Shown here one piece after another: positions 1-64,000 of a stretch of 64,000 nt of DNA. Every line of letters begins with the position of its first letter. Positions within the stretch are counted from its first letter, which is position 1. The DNA is from Guillardia theta CCMP2712 (lineage: Eukaryota > Protista > Cryptophyta), in NCBI RefSeq assembly GCF_000315625.1, contig NW_005434666.1:605877-669876 (forward strand). The letters run 5' to 3'. The translations under genes were made by a program, and so were the position numbers. The notes under the pieces were generated by a model that had not been told where the DNA came from, made no database searches, and saw nothing but the letters and a program-made list of their open reading frames with translations.

Positions 1-2118
1 GGAAAATTGCGTGTATGGAGCCCGTACTTCAGAGACAACTGGAACTGTTTCGATTTTTGCATAGTCATGTTGAGCTTGCTGGATGCGAGTGGTTTGCTCA
101 ATGGTCTGACGTTCCTGAGATTACTTCGAGTCTTGAGGTTGTTCCGACTCGTGCGGAGAGTGAAGACATTGCAGCTCATGGTTCAAACGCTGCTCGGGGC
201 GATTCCATCCATCCTTAGTGCACTCTTCTTCCTCGGGATATGGATTTTCCTCTTTGCTTCTATTGGAATGGATCAAAGCATGTTTCCCAACGTGAAAATC
301 GGTATCGTCATTGATAGCAGATGGAACTTCACATCGTTGTACAATTCGATGATGTTGCTATTCCGCATTGCTACGGGAGATTCGTGGTTTGACATCGTGT
401 ATGATGGAGCTGTGTTACCGCCATACTGTACTGCCAACCCGGCGGCAGAGCATCCTATCCTGCTTGCAGGAGTGCCGGGAGATTGTGGGATCGGGTCAGG
501 ATCTTACATCTACTTTCTCGGGTTCTGGCTGGGCTGCAACTTTGTGTTCGGACCATTGTTTGTCGCAACGCTGATCAACTACTTCTTCGAGGCGCAGGTG
601 GACGTAGTTTCTCTCTTCAACAGAGACGATTGCGAGCTCTACGCGTCTGTGTGGTCTGAGTTTGACGAGAACGGCATCGGAAGGATCTCCATCGAGAACT
701 TGAGGCCCTTCATAGAACGACTTGCCGAGGTCGGGCACCGCGTGGGTTTCAGGACGTCGGAGAGCCCAGAGAGGTTCAAGAGCATTTGGTCGCGGGTAAT
801 GGCAGACCCTCTCAAGTTTCCAGAGCAAGGCCTCCTTGTAGCACAAGAAAAGGATAGAGAGAGACTTGGACTGAGCAAGATAGACCGAAACAACATCATC
901 AAAGCATCGCTGAATACTCAGAGGGCCAAACAAATCCGTAAATACATCTATGAGAATACCTTTGTGCAAGAGAGGAACGAAGTTGGATTTCACTACCTTG
1001 CAAAAGTTCTTGTGATTCATCAAGAAAACATAAAAGCTCCACTGACGACATCTGACCTTATCAATCGGGGCGCTGCCTTTCAACAGTTCATGGGTTTGTT
1101 GAACTACCACGAGATCCCTGGTCGTGAAGGGAAGGAAAATCAGAGATGGCAAGCGCTGGAGATTCACAATCGGTTGCTTTCTCCGCTCGATGCCAAGAAG
1201 GAGAAGTCTGGTGCAAGGGCCATCGACGTCTCACAGCTGCCGAGGATTTTCATGGCGATCGCGTACGTGAAGCAAGAGCTTCGTCCGAGAAGAGTCGGCG
1301 ATGAGGAGGTGAACAGGCCGACGGGAACCAAGAGGGAGGCGCTTGTCAGGAAGATAGCCTCTCTGCAGGATAGCTTCGACGAGATCATCAGCTCCCTTGT
1401 AGACAACATCCTGTGGGGTGTGGAGGACGACGACGACGACGAGGAGGAGGAGGAGCACGACGAGGACGAAGGTCACAGTGTGAAGGGCATCATCGACTTG
1501 CACCTGGAGCAGATCATGGACGAGACCATCTCCTTGTACGCGCAGCAGACATGCACCAGGTTGTCAGACAGGATGAAGAAGAGCAGCATGCCAGAGAGGC
1601 CGCACACGCAGCGGTACACGAGCAACATGCTGGAATCGGGGAAGATGGAGCCGCGAGTCTCGACGGTTCCTCGAGGATGGTTGAACGCGAGGAGGACGAG
1701 GAATCTGAAACGAGTCACCATCAACGACTGGACGGCGGACGAGAAGAACAAGGAGGCTACCGTTACAGCTCTGCAACGATTCTCAGCGGTGGAGCATCAC
1801 CCAGGGCATCAACCTCTGAGCATGTCCAACTTCAGCTCAGAGCTCAGGAGCAGGCTGCAGAGGCTGAGCAAGAACGACGTATGGAAGTCCATGTACAAGG
1901 AAACTTTCAGCAGGCGGGGAGGTGCAGGGGCTGCTACCCCAGCGAGTACGTGGAAGGGCGTGTATGCCATGAGCTTGCAACACGTGCAGGAGAGAATGCA
2001 GAGCCCTCAGGGCGAACCCCCTGGCTCAGACGAGAACGCCTCTGATTCAGCCAGAAGACAAGACGTGCTGCCGCGACAAAGTTTTCCCTTCTTCCCGATC
2101 TGCATGTCTGAAAGATGA
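1..2118 (+). CDS. Four-domain voltage-gated Ca2+/Na+ channel alpha subunit, 3' part (last repeat, EF-hand, long C-tail); 5' truncated by the window, possible extra small exons to about 2388
   Basis: ORF 7..2118 has S3 (WNCFDFCIV), S4 voltage sensor (LRLLRVLRLFRLVRR), pore loop (LLFRIATGDSW), S6 (FVATLINYF) and an EF-hand-like segment (VWSEFDENGIGRISIENL). Confidence 0.9.
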   Translation, partial: GKLRVWSPYFRDNWNCFDFCIVMLSLLDASGLLNGLTFLRLLRVLRLFRLVRRVKTLQLMVQTLLGAIPSILSALFFLGIWIFLFASIGMDQSMFPNVKIGIVIDSRWNFTSLYNSMMLLFRIATGDSWFDIVYDGAVLPPYCTANPAAEHPILLAGVPGDCGIGSGSYIYFLGFWLGCNFVFGPLFVATLINYFFEAQVDVVSLFNRDDCELYASVWSEFDENGIGRISIENLRPFIERLAEVGHRVGFRTSESPERFKSIWSRVMADPLKFPEQGLLVAQEKDRERLGLSKIDRNNIIKASLNTQRAKQIRKYIYENTFVQERNEVGFHYLAKVLVIHQENIKAPLTTSDLINRGAAFQQFMGLLNYHEIPGREGKENQRWQALEIHNRLLSPLDAKKEKSGARAIDVSQLPRIFMAIAYVKQELRPRRVGDEEVNRPTGTKREALVRKIASLQDSFDEIISSLVDNILWGVEDDDDDEEEEEHDEDEGHSVKGIIDLHLEQIMDETISLYAQQTCTRLSDRMKKSSMPERPHTQRYTSNMLESGKMEPRVSTVPRGWLNARRTRNLKRVTINDWTADEKNKEATVTALQRFSAVEHHPGHQPLSMSNFSSELRSRLQRLSKNDVWKSMYKETFSRRGGAGAATPASTWKGVYAMSLQHVQERMQSPQGEPPGSDENASDSARRQDVLPRQSFPFFPICMSER

Positions 2119-2473
2119 AATGTTACGATGAATTACAAGCCATGTCGTCGTTTTATGACTGGCACTTGGATTACAGGTACAGCTCTACACTCCTTCCAAG
2201 CTTGAAGCTGGAATCGAAGTATTTCTTTGAAGCAGGCTGGATTCAAACATGTAAGGTCATCAGAAGCGAAATCAGTCACATGCTCGTACCCTGCTTGCTT
2301 TAGAGAAGTCAGAATCCCAGATTTGACGAGACCCAAGTTCTGTTCAAGACAAAAGTGAATCATGTAAGAAGTTTCAATGTAAGTTAGCAAATAAAATTCA
2401 CCTTTTCACTAGAAATTAAGGTGTTTTGCTCTGTTTCCTCGCGTGTCAGTTCAATGTTGATAACTTTTACACA

Positions 2474-4040
2474 TTATACACGAAAGAATGAAAGTGTACC
2501 TATCGAAGGGCTTGTGACAGCTCCTTTGTTAACGATCGGGCGGAAAGGGAGGATTTCCTGACGTCCTTCTTGAATTGCCATGTTCTGCGCCTTCTGCTCC
2601 TGCAACCTTTGCTTTGCCAACTCTCCTTTCACGAATGGACAAAGAGGGCTCAGTCGGCTGTACGATCGTCAAGTCGTCCTACACCTCCTCGTCAACCTCC
2701 TACCTGTGAATCAGCAACGGATCGTCGCCTTCCTGCCACCCCTCAGCCATCGCTCTATTTGCACCTCGTCATTCCTCTCACTTGCAAACTCCAACTCCTC
2801 ATACCGGCATTCAAAGCACACCGTCAGACCCTCCAATCCCTCTCGGTTTGCCAGCACCCATCCTGCGCCTGCCATTCTAGCTGGAGACTGCGGAAGCTTC
2901 AGGACCGGATCTCTTGCATCGCGGCAGACTAGCACCAGCGAGCTTGTCTCTCCCCTCGTCGTGCTCCAAGCTGGTTTCCCTGCAGTGCTGGCGAGGAATG
3001 TAGCCAGTCGTGCGTCAAGCTCCCTGCATGCTCGTCACCTCCGGGGGTATGAGGAGGCGGCGTGTTACCTGTGCTGTGGGGTAACGAACTGCACGAGAGG
3101 TTGAAATGAGCTTTTAGAGTCATTGACGTGTGTTTCTTGCGTGGAGTCCATCAGGGGAGTAAGGCGTCGCCATAAAGAGTTTTGCTGTGACAAGGCCTCG
3201 AGGTAGGCAGGGTTTAGGCTTGGGTGGACGTACGTGACTTGGGTTCCCTGCCCTTCTATGAGAGACGAGACAAGCAGATCGATACTCACTTGACGGTACA
3301 TAATCCTCCCCCCCTCATCCCGAGTCTTCTCCCAACCCAGAGGCAGCGGCTGATTCAAAGTGAAGGGATGAAACCTGTGCACACAGTTTCTCAACCTCAC
3401 ACCTCAGCTCGCACGTAAGTTACCACGTGGTTTCCCTGGTAGACTTGTTGACATAAAATATTTTGCCGTCATAGACCCTAGACTCCCAGTCTCCTCCACC
3501 AACTAGCACGAGGTCCACTTGCTTGTCGTCCTCAACCTCTTCTGCCTCCTTGGAAGAGTGGTTCCAAACCTGCTCGCGGTGCTCCAGCAACCTTCTTTGC
3601 GATTCAATGAATCCTGCGTCTTGCGACGAAGCCAGCAGCGAGCTCAAGGAGTTCGCCTGTTCTCTGACGTACTGAGGCGTTTCTGTTTGGAAAGGTCGAC
3701 AGTCACAACATGTGGAAAAGGTTTAGATTGGATTACCTGCGAGTTTCTTGAGCATGGTCTCATGATCTTGGGCTTGCTTCTTCTTGCTCGCGATATCAGA
3801 TCGAATCGTCTCCTCTATGTCCGAAGACACAAGCGCGTACGCCCTTGAAATTGGATCTATCACTCGAACCGAGTGCAGTCCGTCGATGGAAATTTGACCA
3901 TGGGAGGAGGAGGAAGGAGGGAGAGACTGTGAGGACTTGATATGCTGTGAGACATTAGCAAGTGCTTCCTCTATCTCCTCACTTCCTGCACTCATCACCC
4001 CAAACACGCGTCCTCCTCCCTTCACCTTCCCCCACACCAT
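2474..4040 (-). CDS. WW-domain protein with coiled coils (multi-exon; ends approximate)
   Basis: Exon ORFs 3723-4040, 3420-3647 (DWESRVYDGKIFYVNKSTRETTW) and 3065-3400 (PLPLGWEKTRDEGGRIMY) give two WW signatures. Confidence 0.7.
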
Positions 4041-4126
4041 GGCCTGGGCCTGAAAAGGTAGCCCAGTTCACCCAATCACGGATATCCTCCCGGATACTTC
4101 CGGATACCGGACCCGTTTACCTCTTC

Positions 4127-4742
4127 ATGGTGGCTAATCGGCTGGCTGGCAAGGGCCGGGTTGAGGGAGGGAGGGGGGACAAGGGGAGGAAGGCAGGCAG
4201 GCAGGCAGGAAGGCAGGCAGGCAGGCAGGGAAGGAAAGCGTGTAGTGAGCGAGAGAGGCAGCGAAGGACCAAGAAACTAGTCAATGTATTCAATGACACC
4301 CTAGACGAGGTGCTGACCTATGATGTTGATTACCTGGAACAAGACACGAATCAAGTCAGTGAGCCTGCATGACAGAGATGGCGGAGCCTGAGGGCCGGCG
4401 CATCCACTCGTGGAGCTGGTTGAACCGGTGAGGACATCGTGTCTCTCACTGCCCCCAGATAACTGACAAGCGTCTTCTCGATGCAACAACAGACATCTTC
4501 TTGCTCGGTGTAACGCAGCAGAGGCCACTCAGAGCGGCATCTTGGTGGGCAACTCACTTTTCACTGAGTTGACTCTTGCTCACTTGGCGCAGGGCTGCAT
4601 CGCTCCGTTCAAGGCCATGACTAACCAGGAGCAAGCTGAAGTCTACGTGGACAAGATCGGTCGGCTAGACCCTCATGCTAACCCCTTGATGGGAATACAC
4701 ACATTCGATGATCCGACGGCTGGCCTGCCTGCTGGGTATTAA
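4127..4742 (+). CDS. Small hypothetical protein (about 98 aa, spliced)
   Basis: A consistent GT-AG model reads M|RRTKKLVNVFNDTLDEVLTYDVDYLEQDTNQ|ITDKRLLDATTDIFLLG|GCIAPFKAMTNQEQAEVYVDKIG...PAGY*; no family recognised. Confidence 0.45.
4192..4230 (+). repeat. (GGCA)n microsatellite in a putative intron
   Basis: ggcaggcaggcaggcaggaaggcaggcaggcaggcagg read directly. Confidence 0.85.
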
Positions 4743-4816
4743 ACCACGTACATTGCAAACAGTTTTGTAAATAAAGAGTATTACAACAAACGAATTTAAT
4801 TTGGGTATGGTAACAG

Positions 4817-5576
4817 CTACAACGAATAAAATAAGAAGATCATGCAGTTCGGAAAAGGCACAATCAAGACACCACAAGGAATCCAGAGATGGAATATGAG
4901 AACAATTTCGTATGGAAGGTTTTCCAACACGAATGGATCAATATAATTTGCATGGCCAAGTTTTGGCGCTGCAGCTAGTTGACTTGCAATGGTTTTTCCT
5001 TCAGTCCGACAGTATTTCTGTTGTTTGGGTTTGCAGGACATCTTTCTTCATGTGCTTTTAGTTTGCGCAATTCCATCCTGCAAACAGCTGAGAATCAGAG
5101 GAGCGATCGATCGCATGAAAGCAACTTGCCCACCTGTGTCGAGGATCGTATTTACAACGAGGAGAGTGCACGTTGCCTACCCAACTCGTGTGCCTGATGT
5201 CCATGTCGTGCACACCCTGCCCTTTTTTCCTTCGAGATGTCCTTGGTTTGTCGTGACCAGCCCTGACAACTCGATTCGACTTGACGTTGAGGAAATCCCC
5301 TGCCCTTTCAGCATCGATAGACTGCGACTGAGAGTGTCCGATACAAGTGCGATCTAGGCGCACGCGGGACTTGAGAGGCGATAAGAGGCCCTTTGAACCG
5401 TCGGCTCCAATGGTTTCACCAGGTCTCCAGCCGCATTTCTTCATCAACTTTGCACCAATCCCCTCGCCTTCGCTGTCGGCTTCACTTTGGGAGCTCCTCT
5501 CAGTTGGATCACAGGCGGCAGCTGACTCATCAAGGTCTGGTGAAGACTCAGGTTCTTCCATGGAGCTCATCATCAT
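4817..5576 (-). CDS. G-patch domain protein (3' end approximate)
   Basis: GIGAKLMKKCGWRPGETIGADGSKGLLSPL matches the G-patch glycine pattern. Confidence 0.75.
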
Positions 5577-5892
5577 CCGCTGCTGCTGCTGCTAGAAACT
5601 CACCCAGCGATCTCCCAGCCCCTCCCTCCTTAACCCTCCAGCACCTGCACAGCCTGCATGGGTCTTTACGGGAAACCGTTGACAACCGTTCTACAAATCT
5701 CAGTCAGAATGTACCATGGACCGTTATGATTTGCGACCAAACGTTACACCCGTCTCAAACCGACATGGCGGGTTCTCAATTGGAACCCGCACGGCCCGGC
5801 GCAGCTTCATGGAGGAGGATGCGTGCGAGCAAGAAGAGGAAGGCGACGAGGCGACTCACAGGAGCTGACAGCTGAGCGCACAAACAGCGAGC

Positions 5893-8800
5893 ATGATCGT
5901 CAGCCAAGAAGTCTTCGAATGGCTAGAAAAGATCGGGATGATCGCTGGAGGGAGGGAGACTGCTCATGGGCAAGTAGAACTTCCGAGAGAGGCAGCGGAA
6001 GGGATCATGTCCGGTAGATTGATGGCTTCAATCATGCTGAAAGCTCTTGGCAACAAGCAGCCTCTGATGAAAGACCAGAACTCCATTCAAAATCTGCGCA
6101 ATGTTTCTATGCAGCAGCAGCCAAACGATAACCATCAGCTGGCTGCATCTGAGAGACTGTATGTTTGGAACATTCTGTCATCACTGCTGAATCGCATCAA
6201 GATAAGCATATCTGGAGACGAGAAGAGTTTGATCATTGCAGGGGATGAGGACATTGCTGTTGGCCTGTTGTTAGAGATCATGAAGAAATCTTCGGAAGGG
6301 AAGGGGAAAGGAGCTGTTTCGCCGAATAATTCAAGACCGCAGAAGCGAAATCTGAATATCATGCAACAGATTGATGATGATGCCAAGACAAAAATACAGG
6401 ATGTCCATCAACCTCAAAGGCCTATGAAGCCAGATGATCGCTCCAACAGACCCCCGGTGTCTGGTGGGAATAGTCACAAATCCACTCCAGCACAAGGATA
6501 CAGGCCCGTGCCGCGTGAGTTTCCTGCTGGATTAAGTTCACCTGTAAGAAGTGCTTCGAATTTCGGTGCAAATCAGAACGCGATGCTTCCCTTCATACAG
6601 AACGGAAGTCCGAATAACGATCGTTACGGGCTTCATTCCGAAGGCTCCAGTTTCAAACATGCCGGCAACCACCTCAATATCAACATAGCTTCCTATTCTT
6701 CTGTCCAAAGCAATCCTTCACCGTACGCAGAACGAAACGTGCTTAGCGCGATGATTCATGCTATCTCCACGATACTTTCCACTTCCTTAGGTTTGAATCT
6801 GCATGACGCGATCCAGATCCTGGTTGAACCTGGTCAGGTAACTTCATATCCATTGCATGATCGTTCTTATTTGTTCAGATTGATCTGTCCTGACATTGCG
6901 CCTTTCAGCCGAAGATCAAACTTCTTTTCTGCAAAGCTGCATGGCCACACGTTTCCGATGAAACACATTTGCAGATTTTAAGGGAACTGGAATCCAAAAT
7001 CTTGGTCACGTTGAAGTCCAACTCAGATCTGCAAAAAGAGATGTATCATGCGAACGATGTTCATGTATTTTTGTCTGTGGTGCATTTTGCCGTTCTGAGC
7101 AGTTCGAATTCAACGGTCCAACTGGCGTGCAAGATATTGAGGGAGACTTCAACCTGCAGGACTGACCAGCATTGGAGTTCTCTGTTATGGATGTGGCTGT
7201 CCAGAAGAGAGATGGGTGGTGGTGCAATATCAACATTTCTAGATGCCTTTCGAAAGCACAGAGACATGATTTCTCGTGGACTCATCATAACACTTCTACT
7301 CTCGTTGGCTCGCGCAAACATCCGTGCTTTGTTTGCCGTAGAGCTTCCGGCCCGGCTGCTTGACGATGCGGAGAACCTGAATGTTCTTAGTGCGATTCTG
7401 AAATACATTGCAAATGTAAGCCGTGCTGTTTTGTTTCATCAGCGATCAACGTGGAATCAATGGATTGACGAATATTTTGCAGGATCCTTCGAGCCATGAA
7501 GTTTTCGTCAAAGGAGGGGGGTTGATTGAGATGCTCCAATTCATACAGAGAGAGAGCCCAGCATCAAGGCCTCGAAGCAACAGAATTGCAGCTATCACCA
7601 TTCTCGCCACGTTTTGGGTCGGCTTTCTCAATGACCTTGCTTCTATTCAGGGATTACAAGACAAACTCTGGATCACGCTCCGCACTTTGCTACCTCAACC
7701 AGATCCTGCATCAAGCGATCTGGAGAAGAAAAATGAAAACAATCTTAACAATGGATCGATAGGACAGACTGCGACAAGTGCTGAAGACTTGCAATCTGCA
7801 TTCTCAGCTAACCAAGCGCTGCTTCAGCTACTCTCCGGGTTCATTGACGCTCGATCCTCGAATTCCAGCTTGGCATACAAGTTGGTGGTTCAAGCTTTGC
7901 TGACTTGGTACTCAAACACGGAGATGAGGTCTGTTACTAATCTTTTTCATCCGATTTCTTCATCGCATCTTTCTCATGACTTCATTCGACAGGAAACTGA
8001 TTCAGACGCACTTGGGAAACATTCTGCAATCAACTCCTCGAATGCCATTGAGTATTTTGATTGAGCCCTACATGAAGAAAGTCCAGAGCCACGGAGTTTC
8101 TGACTTCGACCACTCTTTCTTGTCCATTCTCTCTCGACATCCTCGGTAACGACTGAATCGTTCTCCTGCACCTATCCCCGATAGCCTGAAGCTTTGCCCT
8201 AGGCTTGAACCTGCGCATGGGTTAATGATGTTGGACGTGTTGGCCCAGATTTGCATCTCTAAACAGAAAGAAGAATTTTCTGATATTTTCATCTTTTTGT
8301 TGGATCGTTTCAGAACCTATGAATCGGTACAAGACTTCGTTAAGAGACTTGTCAAGCTCTGTCTCTCCGTTGCATTGATGGGGTCCAAAGTCTTGAAAGA
8401 AATGAACATCGAGATACATAGAAAGGAACAACCAAGATTGGAGACGAGATTGCATGTGTTGTCGTTAGTTCATCGCATTGTGAAGCTGTCGTGTAGCGCG
8501 TTCAACGATGGGATAAAGCATCTGATTGAGGCAAGTCTGGCCCTCTACATCTAACTTCCCTGACGTGCTTGGAACAGACTGTCATCAAATCAAAGGAAGA
8601 ACTTGATCCAGCAATAGCGTCACTGTTTCAGGAGCTGGGGGCCTTGATAGGTCTGGTACGAGCCTCACAAGAAGTTCGAGCCCAAGATGTGGTCCGAAGC
8701 CAATCTAGTGGGGCCTCGGACATCAACCGGAAGAGCGTTAATGAGGCTCCTCGTCGTGACAAGCCCGTGCAGCTTGTTCAGAGAAGTGTACAGGCCCCGA

Positions 8801-11800
8801 TTGTGAAGAACATGAAGGAGGGAGTCAAGAATGAACCACCTAGATACATTCATTCGGCTGAGTCAGATGATAGTGTGTTGCTATCTGATGTGGACAGTCC
8901 CCGTAAGGTTAAGCAACCAGTCTACCTGAGTGAAATCATTTGACTTGTGCATGAACAGGAAGCGTATACGATATTATCGTCTGAGAGAAGCTCTAGAAGT
9001 GAAAAACATCCTGCCATGGTCTGTTCTTTCAGCTCCTTCTTTGTGTGAGTCGAATTCTGCAGGTTCCCCAACCCAATCCCAACGTTGTTCTGCACCCACC
9101 AAAGGATCGTATCAGAGAACCGAAACTCAATCGAGAAAATTCACGCCCCGAGTTGCAGATGCAGGAGGACTTGAAACAGCCGCAGGTATTTCTCCTCGAG
9201 ATACTGTGCTTCCTATTGACCATGGGTTAGCCTCCTCAAGCTCCCTCACAGAAAATCTCAGCAGCTGAAAGAAGAGCTGCGAATCTTGAGCGAGCGAAGA
9301 AGTTGGAGGAAGAAAGGAAGAAGGCTATCATATCCAAGAGAGAGGATCAAGATGACAGGAAGGCCAAGAAACTCCCGAATGTCCTTACCAAGGACGAGGT
9401 CCTCTCACAGGAACTCCTACAGCGATCGAATCACCTAGTTCAACTCATACCCGGTGTTGCAGGTAGCGAAGAAGGAGAAGAAGAGCCTGGTACCCGGCCG
9501 GCCATCATCGGTCCTAAGGGGAAGGGGAGGACGGGATAGCAGAAGCAGCATGTCGGACGGAAACAGCGATGATGACCGCATGTCTCTTCCTCCTCCTGAA
9601 GGACCATTACAGAGGCTCATGCGGTGATGCAACTCAGAGGAGGCCTCTCGGGGTCTGATAGGATGTCGCAATGCAGGCCGACGAGCCCCAAGACGAAGAA
9701 GAGGGAAGCCGAGATCGCAGAGATCAAGCGAAAACGAGAGATGCGGCTGCAGATGCAGAAGGAGCAGGCGGAGATGGTGGGTGGCTGTTTGCTAGGCTCC
9801 TGCTGGCTCCTGAGATGATGGTTGCAGGCGCGTGCGAGAGAGAGGGAGCTGTTTTTGAAAGCTCGGATGGAGGTTGAGCAAAGGATGGCTGTGCTGAAGA
9901 AAGCCCGAGGCGAACTCTTACCCTCGGAATCTTTTCTGGACGAAGAACGAGGCGAGGGCTCATTCATGGATGATTCTCCTACAAGGGAATCGAATACGGC
10001 GCCGAGATTCAACTTGCGCGAGCACGCAAAGCATTTCACTTCCAAGTAGACCATGAGGAGGAGGAGCGGGGGGAGGAGGAGCTGACGCGTTGACAGTTCT
10101 CGTTTCGATTTGGAGAGACATGTCTTCATGTGGAAAAATGAACCGAGAAGGTGAGGAATCTAAGGAATCAAGATCGGGGATGAACTTTATGGTCATTCCA
10201 GGCGGGAAACGGTTCAAACCGTGTTAAGGATTCTCGAGGAGATCTTCGTCGAAGTCACCACCGATCGATCGGAAAGCTCATTAGCCCTGCCTCGCAAGGG
10301 CGTTCGTTTGAGGAGAAATGGGGAAGAAATGGGCAGCAGGCAGAGTGATGGGCAAGGTGAATGTCGATTGATGAAGTCTCTTGTACATAACAACCATGGC
10401 ATCTAGAAAATTCTTCGCACAGATTACACCGAGAAGACTCTAGCACGTCAAGAAACAGAGACTCGTCGAGCTTTGACAACGTCAGCAAGAGCAAAGACGC
10501 TGGGGATCTGAAATACTGACATTGGTGCAGTTTGACAAGTACTTGCTATCAAAATCCAGCATGACGAACGACGAGCAGTTGAAGAAAATGTACCGCCGGC
10601 AGGCAAGTCCTCCATGTCAACTAGGAACTTCTTATTGTAGAACCCCAGGCATACCTCAGGAGGAAACTTTCCAAGTACAGGTAGTTTCCCCATTCACGTC
10701 CTCGCCATTCTTGACTTCATCTCAGGGAAGAGAAGGCACTGCAGGAAGCCCAAAGGCTGCGAGATGAGGCTGTGATCAAGAAGGCGATGGAGCAGGTCCT
10801 TGTAGTCGCCATGGAATCGCCCTTTCCTGATTGTGGGAATGAACAGGAGAAACGAAGGCAGCGAGAAAATGAAGCTCAGAGGAGAGCCAAGGTGGGGGGA
10901 TTCGGAGTCTACGATGATGTGCTACTGACTGATCTCTTTCCTTGCAGCTCAAGGAGAAAATCGCCGCCTACAAGCAGAAACTGGAGGAGGAAAGAAAGGA
11001 GGTGTGCATGAATCGTTTGGAAGCGATGAAGATTGACCCGAAGACTTCTTGTTACAACAGAAGAGTCTGGAGGAGAAGAAGAAGGAGAACGTCTCCAGGG
11101 AGGAACATCGGGATAGAATCCAGAAGGCAAGGGCTTCACGTGCTCAGGGCCATGGCTGCTGATCCGATTTCTCAGTACTTGAGAAGCAAGAAGAGTGGAA
11201 ACGACCTCAAAGGGAATCCCAAGGGCGATGATCGGGGCGTGCAACACGCCAGGCAGGAGTCGGCCTCGAAGCAGAGGAGCGCGCGGAGGTGAGACAGTTC
11301 TCTGACTCGCGAGACTACTGACGAGTCTGTCAGGGATGTGGAAGTCGTGGACCTCTTGAACACTGACTTCATCCCTGAGCCCACAAATCTCGGTGCGGCC
11401 CAGGCTTGTGCTACTTTCAGGGTGACTGCCGATACAGGATTGATCGGCCCCAAGACTCAACTTCCCGAGCACAACGGGGGGGGATCAGAGCAGGGAAAGC
11501 TTGAGCCTGAGGATGCTTCTGCAGACCCCCCAGCTGAAAGCCAAGAGGCCGATCCCCCAGCAGAAAGCCAGGAGGCCGATCCCCCAGCTGAAAGCCAGGA
11601 GGCCGATCCTCCAGCTGGAAAACAGGAGGCCGATCCTCAAGCTGAAAGCCAGGAGGCCGATCCCCCAGCTGAAAGCCAGGAGGCCGATCCCCCAGCTGAA
11701 AGCCAGGAGGCCGATCCCCCAGCTGAAAGCCAGGAGGCCGATCCCCCAGCTGAAAGCCAGGAGGCCGATCCCCCAGCTGAAAGCCAGGAGGCCGATCCCC

Positions 11801-12105
11801 CAGCTGAAAGCCAGGAGGCCGATCCTCCAGCTGAAAGCCAGGAGGCCGATCCCTCAGCTGGAGACCCAGCGGACCCTTCAGCTGAAAACCAGGAAGCGGT
11901 TCACGAAGAGTCGTCCGAGACGACAGGAGATGCTGGTGCAGCGGACGAGGGAGAGGCTGTAGAGAAGAAGCCCGCCGGACAAGAGCAGGTTTGAGGTCGG
12001 AGGGGGGAGACTGGACGGAGAGCTGATTGTTTCTGGAAGGGGATTCTCTCGCCGAACGGGAAGGAAGAGAAGTGGGAGGTTGAGGACGAGGAGCCTCAGG
12101 GGTGA
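5893..12105 (+). CDS. Large multi-exon protein: N-terminal calponin-homology-like domain, helical/ARM-like middle, coiled coils, C-terminal acidic tandem repeat (could be two genes)
   Basis: Chain of + strand exon ORFs (5893-6981, 6969-7499, 7423-8064, 8225-8554, 8569-8943 ... 11338-11994) separated by short GT-AG introns. N-terminal VFEWLEKIG...RLYVWNILSSLL...LIIAGD...LLLEI resembles a CH domain. Last exon ends at TGA 12103-12105. Confidence 0.55.
11521..11844 (+). repeat. Coding minisatellite, 12 x 27 bp (ADPPAESQE)
   Basis: Unit gccgatcccccagctgaaagccaggag repeated 12 times, followed by degenerate copies to about 11895. Confidence 0.95.
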
Positions 12106-12294
12106 GGATGTAAGATAATCGCTAGTTCACATGTAAATTAAAGAACCTCAAGTGCCACGGTCAGACCAACTTTGTTACCCACTTTTCTTGCCGCCAAATT
12201 TTTAAATTTAAAATTTCACATTCCCCCATAGAAGCTCCACCGCAATGGCGTGCTCGGCTCGCTGCTCCTGAGGGAGCGGGGGGAAGTCTTGAAC

Positions 12295-14552
12295 ATGATC
12301 ACTTTCTCTCCTCCTCTTCCTCGTCCTCACCCCGTTCTTACCTCGTCACCCTTGTCGAGCTGGCATGCAGCATGTTACAGTCGCAGGGCTACCTTCAGTC
12401 CTGTCGTGGGCCAGAGGCCATGGCGGCGTCTCACGCGCAGAGCTGAAGATGTGAGCTGCGAGCCAAGAGAGGAGAGAGCCGGTGAATATTCTGACTGCAT
12501 TGCTTCTGCAGAAGGAGTGGAACGATGAAGTCGAGATCGGTACCCGAACGATCGTCAAAGACATTCTCAGCATCGCCGTGCCAGCGCTGGCTCTCTGCCT
12601 GGCGGACCCGACGCTCACGCTCATAGACACGTGGTTCATAGGGAACAAACTGGCAGGAGAAGCGTCGACAGTTGGACTCGCGGCGCTGTCAGCCAACTGT
12701 GCTTTCTTCAACTTCCTGGCTTGCACTGTCAGTTTCTTCTGCACGGGTACCACTTCCATCGTAGCGAACTCGGATGGAACGGACGAGGCAGCAGGAAAGG
12801 CGTTGAAGAACGGCCTTTTCCTTTCTGCACTCGCTGGCACTGCACTGTACATCGTCATGCTCGCTTTCCAAGACAAGAGTAAGTTGAGAGACACCTCCTC
12901 CTCTCGCTCCTCAGATTGCTTCCTCTCAAGTTCTCTCGTTCGGCTTCGGCATGTCGGCGCAACTCGCAAGTTTCAAACCAGCCTGCGAGTACCTTGACAT
13001 TCGCTCGTTGGCGTTTCCGGTAGAACTTGGTTTTCAGCTCTCCGCGCGGTCCTGATGCTCCTGCAGGCGATTTTGGGTCAGAACGTCGTCATCGGGACTT
13101 GCCTGGGGATCAAAGACACTCGCACCCCGATGATCGGCATCGTCGTGTCCTCCTTGACCAACATCATCCTCGACGCCCTGCTGGTCTCCAGTTGGGGTAT
13201 GCACAGAGTTTGAAGCTCTCATCTCCTCCTGTGCGTCTGATGACATCTGACGTCTCCTGTTGCCTGAAGGTATTCGAGGTGTAGCGCTGGCCACCATGCT
13301 CGCATCGTATGCGGGTGAGCCTTGTGTGCTTGTGATGTAGACAGACAGACAGACAGAGAGTGAGAAATAGGAAGGGAGGGTTGGGCTCAGAGAGAAGAGG
13401 GAAGGGGGAGGGAGGAGGGAGAGAAGGATGAAGAATGAAAGACTGCAGGCGTTATTTCGATGATCGTATCTATCAACAAGAGGCTTCACTTCTGGAAGGA
13501 TTGGCGCGTCCCGAGCTCGCAAGAGCTCATCCCCTTCCTCCAGGTCCTCGGATGTCTCTCCTCCTTGTCTGCACCTCATGACCACCGCAGGTCTCTTCGG
13601 CTCTTTTCGTCGGGGCGTTTTGTGCGGGGCTGACGACCTCGTTGACCTCGAGGACCGCTGCGGTTCGTGTTCATCACTCGTACTCGAGAGGATCCTCATG
13701 ACAAGAGCAGGCAGCTGGGGAGCTGGTGGCGGCGGCAGCACATCAAGTTGCTCTTCAGACCTGGTGGATGTTGAGGTGGGTCCAGGTGGAGGTTTTGGCA
13801 AAGGCTCATGTGCGATGCCAGTTTCATCGCCAGCCCGCTCTCCCTAGCGTCTCAGAGCCTCCTGCCCAAGTACCGGATGTCCAAGAGGTGAGGAGTCGGC
13901 GCTCTGCTGGTAACAGGGGGAGGGATGGGGTTGACCCGTATGGATGCAGCCGGCGGAGTGTGCGCAAGTTCGTGGGGACGATGCTCCTGCTGACCGCGGG
14001 TGACGACGGAGGAGGAGGAGGAGGGAACGCGTGCCAAAGTGCTTGCAGGGCTGAATGGGATCACGACCGTGATTCAATGGGCAGTGCCGAACTATCTCTC
14101 TTCCTTCTTCACGGCAGATGCTGAAGTGGTGAGGTCAAGTTGTCTCGTCTCAAGTCGCGCTCAACCCCCTTCGTGCCAGATCTCGGCGATTCAGAAGATC
14201 ACAGTGTTTGCCTGCTTGTCTCAGGTCTCCCGTCCCCTTTCCCTTCTTTGCCGTCCTCACTGCCCCTCGCACTTCAGCTCGGAGTAAATTTCGGGCAAGT
14301 CATGGACGGCATCTTTATCGGCTCAAGGATGTTCCGCCATTATGTGCGGGTCATGTTGATCGCCAACCTCGCAAGCTGGCTGACCTTCTGGGTACGTCGA
14401 GCTGCCTTCCCCGTTGCTCTCAGCGCTCCCTGCCCACTAGTGATCCTTGATGTCAGAACTTTCCGGGACTCGTCGGAGCCTGGCAGGGACTTACAGTCTA
14501 CGCCATCCTCAAGTTTTCTGTCAACATCGTCAACATCCGTGCAGTCCTGTAA
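12295..14552 (+). CDS. MATE (DinF-like) efflux transporter with a Ser/Arg/Pro-rich N-terminal extension
   Basis: KDILSIAVPALALCLADPTLTLIDTWFIG...VGLAALS; exon GIKDTRTPMIGIVVSSLTNIILDALLV; QVMDGIFIG; last exon GLVGAWQGL...* at 14550-14552. Confidence 0.85.
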
Positions 14553-14695
14553 ATGCAGAAGCCTGTCGCTCTCTCGATCAATTTTTCCGTCTAGTCCGTA
14601 CAAGGCGATGAAACAATGACAGTACACTTTGTACATTTTAGGTTTGCGGCGAGCGGATAACAGTGAGATTCTTGTAGAGTCCAGGTTGTCAAGCT

Positions 14696-15196
14696 TTAAT
14701 CCAGCCCAAGAGAACCATCTGCAAGACTGTTCACACCCAACGCCTTGTCCCTCAACTCATTGGTCAAAGAAATCTGCACGAAAACGTGTAAGAGAGACTC
14801 CTGTCCCAAACGACAGCTCCACCTCGTTGCTTCGCATAGTCTGTTGTACTCCTGCCCTTCGAAACAACCATGTCGCGAACGCTGCGACAAGATTTCAGAT
14901 GCTCGCGATATCAAGACATGGACTAATTACTCTTGTCGCCCTCCTCCAGCTTCAACCTTCCATAGCTCGTCAACGTGACATAGTCGAAAGGATCCTCCTG
15001 ACGATTCTGAGTGAGGGAGTAAAGAAATGAAGGTCACGGATACCTTCAACGCCTTCTCATATGCATCCCTCGCCAACTCAAGCTCCTTTCTGCTATGATA
15101 CAACCTTCCTAGCTCGCACCAAGAACGCAAGTCTCGTGGATACTGCGACAGAGTGCGCTTCCTGTGGGAAATGAGATTCGGCTTGAAACTAGACAC
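14696..15196 (-). CDS. TPR-containing protein (boundaries uncertain)
   Basis: YPRDLRSWCELGRLYHSRKELELARDAYEKALK is a TPR motif; the next exon DYVTLTSYGRLKLEEGD is TPR-like. Confidence 0.55.
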
Positions 15197-15363
15197 GTCG
15201 AGTACAATCTTTGCTCTTGAGCAACACTTGCCACCTCATTCTTGGTGGAGATGTATTCCTTGTACCTTGCCTGACCACCCGTTCACCCGCCCCCTCAACA
15301 ACACGTCAAACACACACATCACCTCGTGGTAGTTGTGCGGAAACGCAGCAGGGGCAAACTTGC

Positions 15364-16357
15364 CTATTTTGTTATGAGAGAGTATTTTCCGCAAACGTCC
15401 TTTGGCTGCGGAAGATCAGCAAAATTACTGAGAGGAAGCGGTAAGACATCTAGTGTACCATATCTGCTCGCACACTGAATGGTAACATCCACCTTGTCTT
15501 CAACCCCGTCAACTATCGCAAACACCTGAGGGGTGAAACCAAATGATCTCATGGATGAAAGTGAGGGAGAGAATTACAATGCCGAAGACCACCAACTGGA
15601 ACAACACTGGTCAAGACAGAGCTCAACAGAAGCGCATCTGCATCACCGAGTTCTGCCTCCTCACGGCCACCAGCTCTCCGACTTGCAACTCACCAGGCTT
15701 GCTCCATCTCACATAGCTGTACATCTCTCCTGAGAGCGGAACTCCACATAGGCTTCGTATCTCAGAGTCCGTGAACATCAACTTCCTGGCCTCCTCTCCG
15801 CCTCTTTCAACGTCTTCGCCCTCCTTCCTAAGATCTTTCTGAGCCCCAGTGATCTCTGCTGCGATCTGCATTGCCTCAGCATTCTTGGCCTGCATGTCAA
15901 GCAACGTGGAGAGGTCCTTTGGGTCCTCTTGGTCCTTCAGTGTCAGCCACACTCCTGTCCATTGTGCCCCGCAGTCATTTGCAATGTGCAGCATGGAGTT
16001 CATCTTGTTGCGCATCCCCTCCACCAGTCTCTCTTTCTCTCGCAGCTCTTCCTCCAGCCTCTGCACTCTCATCTTGAGCTCTCCTTCTCTCTCTATCGAC
16101 TGAGCAATCAAAGCTTGCTCCACGGTGCTTCCAGCACCCTGCCCAGTGCTCCGTGTAGCAGCCGCACCGTGCGCAACGCTATCAACAAGTACTGTGTTGC
16201 CTCTACCAGTCCCTTCCCGAGGCCTCCGCGGCTGCCTCTCCCTTTTCTGCAAGGTCTCTTCCTCTTCCTTGGCATCCCTCTTCATGACCGACCAACTTGT
16301 GAGCCTGTTTGCGGCCACAGTGATCGGAGCCCGCCCTTGCTCGTCTCCTGCCTTCAT
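15364..16357 (-). CDS. Hypothetical coiled-coil protein; its 5' part is duplicated at 19849-20087
   Basis: ORFs 15623-16357 and 15364-15552 with a coiled coil (LKMRVQRLEEELREKERLVE). Confidence 0.5.
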
Positions 16358-16374
16358 CTCAGTCTGTCACAGAG
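16106..16374 (+). repeat. Direct repeat A, left copy (269 bp)
   Basis: aatcaaagcttgctccacgg...tctgtcacagag recurs at 19849-20087. Confidence 0.95.
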
Positions 16375-16459
16375 ATCCTTCCACATATTCCACATACATT
16401 GTATATATGGAGCCCTTTCTTTTACTTAAAGTTGAGTAAACTTTCTTAGTTAAGTAACC

Positions 16460-16540
16460 GTTATTTTATCTTATAAAAGGACTTTTTAAACAGTATTCTC
16501 TGTTTTTCAGTTATTTTATCTTATAAAAGGACTTTTTAAA
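16460..16540 (+). repeat. Two copies of a 31-bp AT-rich unit, 50 bp apart, just upstream of the CRN-like ORF
   Basis: gttattttatcttataaaaggactttttaaa at 16460 and 16510; each contains TATAAAA. Confidence 0.9.
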
Positions 16541-16551
16541 AGTAGTGCTGC

Positions 16552-18744
16552 ATGGGCAGGCTCCTGCCTGCTTCCTACGTGCCAGTACATGCCATGTGTA
16601 GCTTGCTTGTCATCTGCGCATGCTTCAACGGTGTGGCAAGCATGCAGTTCTCTGATAGGGGGAAGCTAGACGGAAACTTCTACGGGTCCGTCGGGTTTGC
16701 TCGATCTTTGACACCTCCGAAATGTTTGAGGGGAGGATTCCAAACGAGCTCTGCACAAAATTTGCTGGAGGCCCTTGAGAGGAGCATGCCAAATATCGGT
16801 AATGATCGAGAATGCCTCACGTTGCGCGGAGGAGCTGAGAGCTCGAGGGGGATACAGAAAGAGATCAAAAGGGTAGAGACAGAGATCAAAAGTGTAGATA
16901 AACAGATCCACGGGGTAGAGACAGAGATCAAGGGGGTAGAGACAGAGATCAAGCTGATAGGGGATGAGATCAAGAGTGTAGGTCTACAGGATCCGAGGAG
17001 ACATTCCGATCTTCGTAAAGAAAAGAAGCAGCTTCGTAAGAAAGAGGCCCAGCTTCGTAAAGAAAAGAAGCAGCTTCGTAATGAAAAGAAGCAGCTTCGT
17101 AAAGAAAAGAAGCAGCTTCGACAGCTTCTTCAATTGAAAGAGGAGTACCGTCCAAAAAGTCGTTTCTCGGGAGAAAGAATTGCTTGGACAGAGTCAGATG
17201 CTGGGCTTGATCGCATGGGCTTTTGCCATGACAACAAGTACTTCCGTCTAGATAGCAGGTACTTGAGCATAGTCGCAGATGCGGACAGCCAACACGAGCA
17301 ACTGCTCTATTGCCGAGAAGCCTTCTTGAAGCAGCATATTTTCCTGAGAGAGCGTGTGCTTGAACGAGGTGCCCTGGGGTGGATACAGGGCTCGCCAGGA
17401 ACAGGGAAGACGACGGCGACGTTATCCTTTTCGTTGATGCTAGACATGAACGATTGGAGTGTGACAATCATCAGGCTGAAAGCTGTACTAAACGCTCTTT
17501 GTGTTCAGGTTGTAGGTAGTATGCGACGAACGTGCGTGATCGACAAGGGAGCTGTCAAAGAAATAGTGGAGAAGTTGCTCAGAGAATGGTCCGACGGCAA
17601 GAGGCGTCTTGTTGTACTGGATGGGTTCTTAAGACACGAACAGGATCATTTGGGAGCCTTTATTGCATGCAATAAATGGCGGGACATGGACAGAAGCAAT
17701 CGACGGTTGGTGGTGGTGACCTCAATGGCTTCTAGAGGGAAAACCTACTACGAGGAGGATAGGGACATGAAACTGGAGGAGCACCTCGTCGTCTCTTGGA
17801 CAATGCATGAATACTTGGAGGCAGTGCAGTCAGATGAGTTCTACGAGAAAGTCGAAGGCGTGTTGGAGATGGATCTGGATTCGCTTTCTCCGAGGCTAAG
17901 AGAATGGGGTATCGAGATGACGCAGACAGCTAGCTCGAAAGAAGCACGGGTCAGGCAGAAGCATTACCTCGCTGGTGGTTCATGTCGGTACATGTTCGAA
18001 ATGACCGCAGATACGGTGCTTGAAGTGATTGATAGAGCGTTACTAAGTTCCCCAGATTTAGAGCTTATCTTTCGGGGTAGTATAGGCCCTTCTTCGATGC
18101 AGATAGTCAATCGCCTGATAGCAACTTTCAAGATTGACGGTGTTGTGAGCTGGTTGCCAGTGAGCATGTATGTTTCCTGGAGGCTTATGCTCCAGGTTGA
18201 AGAAGAGGAGTTGACGAGGATTTGCTCGAAATTTGGCACACGAAGTGCGGCAGTGAAGGGAACCTTATTCGAGTTGATGTTTTTCAAGGAGGTGCAACGG
18301 GGCTTGAGATTGACTTACCGCAGAAAACGTAGCAGACCAATTAAGGCTCGGCCTTGGGAAAGTCGTAGCATAGTGTTCTTTGATCCGCTGCAACTCAAGA
18401 TTTCTCTCCCTACCACTTCGGTGTGCTTCAGACCGATCAGCGAGCTTCAAGGAGGATACGATGCTGTGATTGTAGACAAGGATGCCAAAAGGGCAGTGTT
18501 TGTGCAGGTAACCGTGGCCGAGAAGCACAGTCTGAAGCTTTCTTTCTTCTTGGATACTCTCAGGGCCCTCGGGATTCCTGCAGGTCTTGTATGGAAGGTC
18601 GAGATCATCTTCCTCATTCCACGAGAGAGGATGCCGGTGTTCCGGATAAGTCCTGTCGAAGACTGCGGGGCGTTGGAGACATATGGATGGAAGAAAGGCG
18701 AGGAAAGGAAGCAGGCGAAGGTTGCGTGCCTAACTTTAAATTGA
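16552..18744 (+). CDS. Crinkler/RHS-type (CR) effector-like protein: signal-peptide-like leader, two LRGG motifs, heptad coiled coil, P-loop NTPase, C-terminal restriction-endonuclease-fold domain; intronless
   Basis: Hydrophobic MCSLLVICACFNGVAS; KCLRGG and TLRGG; Walker A GSPGTGKT; Walker B LVVLDG; AGGSCRYMF; GTLFELMFF; GGYDAV...VFVQVTVAEKHSLK (D...QxT nuclease-like motif). Confidence 0.8.
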   Translation: MGRLLPASYVPVHAMCSLLVICACFNGVASMQFSDRGKLDGNFYGSVGFARSLTPPKCLRGGFQTSSAQNLLEALERSMPNIGNDRECLTLRGGAESSRGIQKEIKRVETEIKSVDKQIHGVETEIKGVETEIKLIGDEIKSVGLQDPRRHSDLRKEKKQLRKKEAQLRKEKKQLRNEKKQLRKEKKQLRQLLQLKEEYRPKSRFSGERIAWTESDAGLDRMGFCHDNKYFRLDSRYLSIVADADSQHEQLLYCREAFLKQHIFLRERVLERGALGWIQGSPGTGKTTATLSFSLMLDMNDWSVTIIRLKAVLNALCVQVVGSMRRTCVIDKGAVKEIVEKLLREWSDGKRRLVVLDGFLRHEQDHLGAFIACNKWRDMDRSNRRLVVVTSMASRGKTYYEEDRDMKLEEHLVVSWTMHEYLEAVQSDEFYEKVEGVLEMDLDSLSPRLREWGIEMTQTASSKEARVRQKHYLAGGSCRYMFEMTADTVLEVIDRALLSSPDLELIFRGSIGPSSMQIVNRLIATFKIDGVVSWLPVSMYVSWRLMLQVEEEELTRICSKFGTRSAAVKGTLFELMFFKEVQRGLRLTYRRKRSRPIKARPWESRSIVFFDPLQLKISLPTTSVCFRPISELQGGYDAVIVDKDAKRAVFVQVTVAEKHSLKLSFFLDTLRALGIPAGLVWKVEIIFLIPRERMPVFRISPVEDCGALETYGWKKGEERKQAKVACLTLN
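16861..17119 (+). repeat. Two blocks of 21-bp coding repeats (EIKxVET about 6 times; LRKEKKQ about 5 times)
   Basis: gagatcaa-ggggtagagaca-like units at 16861-16983; cttcgtaaagaaaagaagcag-like units at 17011-17119. Confidence 0.9.
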
Positions 18745-19380
18745 GAATGAATCAAAGCAAAGCAAAGCTCCCATATTTCAATCATACAAACACAGTGATA
18801 CTAGTCGATACATGAGAATATTGAACAAGATCTTCTGACAGGTAGGATGAGCTGGTCAAAACTCAAATTATCCTTCTCTTTATATGACTAAACCAAAGGT
18901 TTTCTTGTCAATCCTTCTCAGCTTTCCTGTGCTGCTCCATGCAGCCTCATAAGAATGCAGGAGTGTTGGGGGAAGGTGATGATCAATCTTAGAAATGACT
19001 GCTAGCGAGGTGATCAATTTGATGGACAGAGAGCCTTGGCAAGTATATCTAGCGATTTGCGAGATCAGTGAATATTGAAAATAAGGAGTTTTGTTTTTTT
19101 TGTTTGCAATACGGAGCTCAGTTGTTCTTTCCCATTTGTTCTCTGTTTCCCTCGTTCTCCAATCCCCGTCCCCGGCATTCCCCCTTCTCTTCTCCTGGTC
19201 ATACACCGTTTCCCAACAATCTGTACTATGATCATTCTCTCGGTTAGCTGAATAACCTGTGTTTTGTTCTTACATCGCTGTAATCATTAGCTTCGTCATA
19301 TTCCTTCTGTGTTGGCTGTTTCCCGGCTCTGCCTTATGCTTACTTTGTCTCCTTCGGGCCAGTACAAGCAGTCGTTTGGT

Positions 19381-19449
19381 AGCTCTGCACAAACTTTGCT
19401 GGAGGCCCCTGAGAGGAGCAATCTTGGCAAAGAAAAGGAGCAGCTTCGT
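19381..19449 (+). pseudogene. Degenerate, internally deleted fragment of the CRN-like gene
   Basis: agctctgcacaaactttgctggaggcccctgagaggagca (matches about 16747-16787) fused to atcttggcaaagaaaaggagcagcttcgtaagaaagagg (matches about 17009-17048). Confidence 0.75.
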
Positions 19450-19564
19450 AAGAAAGAGGAGAATCAGGATGCAGTGTGGTGTATGGGGACCCTGGCTTTC
19501 ATCGTTTGCGTGCTTGCCTGTTTCGGCAGTCACTGAGTATCGCTCTCGCATGGGTCTTGTCCTC

Positions 19565-19808
19565 CTGCGCATGCTTCAACGGTGTGGCAAGCATGCAGTT
19601 CTCTGATAGGGGGAAGCTAGACGGAAACTTCTACGGGTCCGTCGGGTTTGCTCGATCTTTGACACCTCCGAAATGTTTGAGGGGAGGATTCCAAACGAGC
19701 TCTGCACAAAATTTGCTGGAGGCCCTTGAGAGGAGCATGCCAAATATCGGTAATGATCGAGAATGCCTCACGTTGCGCGGAGGAGCTGAGAGCTCGAGGG
19801 AATCGTAA
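19565..19808 (+). pseudogene. 236-bp duplicate of the CRN-like leader (16614-16849), stopping just after the second LRGG
   Basis: 19565-19800 appears identical by eye to 16614-16849; the frame ends ...TLRGGAESSRES*. Confidence 0.9.
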
Positions 19809-19848
19809 TGCATATGGGTGATAGAGCAGCCCGATCCAGATCTAAGAT

Positions 19849-20087
19849 AATCAAAGCTTGCTCCACGGTGCTTCAAGCACCCTGCCCAGTGCTCCGTGTA
19901 GCAGCCGCACCGTGCAACGCTATCAACAAGTACTGTGTAGGCCTCCGCGGCTGCCTCTCCCTTTTCTGCAAGGTCTCTTCCTCTTCCTTGGCATCCCTCT
20001 TCATGACCGACCAACTTGTGAGCCTGTTTGCGGCCACAGTGATCGGAGCCCGCCCTTGCTCGTCTCCTGCCTTCATCTGTCACAGAG
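19849..20087 (+). repeat. Direct repeat A', right copy (239 bp, degenerate)
   Basis: Same sequence as 16106-16374 with deletions of 2, 22 and 6 nt. Confidence 0.95.
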
Positions 20088-21433
20088 TCATGTCTTGAGA
20101 AAGTCAAATCACCGGCATACTATCTTTTTAAAAGTTAAGTCAAAAATCAGTACGAGGACAATCAGGAGAGAGAAAAGACAGAGCACAAACACCTATACGA
20201 ACACCTGCTGTCACCCAAACTTAACTGATACCTTCACTTAACTACGCGCTTGACCATTCACCCGCCCGGGCCGATGCCGGGTCGGAAGGCCCGGACTAGG
20301 TATCGGATGCCAACTGAGCTATGCAAAATTTCCATGTAAGTTACCACCTCCTCGCACAATGACAATATGGTAATTTAAAGGGCATGTAGTACCCTACCTA
20401 GTCCAGCGGTTACAGTTCATTTACCCACCAATACTTGCCTGTGAGCTCCATGGTCAAAAGTAGGGGTAATTCGAGCAACACATGGTGAACAGTCTCATTT
20501 GTAGGGTAGGGTACTGGTTCCCCTAAGAGCTCTGTTGCGAACTACCCCCACCACCAGAGCATATTTGTTGTTCCACCCACCCCTTAAATCAACATGAGTG
20601 TAGCCTGCAGCATACCAATATCACCACCCACCAGATTCAAAGAGTTTTTTTCGGGTTAAGAACACCCGTGTTGATACAACCCTACCCTCAAATAAATCAC
20701 TCCTTGAAGGAAGTACCCACCCTAATGTTCCATGACCACTCCTCTAACCCTACGATTCTCAGGACCAAAACATCCCTCGAATGACCCTACCATTGAAATC
20801 GAAATCCTTGACCTACCCCTACCCCCCTCATTTCAGTGCGGTGTTTCTGCACCCCAGGACTTCGGACACCACCCATCTGAATGACGAGGGTCCCCACCTC
20901 CTTCATGTGCAGACCCCAGAAAGTCCCCTAATCACCACACAATGAATACCCACCCTACCTCTTGTGCAGCGTAATTTTATAACCCCTACCCACAATCCCT
21001 GTAATTGCCTCAATTGAGGACCCCATCTTACTCACCCCTACCCTAGCCCTGCTTGTCACCAGGGTCCTGCTCCTCCTCTCCTACTACCACCAAACCTCCG
21101 CCTCCTCCTCCCCTCCTCCCTCCTCCCTCCTCCCTCCTCACCCATCTCCCTCCTCCTCACCCCTCCCCGCTTTACTCCTTCGAGTCTTCAGACGGTTTGA
21201 GAGCTCTATAGATCACCTATCTTGGTGGATCGCACCTCTCCTCGTATACTAGTTCCTCGATCGCTCTTACTGCTGTCAAAAGCTTTGTTTGTTCTCCTGC
21301 GTCGAGGAGGTAAAAACTTATCAGTATATATTGCGGAGGATTGGGCATCCGTCCCCTGCAGACTTCTGCCAAACTGTACACCAAGTCGAGTTTACTGGAC
21401 GCTTGTGCTGGTTCCCTTTAGCTCAGCAAGGAG

Positions 21434-22354
21434 ATGGTAAATCCTCCCGAAGTTTGTTTCTTGTTTGTTTTCGGCTTATACCTTTGCTTGATCCCGTGAT
21501 TATTCCTGATCGGCTGGTTCTGACTGTGTTGACAGACATCAAATGAAAATGTCTCCCCGTCGGTTCTAAATCGTCTCATAAAGGAAGTGCAAGAGTACAC
21601 GAAGAATCCAGTTTCCGACATTCGCCTGCAAGTCAATGAAGAGAACGTTACTGATATCAGAGCTGAGTTGATCGGGCCAGGTAATGTTCCTCTCTTCGGA
21701 GGGGGGGGAGGGGGGGAGGGGGGGGGGGAGGAGGAGGAGATTGGAGGATGAAAGAGTACTTGTGGGGTTGACTAGGATCCTTTCCCTTGATTGACGGTTT
21801 TGTAGAGGAGACACCTTATCACGGGGGGGTGTTTGAGATCAAGCTGCTTTTCGGTCCAGAGTTCCCTGCGGTACCACCAAAAGGGTTCTTCTTGACTCCG
21901 ATATTCCATCCGAACGTCTCTAAGTCTGGGGAGATTTGCGTGAATACCCTCAAGAAGGACTGGAAGTCAGATTGCAAACTAAGCCACATACTAATGGTGA
22001 AAGAAAGCATGCTTTTCCTGACTGATGCGAGTCGATTTATATGCTTATCAGGTCATCCGATGTCTGCTCATCGAACCGAACCCAGAGTCAGCACTCAACG
22101 AAGAGGCGGGAAGGATGTTCATGGAAGATTATGAGTCATACGCGCAGCGCGCCAAGTTGATCACAGGAGTGCATGCCATGAGGAATAGAGACGGTGTTGT
22201 GAAGCAGACTGTGCATGTTGAACCCAAGGAAAGTGAGGACTCAATAACGGACAATGATGTGAATAGCAAGGTTGCGAAAAGAAGCCAGGTAGTGAAGGAC
22301 AAGGCAATCGAGAAAAAGCGCATGGACAAGAAAAGGAGTTTGAAACGACTCTGA
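21434..22354 (+). CDS. UBE2S: Ubiquitin-conjugating enzyme E2 S (K11-chain E2 of APC/C)
   Basis: Spliced M|[18 protein letters not shown]...IGP|[10 protein letters not shown]...[21 protein letters not shown]...|[20 protein letters not shown], with the basic C-terminus KKRSLKRL. Confidence 0.93.
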
Positions 22355-22563
22355 GTCTGGAGCTTTGCAAGCAGGAAGTGTCATTTTCTTTGTCTGACCT
22401 GTTGGTTAAACACATTTTGTCTTCCTCTTATTGTAGAATATACCCTGTCAGCCTTTTTTCCTCTTATGAAATAAAGTTTTGGATGCAAATGAATATCAAA
22501 GCTTCCCTCCCTCAGAAGTTCTTCAAGATGCATATTGGAGGACATGCCACGACAGACAATGCC

Positions 22564-23920
22564 TTAATAGCTTTTGGCGACGGTCGGATCGATCGCCTCC
22601 CTTTTCATCGTCAACCTCTTGGAGGCGTACGCTGTATTCTCTGAGAATAGCCTGAGATGTGTTACATCTGGAAGATTCGCACAGCATTCTTCACCATCTG
22701 TGCAAATCACGTAGCGTTTTGATTTTTTTGGCCCAAGGGCTGTTTGGCAAGAAATTGGGGAGCGACTTCTTCTCCCTCTCCAGGCGTAACTCAAGCACCT
22801 GCTCCGCTTGTTAGCCAAACGTTGCGCTCCGCACAACACTGATACATCACTAGTCAACCCTGAGTCAACAGAGACGTATTCTAATGTGTATCCCTGAGTT
22901 GAAAAGTTTCATGATTGAGCAATGTATGGTAGACGATCACGATACCCCATTATCGGCCCTGTCACTCGGCACGCTGAACACATGATCGAAAACCTGCAAA
23001 AAACAAAAAAAACATCATTCAACACCGAATTCTGATCATCATTTGCCTGTGGAATGATCCACAACTTACTGCTTTGCACCTTGGCATATGCCAGAAATTA
23101 TTGATGACGACAAGACGGTACAGTGAAAGAACATCCGTATGCAATGCCCGAACGAAATATGCGTTGCCGACTGTCTGATGAGGGCACGGCTCTCAGATTT
23201 AGTGACAGATGATGCCCTAAAAAATACCTCCAAGCTTGCACTCTCCTCGAGAATGTCTGAAGGGTCCACACCATGCTCAATTAGCCACCTTGTCATCCCA
23301 CCAAATCAGGGTGAAGAAAGCCATGTTTATACATTCACAAGACTTACTTTGCGTTCATGCTGGATTCATGGATTTCAAACCCACGATCATCTAAGGGAGA
23401 AGGCTTGTGGGGGGTTCCCCTGCCTTGTGTGATGATGTACGGCTTCGGCGATCGAGAATTGTAACTTGTAAGCAATCACATTACTCGTGCAGAAGAGTTT
23501 GGAAGAATTTGTTTATCTCACATTTGAACAGCCTTTTCAAGCCTTAGAACGACATGTGGAGGTGGTCCTGTCGCTGTTTGCCCGCCTCCAGCAACAATGA
23601 TCGCATCAATATCATCTCTGCCAATCACGGCAGAATCAGAGTCTCTTCAAGTAGCAGAGAACAAGGACAGTGAGTTAGAATGTGGGAGGGGAATCACCTC
23701 CCTCTGGTGCTTCGAGATTTGGGAGAGTCTAGGACCTGAACATCCATTCACAGGTCTGCCTTAAAGTGTTCGAAGAGAATGCTTCGAAGGAGACAGCATA
23801 GCCTACCTGTCGGTAAAAGAGAGCAGCTGAAAACAATGCGACTGTGATGAAGAATAGCATCGGGGTGAAGTTCAAAATTTGCTTGCTCGAAAGCAACGAT
23901 CGCCACCATGGTTTCACCAT
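22564..23920 (-). CDS. DUF218 (YdcF/ElyC/SanA-like) protein with an N-terminal transmembrane helix
   Basis: Exons read DAIIVAGGG...VLRLEKAV, WLIEHGVDPSDILEESASLE|TVGNAYF and NNFWHMPRCK. Confidence 0.75.
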
Positions 23921-24284
23921 TCACGTTTCAAAGCTCCTTGGTTCGCCTGCCTAGCCACGTGTTTCAATCAAAATCTCAAGTAGCACGATCCAGATCCAAC
24001 CTCACGCCTCCACGAAACAGCGATGGTCTTGAGTTTTCTCTCTTTCTTGGATCAGATCATGTAGACATCATATTTATCTCGTTGATGCATATCACTTCAC
24101 TCGCTGTACCTTCCCTGCCTCCTCCAAATCTGTTCGATCCTGCTCCACCACGCCATCGTACGGACTGTCGGTAGCTGGGATCAGCACCCCTCTCTCCCAG
24201 CTACTAACCACCCCTTACCAGTTTTCACTGACCCCTCCTCTTTCAATTTTGCTTGCGGGCCAACCCCGACGCACGCGTTGTTTC

Positions 24285-25208
24285 ATGGTCGGGATGAGTC
24301 GCTGGGTAGTGGTTCTGGTTGTGGTAGCGACATGGGGAGGATGTGCGACAGGCCTTACGTTCAATGTCGATCCTGGGAAGGTGAGAGAGGGTTCCCTTGT
24401 GTCATGACTCCTCCATGCCGTGAACTTCTCTGTGAATGCGCGCGCTAAATCATCTCCATGGCAGGATGAGTGCTTGTTTGAAGACATTCAAGGCGCCACT
24501 CGTGTCAGCGGGTCGTTCCAGGTCACAAATGGAGGGTTTTTAGATATTGATGCTAAGGTGAACATCCCTTGTTGTATCCTGCAAATTATCCTTTCCAGAT
24601 TGATTTGTTACGCAGGTTACTGGACCCGATGAAAAAACTATCTATAGTGTCCAGAAGGAGACTGAGGGAAGATTCACTTTCATGTCACACGAAACAGGGA
24701 CGTACAGATTTTGTTTTGGCAACTCCATGTCAACTGTAACCCCGAAGACTGTGTCCTTCTCGCTACTGGTTGGGGAGGATACACAGCAAGCAAGAGTTGC
24801 GAAGTCCGGTGAGGCGATGCTTCGGAAATGTGCTCGCTTATTCTTGTTTTCGTGAAAGAGCATGTCACTCCACTCGAAAAGTCGGTCATGGCACTGGCTG
24901 AAGGGCTCCAGCAAATCCAAACAGAGCAAGAGTACATGAGGATGAGGGAGCGAGCGCACAGAAACAGTACTTGCCCTTTCTTCTTAGAAAGACAAAGATG
25001 TTGACTTGATGCATTTTCCTCAGCGTCTGAATCTACAAATGCTCGTGTTCTTTGGTGGGCTCTAATTGAAGCAGGAGCATTGCTTCTTATGAGTGTGATT
25101 CAAATTGTTTATCTTCGAAATTTCTTTGAGGTGATCCCTTGGACGTTATTTGCCACCCTGATGTTTGTAAATACGCAGAACAAGAGAGCATCAAATCGCG
25201 GGGTGTAG
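24285..25208 (+). CDS. TMED2: p24 family cargo receptor (emp24/TMED2-like, GOLD domain)
   Basis: Signal peptide; DECLFEDI...GGFLDID; GTYRFCFGNSMSTVTPKTVSF; EQEYMRMRERAHRN|TSESTNARVLWW; YLRNFFE. Confidence 0.88.
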
Positions 25209-25443
25209 GGATAAGGGCTTGAAAGCCTGTGTCATTATGTTTATTTGCTGGTTGTTAACCTATGAAAGGATTCTTTCTGTTACCTCGTTTCAAGCTGCCA
25301 GTCACAATTATTGCATGAGCCACAGCGTACAACATAGTTGCGTCACGCCAATGTCTTCCACGCACAGAAGCATATAAGACATGAGAGTGTGTTGATGACA
25401 GCGCATAATGTTAAAATTACTCTAATGTTCATGAGATGGCACA

Positions 25444-26288
25444 CTACAAGATGATTTGCTGGTCTTGGCGGTCCTGTAAAGCTCGGTGAGCGACATCCAG
25501 CTTCTCCACCGAAATAGACGCCATGCCAGAGCTCTCGCTCTGCGGGCTCTGCCCTTCCATGGCTTGAGAGATACTCCTTGTTCTGCAGTCATGGGTCATG
25601 CATGAAACGGGTTTGAGAGGCTCACATGATGTTCAAAGGTAGGTTGCAGATGAAATCCGAGAGATCAGCTTGCACTTGCAATGGGTTTGATGTTGGACTG
25701 ACATTCTCTTCATCAATTCTCCTTGCTGCTGCAAAATCGTTTCTCTGAAGATCCCTAGAGTTCCGCTCAGATTGTGCCGGCTGAGCAAAACTTGTTAGCT
25801 ATACAGATGAACTTGGGGTCTTAGTTGCTCACACACACCTTCTGAGGACTGACTGGAGAAGTTGCCTGCTGTCGGAGGAGAGCGACTCGATGCAGTGTTC
25901 TCTTGAGCCTTTGACTAGCGTCATCTTTGTTGAAAACTTCAGTCTGCTCCGACGATTCTCCCTCTAGGATTCCTTTGTGGGTACTCGTTCCTGCTGCCCT
26001 GCTCGACAAGTTGCCTGAAGGAGATTCACAATCTGTCTTTGCCATGGTGGTGCAACGAGGGCCTGGGCTGGGAGGCTGTGGACATGAAAGTGAAGGACAC
26101 GCAAAGATGGCAGGTGCTTCGACTCGGTCATGATCACATTTGCAATCATTCAGTTCAGAGCTGTTGGTAGCTGGCTGTGCACTAGCATGCCTAGCGAGAC
26201 TGATTGTCTCCTTCTTGTCGATGACTCTTAGCAGAGGATTGTTGGAGAAAAGTACTTGCCCCCCACTTGCTGCCGCCTCGTTTGCCAT
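25444..26288 (-). CDS. Hypothetical low-complexity protein (start may lie further upstream)
   Basis: ORF 25821-26288 plus downstream exons ending ...ALQDRQDQQIIL*; no family recognised. Confidence 0.4.
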
Positions 26289-26794
26289 GATGGTATCTCT
26301 GCACTTTCAACCTGGTACAGTCAAGCTCTCCTTCAAATGACAAGGTTGATGAATTGTGTCATACTTGCAATGTCAAACACCCGCTGAATCCTGACAGCAC
26401 TCAAGCTGCTCTCAGCTTAGCAACAGCTCGCAGTGACTTATGCTCCCGCTCCTGCTGCTCCCGCTCCTGTGCTCCCGCTACTCAGTGACGCCACTGAGGC
26501 TGCAGCTCTGCTTTGCCAGCCTGCCCCTCACACCCAGGGCCCCTGCTCAACCGCCCGGGCCGTTCCCGCCTTTACGGTGCGGCCCGCCCCGCCGGGCCCC
26601 GGGGTCCCATAGCCGGGGACGGTTCGGCCCCGCCGCCACTCTGGCCACAGTGACTGGCTTCCCGCGCCGCAGGGCCTTGTGCCCCGGTACCGCAGTGGCA
26701 CCCTACACTGGCAGTGACTCTTTGCCTTGGGAAAGCACCATGTCAGTCAAGGACGACTTTTCCGAATGTACGGCCGCGCAGTCTTCTCTCCGTG

Positions 26795-26896
26795 ACTTAA
26801 CTTTGAGTAAAAGTTTTAACTTAACTGTCCGGCCGGGGCTGATGTCTGGGCCCCTCCGGACCATCATCCTCAGGCACGGTTTACTCAAAGTTAAGT
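26795..26896. repeat. 17-bp perfect inverted repeat with a 68-bp spacer
   Basis: acttaactttgagtaaa (26795-26811) and tttactcaaagttaagt (26880-26896). Confidence 0.9.
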
Positions 26897-27276
26897 TAAA
26901 AATCAGCCCACTTGCTCCCTTGTTCCAACTGCCGGACCTCCAGAGGTCAACCACCGGTACCTCATCCTGAGTTGCTACCCTTTCTGGGCTGGCAGCTTAG
27001 TCAACGAAGACTTTCCACGGGGGTCAGCCATTTCATTTATTGTCTCCAATAGGATTTCTATGGGGTTGGGTGCAGCCTTGGAAGAGGAGAACCCCTACCC
27101 CACCACATCTCCACTCCATTTACTGGCTGGTGTTGATGCTCGCAGGTAAGACATACCTAGTCTGCAAGGGGCAGAGGGTGAATGGGCGGGAAGAGCAGGG
27201 CTATGGAAGGAAGAATGCAAGCTATGTAGCTCAGATGAACTCGTGATAGCCTGTTGATCGGGTTCAGTCTCAAGGG

Positions 27277-29829
27277 ATGGAGGAGCACTGGAAGATGGGG
27301 TTCGGAGCATCTGGAGAGCGGAGATCCAAGATCATCCCTGGCGACATCGCCCCCCACGTGCTGCCAACCATGAAGAAAGACTTGGATCATGGAGACTGGA
27401 GGAAAGCTCTTGAGACCGGATGTTCGCTTTCCATCATTTTGCATACCAGCAGCCAACTATCAGAGTTGATTGCATTCCAATTGATGTTCCAGGAACTCTT
27501 TAAAGCATACTTCCATGAGAGAACAGCAAGGTTACATGAATGCTTAAAGAACAAGGAATTGATTGTCGCGAGGGAGATGTCAGATAATCTTCTAGGAGCT
27601 TCACAGCTTGCAGAGTACTGCGGAACCCTCAAAAACGTAGCATACAGGTTTGTCAAAGTTGACAACGAACTTTCGTTGAAATCACGAGACAACGCGTATC
27701 TTCTTTGGATTCGCTACATGAAGAAGAAGATCAAACGATACAATGATCCATTTGATATCATGAGCATGAATGCAGTCGTCCAAAGGTATACATCGTCGCT
27801 GCAAGCTTGTTGCAGACGATTTTTAACATGGACATTGTGCAAAACTTTACCAGAATGTCTACAAAGAAATCGAATAAGGTCTGCATACATCATCGTCGTC
27901 AGAAATCGACAACATGCTGCTGAAGTCCTTGGAGGATTTATCCGGCGAAGTCTTCTGGCAAGAAAGTTATTGCTGCTGCAAGGAATAGTCCAAAACAATG
28001 CTTCAATCGAAATACGATCGATAAATGAAGACATGCTGGGCAAAACAAGAAAAAATACTCACAGAAACATTATCCACGACATTAAAACCGAATATGTCAG
28101 GCTGCAGCAAGCCGAACAAGTTCAGCAAGAGGATCTCCAGCCGAAGTCAAAACGGTACCTGAATTTGGACTCAATCCCCGCTGAAGATTTGGGCACCTTG
28201 GTCGGCCTGGACGTCAGGCCAGAGGTCGGCATGAGAGTTCAGATAGCCAAGTCAGCTCTGACGGAGTACCCGGAGCTTGCGGAGGACTCTAGCGGAGGCT
28301 TCGGTACGATCACCTGGGTAGATCCGGAGGATGCGGACGGAGACGGCGAGACGGGGGACATATGCGAGGTCGTGTGGGACAAGACGGGGAAGACGGGAGA
28401 CTACAGGACAGGGTTCGAGGGAGACTTCCGGCTTAGCGCGGCAGCAGGGTACAGAGTAAGGAACGAGGGACAGGACTACTTGGACGCATCTGATGGGTCA
28501 GGAGAGAGCTCTCAAGTTGATGACGAGGTGTCAGTCGGATCGTCTGATGGAGAAGGAGTTGCAGGCTTGGCTATCGCCCGGCACATCCGCGCGTTCATTG
28601 CTCGACTTGAATTCTCGATCGTCAGAGATTTGAACTTGATCACTTCGATCGGCCTGGGATTCGGACAACCTTTGTTGCAGACTTATTGCTTGAGGTTGCA
28701 ATCTGTCTGTAAAGGCCATATCTCTCGTCGCAAGACTTGGGCGAGGTTGTCAGCAGGTCACATCTTGGATGTATGTATAGACCTTGCTGTGTGGAAATCA
28801 GACGAGAAGTTTCGGAAAGTCGAGATCTCGAGAGGTAGATATCTGATAAGAATCATTCTCCGCTCTTGGTGTAACATTTGTAAGGAAAAGAAAGCCACTC
28901 GAGGAAGAGGAGCAGTCATTCGATACAGACATAGATCACGTGAATTGAATCGTTGGTTCACCGACTGGTTGGACTTTCATCAATCCTTCCTTGAAAAATT
29001 GCCATTGGTGAAAAATCTGATGGATATTGGTTGGAAATTTGTGGTATATCAAAGACTTACGCATTACTTCTTCTCCGTTTGGCATTCAAATGTCAATAGG
29101 AAGATGTTTTTAAAGGCAATGTTTCAAGGGATATCTTCCCTCAGCTCAAGGTACATCCAAAGGAAATATTTTGATGCCATGAAGGCACATCTCGAGAAAT
29201 ACCACAGTACATTGGCAGCATTGGAAGTGATCAGTGGTAGAAAGCTATCCTTGCATTGGATACAAGTCCTGGCGGCCTGGCACGATTTGGTCTCAAGGTC
29301 TCGGGCGATGAGGAATGTCTCGTTGACCTTGCTCCGAGCCTGGCAGCAGGGCCTCGTCAGCTCCCATCTCAAGCATTGGAGGTACCATGACTTGCCTGGG
29401 CAGCAAACTATCACCAACGCCGAGATCTCAACCCTCAAGTTGAAACTCAGATACGCCAACGTCACTTCCAAGACCAAGGGCTTGCTAGCAAGATTCATAC
29501 AGCCAAAAGCAAGAAGCTTCCTGCCGGATGTAGCAAGAAAGAGGGTGAAGGAGCACAAGCGTTCAGCCAGCAAGATGAACACTCTTTTCTTCGATGACTT
29601 GAAGCACGGTAAGGGTGAAACCCCCGCTTTGAACTTGTCTCTTTCCCTGGACGGTGGCGGGAGCAGAAAGAAAGAGTTTGAAAATGAGTTTTGGACGCTG
29701 AGATCGAATGCTTACTTGTCTAATCAAGAGTTACTTCCGAGCCGTCAGAGGAGGCCTCTTCCGAAGTATACTTCTAGCCTCCCTTCCATCTTGCCTAAAC
29801 TAACAGTCGATTCATTTTCTTTGCTTTAA
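27277..29829 (+). CDS. Protein of about 850 aa with IQ-like motifs, a MIB/HERC2-like domain and Trp-periodic Sfi1-like repeats (small upstream exon likely at about 27136)
   Basis: VGMRVQI...GFGTITWVD...CEVVWDKTGKTGDYRTGFEGDFRL; LQSVCKGHISRR; periodic RSW, FTDW, FSVW, LAAW, LKHW. Confidence 0.6.
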   Translation: MEEHWKMGFGASGERRSKIIPGDIAPHVLPTMKKDLDHGDWRKALETGCSLSIILHTSSQLSELIAFQLMFQELFKAYFHERTARLHECLKNKELIVAREMSDNLLGASQLAEYCGTLKNVAYRFVKVDNELSLKSRDNAYLLWIRYMKKKIKRYNDPFDIMSMNAVVQRYTSSLQACCRRFLTWTLCKTLPECLQRNRIRSAYIIVVRNRQHAAEVLGGFIRRSLLARKLLLLQGIVQNNASIEIRSINEDMLGKTRKNTHRNIIHDIKTEYVRLQQAEQVQQEDLQPKSKRYLNLDSIPAEDLGTLVGLDVRPEVGMRVQIAKSALTEYPELAEDSSGGFGTITWVDPEDADGDGETGDICEVVWDKTGKTGDYRTGFEGDFRLSAAAGYRVRNEGQDYLDASDGSGESSQVDDEVSVGSSDGEGVAGLAIARHIRAFIARLEFSIVRDLNLITSIGLGFGQPLLQTYCLRLQSVCKGHISRRKTWARLSAGHILDVCIDLAVWKSDEKFRKVEISRGRYLIRIILRSWCNICKEKKATRGRGAVIRYRHRSRELNRWFTDWLDFHQSFLEKLPLVKNLMDIGWKFVVYQRLTHYFFSVWHSNVNRKMFLKAMFQGISSLSSRYIQRKYFDAMKAHLEKYHSTLAALEVISGRKLSLHWIQVLAAWHDLVSRSRAMRNVSLTLLRAWQQGLVSSHLKHWRYHDLPGQQTITNAEISTLKLKLRYANVTSKTKGLLARFIQPKARSFLPDVARKRVKEHKRSASKMNTLFFDDLKHGKGETPALNLSLSLDGGGSRKKEFENEFWTLRSNAYLSNQELLPSRQRRPLPKYTSSLPSILPKLTVDSFSLL

Positions 29830-29857
29830 CAATTGCTTTAAGATTGAATGAAATGCT

Positions 29858-32800
29858 CTACTCCAGGGTCAATGCCACACCTTGAAGAATCCAGTGCGAA
29901 ACATGATGATTAGTGTCCAGATTCGCTTCGAAAACCAGCCCGACGCCCATGGCGTTCCTTCGAAGTGAAGTGACGTAGACTGGAGTCTTGAGCATCCCCT
30001 GCAGCTTCACGCGATGCGCCTCGACAGGGATGACTTGGAGGATGGGAAGCGGCTGCACGAGAGTTTTCGGCAGCTGCCTTACCAACCTGCTCTCCTTCAG
30101 ATCCCAGGAGGCTCCCTGCAGGTACAAGCCTTGCACGTAGCATCCGAACTCTAGACGACTTCCCACCTGCAAACGAGCAAACGTCAGTAGATGTCACACG
30201 GGAAACCTGGCGGTCAGTCACCTCAGTGGGGCTCATCATCTGAGTGACTTTGGTGTAGAGCGTGCTCTTGTCTAGCGCCCACTTCTTCATACGGCAGGTC
30301 GTCTGAACAACAGCGGCGAGGTAGGTGGCGGGGATGTGAAGCCCCGAGAGCCACATGACCAGCGGGTCTTGTCCCTCCGCAGCCCATTCAGCGTACTGAT
30401 CCTGACGCCTCAAGAACATCTCAACCCACTCGCCCAGGGATTTCTCGGTCTGAGGAGTGAGCTTGCTCCAGGAGCCAGGGAGAACGCCGTTGAACAAGGC
30501 GGTCGAGAGCTCTTCCAACGTGGATGACATGCCAACCTCCCCGGACAGAGCGCGAAGGAGCGTCTTCAACGAGGAGCTCATGGTGCGCAGCAAGCGATTC
30601 CAGTGATCGAGCTCTTGCAGCAGAACTACTTGTGTAGGAGACGGTGATGGCAATGTCTTCCTCAGCTTCGGCATGTCGAACAGCTCAGGGATCTTTGACA
30701 CGATGTCGTTTGCGACAGCGCCCACGACCTCCTCTCGTGTGGCTCCTTCGCTCCCTGCCGACGTCCGAGGCTGCAGCTCTATGAGGTTGGACAAGATGTT
30801 TGCACTGGCCTTGTTCAGGTAGTCGATCTCAGCGTTTGAGTGAAGCCCGAAAACCTCCGGGCCCGACAGCAAGGGAAGAGCCTCGATGAAGGCAGCATAT
30901 TGGTCCCTGTCACTGTCAGAGTCCGGCATCCCATACTGCACTTTGCTATCCTGGTAGAAGAAGAACTTCTGCGTGATGTCAAAGAGAAAGTCTCCGAAGA
31001 ACTCTTGCATGTAAGTCGTCAGTATTCTTCTGTCGTAGCTGTCGGTGACTCTGCCTCCGTAGTGGACTTCTCCCACCAGGTATCGAAGAGTGTTCCATGG
31101 TATTTGCTCATCACCGTTTTCTATTTGTTTGGTGAGGTAGGTGTTGAGGAGAGAAAAGCAGACGCGGAAATCCGACTCATTGAAGTCATAGGGCACATTC
31201 CATCCCAGCTTGCCGAACTTCCTTCTCTCCTGCACAACAGCGTGCAGGAAAGCAAGAACGTAAATGAGAGGGCGGAACGCCGGGTTGGGACAGGAGGCGA
31301 GGGAGTCTTCGGTGATCTTACTCCAAGTGCTTCGGAGGTTCAACTTCAGCCCGTTGGGCGGCTCTGTCACCACCTTGAACGACTGCTGCAGGATACCGAG
31401 CGGGAAGGCGTCGGTGGGGTCGGTGGTCAACCAGAGCCTGAAGTCCTTGTGTGGCTTCTCGAAGAGCTTCTCCAGGATCTTCTCGAGCGTTTTGAGCCAC
31501 TTGGGCAGGAGATGACAGTTCTGGAGCAGCACCCAGAAGCCTCTGTTGGCTCCTGTCTCCAGCAGGTTTGCTGCGATGGGCCCTTGTCCCTGCCCGAGGG
31601 AGACGTACTTGAGCTTAGGAGGAGCCATGCCCTCCGTCTCCGCAAGCTCGAAGATGCTGTAGGCCGGATCGGCTCCCGGGGACAGCACGAAGACGACGGG
31701 AGTCTTGGGGCTGGACTGTGCGAGCACCTGCTTGTAGTTGAGCACAGGAGGCTGGACGTATCCCTCCCCCAAGTTCTCGATGACAAACTTCTGCACGCAA
31801 TTTTGTATTCTGTCGGCACGGAAGCATTTGACGATGCAGCTCTTCTCGAAGCCGTTCAAGTCTTCCTTGTCAAGCATGTCGATGTTGTGGTTCTCCGGGT
31901 CCTCCAGGTCATACCAAGTTTTCCACGTCTGCTCGTTCTTTGTGACCAAGTTGACCATGCTGGCGAACTTAGGTCTCAAGGTGGTCAGTTGCAGCAAATC
32001 TTTCCAGCCTTGCTGGGGGATCCAAGAAAAGGGTTTTTGGACAGCTGCTTCACTGAGAGATGTGTTTCCACGAAGGAAGAAGTCCAAAAGCTTCTCGTCC
32101 ATGTTCTCATCGCCTGCCAATATCTTGACAGTCATATTGAAAGAGAACATTAGTTTGTGCGTCTCGAACAATCCGTAGCAGACGTAGTCATAGAACTGCT
32201 GAGTCAACGTCTTGATGATGTTTGCCAGCCGAGCATTGAGATCCGAATCTTTCTTTGACCTCTCGAGGGCGGTGACGAAGACTCCGAGGAAGGACGAGAG
32301 CGAAGTCTCATACATGGGGTTCAGTGACGAGAGGCCGGAGAGTGAGAAGAAGAGGATTGAGCCGCGCTTGGCAGCTGTCAGATATTTGCTTCGAGCTACT
32401 CCAATCTCCTCTGTCGTTTGCCTTGCTTGCTCGAGTTTCAACCCGATCTCCGTGGCGGAAGTCTTACACGAGTCAAGGGTTGATATTAGCTCTGCGTTGT
32501 CGAGAATGTTGCCCGACGAGGACGCAAGTTCCCTCAGAAGCGTGTCTTCCAGCTTCTTCTGCGTGGCCTTGTTTTTGCTGACCTCCTCCACCAGCTCCAG
32601 CCTTTGCGCCTCGAGATCCGGACGTTCATGTCCCACCACGACATTCAGAAGCTGTTCCTTCAGTCCTTCCAAGGTGACGGTGAAGTTGATGATGCTGGCC
32701 TTACCGAACACCTCAGGGGTGTAGTGAGGGTTGGAGAGTTTAGTGGTCATGTAGAGGCGGAAGGAGGGGTCCCAGTCGATCTCCTTGTCCCCGAGCTTCA

Positions 32801-35800
32801 CAAACTTTCGGTTTCCGTTGGTTGTGATGTTCTTCTCGAGCACCGGGTTGACCACCGGGTCGATGTACTCGTCGAGGTTCTCAAAGAGGAAGGGAAAACC
32901 AAAGTTGACGGCCATCTCGAGATGCTTCAGGAAGTCGCCGTCGTTGAAGGTCTTGATCCTTCCTATCAGGTCCTTCCCTTCTCTCTTCTTGATCCAGGCA
33001 ACGGCCTGCATCTGAGGATCGATACACAAGGGGAACGAGGAGGCTCTGGTGCACAGGATGCCATTCTGCACCGAGAGGTCGTCGGACGGCAGGCCTTCGG
33101 AGGCCCACTGGATAATCTCAACGTCAGAGGTCAGCAGGTACTGGAGGGAGAACGGGTCGCTCAGTGGTAGCTTCTTGTCTACTTGGTCAGCTTGCCACTT
33201 GGAGGTGATCAGCCTCTGACGGAAGTCGAAGGAGAAGGCTCCGAGGTAGGAGAGGAAGGAGGAGGTGATGAGGCAGTCGCCGACCAAGTTGATTCTCTTT
33301 TGGTTCAGATCCTCCATGTCTGCCTTCCACCTCGTCTGCTCCGAGCCGAGCCCGTTGATCAGCTTCTCCGCCGCTGCAAGCTGACGTGCCATGGTGTCTG
33401 CAGCCTCCTTGAGTCGCTCCTTCTCTATCGTTGCCTTCTCTAGGTCATCTCTCAGCCCCTCGAGCGTCTGGCTGAGGTCTGCAAGCTCGTTCTTCACCTT
33501 TGACAGATCCTTCTGCGCCTTGGCAAGCTCTGTTTCAGCTTTCCTGACGGCATTGCGCATAGGGTTGATCTCCTTGGCTACGTTGTAGTAGTTCACCATG
33601 GCGTACACCCACTTCAACAATCCAGCTCCTGCTGTAGAGATGTTCTTCAGCTCCGTCGGGTTGAACTTGGGGTCCTTCATATACTTCTGAACCTGCGAGA
33701 TCTGCTTGTCCGTCATCGAGTCCTTGTCAAACTCCAGCAGCGAGCGGAGGAAGCGACCGTCAGACATCATGGCCTTGGCTCCTTTCCAGCTCGTGTCAGG
33801 AACCTTCTTGAGGATGGCGACACATTCAGCCACTCCTTGCACCAGCACGTGCGGCTTTGCAAACGACTTGATCTCGTCGATGTCCTTCTTGTCCAGGTCG
33901 TTGAGCGCCTGTGCTGCTTCTTCGAGTGCGGGCAAGGCAGCTCCCAGCTTCTCCTCTGCTGTCGCCTTCTGCTGCGCGATCTCAACAGACTGCACGCCCA
34001 GGATCTCCTCCTGCTCGCCCGCTATCGCTTGTTTCTCCGTGGCTTCCTTGGTGTTCACCGAGATGGTCTGCAGCAACTCGCTACAGTCTCTCGTCTTTTG
34101 CTCCACCACCACCGTCTGCTTTGCCAGCTCCTCCTTCATCACTGCCACGTCAGCAGCCGCCTGGATCAGCTTCTTCAGCCCTCCGTCCAGCCTGGTCACC
34201 ATCTCCGTATTCCTGGACCGGCTCTCCGCCAGCTGGTGCTTGTAGGCGTTGATGAAGTTGAGGTAGTTCTTGGGCGTCACGTAGTTGTGTCGGCGCAGCT
34301 GCGTCTCGAACTCGCTGCTGGCTTCCAGCACGGAGTGATGCACTGCCATCATGTGCAGAGTGACGTTCTGCCTGCTCTCTTCCGGCAGCTCGACCTGAGC
34401 AAGGAACCTGTTGGCGACTGACTGGAGCGCCTCGGACGGCCATGGCTGGAACCAGTCGATCACGGCGTTGTTGATCATGCCAGGGAAGTTACGGCAGCGT
34501 CGCCGCAGGTCTTCGCCGACAGGAGACATGGCGAGGACGATGTGGAGGTTGTCTCTCGAGGACTCGACGAAATAGTTCCAGCACGAGTCTTTGCTGTCCG
34601 GCAGGCCTTTCTCCTTCACCTCCCTCCTCATCGAGTTGATGATCCCCTCGCGCTCGTCCTCTGCATACAGCGCTGGGACCATGCCCATGGTCAGGAGGTT
34701 GTTGATGAGCTCGAGAAAGCTCTCGTCCGCCACGTGTTGATCGGTGAAGAGGAAGACGACGGCTTCTGTCTTGAGCATACTATACATCGTTCGCAGGTCC
34801 TCTCGGAACTCCTCTTCCCCGTACGTCCTTGTCAATGTGATCTGAAAGATCTTGCACTGTGCCGCGTACGCCGCGAGCCTGGTGAGGGATTGTTTCCCTG
34901 AACCCCCAACTCCCACGAGCAGCGCGTTCCCTCGTGGCAGCCGCAGGAGCCGATGGAGGCGGCAGAGATGGTCAAGGGCATCATCGAAGAGCACAAGATC
35001 CATCACCTGCCGTTGCGTCAGCGCGGGGGTCGACAAACTTTGGCAAAGGAGGACAAACCTTGTTGGTCTCGTTGTATCGCTCCAGCAGCTCGTCGAAGAT
35101 CGTCTTCACGTTGTCGTAGCTTCCCAGGTCCTCGTTCACTCGAGCCTCCGCCTCTCCATCTATCACCCGCAGGGCGTTCCTGAAGTCGCCGAAGATGACT
35201 TCCCCCGCCATCGCTCCGTCCATGTAGTTCTGGAGCTGCTGCTTCATGGTCTGCTTCAACTGCTCGATGAACCAGTCCTTGTCCTCTTGTGAGATGAGAC
35301 GATCGTGAAAGACTCGCAGGCATTCGTTCCTCCATAGTCTACAGATTCCAACTCCATCAAGAATCGCGTCTGTGGTAGCCGTGCAGAGTCCTTCGCAGAT
35401 CCTGGACAGGTCACGGAGGTTGAAGACGTAATGGAAGCGAGTTGGGGTGGGAGGCATGTTGGCGACGACAGTCTTGTACAACTTGAGCGTTGATTCTGAA
35501 AACTGCAACAAGAATTGTCAGCACACGAGGGAGAAGAACAACAACCATTCACCGTCTTTCCGCAGGTTTTGAAGAATTCGCCGTCCTTGGAGGCAGAGAA
35601 AGGCTGGAAGTGGTTGTCGAGGATGGTGGAGAAGATTCGGATGATGGATTCATCCGAGGGGAACGAGATGTTGAAGACGGTGAAGAGAGAGACGAATCGA
35701 GGATCCATGGGGTTTCGAGCTCCTCCTGGAGGGCCGCAGGCAGCAAGGCAGTGCGTATCTATGACGTGCTTCCAAACAAGCTCTTCTCTGTCGTACAGCC

Positions 35801-38800
35801 CCTGCTTCTCTATGAAGAGCTTCAGCAGAGTGACAGGCTGCTGCGTCCCGTAGGTGTCCACAAGGGGCATGTTGACGTCATCGATGAAGATGATGAGCTT
35901 CTTGCCCGCGGGAGGGCCGAACGTTCCCTTGAGACGCTTCTCGATGTTGCTCTCGATGCTTACCTGCAAGTCTTTCCCTGAGGTCCGCGAGGAGAAGGAG
36001 ATGTTGAGGAGGTTGTTCGTCTCAGGGCTGAGGTTCTTGAGGTAGTGCTGCAGCGTCACCGTCTTGGAGGTCCCCGACTCTCCGACGAAGATGGAGGGCC
36101 GGGAGATCTTGACGCACGTGTCAACCAGCCATGTGCTCCTCACCGTGTCTGCGGTCGGGATGAGGATCTGGTAGAAGGCCTGACCAGGCGCCGGGCTGAA
36201 CTCCTGCACAAGGCTGCTCCACGAGGACCAGCCGCGCATCTTGGGGTCGTACATGTAGTCGAAAACAGTCGACTTGGAGGCTCCTGGAAGGCTCGAAATG
36301 CTGACCGACGGCTGGTCAGACCCGCTCATGCCCGAGAGCTTCTTGAGATGAGCGTCGAAGCGTTTCCTGCTGTCCTCGTGCAGGGCAGAGCCGAGGGACC
36401 AGGTCAAGCACGCGACGAAGATTGCCTCCAGCTCCTTGGCCTCGGGGTCTTCCGCCTCCTGCAAGAGGGCGGAAAGCATGAAGCAGAGGGCCACGACGAG
36501 GTTCAAGTTGGTGAGAGGAAGAACGAGCTTCGGCCTCGGCTCGTACTCGCCGAAGATAAGTCCCAGCATGACCCACTCGTTCAGCTGAGGCACGTACTTG
36601 CTGTACAACTGGTCTAGCGTCTTAGCCCTCTCCGGGCTCTCGACGGATCCGAGCCATCGCTTGAAGTAGGGATCGAACCCGAGGTTCTTCGGGTCCACCC
36701 ACACCATGCCGCACCGGCTCACGGTGGCGGGGGAAGCATACTGCAAGTCTCCCACCTCGAAGAGCATGGAGGCGAAGGGCTGGAGGCGGATGCGCTCGCC
36801 ATTGGGGAGGGTGAGGAGCTTGTTGTCATCCATCACTGAGTTCATGTTCTCCACCCACAGCGCGTCCACGTCACCGTCGTAGCAGATGTACCTCCTCTCG
36901 TCTTTGCCCTCGGGCAGAGGCTTGTTCATCTCCCTAAAGATATTGCTCAGCAGACCGTCCGTCCAGTCTCGGGTGACAGGGTCCATCACCCCGTAGAGCT
37001 CAGACAGAGGAATCGCCTTGGGGTTGATCACCGTCAGCTTCGTCGTCCTGCCCAGGTTTGTCTGCGCATGGCAGAGGGTGTTGAGGACCACCGACTTCCC
37101 TCCTCCCGTCGGCCCGACGATCATCGTCGTGTGCCTTGTCAGCATGGTTTCGTAGAGCTGGACCACCTTGTCCACCTGCCAGGAGATCTCGATGTACTTC
37201 TCCTTGCGGATGACACCCACGACGGCCGCGTTGAACTCGGGGTATCCCACCCGTGGACAGTCGAGCCCGGGGAAGAGATCGGCGAGTAGACCCAGGAAGA
37301 GGGGGACGTCCTCGAAGACGAACTTGGGGCTGTTCATGTCTCTCAGCGCTCTCATGAGCACCACGTCCTCCGGCAGGTCTGGCGACCCTCTCTTCAGCGA
37401 ACCCGCCATCACTAGCACGCTCTTCAACGCTCGCAAGCCCCAGTCATAGTGGTACTGCCGCGAGAGCTGCTCCTTAGCCAGCGCGTAGAGCGTCACCATC
37501 TTCTTGGCTAGGATTCGAGCCAGGTCGAACCCCTCAGACAGCAGCATGTTCTCACAGATGATGTTCAGATCCGGCACAATCATCGTCATCGGCCTGAAGA
37601 GCGCCTTAAGGTTGTCCGGCAGCTCCGTCCTGCCAGCGTAGCCAGGGTTCATAGTGATGAAGAACCCGCAAGAATCGTCAAGGGAGATCTCCCGTCCCTC
37701 GAAGTGAAACATCTTCGCGTTCGCGATCATCGCCGTCTGGATTGTCTTGAGCTGCGCTGACACCACGGACAGCACCGGAGCCTCGATCCTGTTGAACTCG
37801 TCGAAGCATCCCCAGGCCCCGCACTGCACCAGCCCGGAGAAGATGCTTCCCATCGCCTTGTAGTCCAGCCCATCCCCGCAGTTGAACACCACGCAGTACA
37901 GGGAGATTGCCTTTGCCAGATCCTTCACCGTCTCCGTCTTGCCCGTCCCGGCCGGGCCTGCCGGGGCTCCACCCAGCCGGAAGCTCAAGGCCTGCGTAAG
38001 CGTCATGTAGCATCGATCCGTGAGCGGGGTGATGACGAGGCGACCGTTGAGCCCCATGTACTCATAACCGAAAGGCGTGGAGAACGTACACTGCCGCACA
38101 AAGAGCTCATCGTCAGCTCTGACCCAGTAGTATCTCAGCTGAGACTCCCAGGCAAACTCCCTCTCGTCCAGGATCGAGTCACGAACGAAGCCGTCGATGA
38201 TGTCCCGTGCATGAACGTCGATGATGACGAGCGTGTTGACTTTCTTTCGCTGCTGCTTGCTCAGGTCCTTCCTCATCTCTGCCACCAGGTCGTTGAGCTG
38301 CTTGGTCAGCAGCTGGTTGAGAACCTTGATCGCATGCTTCTCTCCTTGCTTCACCTTGCGGAAACCGTCCTCCACCTGCCAGGTCCACCAGAGCTGACTC
38401 CCGCCGTTGACCGTCATGCCCAGGTTCTCTTCGATCCATCGGAGGCGAGAGGTCTTGGGGTAGTTGAAGATTCCTTCCTTCATGATGGAATGTAGCGAAG
38501 CTCGCATCTCTGCCAGGACGTTGGTCATCCAGTTCTCAACGGCTCCCTCAGTCGCAACGGCCGTCCTGAAGTTCAGGTTCTCGCCCTCCGAAGAGATCAT
38601 ACCCACTACCACCTTGTTCTGACGGGCGAAGATCAGACTCGCGCAGTTGTCAAAGATCTTGAGGCAGTGCTCTTGGATAGCCGTGACGTCTGACGACCCC
38701 AACACCGACAGCATCTCATCGTCAGAGATGAAGAAGAACCTCGGGAACGAGTTCCTCTTGGAGTCAAGGAAGTCCGATAGGCTCTTCTGGCACCAATCAA

Positions 38801-41800
38801 GGTCGTTGGCCAGCTGGCGTAGCAACTCAAGCCTTCCATCCACACAGCACGCCTTGACCACGTTCCTCTCCTTGTGAGTCTCCTGCATGATCTTCGACCA
38901 GGCCTGGTCGATCTTCTCGAACCTCTTGGCGGCCTCGGGCAGCTGCATGCGAATGTCGTCGGATCCCACGAAGATTCCCTCCAGGTACTGCCACTTCCTC
39001 TGCACGATGAGCCAGGCTTCCAGCGTCTCTCCGATGAGTGACAAGCGCTTCTCCCACAGCCGGATCTGATCGATGAAGGGGCCGCAGAACTTGGACGCTG
39101 ACATGGAGGCGATGTTCATCAGGTTGTCGTCGAGGAGCAGAGTGATCTCGTCGGTTCCCTTGAGACAGTACCCGCGATCCTGCCCATCTCTCTCGTACTT
39201 GAACAGGTCAAGGCCCTGGCTCTTCCAGTTGGTCTCGATCTCTTCCAGCCCCTTCTCGATCGCCACTTCCTTCTGCGCCTCCGTCACGATCTCCGTCACT
39301 CTCTCTGCCTGCTCCGACAGGTTGAGAGCGAACAGCTCCTGCAGCGTGAAGGTGTTGGGGTTAATCTCGATGGAGGGCAGCAGCTTCTTCCAGTGTCTCG
39401 GCCGCATCGCCTCGGACTTGAGCTCGGAGATGAGTGGGAGAGACTTCTGGAAAGCGACGATGGCACTTCCAAGCTTTTCGTAGAGCTGCAGCCGCTGAGC
39501 GTTCTTGGAGATCTTTCTGTGCTTGACGAGATAGGCCGCGACGCCGCTGTTGAGAGCCTCGATGTCGAGCTCCTGGAAGAAGAGAGCGCCGGACCAGTTC
39601 CTGCAGGACTCCCTGAAGTCCGAGTAGACGCTGACAATCTCCTGCAGGCAAGCAAGAAGTTCTGTGGCCTTGGCAAGGCTGGTGAAAGTTGCAGCCTCGA
39701 GGCCGAAGAGCTTCATGGCCATGGAGATTCCTTCCTTCCTCTTCGTCATCTCCTTCATCTCCACCGCGTAGGCGCTCGCAAGGTCGACGGCATAGTCCAG
39801 GTCGATGTCTGGTGCAGCTGGGCCCTCCTCGTTGAGCCGCTTGAGAAAGGCGTCGCACTCTCCGATGAAAGTTTCGCATTCTTGATTGGTGGTGAAGGCA
39901 AACTGCTTCTTGATCTTTGACACCTCGTGCGACTTCTGCCTCGCCTCCCTCACGACGTCCAGCCACTTGCCCTTGATTTCTAGCGCCTCCTGCGAGGACT
40001 TTGCGTCCACTTGGATGCGATAGAAATTAAGGATGTCAAACTTCTCCTGCAAGTCGATGCAGACAGCTTCTATCTCAGTGCTGGATTCAGTTGTCTCCTG
40101 AATGACTTGCAACAGATGCTTGAAGTTGTCCAGAGTGTCTGGGGCTGTTGCAAGATCATATCGTATGTTGGAAATCTTCTCAAGGACAGTGTTGAGCTTT
40201 GAATTGGCATCGTCAAACAAGAACTTCCCTATTATTGTGATCCAAGCTTGCGCCTCGTTGCGAATGTCTGAGTGGGCAGCAGTCATATTTACGTGCAAGA
40301 AGTCAACGGTGACGGAGGGAGGAAAGAATCCGAGGTCGCGCATTACGTTGTTGTAGTGCTTGATCCTCTCGTCGAACTCGATTGAAGTGCGCGACTTTGT
40401 CTTGATGAACTTCTCTACGATGCTGTGTCGTTCTTCATTCCACAGAGACATGTATCTCGCATACCGCGAGCTCGCCTTCTCTAGCGACAGGCCTGTCTTG
40501 GTGACCCTCGTCTGCATTGAGAGGATTGCCTTGACGCAGTGCGGGTGCGCCTGAACATCATCGTAGAAGCTGAAGACGACCGGCTCGTCATGTCCGTGAA
40601 CGATCTGAGAGGGGCAGGGCAGGCAGGTTCCATCCATCCATCGGATGAAGCTGCGGGCAGTAGTCTCGAGGATCACCTTAAGGATCTTTGTGATCATCTT
40701 CTGTATATCCAGCATGGAGGGCGTGTAGACGATCTGCGGCGTCGCCCTCGCCGTCGCCCGGATCAACGGCCTGACCCCCTCCTTCCCCGCCGTCATCCCA
40801 AGGTAGCTAGCAAAGTCAGCAACTCCGTCGAGGACGAGGTGTACGATAGCGTCGTAGATTCGTTTCTCCCAGTACCTGTAGTAGCTCGTCATGCCTGACG
40901 ACCGGCCCGTGTTGGTCCCGACAGCCACTTCCTCTATCTTGCAGAGGAGCGGAGTGATCTGCGCGTGCTGGCTGACAAGGTGGTTCACTACCTCTGATCG
41001 GTGATTTTCAAGGCGCGAGAAGACTTCCTGCAGGTCCAGGCCCTCAGTCTCCTCCCCGAACAGGGCCTCGGTCGAGGGGATCAGCTTCCCCCGCTGGATC
41101 TCCGAGACGATGTCGGCGATGGTCGCGGCGTTCTTGTCGATGGCGCGAGCGAAGGTGACGAAGATTGAAATCTTCTTGTTGGTCTTGTCGATGAAGTCAT
41201 TGATCCCCAGTGAGATCCAGTTCAGGGCCGTGAAGCCCAGGCTCATCCCAGACTTGAGGCTCTCAGCGTTGTGGGCACAGAGCTCCCGTAAGCTCGGGTC
41301 GAGGCTTGAGAGCGCGTGCTGATAGTTTGCGATCATCTGCTTCAAGTTCTGCACGAGCTGCAAGTACTTGGCTTCTCGCAACGCGATGTTCATGACCGTC
41401 TCGCCCACGGAGTATCCCATCTTGTCAAGGCACTTGGCCTCCCTCATGAGGGTCAAGAGCTCGTTGGGAAAGTTGACCTGCATCTCACCATCCTCGTCCT
41501 TCCGCAGTATGAGACACCTCAGGAGCTCGTTTGCCTCGGCTTCAGACTTGGCCTTCCAGTTACTGTGCAGCTCATTCTCATAGTTTCTCAGCGTCTTGCC
41601 CAGATCGATGTACTGGCGTATCGTCGCGTTCCCTTGCTCTGACTCGGTCATCTGGCAGTAGGACTGGAACTGCAGCATCGTCTTCTTCACCCGGATGAAG
41701 AGTCCCTTGGACCACATGATGGCCCCTGACACGGGCGGCTGATTCTTGGGCACAGGAGGATGATCGCAGTTGGCCTTGAAAGTCTCGTGCACTTGCGTCA

Positions 41801-44053
41801 CTTCTCGGGAGAACTGGACGAGGATCTCGCTGAGTTTGTCCTCCACAACTGCTGTGATCGCCTTCCTGCTCCTGATGGACTTGAAGTGAAGCAGCAGCTG
41901 CAGTGCACCCTCCGTCGAACGGAGCTCCGCGAAGCTCGAGTTGATCAGCTTGCTAGTCTCGTCTTCGATGTCCTGGACCTCCGCGGAGAAGTTCTTTGTG
42001 AGCGTGTCCCACCGGGCCTTGTGGGCCGGGTCGAAGATCTCGAACTCGACGTGCAGGTACGGAGTCAGCATGGCGTTGACCCGCTCGAGCATCTTGTCGA
42101 TACTCTGAGAATCTCCAATAACCTTCTTGAGCTGCGGACCGAAGAAGACGATGAACTGGTCGATCGTATCCGACACGAGTTGCAGATCCTGCAGGATACC
42201 CTCGATGTACTTGGTCTTGCCAAACAAGAGCTGCCGGTCGAACTCCCAGCGGTCGCTCATCCTGGTGTTCTTGTCCGACAGCTTCCCTTGCTTCATGTCC
42301 TCCTCAGGCTCCTGCCCGGACTTCTCAATCTTGTCCCTCGTCTTCATGTAGACCTCGTACCATCCCTGCATCAGGTGCCTTGCCTCCGTCAACTTGGCTG
42401 ACACCTGGGAGGGAGAGAGCGACGTGAACATCTGCTCCACGTCGATCTCGTTTGTCACTCTGTTGGAGATCTCGTTGGCTATCCGAGCCATCAGCGTCGA
42501 CATCCGTTCGTCGGTGTTGTAGTGCCTGCTCAGCACCCACACCATCCGCAGGCCGTTGAAGAGCGAAGGGAGAGACTCGGTGATGTTGACAAGGGGAGCC
42601 ATTGAGAGCATCTTGAAGTGTCTCTCCAGTGTCGACAAGAACTTCACATTGTCCTTCGCCTCTGTGTGCAGCTTGACCATCTCTGCGAACCAGTGGTTGA
42701 ACGATGTGTACTCGACCTGCACAGCAGCAGTCAGGTCAGCACCAGACCATCTAGAGGATTGCCTCAAGGTTTGTCTTCATGCAGTTGGAGATTTCAACGA
42801 ACTGCTCTGTATGCATCCTCTCGACCACTCTATCCAACCTTGAGTATCGCTCCCTCCAGAAGTCCACCTTCAACAAGGTCAGAGCAGCTCGAGCAGATAA
42901 GAGCAAGTGTGAATGCGCTAGCAGCAAATGCGTACAACTTCCTTACCTCAGCCATCGCGCCGTTCGGTGCAGGTCGCTTAGCTTTGGTTTCTGCAACGAG
43001 CCCCCTTGGCACCCATGTCACATGATGGCAGCTGAACCTAAAGAGTCTACCTGACGATGTTGGTCCACGTTTCTAATGACTGTCTCAAAATGCTTAGAGA
43101 TGTTTCATCTCGAGTCGTGCCTTGCAAGCTGTCGATGTCCACCTTGATACATTCAACTCAGTCTTGGAAACCTGAACCCCTCGAAACTTACATCTGGTAT
43201 TTCAAGCTCCACATCTCCCTGAATCGCTTGCATCGAGTTTGACAGGGACATGGAGAGCTTGTTGATCAACGAGACAATCTCTTGCTGGTGAACCTTGCTA
43301 TCGGCCCCTTTCCCTTCCTCATGGTTTTGTATCAAATCCGACTTCCGTGAGATAACTGGCATGTACACTTTTGAAATCAGCTGGCTCAACTTTGCAACAG
43401 CGAGGACAGGAAGGCACAGACAGTTGTACTTGTCCTCGAACGAATTGTTTTCCGGGTTCTCAGGCTTCTTGATGATGAAAGTCGCAATCTTCCAATCAGC
43501 TTCGAAATTGGCAATGGGCAAGGTACGAACGACGAACTTACACTTCTCCTGCACGATGGTGCGGAACTTTTTCGTCTGCTCCTTTTCTCCGGTCAGAGTG
43601 TCTTCCCCTGGTGCTTCTACGCTCTCCTGACCCTCCTGTTGCCCGTCCGATCGCTGCTCGACTCTGTCACTGGCCTCGTTGTTGACGGCTGACTCGCTGG
43701 ATTCGCCCCCCTTGTCCTGCCCAGATTCCTCTTTCTGCTCTTCATTCCCTTGTCCCGAGGCCTCATCGATGTCCTCGTCATTCCCTTCTTCCTTCTTCTC
43801 CTCTACTATCTCTTCTTCGTATGTGATGTACTCCCTCACCAAGACGATCATCAATGCTGTGACTGCCTCGTTCGATGGGAAATCGCTCATGAGAGATATC
43901 GACTTGTCATCCAGGTCCTGTAGCTCCCCCTTGAACGTCTTGTCATTCGCACCCAGGAATCTGCATGAACGTCATTAACCAGGTTTCCCATGCTTCCTCG
44001 GAGCCTCACCTCTTAGCCCGATCCAGGGCCCAGTTCCTGAACATGCTACTCAT
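29858..44053 (-). CDS. DNAH10: Axonemal inner-arm dynein I1/f heavy chain alpha (DNAH10)
   Basis: N-terminal AE|VDFWRER...EAKDNVKFLSTLERHF; P1 GPAGTGKTET, P2 GPTGGGKS, P3 GESGTSKT, P4 GVGGSGKQS; C-terminus RRNAMGVGLVFEANL...SHWILQGV is characteristic of DNAH10. Confidence 0.92.
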
Positions 44054-44756
44054 CTTCGCCGGCTGAAGATGGGGTGAGGATTCCAACCGCCTCTCCTCCT
44101 CTCTCCCCCTTGTCTGTCCTTGTCGCTTAGTTCTTCTCTCTCCTCTCTCCTCCTCTCTCGCGCTCAAGCTCGCGACTTCTCGCCTCTGACAACCGCCATT
44201 GACCAGCCGTTTGTCTGAAGATACCCCCGTTGCCTCCACCCTCTTCTTCCTGTACTCACCCTACACTCTCCCAATACTACCCTCAAATAAAGCTTGAAGT
44301 ACCCTATACAATTACATTGCTTGTTTGACTGAAGGACACCCCCACCCCGTATGAAAAACAATCACCCCCACATTCGAGTTGGTAATGACTCCAATTTGAC
44401 AGGATCTCAGAGGAATGGCGGGCAGCGACACTACTGCGAACACAGGAGGTTCGAAGAAGACACGATGAGAGGAGGGAGACAGGTTGCGTGGAGGAAGAGA
44501 AGACGAGAATGCTGATATATTGCACAGAGTTGGCGTTAATGTACAGATAGGGGTAAGTCAGATTGCAGGAGCAAACAGTGATTGAGGAACGGAGGAGGTT
44601 GTATATAATGATAGTTTACATGTTGATGCAAATCTTAAAGTGCTAGTTTACAAACATCGACGAGTGGGTTTTTAGAGCTGTGCATACGCGATTGTATGCC
44701 TCAATCCTGTCGTACAATCCAGGTAAATAAGTCGGTAATTCCAGTCATGATCGCAA

Positions 44757-47182
44757 TTAGCACCTGCTCGCACAGAAAGCTGGGGTGTGAAACTCTTGTT
44801 GACCTGGACAATTGAACTCTTGTTCATCTGCACGCCATGGCATCAGTTCCATCTCTGAGTTCAGAGCACGCTTCACTTTCCTTAAAGGAGAGATCGGGTT
44901 TCGGCATTTCTTCTGGGAAGACTCTATCCTCGAGGTCTGGAAACCCGAGCTAATCAACATGTCAGAGGCTGTTGATCATGAAAAGAGAAGCTCTTCACCT
45001 GCCCGCTCTCGTTTCTGCCCCAGCACCACCACTGCCCGTCCGAGGTCTGCCCACCATCAATTCCAAGGCGAGGAAGCAGCAGCGGGGCAGTAACACTCAC
45101 CCTGGCATAGGAATGGAAACCACCAGCCTCGATGGCGACGACACTCTGCCGGTGAAATTTCTAGGAAGACAACACGATCAGGTTCGTCCGCGGAGATCAC
45201 AGGAGGGACCTCGTGCCTGCTCTCGTTGCGCTCCAGGGAGGCGAAGTGAAAGTGAGACGATCGACTTCCCCTCCCGAGCTGTCCATACTCTCCTGAGCCG
45301 CATACAAGGAGCTGCAAGGGACGCTGCCGGTCAGTATCTGTTGGAAGCTGAAGGACATCAAGCCTTACCCTTCCGTTAGATGAGAGCGCAAGAGAATGTG
45401 AGAAGCCGCACGCAATCTGAGTGATTTTGCCATGCTCTTTCAAGCTTTCCTGGACGAACCTTGTGAGCCATTTCTTTCCCTCCTTGCTCCTCGTCTGTTT
45501 ACATTCTGATTGCCAGATTGCAGGCCATGTAATGACTCTGGAGTCCCAAAGCAGGCTTGAGAGTCTCCTCTTCCCGTCTGCCCTTCGTGATTTCCTCCCC
45601 ACGAGAAGAGAGTTCCTAGTCAGGGAGAGATAAGAAGACATTGATAACCTTGTTTCTTTCTCCTTACCCTCCTCGCTCAATGCAAGCGCATGCAAACCAC
45701 CGCAGCTGACACTTCTGATCTTATCGCCGAGAATTTCAACCTGCCAAATACAAACCTCAATGTCACTTCAGTGGACGAGAAATTGACGACCTTGGTAAAC
45801 CTTGAACAGTAGGAAGAAAATTCACTTCTGTCCTGTGCAAAATCTCCTTGAAAGAAGGGATATCTTCCGGTTCCGACAAAGCCTAATCCAAGCTGTCCCG
45901 ACATGTTGTTGCCACAGCTGAACACTTCACCCCTGCCACAGAGCAAAAGAGAGAAGCCTGCTCCGCATGAGATCATGAAGGGATCGCTGACTTCCGTCAC
46001 TGGAGAGAAACTCTCCCTATCCATGATGTCGCCCATCCCCAGCTGGCCCCATCTGTTCCACCCACAGCTTAACACTCTCTCGTCTTGTGTCAGAATCATC
46101 GTGTGGAACTCCCCGCAAGCGATCATGCGGACTGGGATGTTCGAGAACAAGGGGATCGCTGTGAAGATATGCTGATTGGACTTACTGCCGATGCCAAGTT
46201 CTCCATACTGATTTCTCCCCGTCACCAACAGCTCAGTCACTTCTTGTAGCTGATAGGTCGCTCCACCCTCCTCTTTGATGGCAACAACCCGCCCCACACA
46301 CACCAACGACCGTGAGCCGCCACAACCAATGCACTTCACTCTGCCACGGAGGAGAACCGGCTTTGAGTTTGCAACATTGTAGTCGTTCCCATCTCCCAAC
46401 TGCCCGCTTTCATTGATACCAGTGATCCACAACTTTGTCAGGTTCATGCCCGTGATGAATTCATGCAAACTCACATACGGTTTGACAGTGGTGTTGTTTT
46501 CAACTCTTTTATCCTTCTCGTGTTCTGAATCCTTTTTGAAAACTCCTGTTTCAGTGACATTTTCATCTACCTCGGAGCGAACCTGTTGCCTCACGCTCTC
46601 TATTTCTAGGGCTTGCTGTTCAAATGAGAAGAGTTTTCCGTTTGCCAAGTTCGAAAGAAATTCGAGAAAGTGTCCAAATGCGAGCTCATTCAGCTTGAAT
46701 CCTGCATCCGTGAAGATTTCAAACAGCCAGGTCAGCTCGCACATGCCAGTCTTCAAGGGAGGAGGACTTTCACCGATGGCACTTTGAAGCACCGTAACGA
46801 GCCAGTCAGGAACAGACTCTTTGGCAGAATGCACATTATTGGAAGTTTTATGCAGCTCTGAGAGGTGGAGAGCAATCAGAAAGGCAAGATCACCATACGC
46901 ATCTTGCCTCGACTGCCACTCTCTCAACATAACACGATCTCTATGCTCTCGGAAGTACTTCCTGGCGCTGAGAGTGCCTTCAACGCCTGGTCCAGCTCCT
47001 CCATGTCCCTCCACCTGATCCCACTGGCTTCCTAGAGCATGGACCCCTTCTTCAGCTTTAGGAGGGAGAGTCAGCACCATCTTGCCCATCCGCATCGGCC
47101 AGGATACCTCTCCCCCTTCCTCCGTCTTCCCCGCGCCCTGCATGGCGTTGCCCCGACTGAGCCTCATCCCTCCACAGCCCAT
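44757..47182 (-). CDS. RCC1-repeat protein (ends approximate)
   Basis: Repeats GINESGQLG, GRNQYGELG, IACGEFHT...GWNRWGQLG, ISCGAGFS...GNNMSGQLG, IACGFSHSLAL, GSGEYGQLG. Confidence 0.88.
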
Positions 47183-47387
47183 GTGTTCTGAGGCGAACCC
47201 AGTGTGGCGAGTCGGCCGGTGAGCCTGCGACTTGAAGGCGGCTCAGCGGCTAGGGGTCCGAGTCCGACTGCGACTACCGATGGAGTGACTGTGTGGGGGT
47301 TGGAGACTGATAAACTGCAGGCTTGCGGCCTCTGAACCGCATAAGAGAAATAAGGCTGGATCGAATAGTTTGCATTGGGGTTCAGAG

Positions 47388-48988
47388 CTAGATAGAGCAA
47401 TTGGCTATTGCCCAGGAAACAAAACGTCTGCTGTGTTTCTTTGCTGTCAGGCGACATTCTTTCTCATGACCGACAGCTTGCAGATCCTCATGGTAGCTGA
47501 AGACCTCGAATGAATCTCCTGGTACCCACTCAGCAAGCAGCAAGAATCCTTCATGGCGGAAGAACAGGGAGAGTTCCTGCAATCCAATCGTGAGCTTGCC
47601 ATTAGGAGCTTGCCACAGTTCACCTCTTCCGCTTTCAACCTCGCTCGTTGGATCTCTGTACGTTTTATCCGAGCTTCTGACACATGAGTCCTGAGGGCGC
47701 TGCGTCATGAGTTCAAGCAGCACTTAGAGAGCATCAAGGAGAAAGAGAGTCTTCAGGAGGAGGAAGGAAAGACTCACAGGAATCGTTGATCCCAGTCATC
47801 CTCCTCTGCTGCCAGCGGCATACCCTTGTCTGATTCAGGAAGAAAACCCCAACACAAGCCAACATCTCTTCTCACAAAGAGCAGTTTCCGAAGGCTACTC
47901 GAGTCGCTCAGGTTTGCGATCCAACGGCCCTGCTCCATGAACCTGAGACTCTCTCTCTCACCCTCCAAGGTCCTGAAAAGATCCTCTCCACAGCTTTCTA
48001 GTCTCTCGGCGTCACTTGTGTGCTGATCCTCTGGCAACAAGTAGCAGAAAACTCTCGAAGGCTCCTGGAGTCTAAGGACTGCGAGCTTGTAGGTGGTGTT
48101 GTCTGCCATGAAGATGGTAAGCTTGTCTTTGGCTGGATCCATGCCCATGAAGAAAAGATGCAGGAGGAGTCGAGTAGTTCCATCGAGTGTCATCCACTGG
48201 CTCGTGGCGAACATCATCGCATTCTTGTCCATGATGCATGCGTACTCGCTCCCCAACAACCTGCAAAGAGCATTCAACTTGTTGCTTATCTGGTCCCGTT
48301 TCGTGCTCAGAAACGTCGCGCTGACTGGAACGGCCCTGGTCCTCAGCATCATTTTCCTTCGGTGCTGTAGAATCTGCTGCAGCAAAACGGTGGATCCTCG
48401 GATACTACGTCGGAACTGGTTCACATTGTTGCACAACGACAAGACATTCTCGTCACCGACAACAAGTGAGATCGCTCTATCGACGAGGTCGAGAAGAAAC
48501 TCCTGTTCATCTTTCACCGACTCTCTGCTCCCTGAGCCGTCACTCCTCAGAATCAGAACGGCCAAGATTTCTCCTTCGAACATGTTGCGATACGAGATGC
48601 AGGTTCCTTCTGAAACCAAGGATTCGAGTTCCAGCCCTACTGACATAGAGGATGCGAAGACTGCTCCAAGCAGCCCGATCTGAGCTCTAGGTAGGATCGA
48701 CATGTCGTACGCCACAGCTGTCAACGGGTCAAGGTTCTTGGTGTATAAACAGAGCAACGATCCTTGTAAGGACAGCTTCCCTTTCTCAAGCTCAGCATTG
48801 GCTTCAGCTGCTGCACCTCGAGCCAGCTCTTCGTCTTCTCCCTCGTCCTCCTCCTTCGTCTTCCGCTCAGCCGGAAGCTCATCAGCTGCCTGAAATTCAG
48901 CTGCTGCCGCGTGCTCGTTGACATCTCCTTGGTCCTGTCCTTGCATGGACCCTAGCATGTTTCCAACAAGACTGTCCTCCTCCTCCAT
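47388..48988 (-). CDS. FUZ: Fuzzy homologue (tri-longin CPLANE subunit)
   Basis: AQIGLLGAVFASS...LLDLVDRAISLVVGDENVLSLCNNVNQFRRSIRGSTVLLQQIL and ACIMDKNAMMFATSQWMTL align by eye with Fuzzy longin domains 1 and 2. Confidence 0.65.
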
Positions 48989-49503
48989 GACGGAGGAGGA
49001 AAGGAACGAGTCGTGTCTTGCAGCTGAAAGGTGAGAGGGAAGCAGGAAGGCAAGCAGCGAAGGAGCGCAGGCGGAGAAGCAGGCGGGAGAAAGGGATGGA
49101 GGCGCGCGGGGTGGGGAGGAAGGGAGCGGGGGGGGCGGGGCGGGGCGGGTGGGGCGGGGCGTAATTTGTATGGAGGGGGAAAATAACAAGGCGTGGAGGA
49201 TCAAGTAGAACCACTCGGGGTACGACTGCTGCCGCAACCGCAGCTGGTTCGGAGAGCATGCGAGGAAGAAGAAGAGACTTCTATCGTGTCCGATCCATTA
49301 CGTCCTTTGACTCGATCAGGTTGACAGGAGCATAGGTGGAGCAGCCATGGAGAAAGAAAGCGGCAGCCAACGTTGGTGTTTACTCGATAATGGACAAGGT
49401 TGTGAGGTGGAAAAAAGGAATGTAATAACTGGAAGAACGTAAGATTCAGCTCTCAACACCTGCTCTTAGTGAAGCTTCTATGAAGAGCTTCGCCACGTTG
49501 TCC

Positions 49504-50481
49504 CTAGTCTTGTTGCTTTCCTTTGACACCGTTTGACTCATTCCTGAATGTCCTGCCATTCAGGTGCGCAACAGCCCTCTCGAGTCCATCATGATATAGC
49601 CAAGTCTTCCACTTCGCATGAGCCGGCATGCCCAACTTCTGGATGTCTTTAATCTGCGCTTGACCGAACCTGTCCTCGATGAAGTCTCCCCTGCAACAAA
49701 GTCTTTGTTCTTGCCCGCTCCCATCGTTTCTGGTTTCGCCGAAGACAAAGTTGCGGTAGAAGGACGTTCTGCAGATGTGAGTGCTGTCATACCACTGCAG
49801 ACAAGGAAGCAACTTGGAGTTTGCAGTCAGAGGAATCGCGTATCCCTCAACATCAATCAGAGCAGCTCCTTTCAGACCATACTGGCCCAACCTCGTTCGT
49901 TGGGCATGAGCGTAATTGCGAGTGGACGACGTCGGCAAAAGGACGTATCCGACTCTATCTCCCTCCTTCTCCATTCCTTGGAGTATCTCCACGAAGTCGA
50001 CGGGTCTCATGAAAGTTCGATCATGTTGCACAACACAAACATAGTCAGTGTGGACTAGGTCCAGGGCGGATTTAACCGCAAAACCGAATCCGTGGTGTTC
50101 CGTCAATTCCATGATGGTTGAATGCTGCCAGAGTCCCTCGGATCGCTCTGACATCTTCTTGATGTTGGACTTGTACTCCTCGTAATTTCTCAGCCTGATT
50201 TCATCCACCCTGCCGTTTCGAAAGTTGCAGTCCTTCCAGATCCGATACCCGTCGCACACAATCACTTTCTTGCAGTCCGAGAGCCCCTCGACAAGCTCGA
50301 AACTCTTCAACACGAGATCGATCAAGTTCGTTTCCGGATGATCGCTCGCTGGACTCGTTGTGATGACAATCGTCAGCTTTTCGCGCAAGTCTACTCCATC
50401 CTGACTATCTCTTGAAGGGGAGCCTGTCGGGGACTCCATCATCACCTTTGACGCGTCTGTTGTTTTCGAACAATCTAGCAT
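49504..50481 (-). CDS. GT-A fold glycosyltransferase-like protein, intronless
   Basis: LTIVITTSP...VIVCDG...GFGFAVKSALDLVHTDYVCVVQHD (DxD-like QHD). Confidence 0.7.
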   Translation of the reverse strand: MLDCSKTTDASKVMMESPTGSPSRDSQDGVDLREKLTIVITTSPASDHPETNLIDLVLKSFELVEGLSDCKKVIVCDGYRIWKDCNFRNGRVDEIRLRNYEEYKSNIKKMSERSEGLWQHSTIMELTEHHGFGFAVKSALDLVHTDYVCVVQHDRTFMRPVDFVEILQGMEKEGDRVGYVLLPTSSTRNYAHAQRTRLGQYGLKGAALIDVEGYAIPLTANSKLLPCLQWYDSTHICRTSFYRNFVFGETRNDGSGQEQRLCCRGDFIEDRFGQAQIKDIQKLGMPAHAKWKTWLYHDGLERAVAHLNGRTFRNESNGVKGKQQD

Positions 50482-50725
50482 GCATGGATCTCGGATGTTG
50501 TTCTTGTATCAACCATCATCGTCATCCTACCATCGTCATCCATCCCCTCCAGCATGCCATGCCATGCCTTCATGCCGCCATTTGACGACCAGGGTTGCAC
50601 ATGCGGCATAAAACTTTGAACTTTACCTCCTGTCTCAACCTCTCAAACTTTCAAACTCTCAATGTCTCAAACTCTCAATTGAAATTGTCTGGGGCAGGCG
50701 TGTAGGCTACCATGGGAGGGCGGCG

Positions 50726-51992
50726 TTGCTCCTAAAGCAGTGCCATGGCTTCACGGACTTGAGAGCGACACCGGAAGTTACGGGTGAATCAGAGGAGCGA
50801 TTAGCATCAAGGTTTCGCCTCATCATGGAGCAAGCATTTCAGCGGCATGTACAACGTTTGAAAAAGTCTACCCCGACACCGTCCCGAGCCGGAGGCGATC
50901 GTTTTCCCGGGACTGGTCGGCGCTTCAATGCAGACCGAGAAATCCTCAGGACAGGGGGATGTCACATGCTGGAAGACGAAAATGGCGCTAAGATAAGAGG
51001 AGACGTGAATAGCAGCTATCTCATGGTCGGAGTTTACGGGCGAGGGCCGGCATACCACAGCCAGCACAACACAACGAGGATCTCAGCGCCCGAAATCCCT
51101 CCCAAGTACTACATGTGTCCGCTCTGTCTCCGTCCTGGGCATTGGCAATACGATTGCGAGAAGGCTGAAGGGAATATGGAGGCCGACGGTCAAGAGATAC
51201 AGCTGTCTCACCGGGAGTGGACAGCCCGTCAGAGGTGACTCATGGCCTTGAGTGTTTCTTCTCCTGACTCTAGTACAGGACAGACGTTGACCATTGGGAA
51301 GACTTCGATTTTGCATCTGGGGGGGATCATGTCCAAGGGTGCACCAACTGCCTTAGTCATCATGTGTCAACTTTTGTTGTTCTCTTCTTTTATTTTTACA
51401 TGTTGACCTTGACAGCCGAGGCACCCAAAGTCGGAGAACGAAATTGAAACCAACGTGAGTATAGAGTCATGCGATCAAGTTTTGAAAAAATTAGCAGTAC
51501 TTCCGAGCTTGGGAGAACGAATGGTCGGTGGCAAGAGAGCGCAAGGACGAAGGCCCTTGCGGACGGTCAGAATGGGCGTACACTGTGAAAACCTCTCTAA
51601 ACGTAACCTGGCCAGTCATCCTGCATATCTAATGTGCAAATTATGCAACGGCAATCATTTTCGCTGCCTGGTACTGAAGCCATTGCCTCCCAGCTACTGA
51701 GTGCTTCGCAGTGTCCTATGCAGAACAGTCTCGGAGGCACCATGATTGAAAAGCGGTTATTCTGATGTTCTGAAGCGTGTCGTGTACTGAAAACCTTGTT
51801 ACCACAAGACGATCTCAACAGAAGGTAATGAACAGGATGGCTACAAATAAACCCGACGAACATGCACTGAGCAAGGTGGCCCTTAAAGTACGCATATGTA
51901 AAGATTGGCTGATGGGGAACCTACAGGTAAGGGTCAAGGACAAAGTAGATACAAAATTTTGGACTCGTCTTCACTCAGGCAAATTACGATGA
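50726..51992 (+). CDS. Zinc-knuckle protein (multi-exon; ends uncertain)
   Basis: YMCPLCLRPGHWQYDC (CX2CX3GHX4C) and a second knuckle CKLCNGNHF. Confidence 0.55.
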
Positions 51993-52089
51993 TGACAAGA
52001 TATTGATCTCTTCACGCATACTTTAATGGATAAAAAATTTACATCTTTCTGTACAAATACAAGAATGGATGATTTACAGGAGTCCAGAC

Positions 52090-53526
52090 TTACAACGAGC
52101 TTAGTAAGCACAGGTTTCGCAAAGTCAACAACGCAATGAGCGCATTCTTCTGTGCTGGCGCGACATCCAAGCTCTCATCCTGACCTTGACCCAAAAACTG
52201 TAGCACTGCAGAAACTTCTCGGAGCAGCAGCTTATGCACCAACCGATCATTTACATACGCATTTCCTTCGCACACGATTCGAATGATCAAGGCCGCAAAA
52301 GGATTTTGACGATTGAAGCAAAGATTCATTTGCTGTTCATGATGCTTTCTTGACAATTCCGCAAGTAGCATCATTGCTTCCCTGCTGAATTGTACGGCAC
52401 CTGGCACAGCATCTAGCGCTGTCTGAAGCAAATTGGCACAGAACTGTTCCAACAAAGGCACTCCAGATCGTAAGCTTGCCCGAAGAAGAGCCATCCACAT
52501 GTTCTCCTTGTTGAGCACCTGTATTCTTTCTACAGATGTTAGAAACGGCACCAAAGCTCTCATGGCATCAGTTTGGATTTCGGTTTGCTCAATCGTTAGC
52601 AAGCGTTTGATTGCTGCAACAAGGCCTTCCAGGTCAAATCTGTCGCGGCATTCGACTGGAGCATTAGAAGCGATGATTGCTAATGATCGACCTGCTTGCC
52701 GCCAGTTGCCCGAGTTTGATTCTTGAGACATTGACAAGAGCTCATCGACAAGGTGCGGATTCTCCAGCATGGACGGAACGTTCTGTTTCTTCATAGCGAG
52801 CCTTCCAAAAGCCATAGCAAGGAATCTCTTTATCCCATCGTGATCGGCAATCTTGAAAATCTCCATAAGTGCATGGATGTTCTCCGTAGATGCTATTTTG
52901 GCGTGCATGTCTGCTCGGAGCGCAAGATTCGCTATAGCATTGGCTGCTGCAACGCGCGAAGGCGCAGGACTGGACAAGTCCTTCAAGGCCGACAGCTTGC
53001 TCTGAAACATACAGATGTTAACAGGCTCTGTAGAAGTCTTTGATAGAAATGAGCTGATTGCATTTTGCGACTGACTTCCCTGGAAACTGAGGGAGGCGAT
53101 ACCGAGGGAGCCGGAAACGGGGGCACATTGCGTGTGTGAGCATCCTCCACCTTGAACATCTGTCGACGCCTTGCTAAAGAGGGAGGCAGCCGATATCTTC
53201 ATTCCACAACTAGGCTGCAGGCTCTTTTCTTCGTCTTTGACTTCAGTTCTATAGCATGCTTTCTGGAAAATCGAAGCGACTGAAGGAGTTGCAATGGTCG
53301 GTGTGGGTTGAGTACAAGAGCTAACCTCAGAGCGAGAAGACTTATTCTCAGACATTTCGGAGGAGGAGGAGGAGGAGGAGGAGGAGGAGGAGGAGGAGGA
53401 GGGAGGGGAAGGGGAAGGGGAAGAGGAAGATGAAGATGCAGCGAATGAATGGCTGGTTGTACCAAACCCAAAAATAACTCTCGCACCCTCTCCATTTCGA
53501 AGTGGTCTTTGTGTGGCAACAGACAT
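52090..53526 (-). CDS. Armadillo-repeat protein with a Ser-rich N-terminus
   Basis: SRVAAANAIANLA, IKRFLAMAFGRLA, NWRQAGRSLAIIA, IQTDAMRAL. Confidence 0.7.
   Translation of the reverse strand: MSVATQRPLRNGEGARVIFGFGTTSHSFAASSSSSSPSPSPPSSSSSSSSSSSSSSEMSENKSSRSEVSSCTQPTPTIATPSVASIFQKACYRTEVKDEEKSLQPSCGMKISAASLFSKASTDVQGGGCSHTQCAPVSGSLGIASLSFQGSQSQNAISSFLSKTSTEPVNICMFQSKLSALKDLSSPAPSRVAAANAIANLALRADMHAKIASTENIHALMEIFKIADHDGIKRFLAMAFGRLAMKKQNVPSMLENPHLVDELLSMSQESNSGNWRQAGRSLAIIASNAPVECRDRFDLEGLVAAIKRLLTIEQTEIQTDAMRALVPFLTSVERIQVLNKENMWMALLRASLRSGVPLLEQFCANLLQTALDAVPGAVQFSREAMMLLAELSRKHHEQQMNLCFNRQNPFAALIIRIVCEGNAYVNDRLVHKLLLREVSAVLQFLGQGQDESLDVAPAQKNALIALLTLRNLCLLSSL
53359..53402 (+). repeat. 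(GGA)n trinucleotide run, poly-Ser on the minus strand
   Basis: About 14 contiguous gga units. Confidence 0.9.
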
Positions 53527-54617
53527 TGTGCCAGCTCAAAGCAAGGAGAACAAGTGAAGAGGAGGAAGGTTTTAGACCAAGAAGGTGAGGAGGAGGAGGA
53601 GGAGGAGGAAGGAGGGTGAGGATTGGAGGCTACGATACACAAGGTAACGTTCACGCAGCGGGATGGCACAAGCGCTGTCGAAGGCGACGACAGGGTGGGG
53701 GTAGTACCCCCGTTGAGGTTCAGCCAACTCGTAAATTTGTTAGCGAGCCGAAGGGTGGAGTGAGAGGGATGGCGTTGCTAGCTTAGGAATGTTAGACTGA
53801 AGTGAAGAAGGAAAGGGGTGGTGCTGAACCCCTAGCATGTGTCGGGCCTGGTGCACTCAGATAGTTGGGTCGAAAGTGGACCTGACGGGGTAGGGGGTGT
53901 GAAAATATAGTGGGGTACTCCAGACTTCCATGCGGGGGGTCCTGTCACACAGGGTGGGTGACATGCGTGTCAGCGATCACGTTACCAAACCGTGAGGAGG
54001 GAGACGTCTTGATGAGAGGGTGCATTGGCGGTAGGGGTGGGTCCTCAACAGTAGGGGGTCAGGGGTACAGGGTGGCGGTACACTATCTCCCCACGAAACA
54101 GGGGGGTGCAACCCCGATAGATATACATGTCTCGGCCAGGTACGGGGTCCTTTTTGGGGTTCACAGGGGGTGGTTATGGTTGAGTTTGAAGGCTAGCACC
54201 TACAGCATTCTCAATTAGTGATTTGTTCGGATTTGTCTGCGCCCTTGGGCCCGAGCCCTGCAGCGTTTACTGGCCAGGCACCGGCAACAATCGGAGTTCG
54301 GCAATGAATTGGGAGAATTTATTCATATTTTGATGTCAAATTTCAAGATATCATATTCAATTGTTCGTCGAACATCTGAAATCCAAAAATAGTGACAGGT
54401 ACTCCTAAAACACAAACACGACCAGGTCCGATTTGGCTGGAATCGATAATATTTCATACCCATGTGTAAATATGAATTTCAAGAGGGCATATTGAAGGTT
54501 CAAATTTGAACCATTTGGTTTCGTGACCGAGGTGGTACACGGGGGCCAGCAGGTAACGTGACTGAAAAACACTTTTATGCGTTCCTCTCATCAGAGTATA
54601 GGAGGGAAGGTGATTCA

Positions 54618-54723
54618 TGACCTTAAAAAGTTCAGAGGGGTTCGATAGATCTGAACAAATGACCCCTAAAAGTTCAGAGCGTTTTGATAGATCTGAACAA
54701 ATACCCCCTAAAAGTTCAGAGCT
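54618..54723 (+). repeat. 42-bp tandem repeat (2.5 copies); each full unit has an internal GTTCAGA...TCTGAAC inverted repeat
   Basis: Units start at 54618, 54660 and 54702. Confidence 0.9.
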
Positions 54724-55000
54724 TCAACTCTCTAAATATGAACAAAATCCAAAAATTCACTCCTGATGAACAAATGGAACAATATCCTAAAGAGAACAAT
54801 ATCGCAAATATCATTCTCAAGCCTCTCTCAATCGGTATCATCAGAACAAAGATGAGATCAACCAAAAGACTCCCGACGTGAAAAATATCAACAAAAGAAA
54901 CTACTACAGAATTCCTAATTCTTATTTTTTCATTCAAGGCTCCCATATCAATTGCTTAAAACATTTCACACGATTACGTACAATACACCATATGACACCT

Positions 55001-55375
55001 CTAAATCCTATTGTGTGATAGTATACGTGCTATCGGATGAGATGAATGAATCTCAACTGAGGTGCTGTCATTCAAGACAGGAGCATGTGGTGGTGATACT
55101 GCAGTGATGTTGACCCAAGCTAAAATGATGTCATGAGGGATTTTGGACTCTCTCTTGAACCTCTCTACTATCTCCTTCACAATGATGATTTATCATAATC
55201 TTCCATCATGAAATAATCGTAACCTTTAAGGATCTGGTTGGCAAGCATCTCCTGATGCAATGCCTTGTACAGATGGTCATAGGCATCACTGAGTGAACAT
55301 TTGGTGTCTTCATTGATCATCTTCAAGACTCTATCGGGTGCTATCTTCTTACAAGCTCCACGGATCTTAGCCTGA
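55001..55375 (-). pseudogene. Frameshifted, 5'-truncated AT-rich gene fragment of unknown family
   Basis: AKIRGACKKIAPDRVLKMINED...MMEDYDK, then a frameshift to IIVKEIVERFKRESKIPHDIILAWVN...HNRI*. Confidence 0.45.
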
Positions 55376-56962
55376 TATGACATTATCGAAGATGCTCTTT
55401 GTAAAAACAAATCAAAGGCTGCTCTAAGACTAATAGAGCAGCATCCAAAAAAGGTGGATTTTGAAATGTTGTGTTCTCAAGCATCGAAGGATGTCTTCAA
55501 TTTTTGCAAGAAATATCCAGAGAATTTAGGAACAGTTTGCACATGATAATGACCTTATTGATTGGGATGAATTATATGTTGGAAAAATCTATCGCAAAAC
55601 TCCAATGATAGAGCATTGAAGCTTCTACAACAGAATAAGGATAAGATTTCTTATGAAGACCTGCTATATAACAGCAACTCTAAGGCTATCAAGTTGCTTG
55701 AAAAAAAGATTGCAAGCATAGGTTTTAGTCAGCTTGCATCAATCCAGAACAACAATCTTAGGCTCTTTGATCAACACTTACATAGGGTAAACTGGAAAAC
55801 GTTGAGCTCAAATCCACATAAAATAGCAGTGAACCTTCTGAAAGCGAACCCTGCTAAGATTGATTGGGATATGCTGTCTTCGAACAACAATAATAGCGCA
55901 TTGGATATGCTTGCTGAGCAACTTGACCTGATAAGATCAATTGGGAAGTCCTTTCATCAAACCCCAGTGACAAAGCAATTGAACTGCTAATTGTCACACC
56001 TCGAAGATCACAACCTTGCTACCAATTTATGTCACACCTCGAAGATTCTCGAGTGGACATTCAAGCGCAGTTCAATAAGAACTCACGTTGGATTTCTCTA
56101 CTAAGAGGGAAAGCGATGAAACAGAAGGAGATCTAACTCTCTTTTATTTCTTTCACACACACACACACAATCGTGGACACACACGAAAGGGGAAGAGGAC
56201 CACCTAGCTCTGACGAGTTTCATCCTTTTATAGCTTCGAGGAATGAGCCAGGGGTGCCGTCTCTTGGCTACAGAAAGGAGGGGTGTCCTGTTCTTGGAAG
56301 TTGACAAGCATCCCTTCTGACCTTCGAGAGGATACCATGCTCTCTCGCAGGGAAGAGAACCCCGTCCTTGCATGGCAGCAAGCTGCTTCCAACGGGTCGT
56401 ACTGCACAAGACGCACCCCTTCTGTTTACCTTGTAAGTCCCCCACGGGTACACGGTCGCTGCAACAAAGGCCTCCACAGGGGTCCTTTCAGCAGCTTCAC
56501 ACTGGAGTAGAGTATCCTGGGTCATCCAGGAGAAGTCAGCTTCGAACACGAGTACGAGACAGCCAACTGTCCTTTCATTCTGATAGGCCTTTGTCTGACT
56601 CGGGCTCGGTTCCTATGAGCTCTGACACTAATGAACAATCCACATAACATAGCCAAGAATAAACTGATCAAAAACACTAATTTCAAAGGAATAATAAGGA
56701 TACTTAAAGCACATAAAGATTTGGTGTTTGACAATGAGGTGTTTGATAATATCCTATCTTATGTCAATTAGATTCAGATTCCATAGATTTGATACTAGCA
56801 AATATTGATAATCTATCCAGCTTGGCATTGGAAAGACTCTCATCTCAACCAAATATATTCACCTATGATGATTCCAATAATATTTACAACTTTACAGATG
56901 AAGAGATGAGCAAGATAAACAACGATGAACGACTACAGAGAACAGTGGCTGTGCGAGGATGA
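55376..56962 (+). pseudogene. Frameshifted W-x-x-L-S-x-N-P repeat gene (giant-virus-like), interrupted by a solo LTR
   Basis: Pieces CWKNLSQNSNDRALKLLQQNKDKI, VNWKTLSSNPHKIAVNLLKANPAKIDWDMLSSN, PDKINWEVLSSNPSDKAIELL|MNNPHNI and LSSQPNIFTYD; at least four frameshifts; no introns. Confidence 0.75.
55992..56627 (-). mobile_element. Solo LTR (636 bp) with a 5-bp target-site duplication
   Basis: Termini TGTCA...TGACA; CTAAT at 55987-55991 and 56628-56632; minus-strand TATAAAA (56226-56232) precedes AATAAA (56143-56148); removing the element restores the host reading frame. Confidence 0.88.
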
Positions 56963-57370
56963 TCCAAAATGTTGCCTGTGTGAAGATGTTATTCCAATGC
57001 GTGTCAGTTTGGCCGGGCCCTGATCCGAGAGGCCGCGCGTGACCGTGCATCCGACCGGGAGAGCCTAGTACGGTCACCGTGAGTGCGGCATGATGTTCCG
57101 CGGCCCGGGAGGGGTCACACTGCCGGCCCGGGCCCTCAGTGGCGGCGGTACGGCCCTGGTAACTTCGGCCACGGTACGGTGGCAGCTCACCCGGCCAGTC
57201 GGACAGTGAATCATCGGATAGTTGCCTAGTACTACGCGGCGGGTCGGATTGCCGGCATTCGAGGGACATGATATCACTGATCATGACTTTTTTACTCAAA
57301 GCATGATATCACTTCTATACGGACATTCAATTGATTCAATCATCGTGACAGTACGCCAGGCTCATAGCTA

Positions 57371-60300
57371 TTATTGAGTCTGCACTTGTACATTCTGCTT
57401 GATCAAGTTGTGCAGCTCGTTGGCTTCATCTCGAGTCGCAAACTTGACAAGGTAGGTCACGAGGGCTCCATCCCTGCTCCCAGTGAAGATGACGCCTTTC
57501 TCCCCCCTGCTGACGGGTGAGCAGGAGGAAGGAAATCTCTCGCGCACGGTCTGCTTACCCCTTGTTGCACGCCATGCCCGGGAAGAGTGCTGAGTTGACG
57601 AGAACGGCAAGGCTGCCCGTCTGCCGAATGATGACTCTCGTTCGTGCCTTACCCGCTTCGTCGTCCTGCGATTGTTTCAACCGCAGGATGCCGCTTCCCC
57701 GTGACTTCCAGCTTCCAGCAGCGTTCTAAACGAGGATGCAAATCACATGAGTATGAATCCTTGAGCGACGGACGTGGAACCTGATCAGTCTCCTCTTTCT
57801 GGAACTCGTAGAGCTTGACTTGCTCGGCCGAGAACAAGTTCTTCTCATTTTCCTCCCCCGTTGTCACGTTGACTCTTTCGAGCTAAGCCAAGGACGACTG
57901 AGTATGAAGGGAGGATCGGACACGAGGCTCACCTGCACGATGCCGGAACCTCGCTCTATCGGCACCTCGTGCTCGACCTATGGCACATCACAGCCCAGTC
58001 AGCAACAGTGCAGGCTCAAAGATGCATGGTACGTCGGCTGCTTCCTCGCTGTCATTGGATCGCCCATCCGATTTAGATGGGAAGATGTTCAGCATCGAAC
58101 GATTGAAGATGGGCTGCGGGCTGTCATGACGGCTGCGTGCGGATACAAGTTGACTTCACCTGACTGTGAAGTTTCTGCCCGAAGAACCCAAACTGTGGCA
58201 GAAGGATCAGATCTCGCGGAGAGAGGGGATCCTGGTGAATCACCTTCGTGCTCAAGGGAACATCCTGGGAGCCTTGATCGAACATCTTGCTCTGAAATCC
58301 AATCAATGGGGAGATTTGGTAGCTCCTACCGTCACCAAGTTCAAAGTTGCTCCACTTTGAGGAAAGGAGGGAGCAGCTGGCGTCGCGAACTTCGAGGTTA
58401 TAGACTGCAGAGTGTCTGCGAACGAAGAAGGGTTCTGTGCCTTGTGTTGTTCCATCCCAGCGTTGTCACTTTCTATCTTTGTTTCCCACGGCATCTTTGC
58501 CCTGTTTGAGAAGGTTGTGATTCAAGAGGAATATCACAGGCAGCAAAACCTCTTGTTGACGTCTGTCGCGTTGAAGACAGAACCGAAGACACTTGAAGGG
58601 TCAAAAATCGGCGGAGAGGAGCCAAACATGCGGGAAGCATTCAAAAACGAGGCTAAAAAGCAGGTGAGCCCAGAGCGAGAAAGGATGCTTTGTTTACAGT
58701 AAGATCGCTGCTGGTCGGGAGGGAAGAGAATGGTTGACAGATTGCTGCCGGTCGATGGCGTTGTATCGGGCTGCATGCTCATACTTGGTTTGTCCGTCGA
58801 CCAGAACGACGACCCAGCATTCTGCATTGAGTCCCGTGATGGATTCCCGCGTAGCAGCATCTCCTGCAGTGAGTTTCCTGCTCGCTTGTCGTTGGATGTC
58901 TCCGCAGAGCCAGGGGCCCCCACGGCGAACTTAGGAGAAGGAGAGAAGGATCTCGCCTGAGAGTCGAATCGTCACCAGACCAAAGGAGGAAGGGGGCAGG
59001 GAGCACATTGGGCTCTTGACGAATAACGATGAGCCTCAGGCCCTCGTTCCAACTGAAAGAGTGTCAGCAACTCAAAAATTTGAGCAAGAACTGTACCTCG
59101 GTGTCGTCCCGTTCACCTGGAGAGCGTGGGAGATATCCACGTCTAGCCAAGTGTCGATAAGAGGGGAAGCGAGAAGACGGATTGTTGCTCACCCTCTATG
59201 AAATTCACGTAGGCAACTCTCGTGTCAAAGCGAGGGTTGAAGGGAAGGAGCTTGATGCTCTTGACCTGCAAAGATTCCAGTGTCAAGACAACAGCTTATG
59301 CAAAGGAGGTTCAACTCACCCCCCCGCTTGCTGAGAAGAAGTCGAAAAGCATTTTCTCTGCAGCTTTCGTCAACAAACAGCACAAATCTAGGCTCGTTGC
59401 ACCTGTGATTCCCTTTGCTAAATTTCGCACGACGATACTGCTGTGCCGCATCCCAGGTGGAGGAGCATTCTCAAGCTTCAAGTCCGTCAGGTCGAAAAAA
59501 TCGAACTGGGAGGATTGACCGGAGTCTCTCGAGCTCTTTTCTTCTCTTGATCTATGGTTGCCTGTTGGGAGATGAGCTTCAAAAGTTCGGTCTGTATTTC
59601 TCTTACTTCATCTCTCCCGTCCATGTCACTCATCGTGTCCTAGTAGCAAACTGTAAACTTGCGCACTGGCAAATCAGCAAATCTGACTCACAGCTTGAAC
59701 TTGCACATGCGAGCTGCTCAAGCTGCCCTCAGAGACTTGTAGATTCCTGCAAGGGAGTGAGAACTTCGATGTTTTCAAATTTCTGGATCACTTGATGGCT
59801 GAGAGCAGTCTCCTTTTCGCTCCGATGGTGTCAATCTATCCATCCTTCACTACCTGGAACGAGATCCGACAGCTGATTTTTCACTCACTTGAAGGTCCCT
59901 GAGATCCTGGTCCGTGAGCAACTTCAATGTTCGAACGTCCGTTAGCTCCTGTTGGCAGCATCAGCAGGTCACCATGGTACCATGTGCTACGTTGCTCCAC
60001 CTGCTCCTTGAACTTGCTTGCCAACTGCGACAGGCCGACTTGTGCAAGGAAGTGATCGATGCCCTGCCATGGAACATGTCCAACGTCCTCATGATTCTGG
60101 TGTTGCCGTCATCGCACAAGAAACGGTCTGCATGAGACTTCAGAAACCTGCCGCATTTGCTTTCGGGTTTCGAGGGCGTTCTGCACATCAGCAGAAAAGT
60201 GCCCGATGGAATCACGTAGATCTTTCATCATCTGAAGAAAGATGAGAGGAAGCTGAAGCCTACGTCACAAAGAGATACCTGAGAATGATCTTGCAAGTAA

Positions 60301-61557
60301 GATGAAAGATTTCCAAGAGTGGAGCATTGCATTTGCAGGATAGAAAGAGACTGCGCAATCTGCCATTCTCTTAATTCACGAAGGCTCACTCAAGAATCAC
60401 ATTCGGCGAAGCGAAGGAAGAAGATTCCGCAAGGCGCAAAGATTTCATGATTTCCTGGATTGTTCTCATCGTTACATGAAACGGATTTCCTTGCATGGTA
60501 AAACGTACTTCGCGTAAAGTTTTCGACTGGCTTGAAAGGTTGTCGACAATGCTGCTGATACTAGTGGAAGATAAGTGATCAAGGTCGAGAATAATGTCAT
60601 GGTATCAACCTCTTCTCACTCTCTTTCAACCGATTCGCGGCATTTCTGAGTTTTCCTCCAACGAGACCAGCTCTCACAAACATCTGTCAGCGTGAATACC
60701 TCAATCGATGAAACTGGAACATCAATTCACAGTTCCAACCTCATTTCCCCCGCGAGAGACAGAGGCAACTTCTTGTGCTGGTATGATACTGAAGCTCTGT
60801 AACAGAGTGAGATCAGAGCAAATGGTATTGAAGCATAAGTCAATCACGACCATTTCGTCTGCTTTCGGCTGGGCTGTCAGCCCTGTCAGGCCTGTCATGA
60901 TGATAAAAGTGCAAGAAGCTCGCGAAAAAGACCTGGATGACCGAAAACATTCTTGTACAAGCCTGCATAAGCTATCAACAAGGTATACGAAGCGGCGAAA
61001 CTGTTTCTCAACCTGTGCTTTCATGTGAACCAGCGCTGTGCGTCCCGTCAGATCTAATGCACCCAAAGGAAAAAGAGGATGCTGCGTCATGCTCTTTGAA
61101 TCTCAGGATTTTGCAACAGTTTACCGTTTTACAGAAATAAATGTTCTTTGATTGGGCTTTGACGCGGCTGCGGCCTCTTCCTCGTCTTCGCAAGTCAACA
61201 ACTATTGCCTATTTTCAGCAGGGCTCACCCGATGAAGGATCAAGCTCCCTTAGCGATCTCTTCCCACCTCCCCTTAGATACATACTTCCAGGCACATCAT
61301 AGAATTGGATGCCAGGAAGACTACATGCCAACTTCGAATGATGTCAGCACATGGGGAAGTATACACGGATCGTTGGAATTCCAAATACAGGAACGATGGC
61401 ATGCAGAAGTTAGGATTCTCTCGTACATGGGGATGGAGCGAAGAGGAAGAAGAGAGAGATAGAGGATGACAAGAGAAAGATCTTCACTATGCAAGACACC
61501 TTGTGAGCGGATGGGGAGGAGGAGGAGAGGAGGAGGAGCGTTACGCTCGCTAGCCAT
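57371..61557 (-). CDS. RanBP1-domain (RanBD) nucleoporin-like protein; the 5' exons may belong to the same or a separate gene
   Basis: C-terminal TGEENEKNLFSAEQVKLYEF...WKSRGSGILRL...RVIIRQTGSLAVLVNS...YLVKFATRDEANELHNLI, preceded by a Ser/Phe-rich FG-like region (SSVFGSVF). Confidence 0.7.
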
Positions 61558-61802
61558 TTCTCCATTTCGCCCGCCTACACCAGTAGGTCCGCCTCAGAGT
61601 TAATTTTCTTTCCATCCCACCCCTACAAACTACCCTTACCCCCCAAAGAATAGTTCAGTACCCCTTCTATACAAAGTTTCTTGTCGCCCCTCTATACCCC
61701 CTACCCCCTCATTCAGCTGACGACCTACCCTCACTTTCACAGGTCCAAGTACCCGTTGCTCCTGCTTGCGTTTCCCGCCATTTTCGTCGCTACGGATCTG
61801 GC

Positions 61803-64000
61803 ATGAACAAGCAACTGCTGGACCCGTTCGAAGCCGACTACCCAGAGAGGATCGAAGATGAGGTAAGAGAGAAGGAGCGAGCCAGCCAGGAAGTCAGGGA
61901 GAAGAGGAGGCGAAAGATGAGGGAGAAGAGCAGGAGCAGCGGGGTGGCTGGGAAACGAAAGCAGCTGCTGCTCTGGCGATACCAAAAGGAGTGTGGAGGA
62001 TTGGGGAGAAAGGAAGATGGTTAAAGAGATGGTCTTTGGTTTCTAGCGATATCCCGTGTGATTGTTCCCCATTTGCCTACCTCGATTTCCTTTCGATTGA
62101 TCAGATGTTTCTTCCGGCAGCTTGTTCATGAGAAGTTTCAAGCGCGTTGCTGTGCATTCAATCGAAGAGGCACGCTACTAGCCACTGGATGCCAAGATGG
62201 TGCAGCAGCCCTCTGGGACTTCGATACGCGAGGTTGAAGATGGATTCCTCGTTCTTGACGAGCGCATCTGATTCGCCTTCAGGAGTGATTAAGGTGCTTC
62301 AAGACAAAAAGCTCCAAGAGATTCCAGCTGCAATCGCGGCAATCGGATGGTACCTTTAATCCTTTGCTAGGCATAGATGATGAGGCTGAACTGCAGGTCT
62401 CAAGATGGTCGGAGGATAGTGACGGCTGAGGAACGTGGAAGAGTTCGAGTTTGGGATGTAAGATTTGTTTTGATGCATTCTGCTTCTGCTGTCCATGCAA
62501 CTATATCAAAGACAGTATAACCATGCCTCAGGTGGAAAATGGGACTATTTTGTACGAGACCAATCTTGATTCAACGTGTTTGACTGTCCATGTACATTCC
62601 ATGTCATATTCAAGTGATCGCCTTACATCCGTGACAGATAAATCCTTCAAATTCATCAGAGATTCTTGCATGTCCTAACTGTGGAGTACCGACACTTATC
62701 AACATCGAAGATGGATCTCATAGGCTGATCGCAGGCTCGCATGTGATTGATGTATGGTTTGAAGGAATGCGAAAGGATTCATTTGATTTTTCAGATAGCA
62801 GAACCGCAAGTTGGGTCCAATGCCCGCAAGGTCATGGATTGATTTGACTTTCCATGAATCTTAATGTGGTCATCCAGGGTGCAGGAGAAGCGATTCGAAA
62901 TTACGCAGCAAGCTATTCTCCTTCTGGTGCTGAGGTAGACTTAGTTCGTTGCATACCATTTCCAAGTCTTATCTATTTTTAAGGTGTTTGTTGGAAATGG
63001 AAAAGGAATGGTATCTATCTGGAGAGTTGAAGATCTCGAACAGGTCTCTCACCATGGCAGTTGCTGAAAAATGGTTTTCTTTGACTTGGGAAATCTAGAT
63101 CGGCAGCCTTCAACTCCCCTCAAACACAGCTGTTCGGAACTTTCAAGTGCTTTCATCTTCTATAACGACCTCTGCTTCGTTGACAAGTTTGCAGTTGACA
63201 AGGGACGGTTCATATTTTCTTGTTTCGGAAACGGGAAAGATAAGGGTTTACGATTCTAAGCAATCAACACTATATCGCGAATTCTTCGATCAGGTTCAGG
63301 CTGAGTCTTTTTGCATCGAGAACAGGATTTATTTTCAATTAGGTCAACAGGACTCAATGGCGCAAATGCTGCTTTTCTTCGGATGGGAACTATGTGCTTG
63401 GAGCTACGGCTGAGAAAGGAGAGCACACAATACATATCTGGTATCGAGAAAATGGACAACTCGTACATGTTCTGGAGGTACGTGCTTTTCTCGACAAAAT
63501 CATAGGGTTGCTCATGACTTTGTAGGGTCCAAAAGAGTCAGTTTGGGACCTAGCATGGCATCCTACTCGAACCATAATTGCTTCTTGTGGACAGGTGAGG
63601 AACAAAAACATTCCCGTTGCGCACTCTGAAGTTGGAGTTTGTCTTGTAGAGTGGTAAGGTATATATCTGGGCGAAGCAGTACTCGGAGAACTACTCTGCT
63701 TTTGCGCCTAATTTCAAGGAACTTGAGGTATGAACCTCCATCCTTTTTCAAGACCTCAATATCCCTTTAGGAAAACGAAGAGTACATCGAGCGGGAAGAC
63801 GAATTCGACCTGATTGACCATCATCAGATCATCAAGAAAAAACGGGTTTCTCAGCTGTTTTTGATGCTTTAAATCATGACTGTGCAATGAAGGAAGAAGA
63901 GGAGGCCGTGGAAGTGGATATCACAACCCTGGATGAATCGACCGCTCAGACTTACGGCTTGTTGGAGATTCCAAATGAGCTGGTTTATCTGCCTGCAATC
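61803..64000 (+). CDS. RBBP5: COMPASS/MLL WD40 subunit RBBP5 (Swd1); continues past the window end
   Basis: MNKQLLDPFEADYPERIED; CAFNRRGTLLATGC...WDFDTR; GPKESVWDLAWHP; SENYSAFAPNFKELE|ENEEYIEREDEFD. Confidence 0.93.

Follow-up and report, generated by a model that had tools for sequence, protein, structure and literature searches.

An intact Crinkler-type NTPase-nuclease gene of Guillardia theta beside what looks like a recent patchwork duplication

The locus described here lies in a window of 64,000 nucleotides (64 kb, the whole stretch of DNA that was analysed) of the cryptophyte Guillardia theta, in which a tRNA search found no tRNA. A long open reading frame (ORF) on the plus strand is preceded by the first exon of a minus-strand gene, hereafter N, and followed by a flank that is shared with a relative of the ORF. 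The features of this part of the window are as follows.

15623-16357, minus strand: exon 1 of N (GUITHDRAFT_101757, a 421-residue TPR protein), start codon at 16357, a 99% match to the annotated protein
16106-16374, no strand assigned: repeat A, the first 252 nt of the N coding sequence and the 17 nt that precede its ATG, from self-comparison
16404-16458, plus strand: TE-1 fragment, 55 nt from a dispersed repeat that measures at least 1.6 kb, with 100% identity at four other loci
16460-16540, plus strand: an identical pair of 31-nt copies spaced 50 nt apart, just 5' of the ATG of the ORF, from self-repeat comparison
16552-18744, plus strand: intact intronless ORF of 730 residues, open frame confirmed in the sequence
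16614-16849, plus strand: repeat B, codons 22-99 inside the ORF and source of a downstream copy, B', from self-comparison
Residues ~228-718 of the ORF, plus strand: CRN-type NTPase-helical-REase module, from BLASTP and profile comparison
17389-17628, plus strand: P-loop NTPase core, from Walker A GSPGTGKT (residues 280-287) to Walker B LVVLDG (residues 353-358), from conservation and fold match
18214-18741, plus strand: C-terminal restriction-endonuclease-fold (REase) domain, from an AlphaFold2 model with a pLDDT of 85
18745-19150, plus strand: 3' flank of the gene, 77-84% like a truncated paralogue on contig C104, from DNA comparison

The original prediction had contrasted an intronless ORF with an intron-rich genome, and this contrast holds: N is a real multi-exon gene whose later exons are traceable in minus-strand ORFs to about 14700. 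An orthologue of N in Hanusia phi is 69% identical and another (P0062) is 90% identical to exon 1; a metagenome scan for N found no relative.

The ORF had been read as a P-loop NTPase joined to a nuclease fold of the Crinkler (CRN) type, and this assignment was confirmed at the level of both sequence profiles and modelled folds. BLASTP aligned residues 228-718 with a CRN of Phytophthora infestans T30-4 (P0029) at 4e-60 and 33% identity, and hhalign of the NTPase-nuclease region against oomycete and chytrid CRNs gave a probability of 100 and an E value of 1e-114 over 511 columns, the alignment beginning just past the CRN HVLVxxP motif. Judged by these alignments, about 510 residues of the ORF share homology with the NTPase-REase module at the C-terminus of oomycete CRNs, the module of named Phytophthora proteins being matched end to end. 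A Pfam search returned weak P-loop matches only, and none of the solved structures was matched in a sequence search. In a paralogue alignment of 26 sequences, most positions of Walker A and Walker B were invariant or at least 90% conserved. Structure models were predicted confidently, with pLDDT values of 84 and 85, and structure comparison placed the NTPase model among AAA+/STAND/helicase-type P-loop NTPases (Z 10-11.6).

For the C-terminal domain, the top 50 VIA-align matches were mostly PD-(D/E)xK nucleases with modest values, the best being Z 5.7; REase-fold nucleases among them were SdaI (Z 5.7), McrC (5.6), N.BspD6I, Bse634I, FokI and others. Foldseek with this domain alone returned no significant match, and its weak list was enriched in REase-fold nucleases. 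The conserved residues of the domain are E574, D637, Q652-x-T654, H659 and K662. The third motif is Q652-V-T654 in place of the canonical (D/E)xK, with K662 on the next helix, and the corresponding VQVT..KHS stretch is also present in oomycete CRNs in the hhalign alignment. By analogy with CRN proteins, the product of the ORF would be a nucleotide-regulated, nucleic-acid-targeting enzyme.

The N-terminal part of the protein is of another kind. It has a hydrophobic stretch at residues 10-30, the one feature seen that bears on secretion, two LRGG motifs and heptad repeats with a 21-nt period at 16849-17141. Pfam detected the Crinkler header PF20147 (LxLFLAK/HVLVxxP) neither in the ORF nor in any annotated G. 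theta relative; the header is present in the relative P0012 and in oomycete proteins. A scan of the whole G. theta genome for PF20147 likewise gave 0 matches, but the control of that scan was silent too. From the sequences compared, the family is one of intronless members that carry a Crinkler-type module behind a non-canonical header consisting of a hydrophobic leader, LRGG motifs and a heptad-repeat coil.

The ORF belongs to a set of at least 64 matches in the G. theta genome, mostly in tandem clusters (contigs C84, C17, C193, C19, C13 and C28). Its dS to the nearest paralogue is 0.35 and its dN/dS against paralogues is 0.3-0.5, which indicates that it is a maintained gene. It is missing from the public annotation, the 730-residue protein is apparently absent from public protein sets, and a literature search for Guillardia together with Crinkler found no report. 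The family itself probably grew mainly by tandem duplication and decay, a process that left truncated copies around several members.

Downstream of the gene, at a distance of 0.8-1.3 kb, lies a non-coding mosaic in the order transposon fragment, B', 48-nt filler, A' and a miniature transposon (MITE-like element). It consists of the following pieces, the first of which is a separate degenerate stretch immediately before it.

19340-19470, plus strand: degenerate, collapsed piece of the N-terminal region of the family, from self- and genome comparison
19478-19566, plus strand: internal fragment (89 nt) of another dispersed repeat, whose parent spans at least 570 nt; a genome search scored more than 25 copies
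19565-19800, plus strand: repeat B', copy of ORF codons 22-99 that has no in-frame ATG, 236/236 identical to B
19801-19848, no strand assigned: 48-nt filler between B' and A', from self- and genome comparison
19849-20087, no strand assigned: repeat A', truncated, frame-broken copy of the 5' end of N, from alignment to A
20123-20250, plus strand: complete MITE-like element, recognised by its terminal repeats and copy number

The coordinates of A and A' and the 2-, 22- and 6-nt deletions in A' noted in the original prediction were exactly reproduced by alignment, which adds one substitution in the remaining 239 positions. A/A' and B/B' are the only non-tandem repeats of at least 60 nt in the whole window, so that A/A' is no chance match, and a genome search found no A-like DNA beyond these two copies. 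The divergence within both pairs is about 0-0.4%. Set against the dS of 0.35 of the gene copy, the repeats are about 100 times younger than that copy.

The gene does lie between direct copies of A, as had been seen. The simple bracket drawn from this does not stand, since the second pair, B/B', had been overlooked: the order A, B, rest of the gene, B', A' makes the downstream block a permuted mosaic. Taken together, B' and A' reproduce, in circular permutation and minus the promoter, the 744-nt segment that runs from A through the intergenic region to B. The filler has no match of at least 14 nt in the window and none in the genome, and no template was identified for the three deletions of A'. 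Where the repeat fragment 19478-19566 joins B', there is a short run of homeology, CTTGTC.TC.TGCGC. Whether the B'-A' junction came from back-splicing or a circular RNA was also considered; with no GT/AG at the block boundaries, this origin was rejected. Signal-peptide-like, SSAQ-motif and K-rich coil segments, which are spread apart in intact genes, lie side by side in the degenerate piece 19340-19470. This piece is clearly older than B', and the mosaic could have been assembled in more than one step.

These data bear directly on the proposal that the NTPase-nuclease cassette inserted or duplicated itself and thereby made an unusually long flanking target duplication. Its attraction lies in the position of the gene between two direct copies of A, in the presence of the transposition ATPases MuB and TnsC among the many AAA+ structure matches, and in the prokaryotic transposon origin that has been proposed for the NTPase-REase pair (review PMC5289972). 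MuB and TnsC matched no better than helicases, clamp loaders and STAND NTPases, however, and a duplication of the target-site type would not be expected to leave A' fused to a permuted copy of the 5' part of the gene itself. Nor does the age of the repeats fit, given how much younger they appear than the gene copy. Self-comparison of 29 paralogue loci revealed no paralogue with a locus-specific flanking direct repeat of its own: the repeats found there come from neighbours in tandem arrays or are, in a few cases, partial self-copies, and none duplicates local sequence. No shared termini were found among the nearest paralogues either, their DNA homology with the locus covering 16566-18814 only. 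The absence of terminal inverted or long terminal repeats around the cassette was correctly noted, as no inverted pair in the self-comparison brackets the gene. A nuclease-driven insertion or duplication is extremely improbable on these grounds, and a mobile-element reading of the locus is not supported by the sequence comparisons.

The shared motif AAAGTTRAGT, which had been reported about 45 bp after each copy of A, was examined in the same light. The second occurrence is as described (20131, 44 nt after A'), but the first lies at 16428 rather than 16421, 54 nt after A. The motif occurs 4 times in the 64-kb window against 0.18 expected, and both of these occurrences sit in transposon-derived sequence, in direct orientation and in different repeats. 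The upstream one belongs to the TE-1 fragment, which carries TTACTTAAAGTTGAGT at 16422-16437; at the four other loci the 55-nt piece is subterminal, about 30 nt inside the end of the repeat of at least 1.6 kb. The fragment was not found upstream of the other 29 paralogues. A Crypton was considered as its parent and set aside, the 1.6 kb examined having no Pfam match. The downstream occurrence, AAAGTTAAGT at 20131, is in the left terminal repeat of the MITE-like element, which is about 130 nt long with imperfect terminal inverted repeats of ~27-33 nt. Its terminal 33-mer has 994 genome matches (at most 3 mismatches) against 0 for a reversed control; among the sites listed, several are paired in inverted orientation at a distance of 65-125 nt. 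From its place in these repeats, AAAGTTRAGT is a piece of terminal repeat from an unrelated, MITE-like family of ~1000 copies, which further argues against self-insertion. We attribute the presence of a related motif 44-54 nt past both A and A', in the same orientation, to the high density of such elements, which does not fully explain it.

Transposon sequence on both sides of the mosaic (19478-19566 and 20123-20250) raises a different possibility, that a Pack-MITE or Helitron-like transposon captured pieces of B and A and landed with them downstream; Phytophthora CRN genes do sit in Helitron-rich regions. We give such a capture only a slim chance: the pieces on either side of the mosaic come from different repeat families and do not make up inverted termini, the left one is an internal fragment and not an end, and the mosaic as a unit is single-copy in a genome search.

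Tandem duplication deserves more weight, although it too is rather unlikely. Here a 3.74-kb unit beginning at 16106 and comprising A, promoter, gene and 3' flank would have been duplicated by unequal crossing-over, as has happened at other places in the family, the second unit then being mostly deleted after A', with B' formed separately. The A-to-A' spacing of 3743 nt equals one unit, and tandem arrays and truncated copies are usual in the family. Against this, three recent events would be required (formation of B', duplication, and a deletion starting precisely where A' ends). B' matches B at 100%, however, and immediately precedes A' in the permuted order, and no DNA homologous to the promoter or the gene follows A'.

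The perfect identity of B and B', the repetitive nature of the family and the missing annotation of the ORF could also point to an assembly or cloning artefact, in which a chimeric clone or mis-joined Sanger reads placed copies of A and B downstream. We consider this very unlikely. The copies, each with unique flanks, are all shorter than a Sanger read, the window has no Ns, no alternative contig with the sequence exists, and a mis-join would not create the three private deletions and the substitution of A'.

Altogether, the locus probably holds an intact CRN-type family member beside a very recent mosaic that arose in a single complex event, with transposition of the cassette unlikely; the mechanism is read from the anatomy alone. 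One such event at a break downstream of the gene would yield the B'-filler-A' block, and the interleaving of transposon fragments with copied pieces in the mosaic points the same way. Template switching or fragment capture with nearby templates may have supplied the short pieces; alternatively, a small circle of the A-B segment may have been reinserted downstream. The repeat thus looks like an ordinary, if neat, patchwork duplication, a scar of DNA repair or duplication, and as such the locus does not speak for a nuclease cassette that mobilises itself.

Partial self-copies recur near family members. In the self-comparison of the 29 paralogue loci they were seen near L002/L003, L012, L014 and L024; the control for their enrichment was the remainder of the 64-kb window, which is too small. 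It is conceivable, at long odds, that breaks and small DNA circles arise at the loci of this nuclease family because its members cause or attract them, and that partial, sometimes permuted self-copies would then build up there. If so, the family product or its sequence context would drive local rearrangement and amplification of the family in a way that needs no transposon ends.

Complex templated insertions made by template switching (MMBIR/FoSTeS-type) at breaks are known, as is the reinsertion of small extrachromosomal circles. The Guillardia mosaic resembles the products of such events in being a permuted chain of 50-250 nt pieces from nearby and dispersed donors, with filler and junction homeology; it differs in that the event is deduced from anatomy and some junctions have no identifiable donor. 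The element at 20123-20250 resembles MITEs in being short and non-coding, with terminal inverted repeats and ~1000 copies of its terminal 33-mer. A parallel for the gene itself is AACRNL, a teleost Crinkler-like gene reported to have spread with flanking hAT/mariner elements (PMC12957317). As in Guillardia, a Crinkler-type gene is present in a non-pathogen in many copies, with transposon sequences adjacent. AACRNL, in contrast, has an ADP-ribosyltransferase domain and is enclosed by the inverted termini of a single transposon, whereas the pieces flanking the Guillardia gene are unrelated fragments in direct orientation, common to no other copy.

The likeness to oomycete CRNs, whose C-termini are of the NTPase-HTH-REase type, extends over Walker A/B, the GGSCRYMF block, QGGYDA, VQVT..KHS and the W.KG.E tail. 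The Guillardia ORF differs in having no ubiquitin-like Crinkler header, in place of which stand the hydrophobic leader, LRGG motifs and heptad coil, and in belonging to a family of at least 64 copies in a free-living phototroph; we know of no delivery of this family's products into another cell. The C-terminal NTPase-REase module of CRNs, best known in plant-pathogenic oomycetes, is thus found as a large, maintained family of intronless genes in a cryptophyte, and this family bears on the role of the Crinkler module outside pathogens.

The intronless ORF of the original prediction was found intact, with its frame open over 730 codons, in a window (positions 605877-669876 of contig C8) containing no Ns. 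Its exact sequence had no match in the public protein sets searched, the best hit being a paralogue 68% identical, and the G. theta annotation therefore appears to lack this copy. The ORF is surrounded by the following features.

Features of the ORF locus (window coordinates)
16106-16374: repeat A, the first 252 nt of coding sequence of the neighbouring gene N plus 17 nt of leader
16552-18744, + strand: ORF, intact, intronless, 730 codons
16614-16849: repeat B, codons 22-99 of the ORF
18745-19150: 3' flank of the gene, shared with a truncated paralogue on contig C104
19340-19470: collapsed, degenerate piece of the family N-terminal region
19478-19566: internal fragment of a dispersed repeat whose parent is at least 570 nt long
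19565-19800: repeat B', a copy of B (236/236 identical)
between B' and A': filler, 48 nt
19849-20087: repeat A', with 2-, 22- and 6-nt deletions relative to A
20123-20250: complete element resembling a miniature inverted-repeat transposable element (MITE)

The neighbouring gene N lies on the minus strand, and its first-exon ORF of 244 aa shares 99% identity with the TPR-repeat protein GUITHDRAFT_101757 (421 aa), with later exons found in minus-strand ORFs to about 14700. A Hanusia phi orthologue is 69% identical, and a 2670-nt ENA genomic contig of a close relative encodes exon 1 (protein P0062) at 90% identity. Judged by these sequence matches, N is a real gene, and since it is multi-exon, the contrast originally drawn between an intronless ORF and its intron-rich setting holds. 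The two divergent genes have a 194-nt promoter in common, into which a 55-nt repeat fragment is inserted; directly 5' of the ORF start codon are two identical 31-nt copies, 50 nt apart (16460-16540).

Searches of the genome (87 Mb, 669 contigs) gave at least 64 six-frame matches to the ORF family; roughly 45 were close to full length and nearly all lacked stops, and clusters lay on contigs C84, C17, C193, C19, C13 and C28. The dN/dS of the ORF against its paralogues is 0.3-0.5, which indicates relaxed but real constraint on these sequences. The two closest paralogues, L002 (C13:893867-899044) and L003 (C13:907337-912493), are inverted duplicates of each other, almost identical (dS 0.011) and separated by about 11 kb. 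About 590 nt 3' of the stop, each has an inverted 176-nt stretch that repeats part of its coding region at 98-99% identity. Partial self-copies were also seen upstream of L014 on C193 (378 nt at 98%, within about 1 kb) and just downstream of L024 on C174 (162 nt at 96%), and L012 on C147 has complex inverted self-copies of high identity within about 1 kb.

Repeats A and A' aligned exactly as described originally, deletions included, and differ outside these by one substitution in 239 positions. The 22-nt deletion disrupts the reading frame, and A' is therefore a dead fragment. A second pair, B/B', had been overlooked; together, A/A' and B/B' are the only non-tandem repeats of at least 60 nt in the whole 64 kb, and no A-like DNA was found elsewhere in the genome. 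An unrelated part of the window (11521-11897) holds a tandem array in which units of about 54 nt are 83-90% identical to one another. Read along the DNA, A is followed by the promoter, B, the remainder of the gene, the 3' flank, B', the filler and A'. Joined together, B' and A' amount to the 744-nt A-promoter-B segment in circular permutation, minus its central 233-240 nt (16375 to about 16610), which hold the promoter and ORF start. That the repeats are an assembly artefact we consider very improbable.

The original prediction read the bracketed ORF as a self-mobilising cassette, in which case each paralogue should have its own locus-specific direct repeat. Self-comparison of 29 paralogue loci revealed no locus-specific flanking duplication, an outcome set beforehand as counting against the idea; where flanking repeats did occur at these loci, they were adjoining units of tandem arrays. 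DNA homology with the closest paralogues (80%) is limited to 16566-18814, and no termini common to these loci were found. In addition, dS to the nearest paralogue is 0.35 as against a divergence of 0-0.4% within A/A' and B/B', and the repeats are therefore far younger than the gene copy. In a target-type duplication, no second stretch of the gene's 5' coding sequence would be expected between the gene and the second repeat. The self-mobilising reading is thus not supported.

The motif AAAGTTRAGT, reported to follow each A copy, occurs four times in the window (0.18 expected). The position given for the second copy, 20131, was correct, while the first lies at 16428 rather than 16421. The copy at 20131 sits within the left terminal repeat of the MITE-like element, whose terminal 33-mer consensus CTTTACTCAAAGTTAAGTYAAAAATCAGTACGA has 994 genome matches at up to 3 mismatches (reversed control, 0); several among the sites listed form inverted pairs 65-125 nt apart. 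The copy at 16428 is within the 55-nt promoter fragment (16404-16458). This fragment matches, at 100% identity, subterminal sequence of another dispersed repeat (loci L033-L039), which is at least 1.6 kb long and gave no Pfam hit over the stretch examined. Since they lie in direct orientation and in different repeats, the copies at 16428 and 20131 do not mark the two ends of a single element. Solo terminal repeats of the MITE-like family lie some 10 nt 5' of the ATG in L002 and L003, and a terminal repeat lies within 700 nt upstream of three further paralogues. A facing pair of this terminal repeat is present at 26795-26810 (-) and 26881-26896 (+). Capture of the B and A pieces by a transposon seems a very improbable origin of the mosaic.

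Most likely, the mosaic would have arisen in one complex and recent event at a DNA break 3' of the gene. Such an event is favoured by the way the pieces are permuted, by their divergence (equal in both and close to zero), by the 48-nt filler, by the short homeologous overlap at the junction of repeat fragment and B', and by the other short foreign fragments adjoining. Short stretches may have been copied from nearby templates with template switching; alternatively, a small circle of the A-B segment may have been opened within the promoter and then reinserted, with which the permuted B'-A' block is compatible. A 3.74-kb unit duplicated in tandem and then reduced by deletion appears an unlikely origin, though less so than capture or misassembly.

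As for the protein, Pfam detected nothing beyond a P-loop (AAA_11, 1.2e-6) and coiled-coil noise. A word search with the ORF returned G. theta paralogues and P0012, a database protein bearing a true Crinkler header (PF20147, 8e-22), the relatives of which are named CRN (Crinkler) proteins of Phytophthora, Peronospora, Pythium, Aphanomyces, Lagenidium and Thraustotheca and one from a chytrid. The ORF matched the P. infestans CRN P0029 at 4e-60 (33% identity over aa 228-718), and the G. theta family profile matched a profile of 15 CRNs with probability 100 (E 1e-114, 511 columns), from just past the CRN HVLVxxP motif to the C-terminus. AlphaFold2 models built on paralogue alignments were confident (pLDDT 84 for aa 215-730, 85 for aa 555-730). 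The first domain matches P-loop NTPases of AAA+/STAND/helicase type (VIA Z 10-11.6; Foldseek E about 1e-5 to 1e-6 for clamp loaders, Apaf-1, CED-4 and Avs5), with MuB and TnsC present but not favoured. With the C-terminal domain, Foldseek gave no significant match; the best 50 VIA-align rows were mostly PD-(D/E)xK nucleases. These CRN and structure matches support the original call of a Crinkler-type NTPase with a nuclease fold.

Protein features of the ORF
aa 280-287: Walker A, GSPGTGKT, conserved
aa 353-358: Walker B, LVVLDG, conserved
C-terminal domain, conserved residues: E574, D637, Q652-x-T654, H659, K662
C-terminal domain, VIA-align matches: SdaI (Z 5.7), McrC (5.6); also N.BspD6I, Bse634I, FokI, Cfr10I, NucS, Hjc and others

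In the header of the ORF, residues 10-30 form a hydrophobic stretch, the LRGG motif occurs twice, and repeats with a 21-nt period code for heptads. These repeats form two runs (16849-17141), of EIKxVxx and KKQLRKE types, and their copy number varies among paralogues. Overall, this cryptophyte locus holds a Crinkler-type module next to a patchwork duplication of an ordinary kind. Oomycete CRNs, like the G. theta ORF, have Q-x-T in place of the canonical (D/E)xK, and the ORF product is a putative nuclease; the Crinkler header domain of CRNs, however, is replaced here by a non-canonical header.
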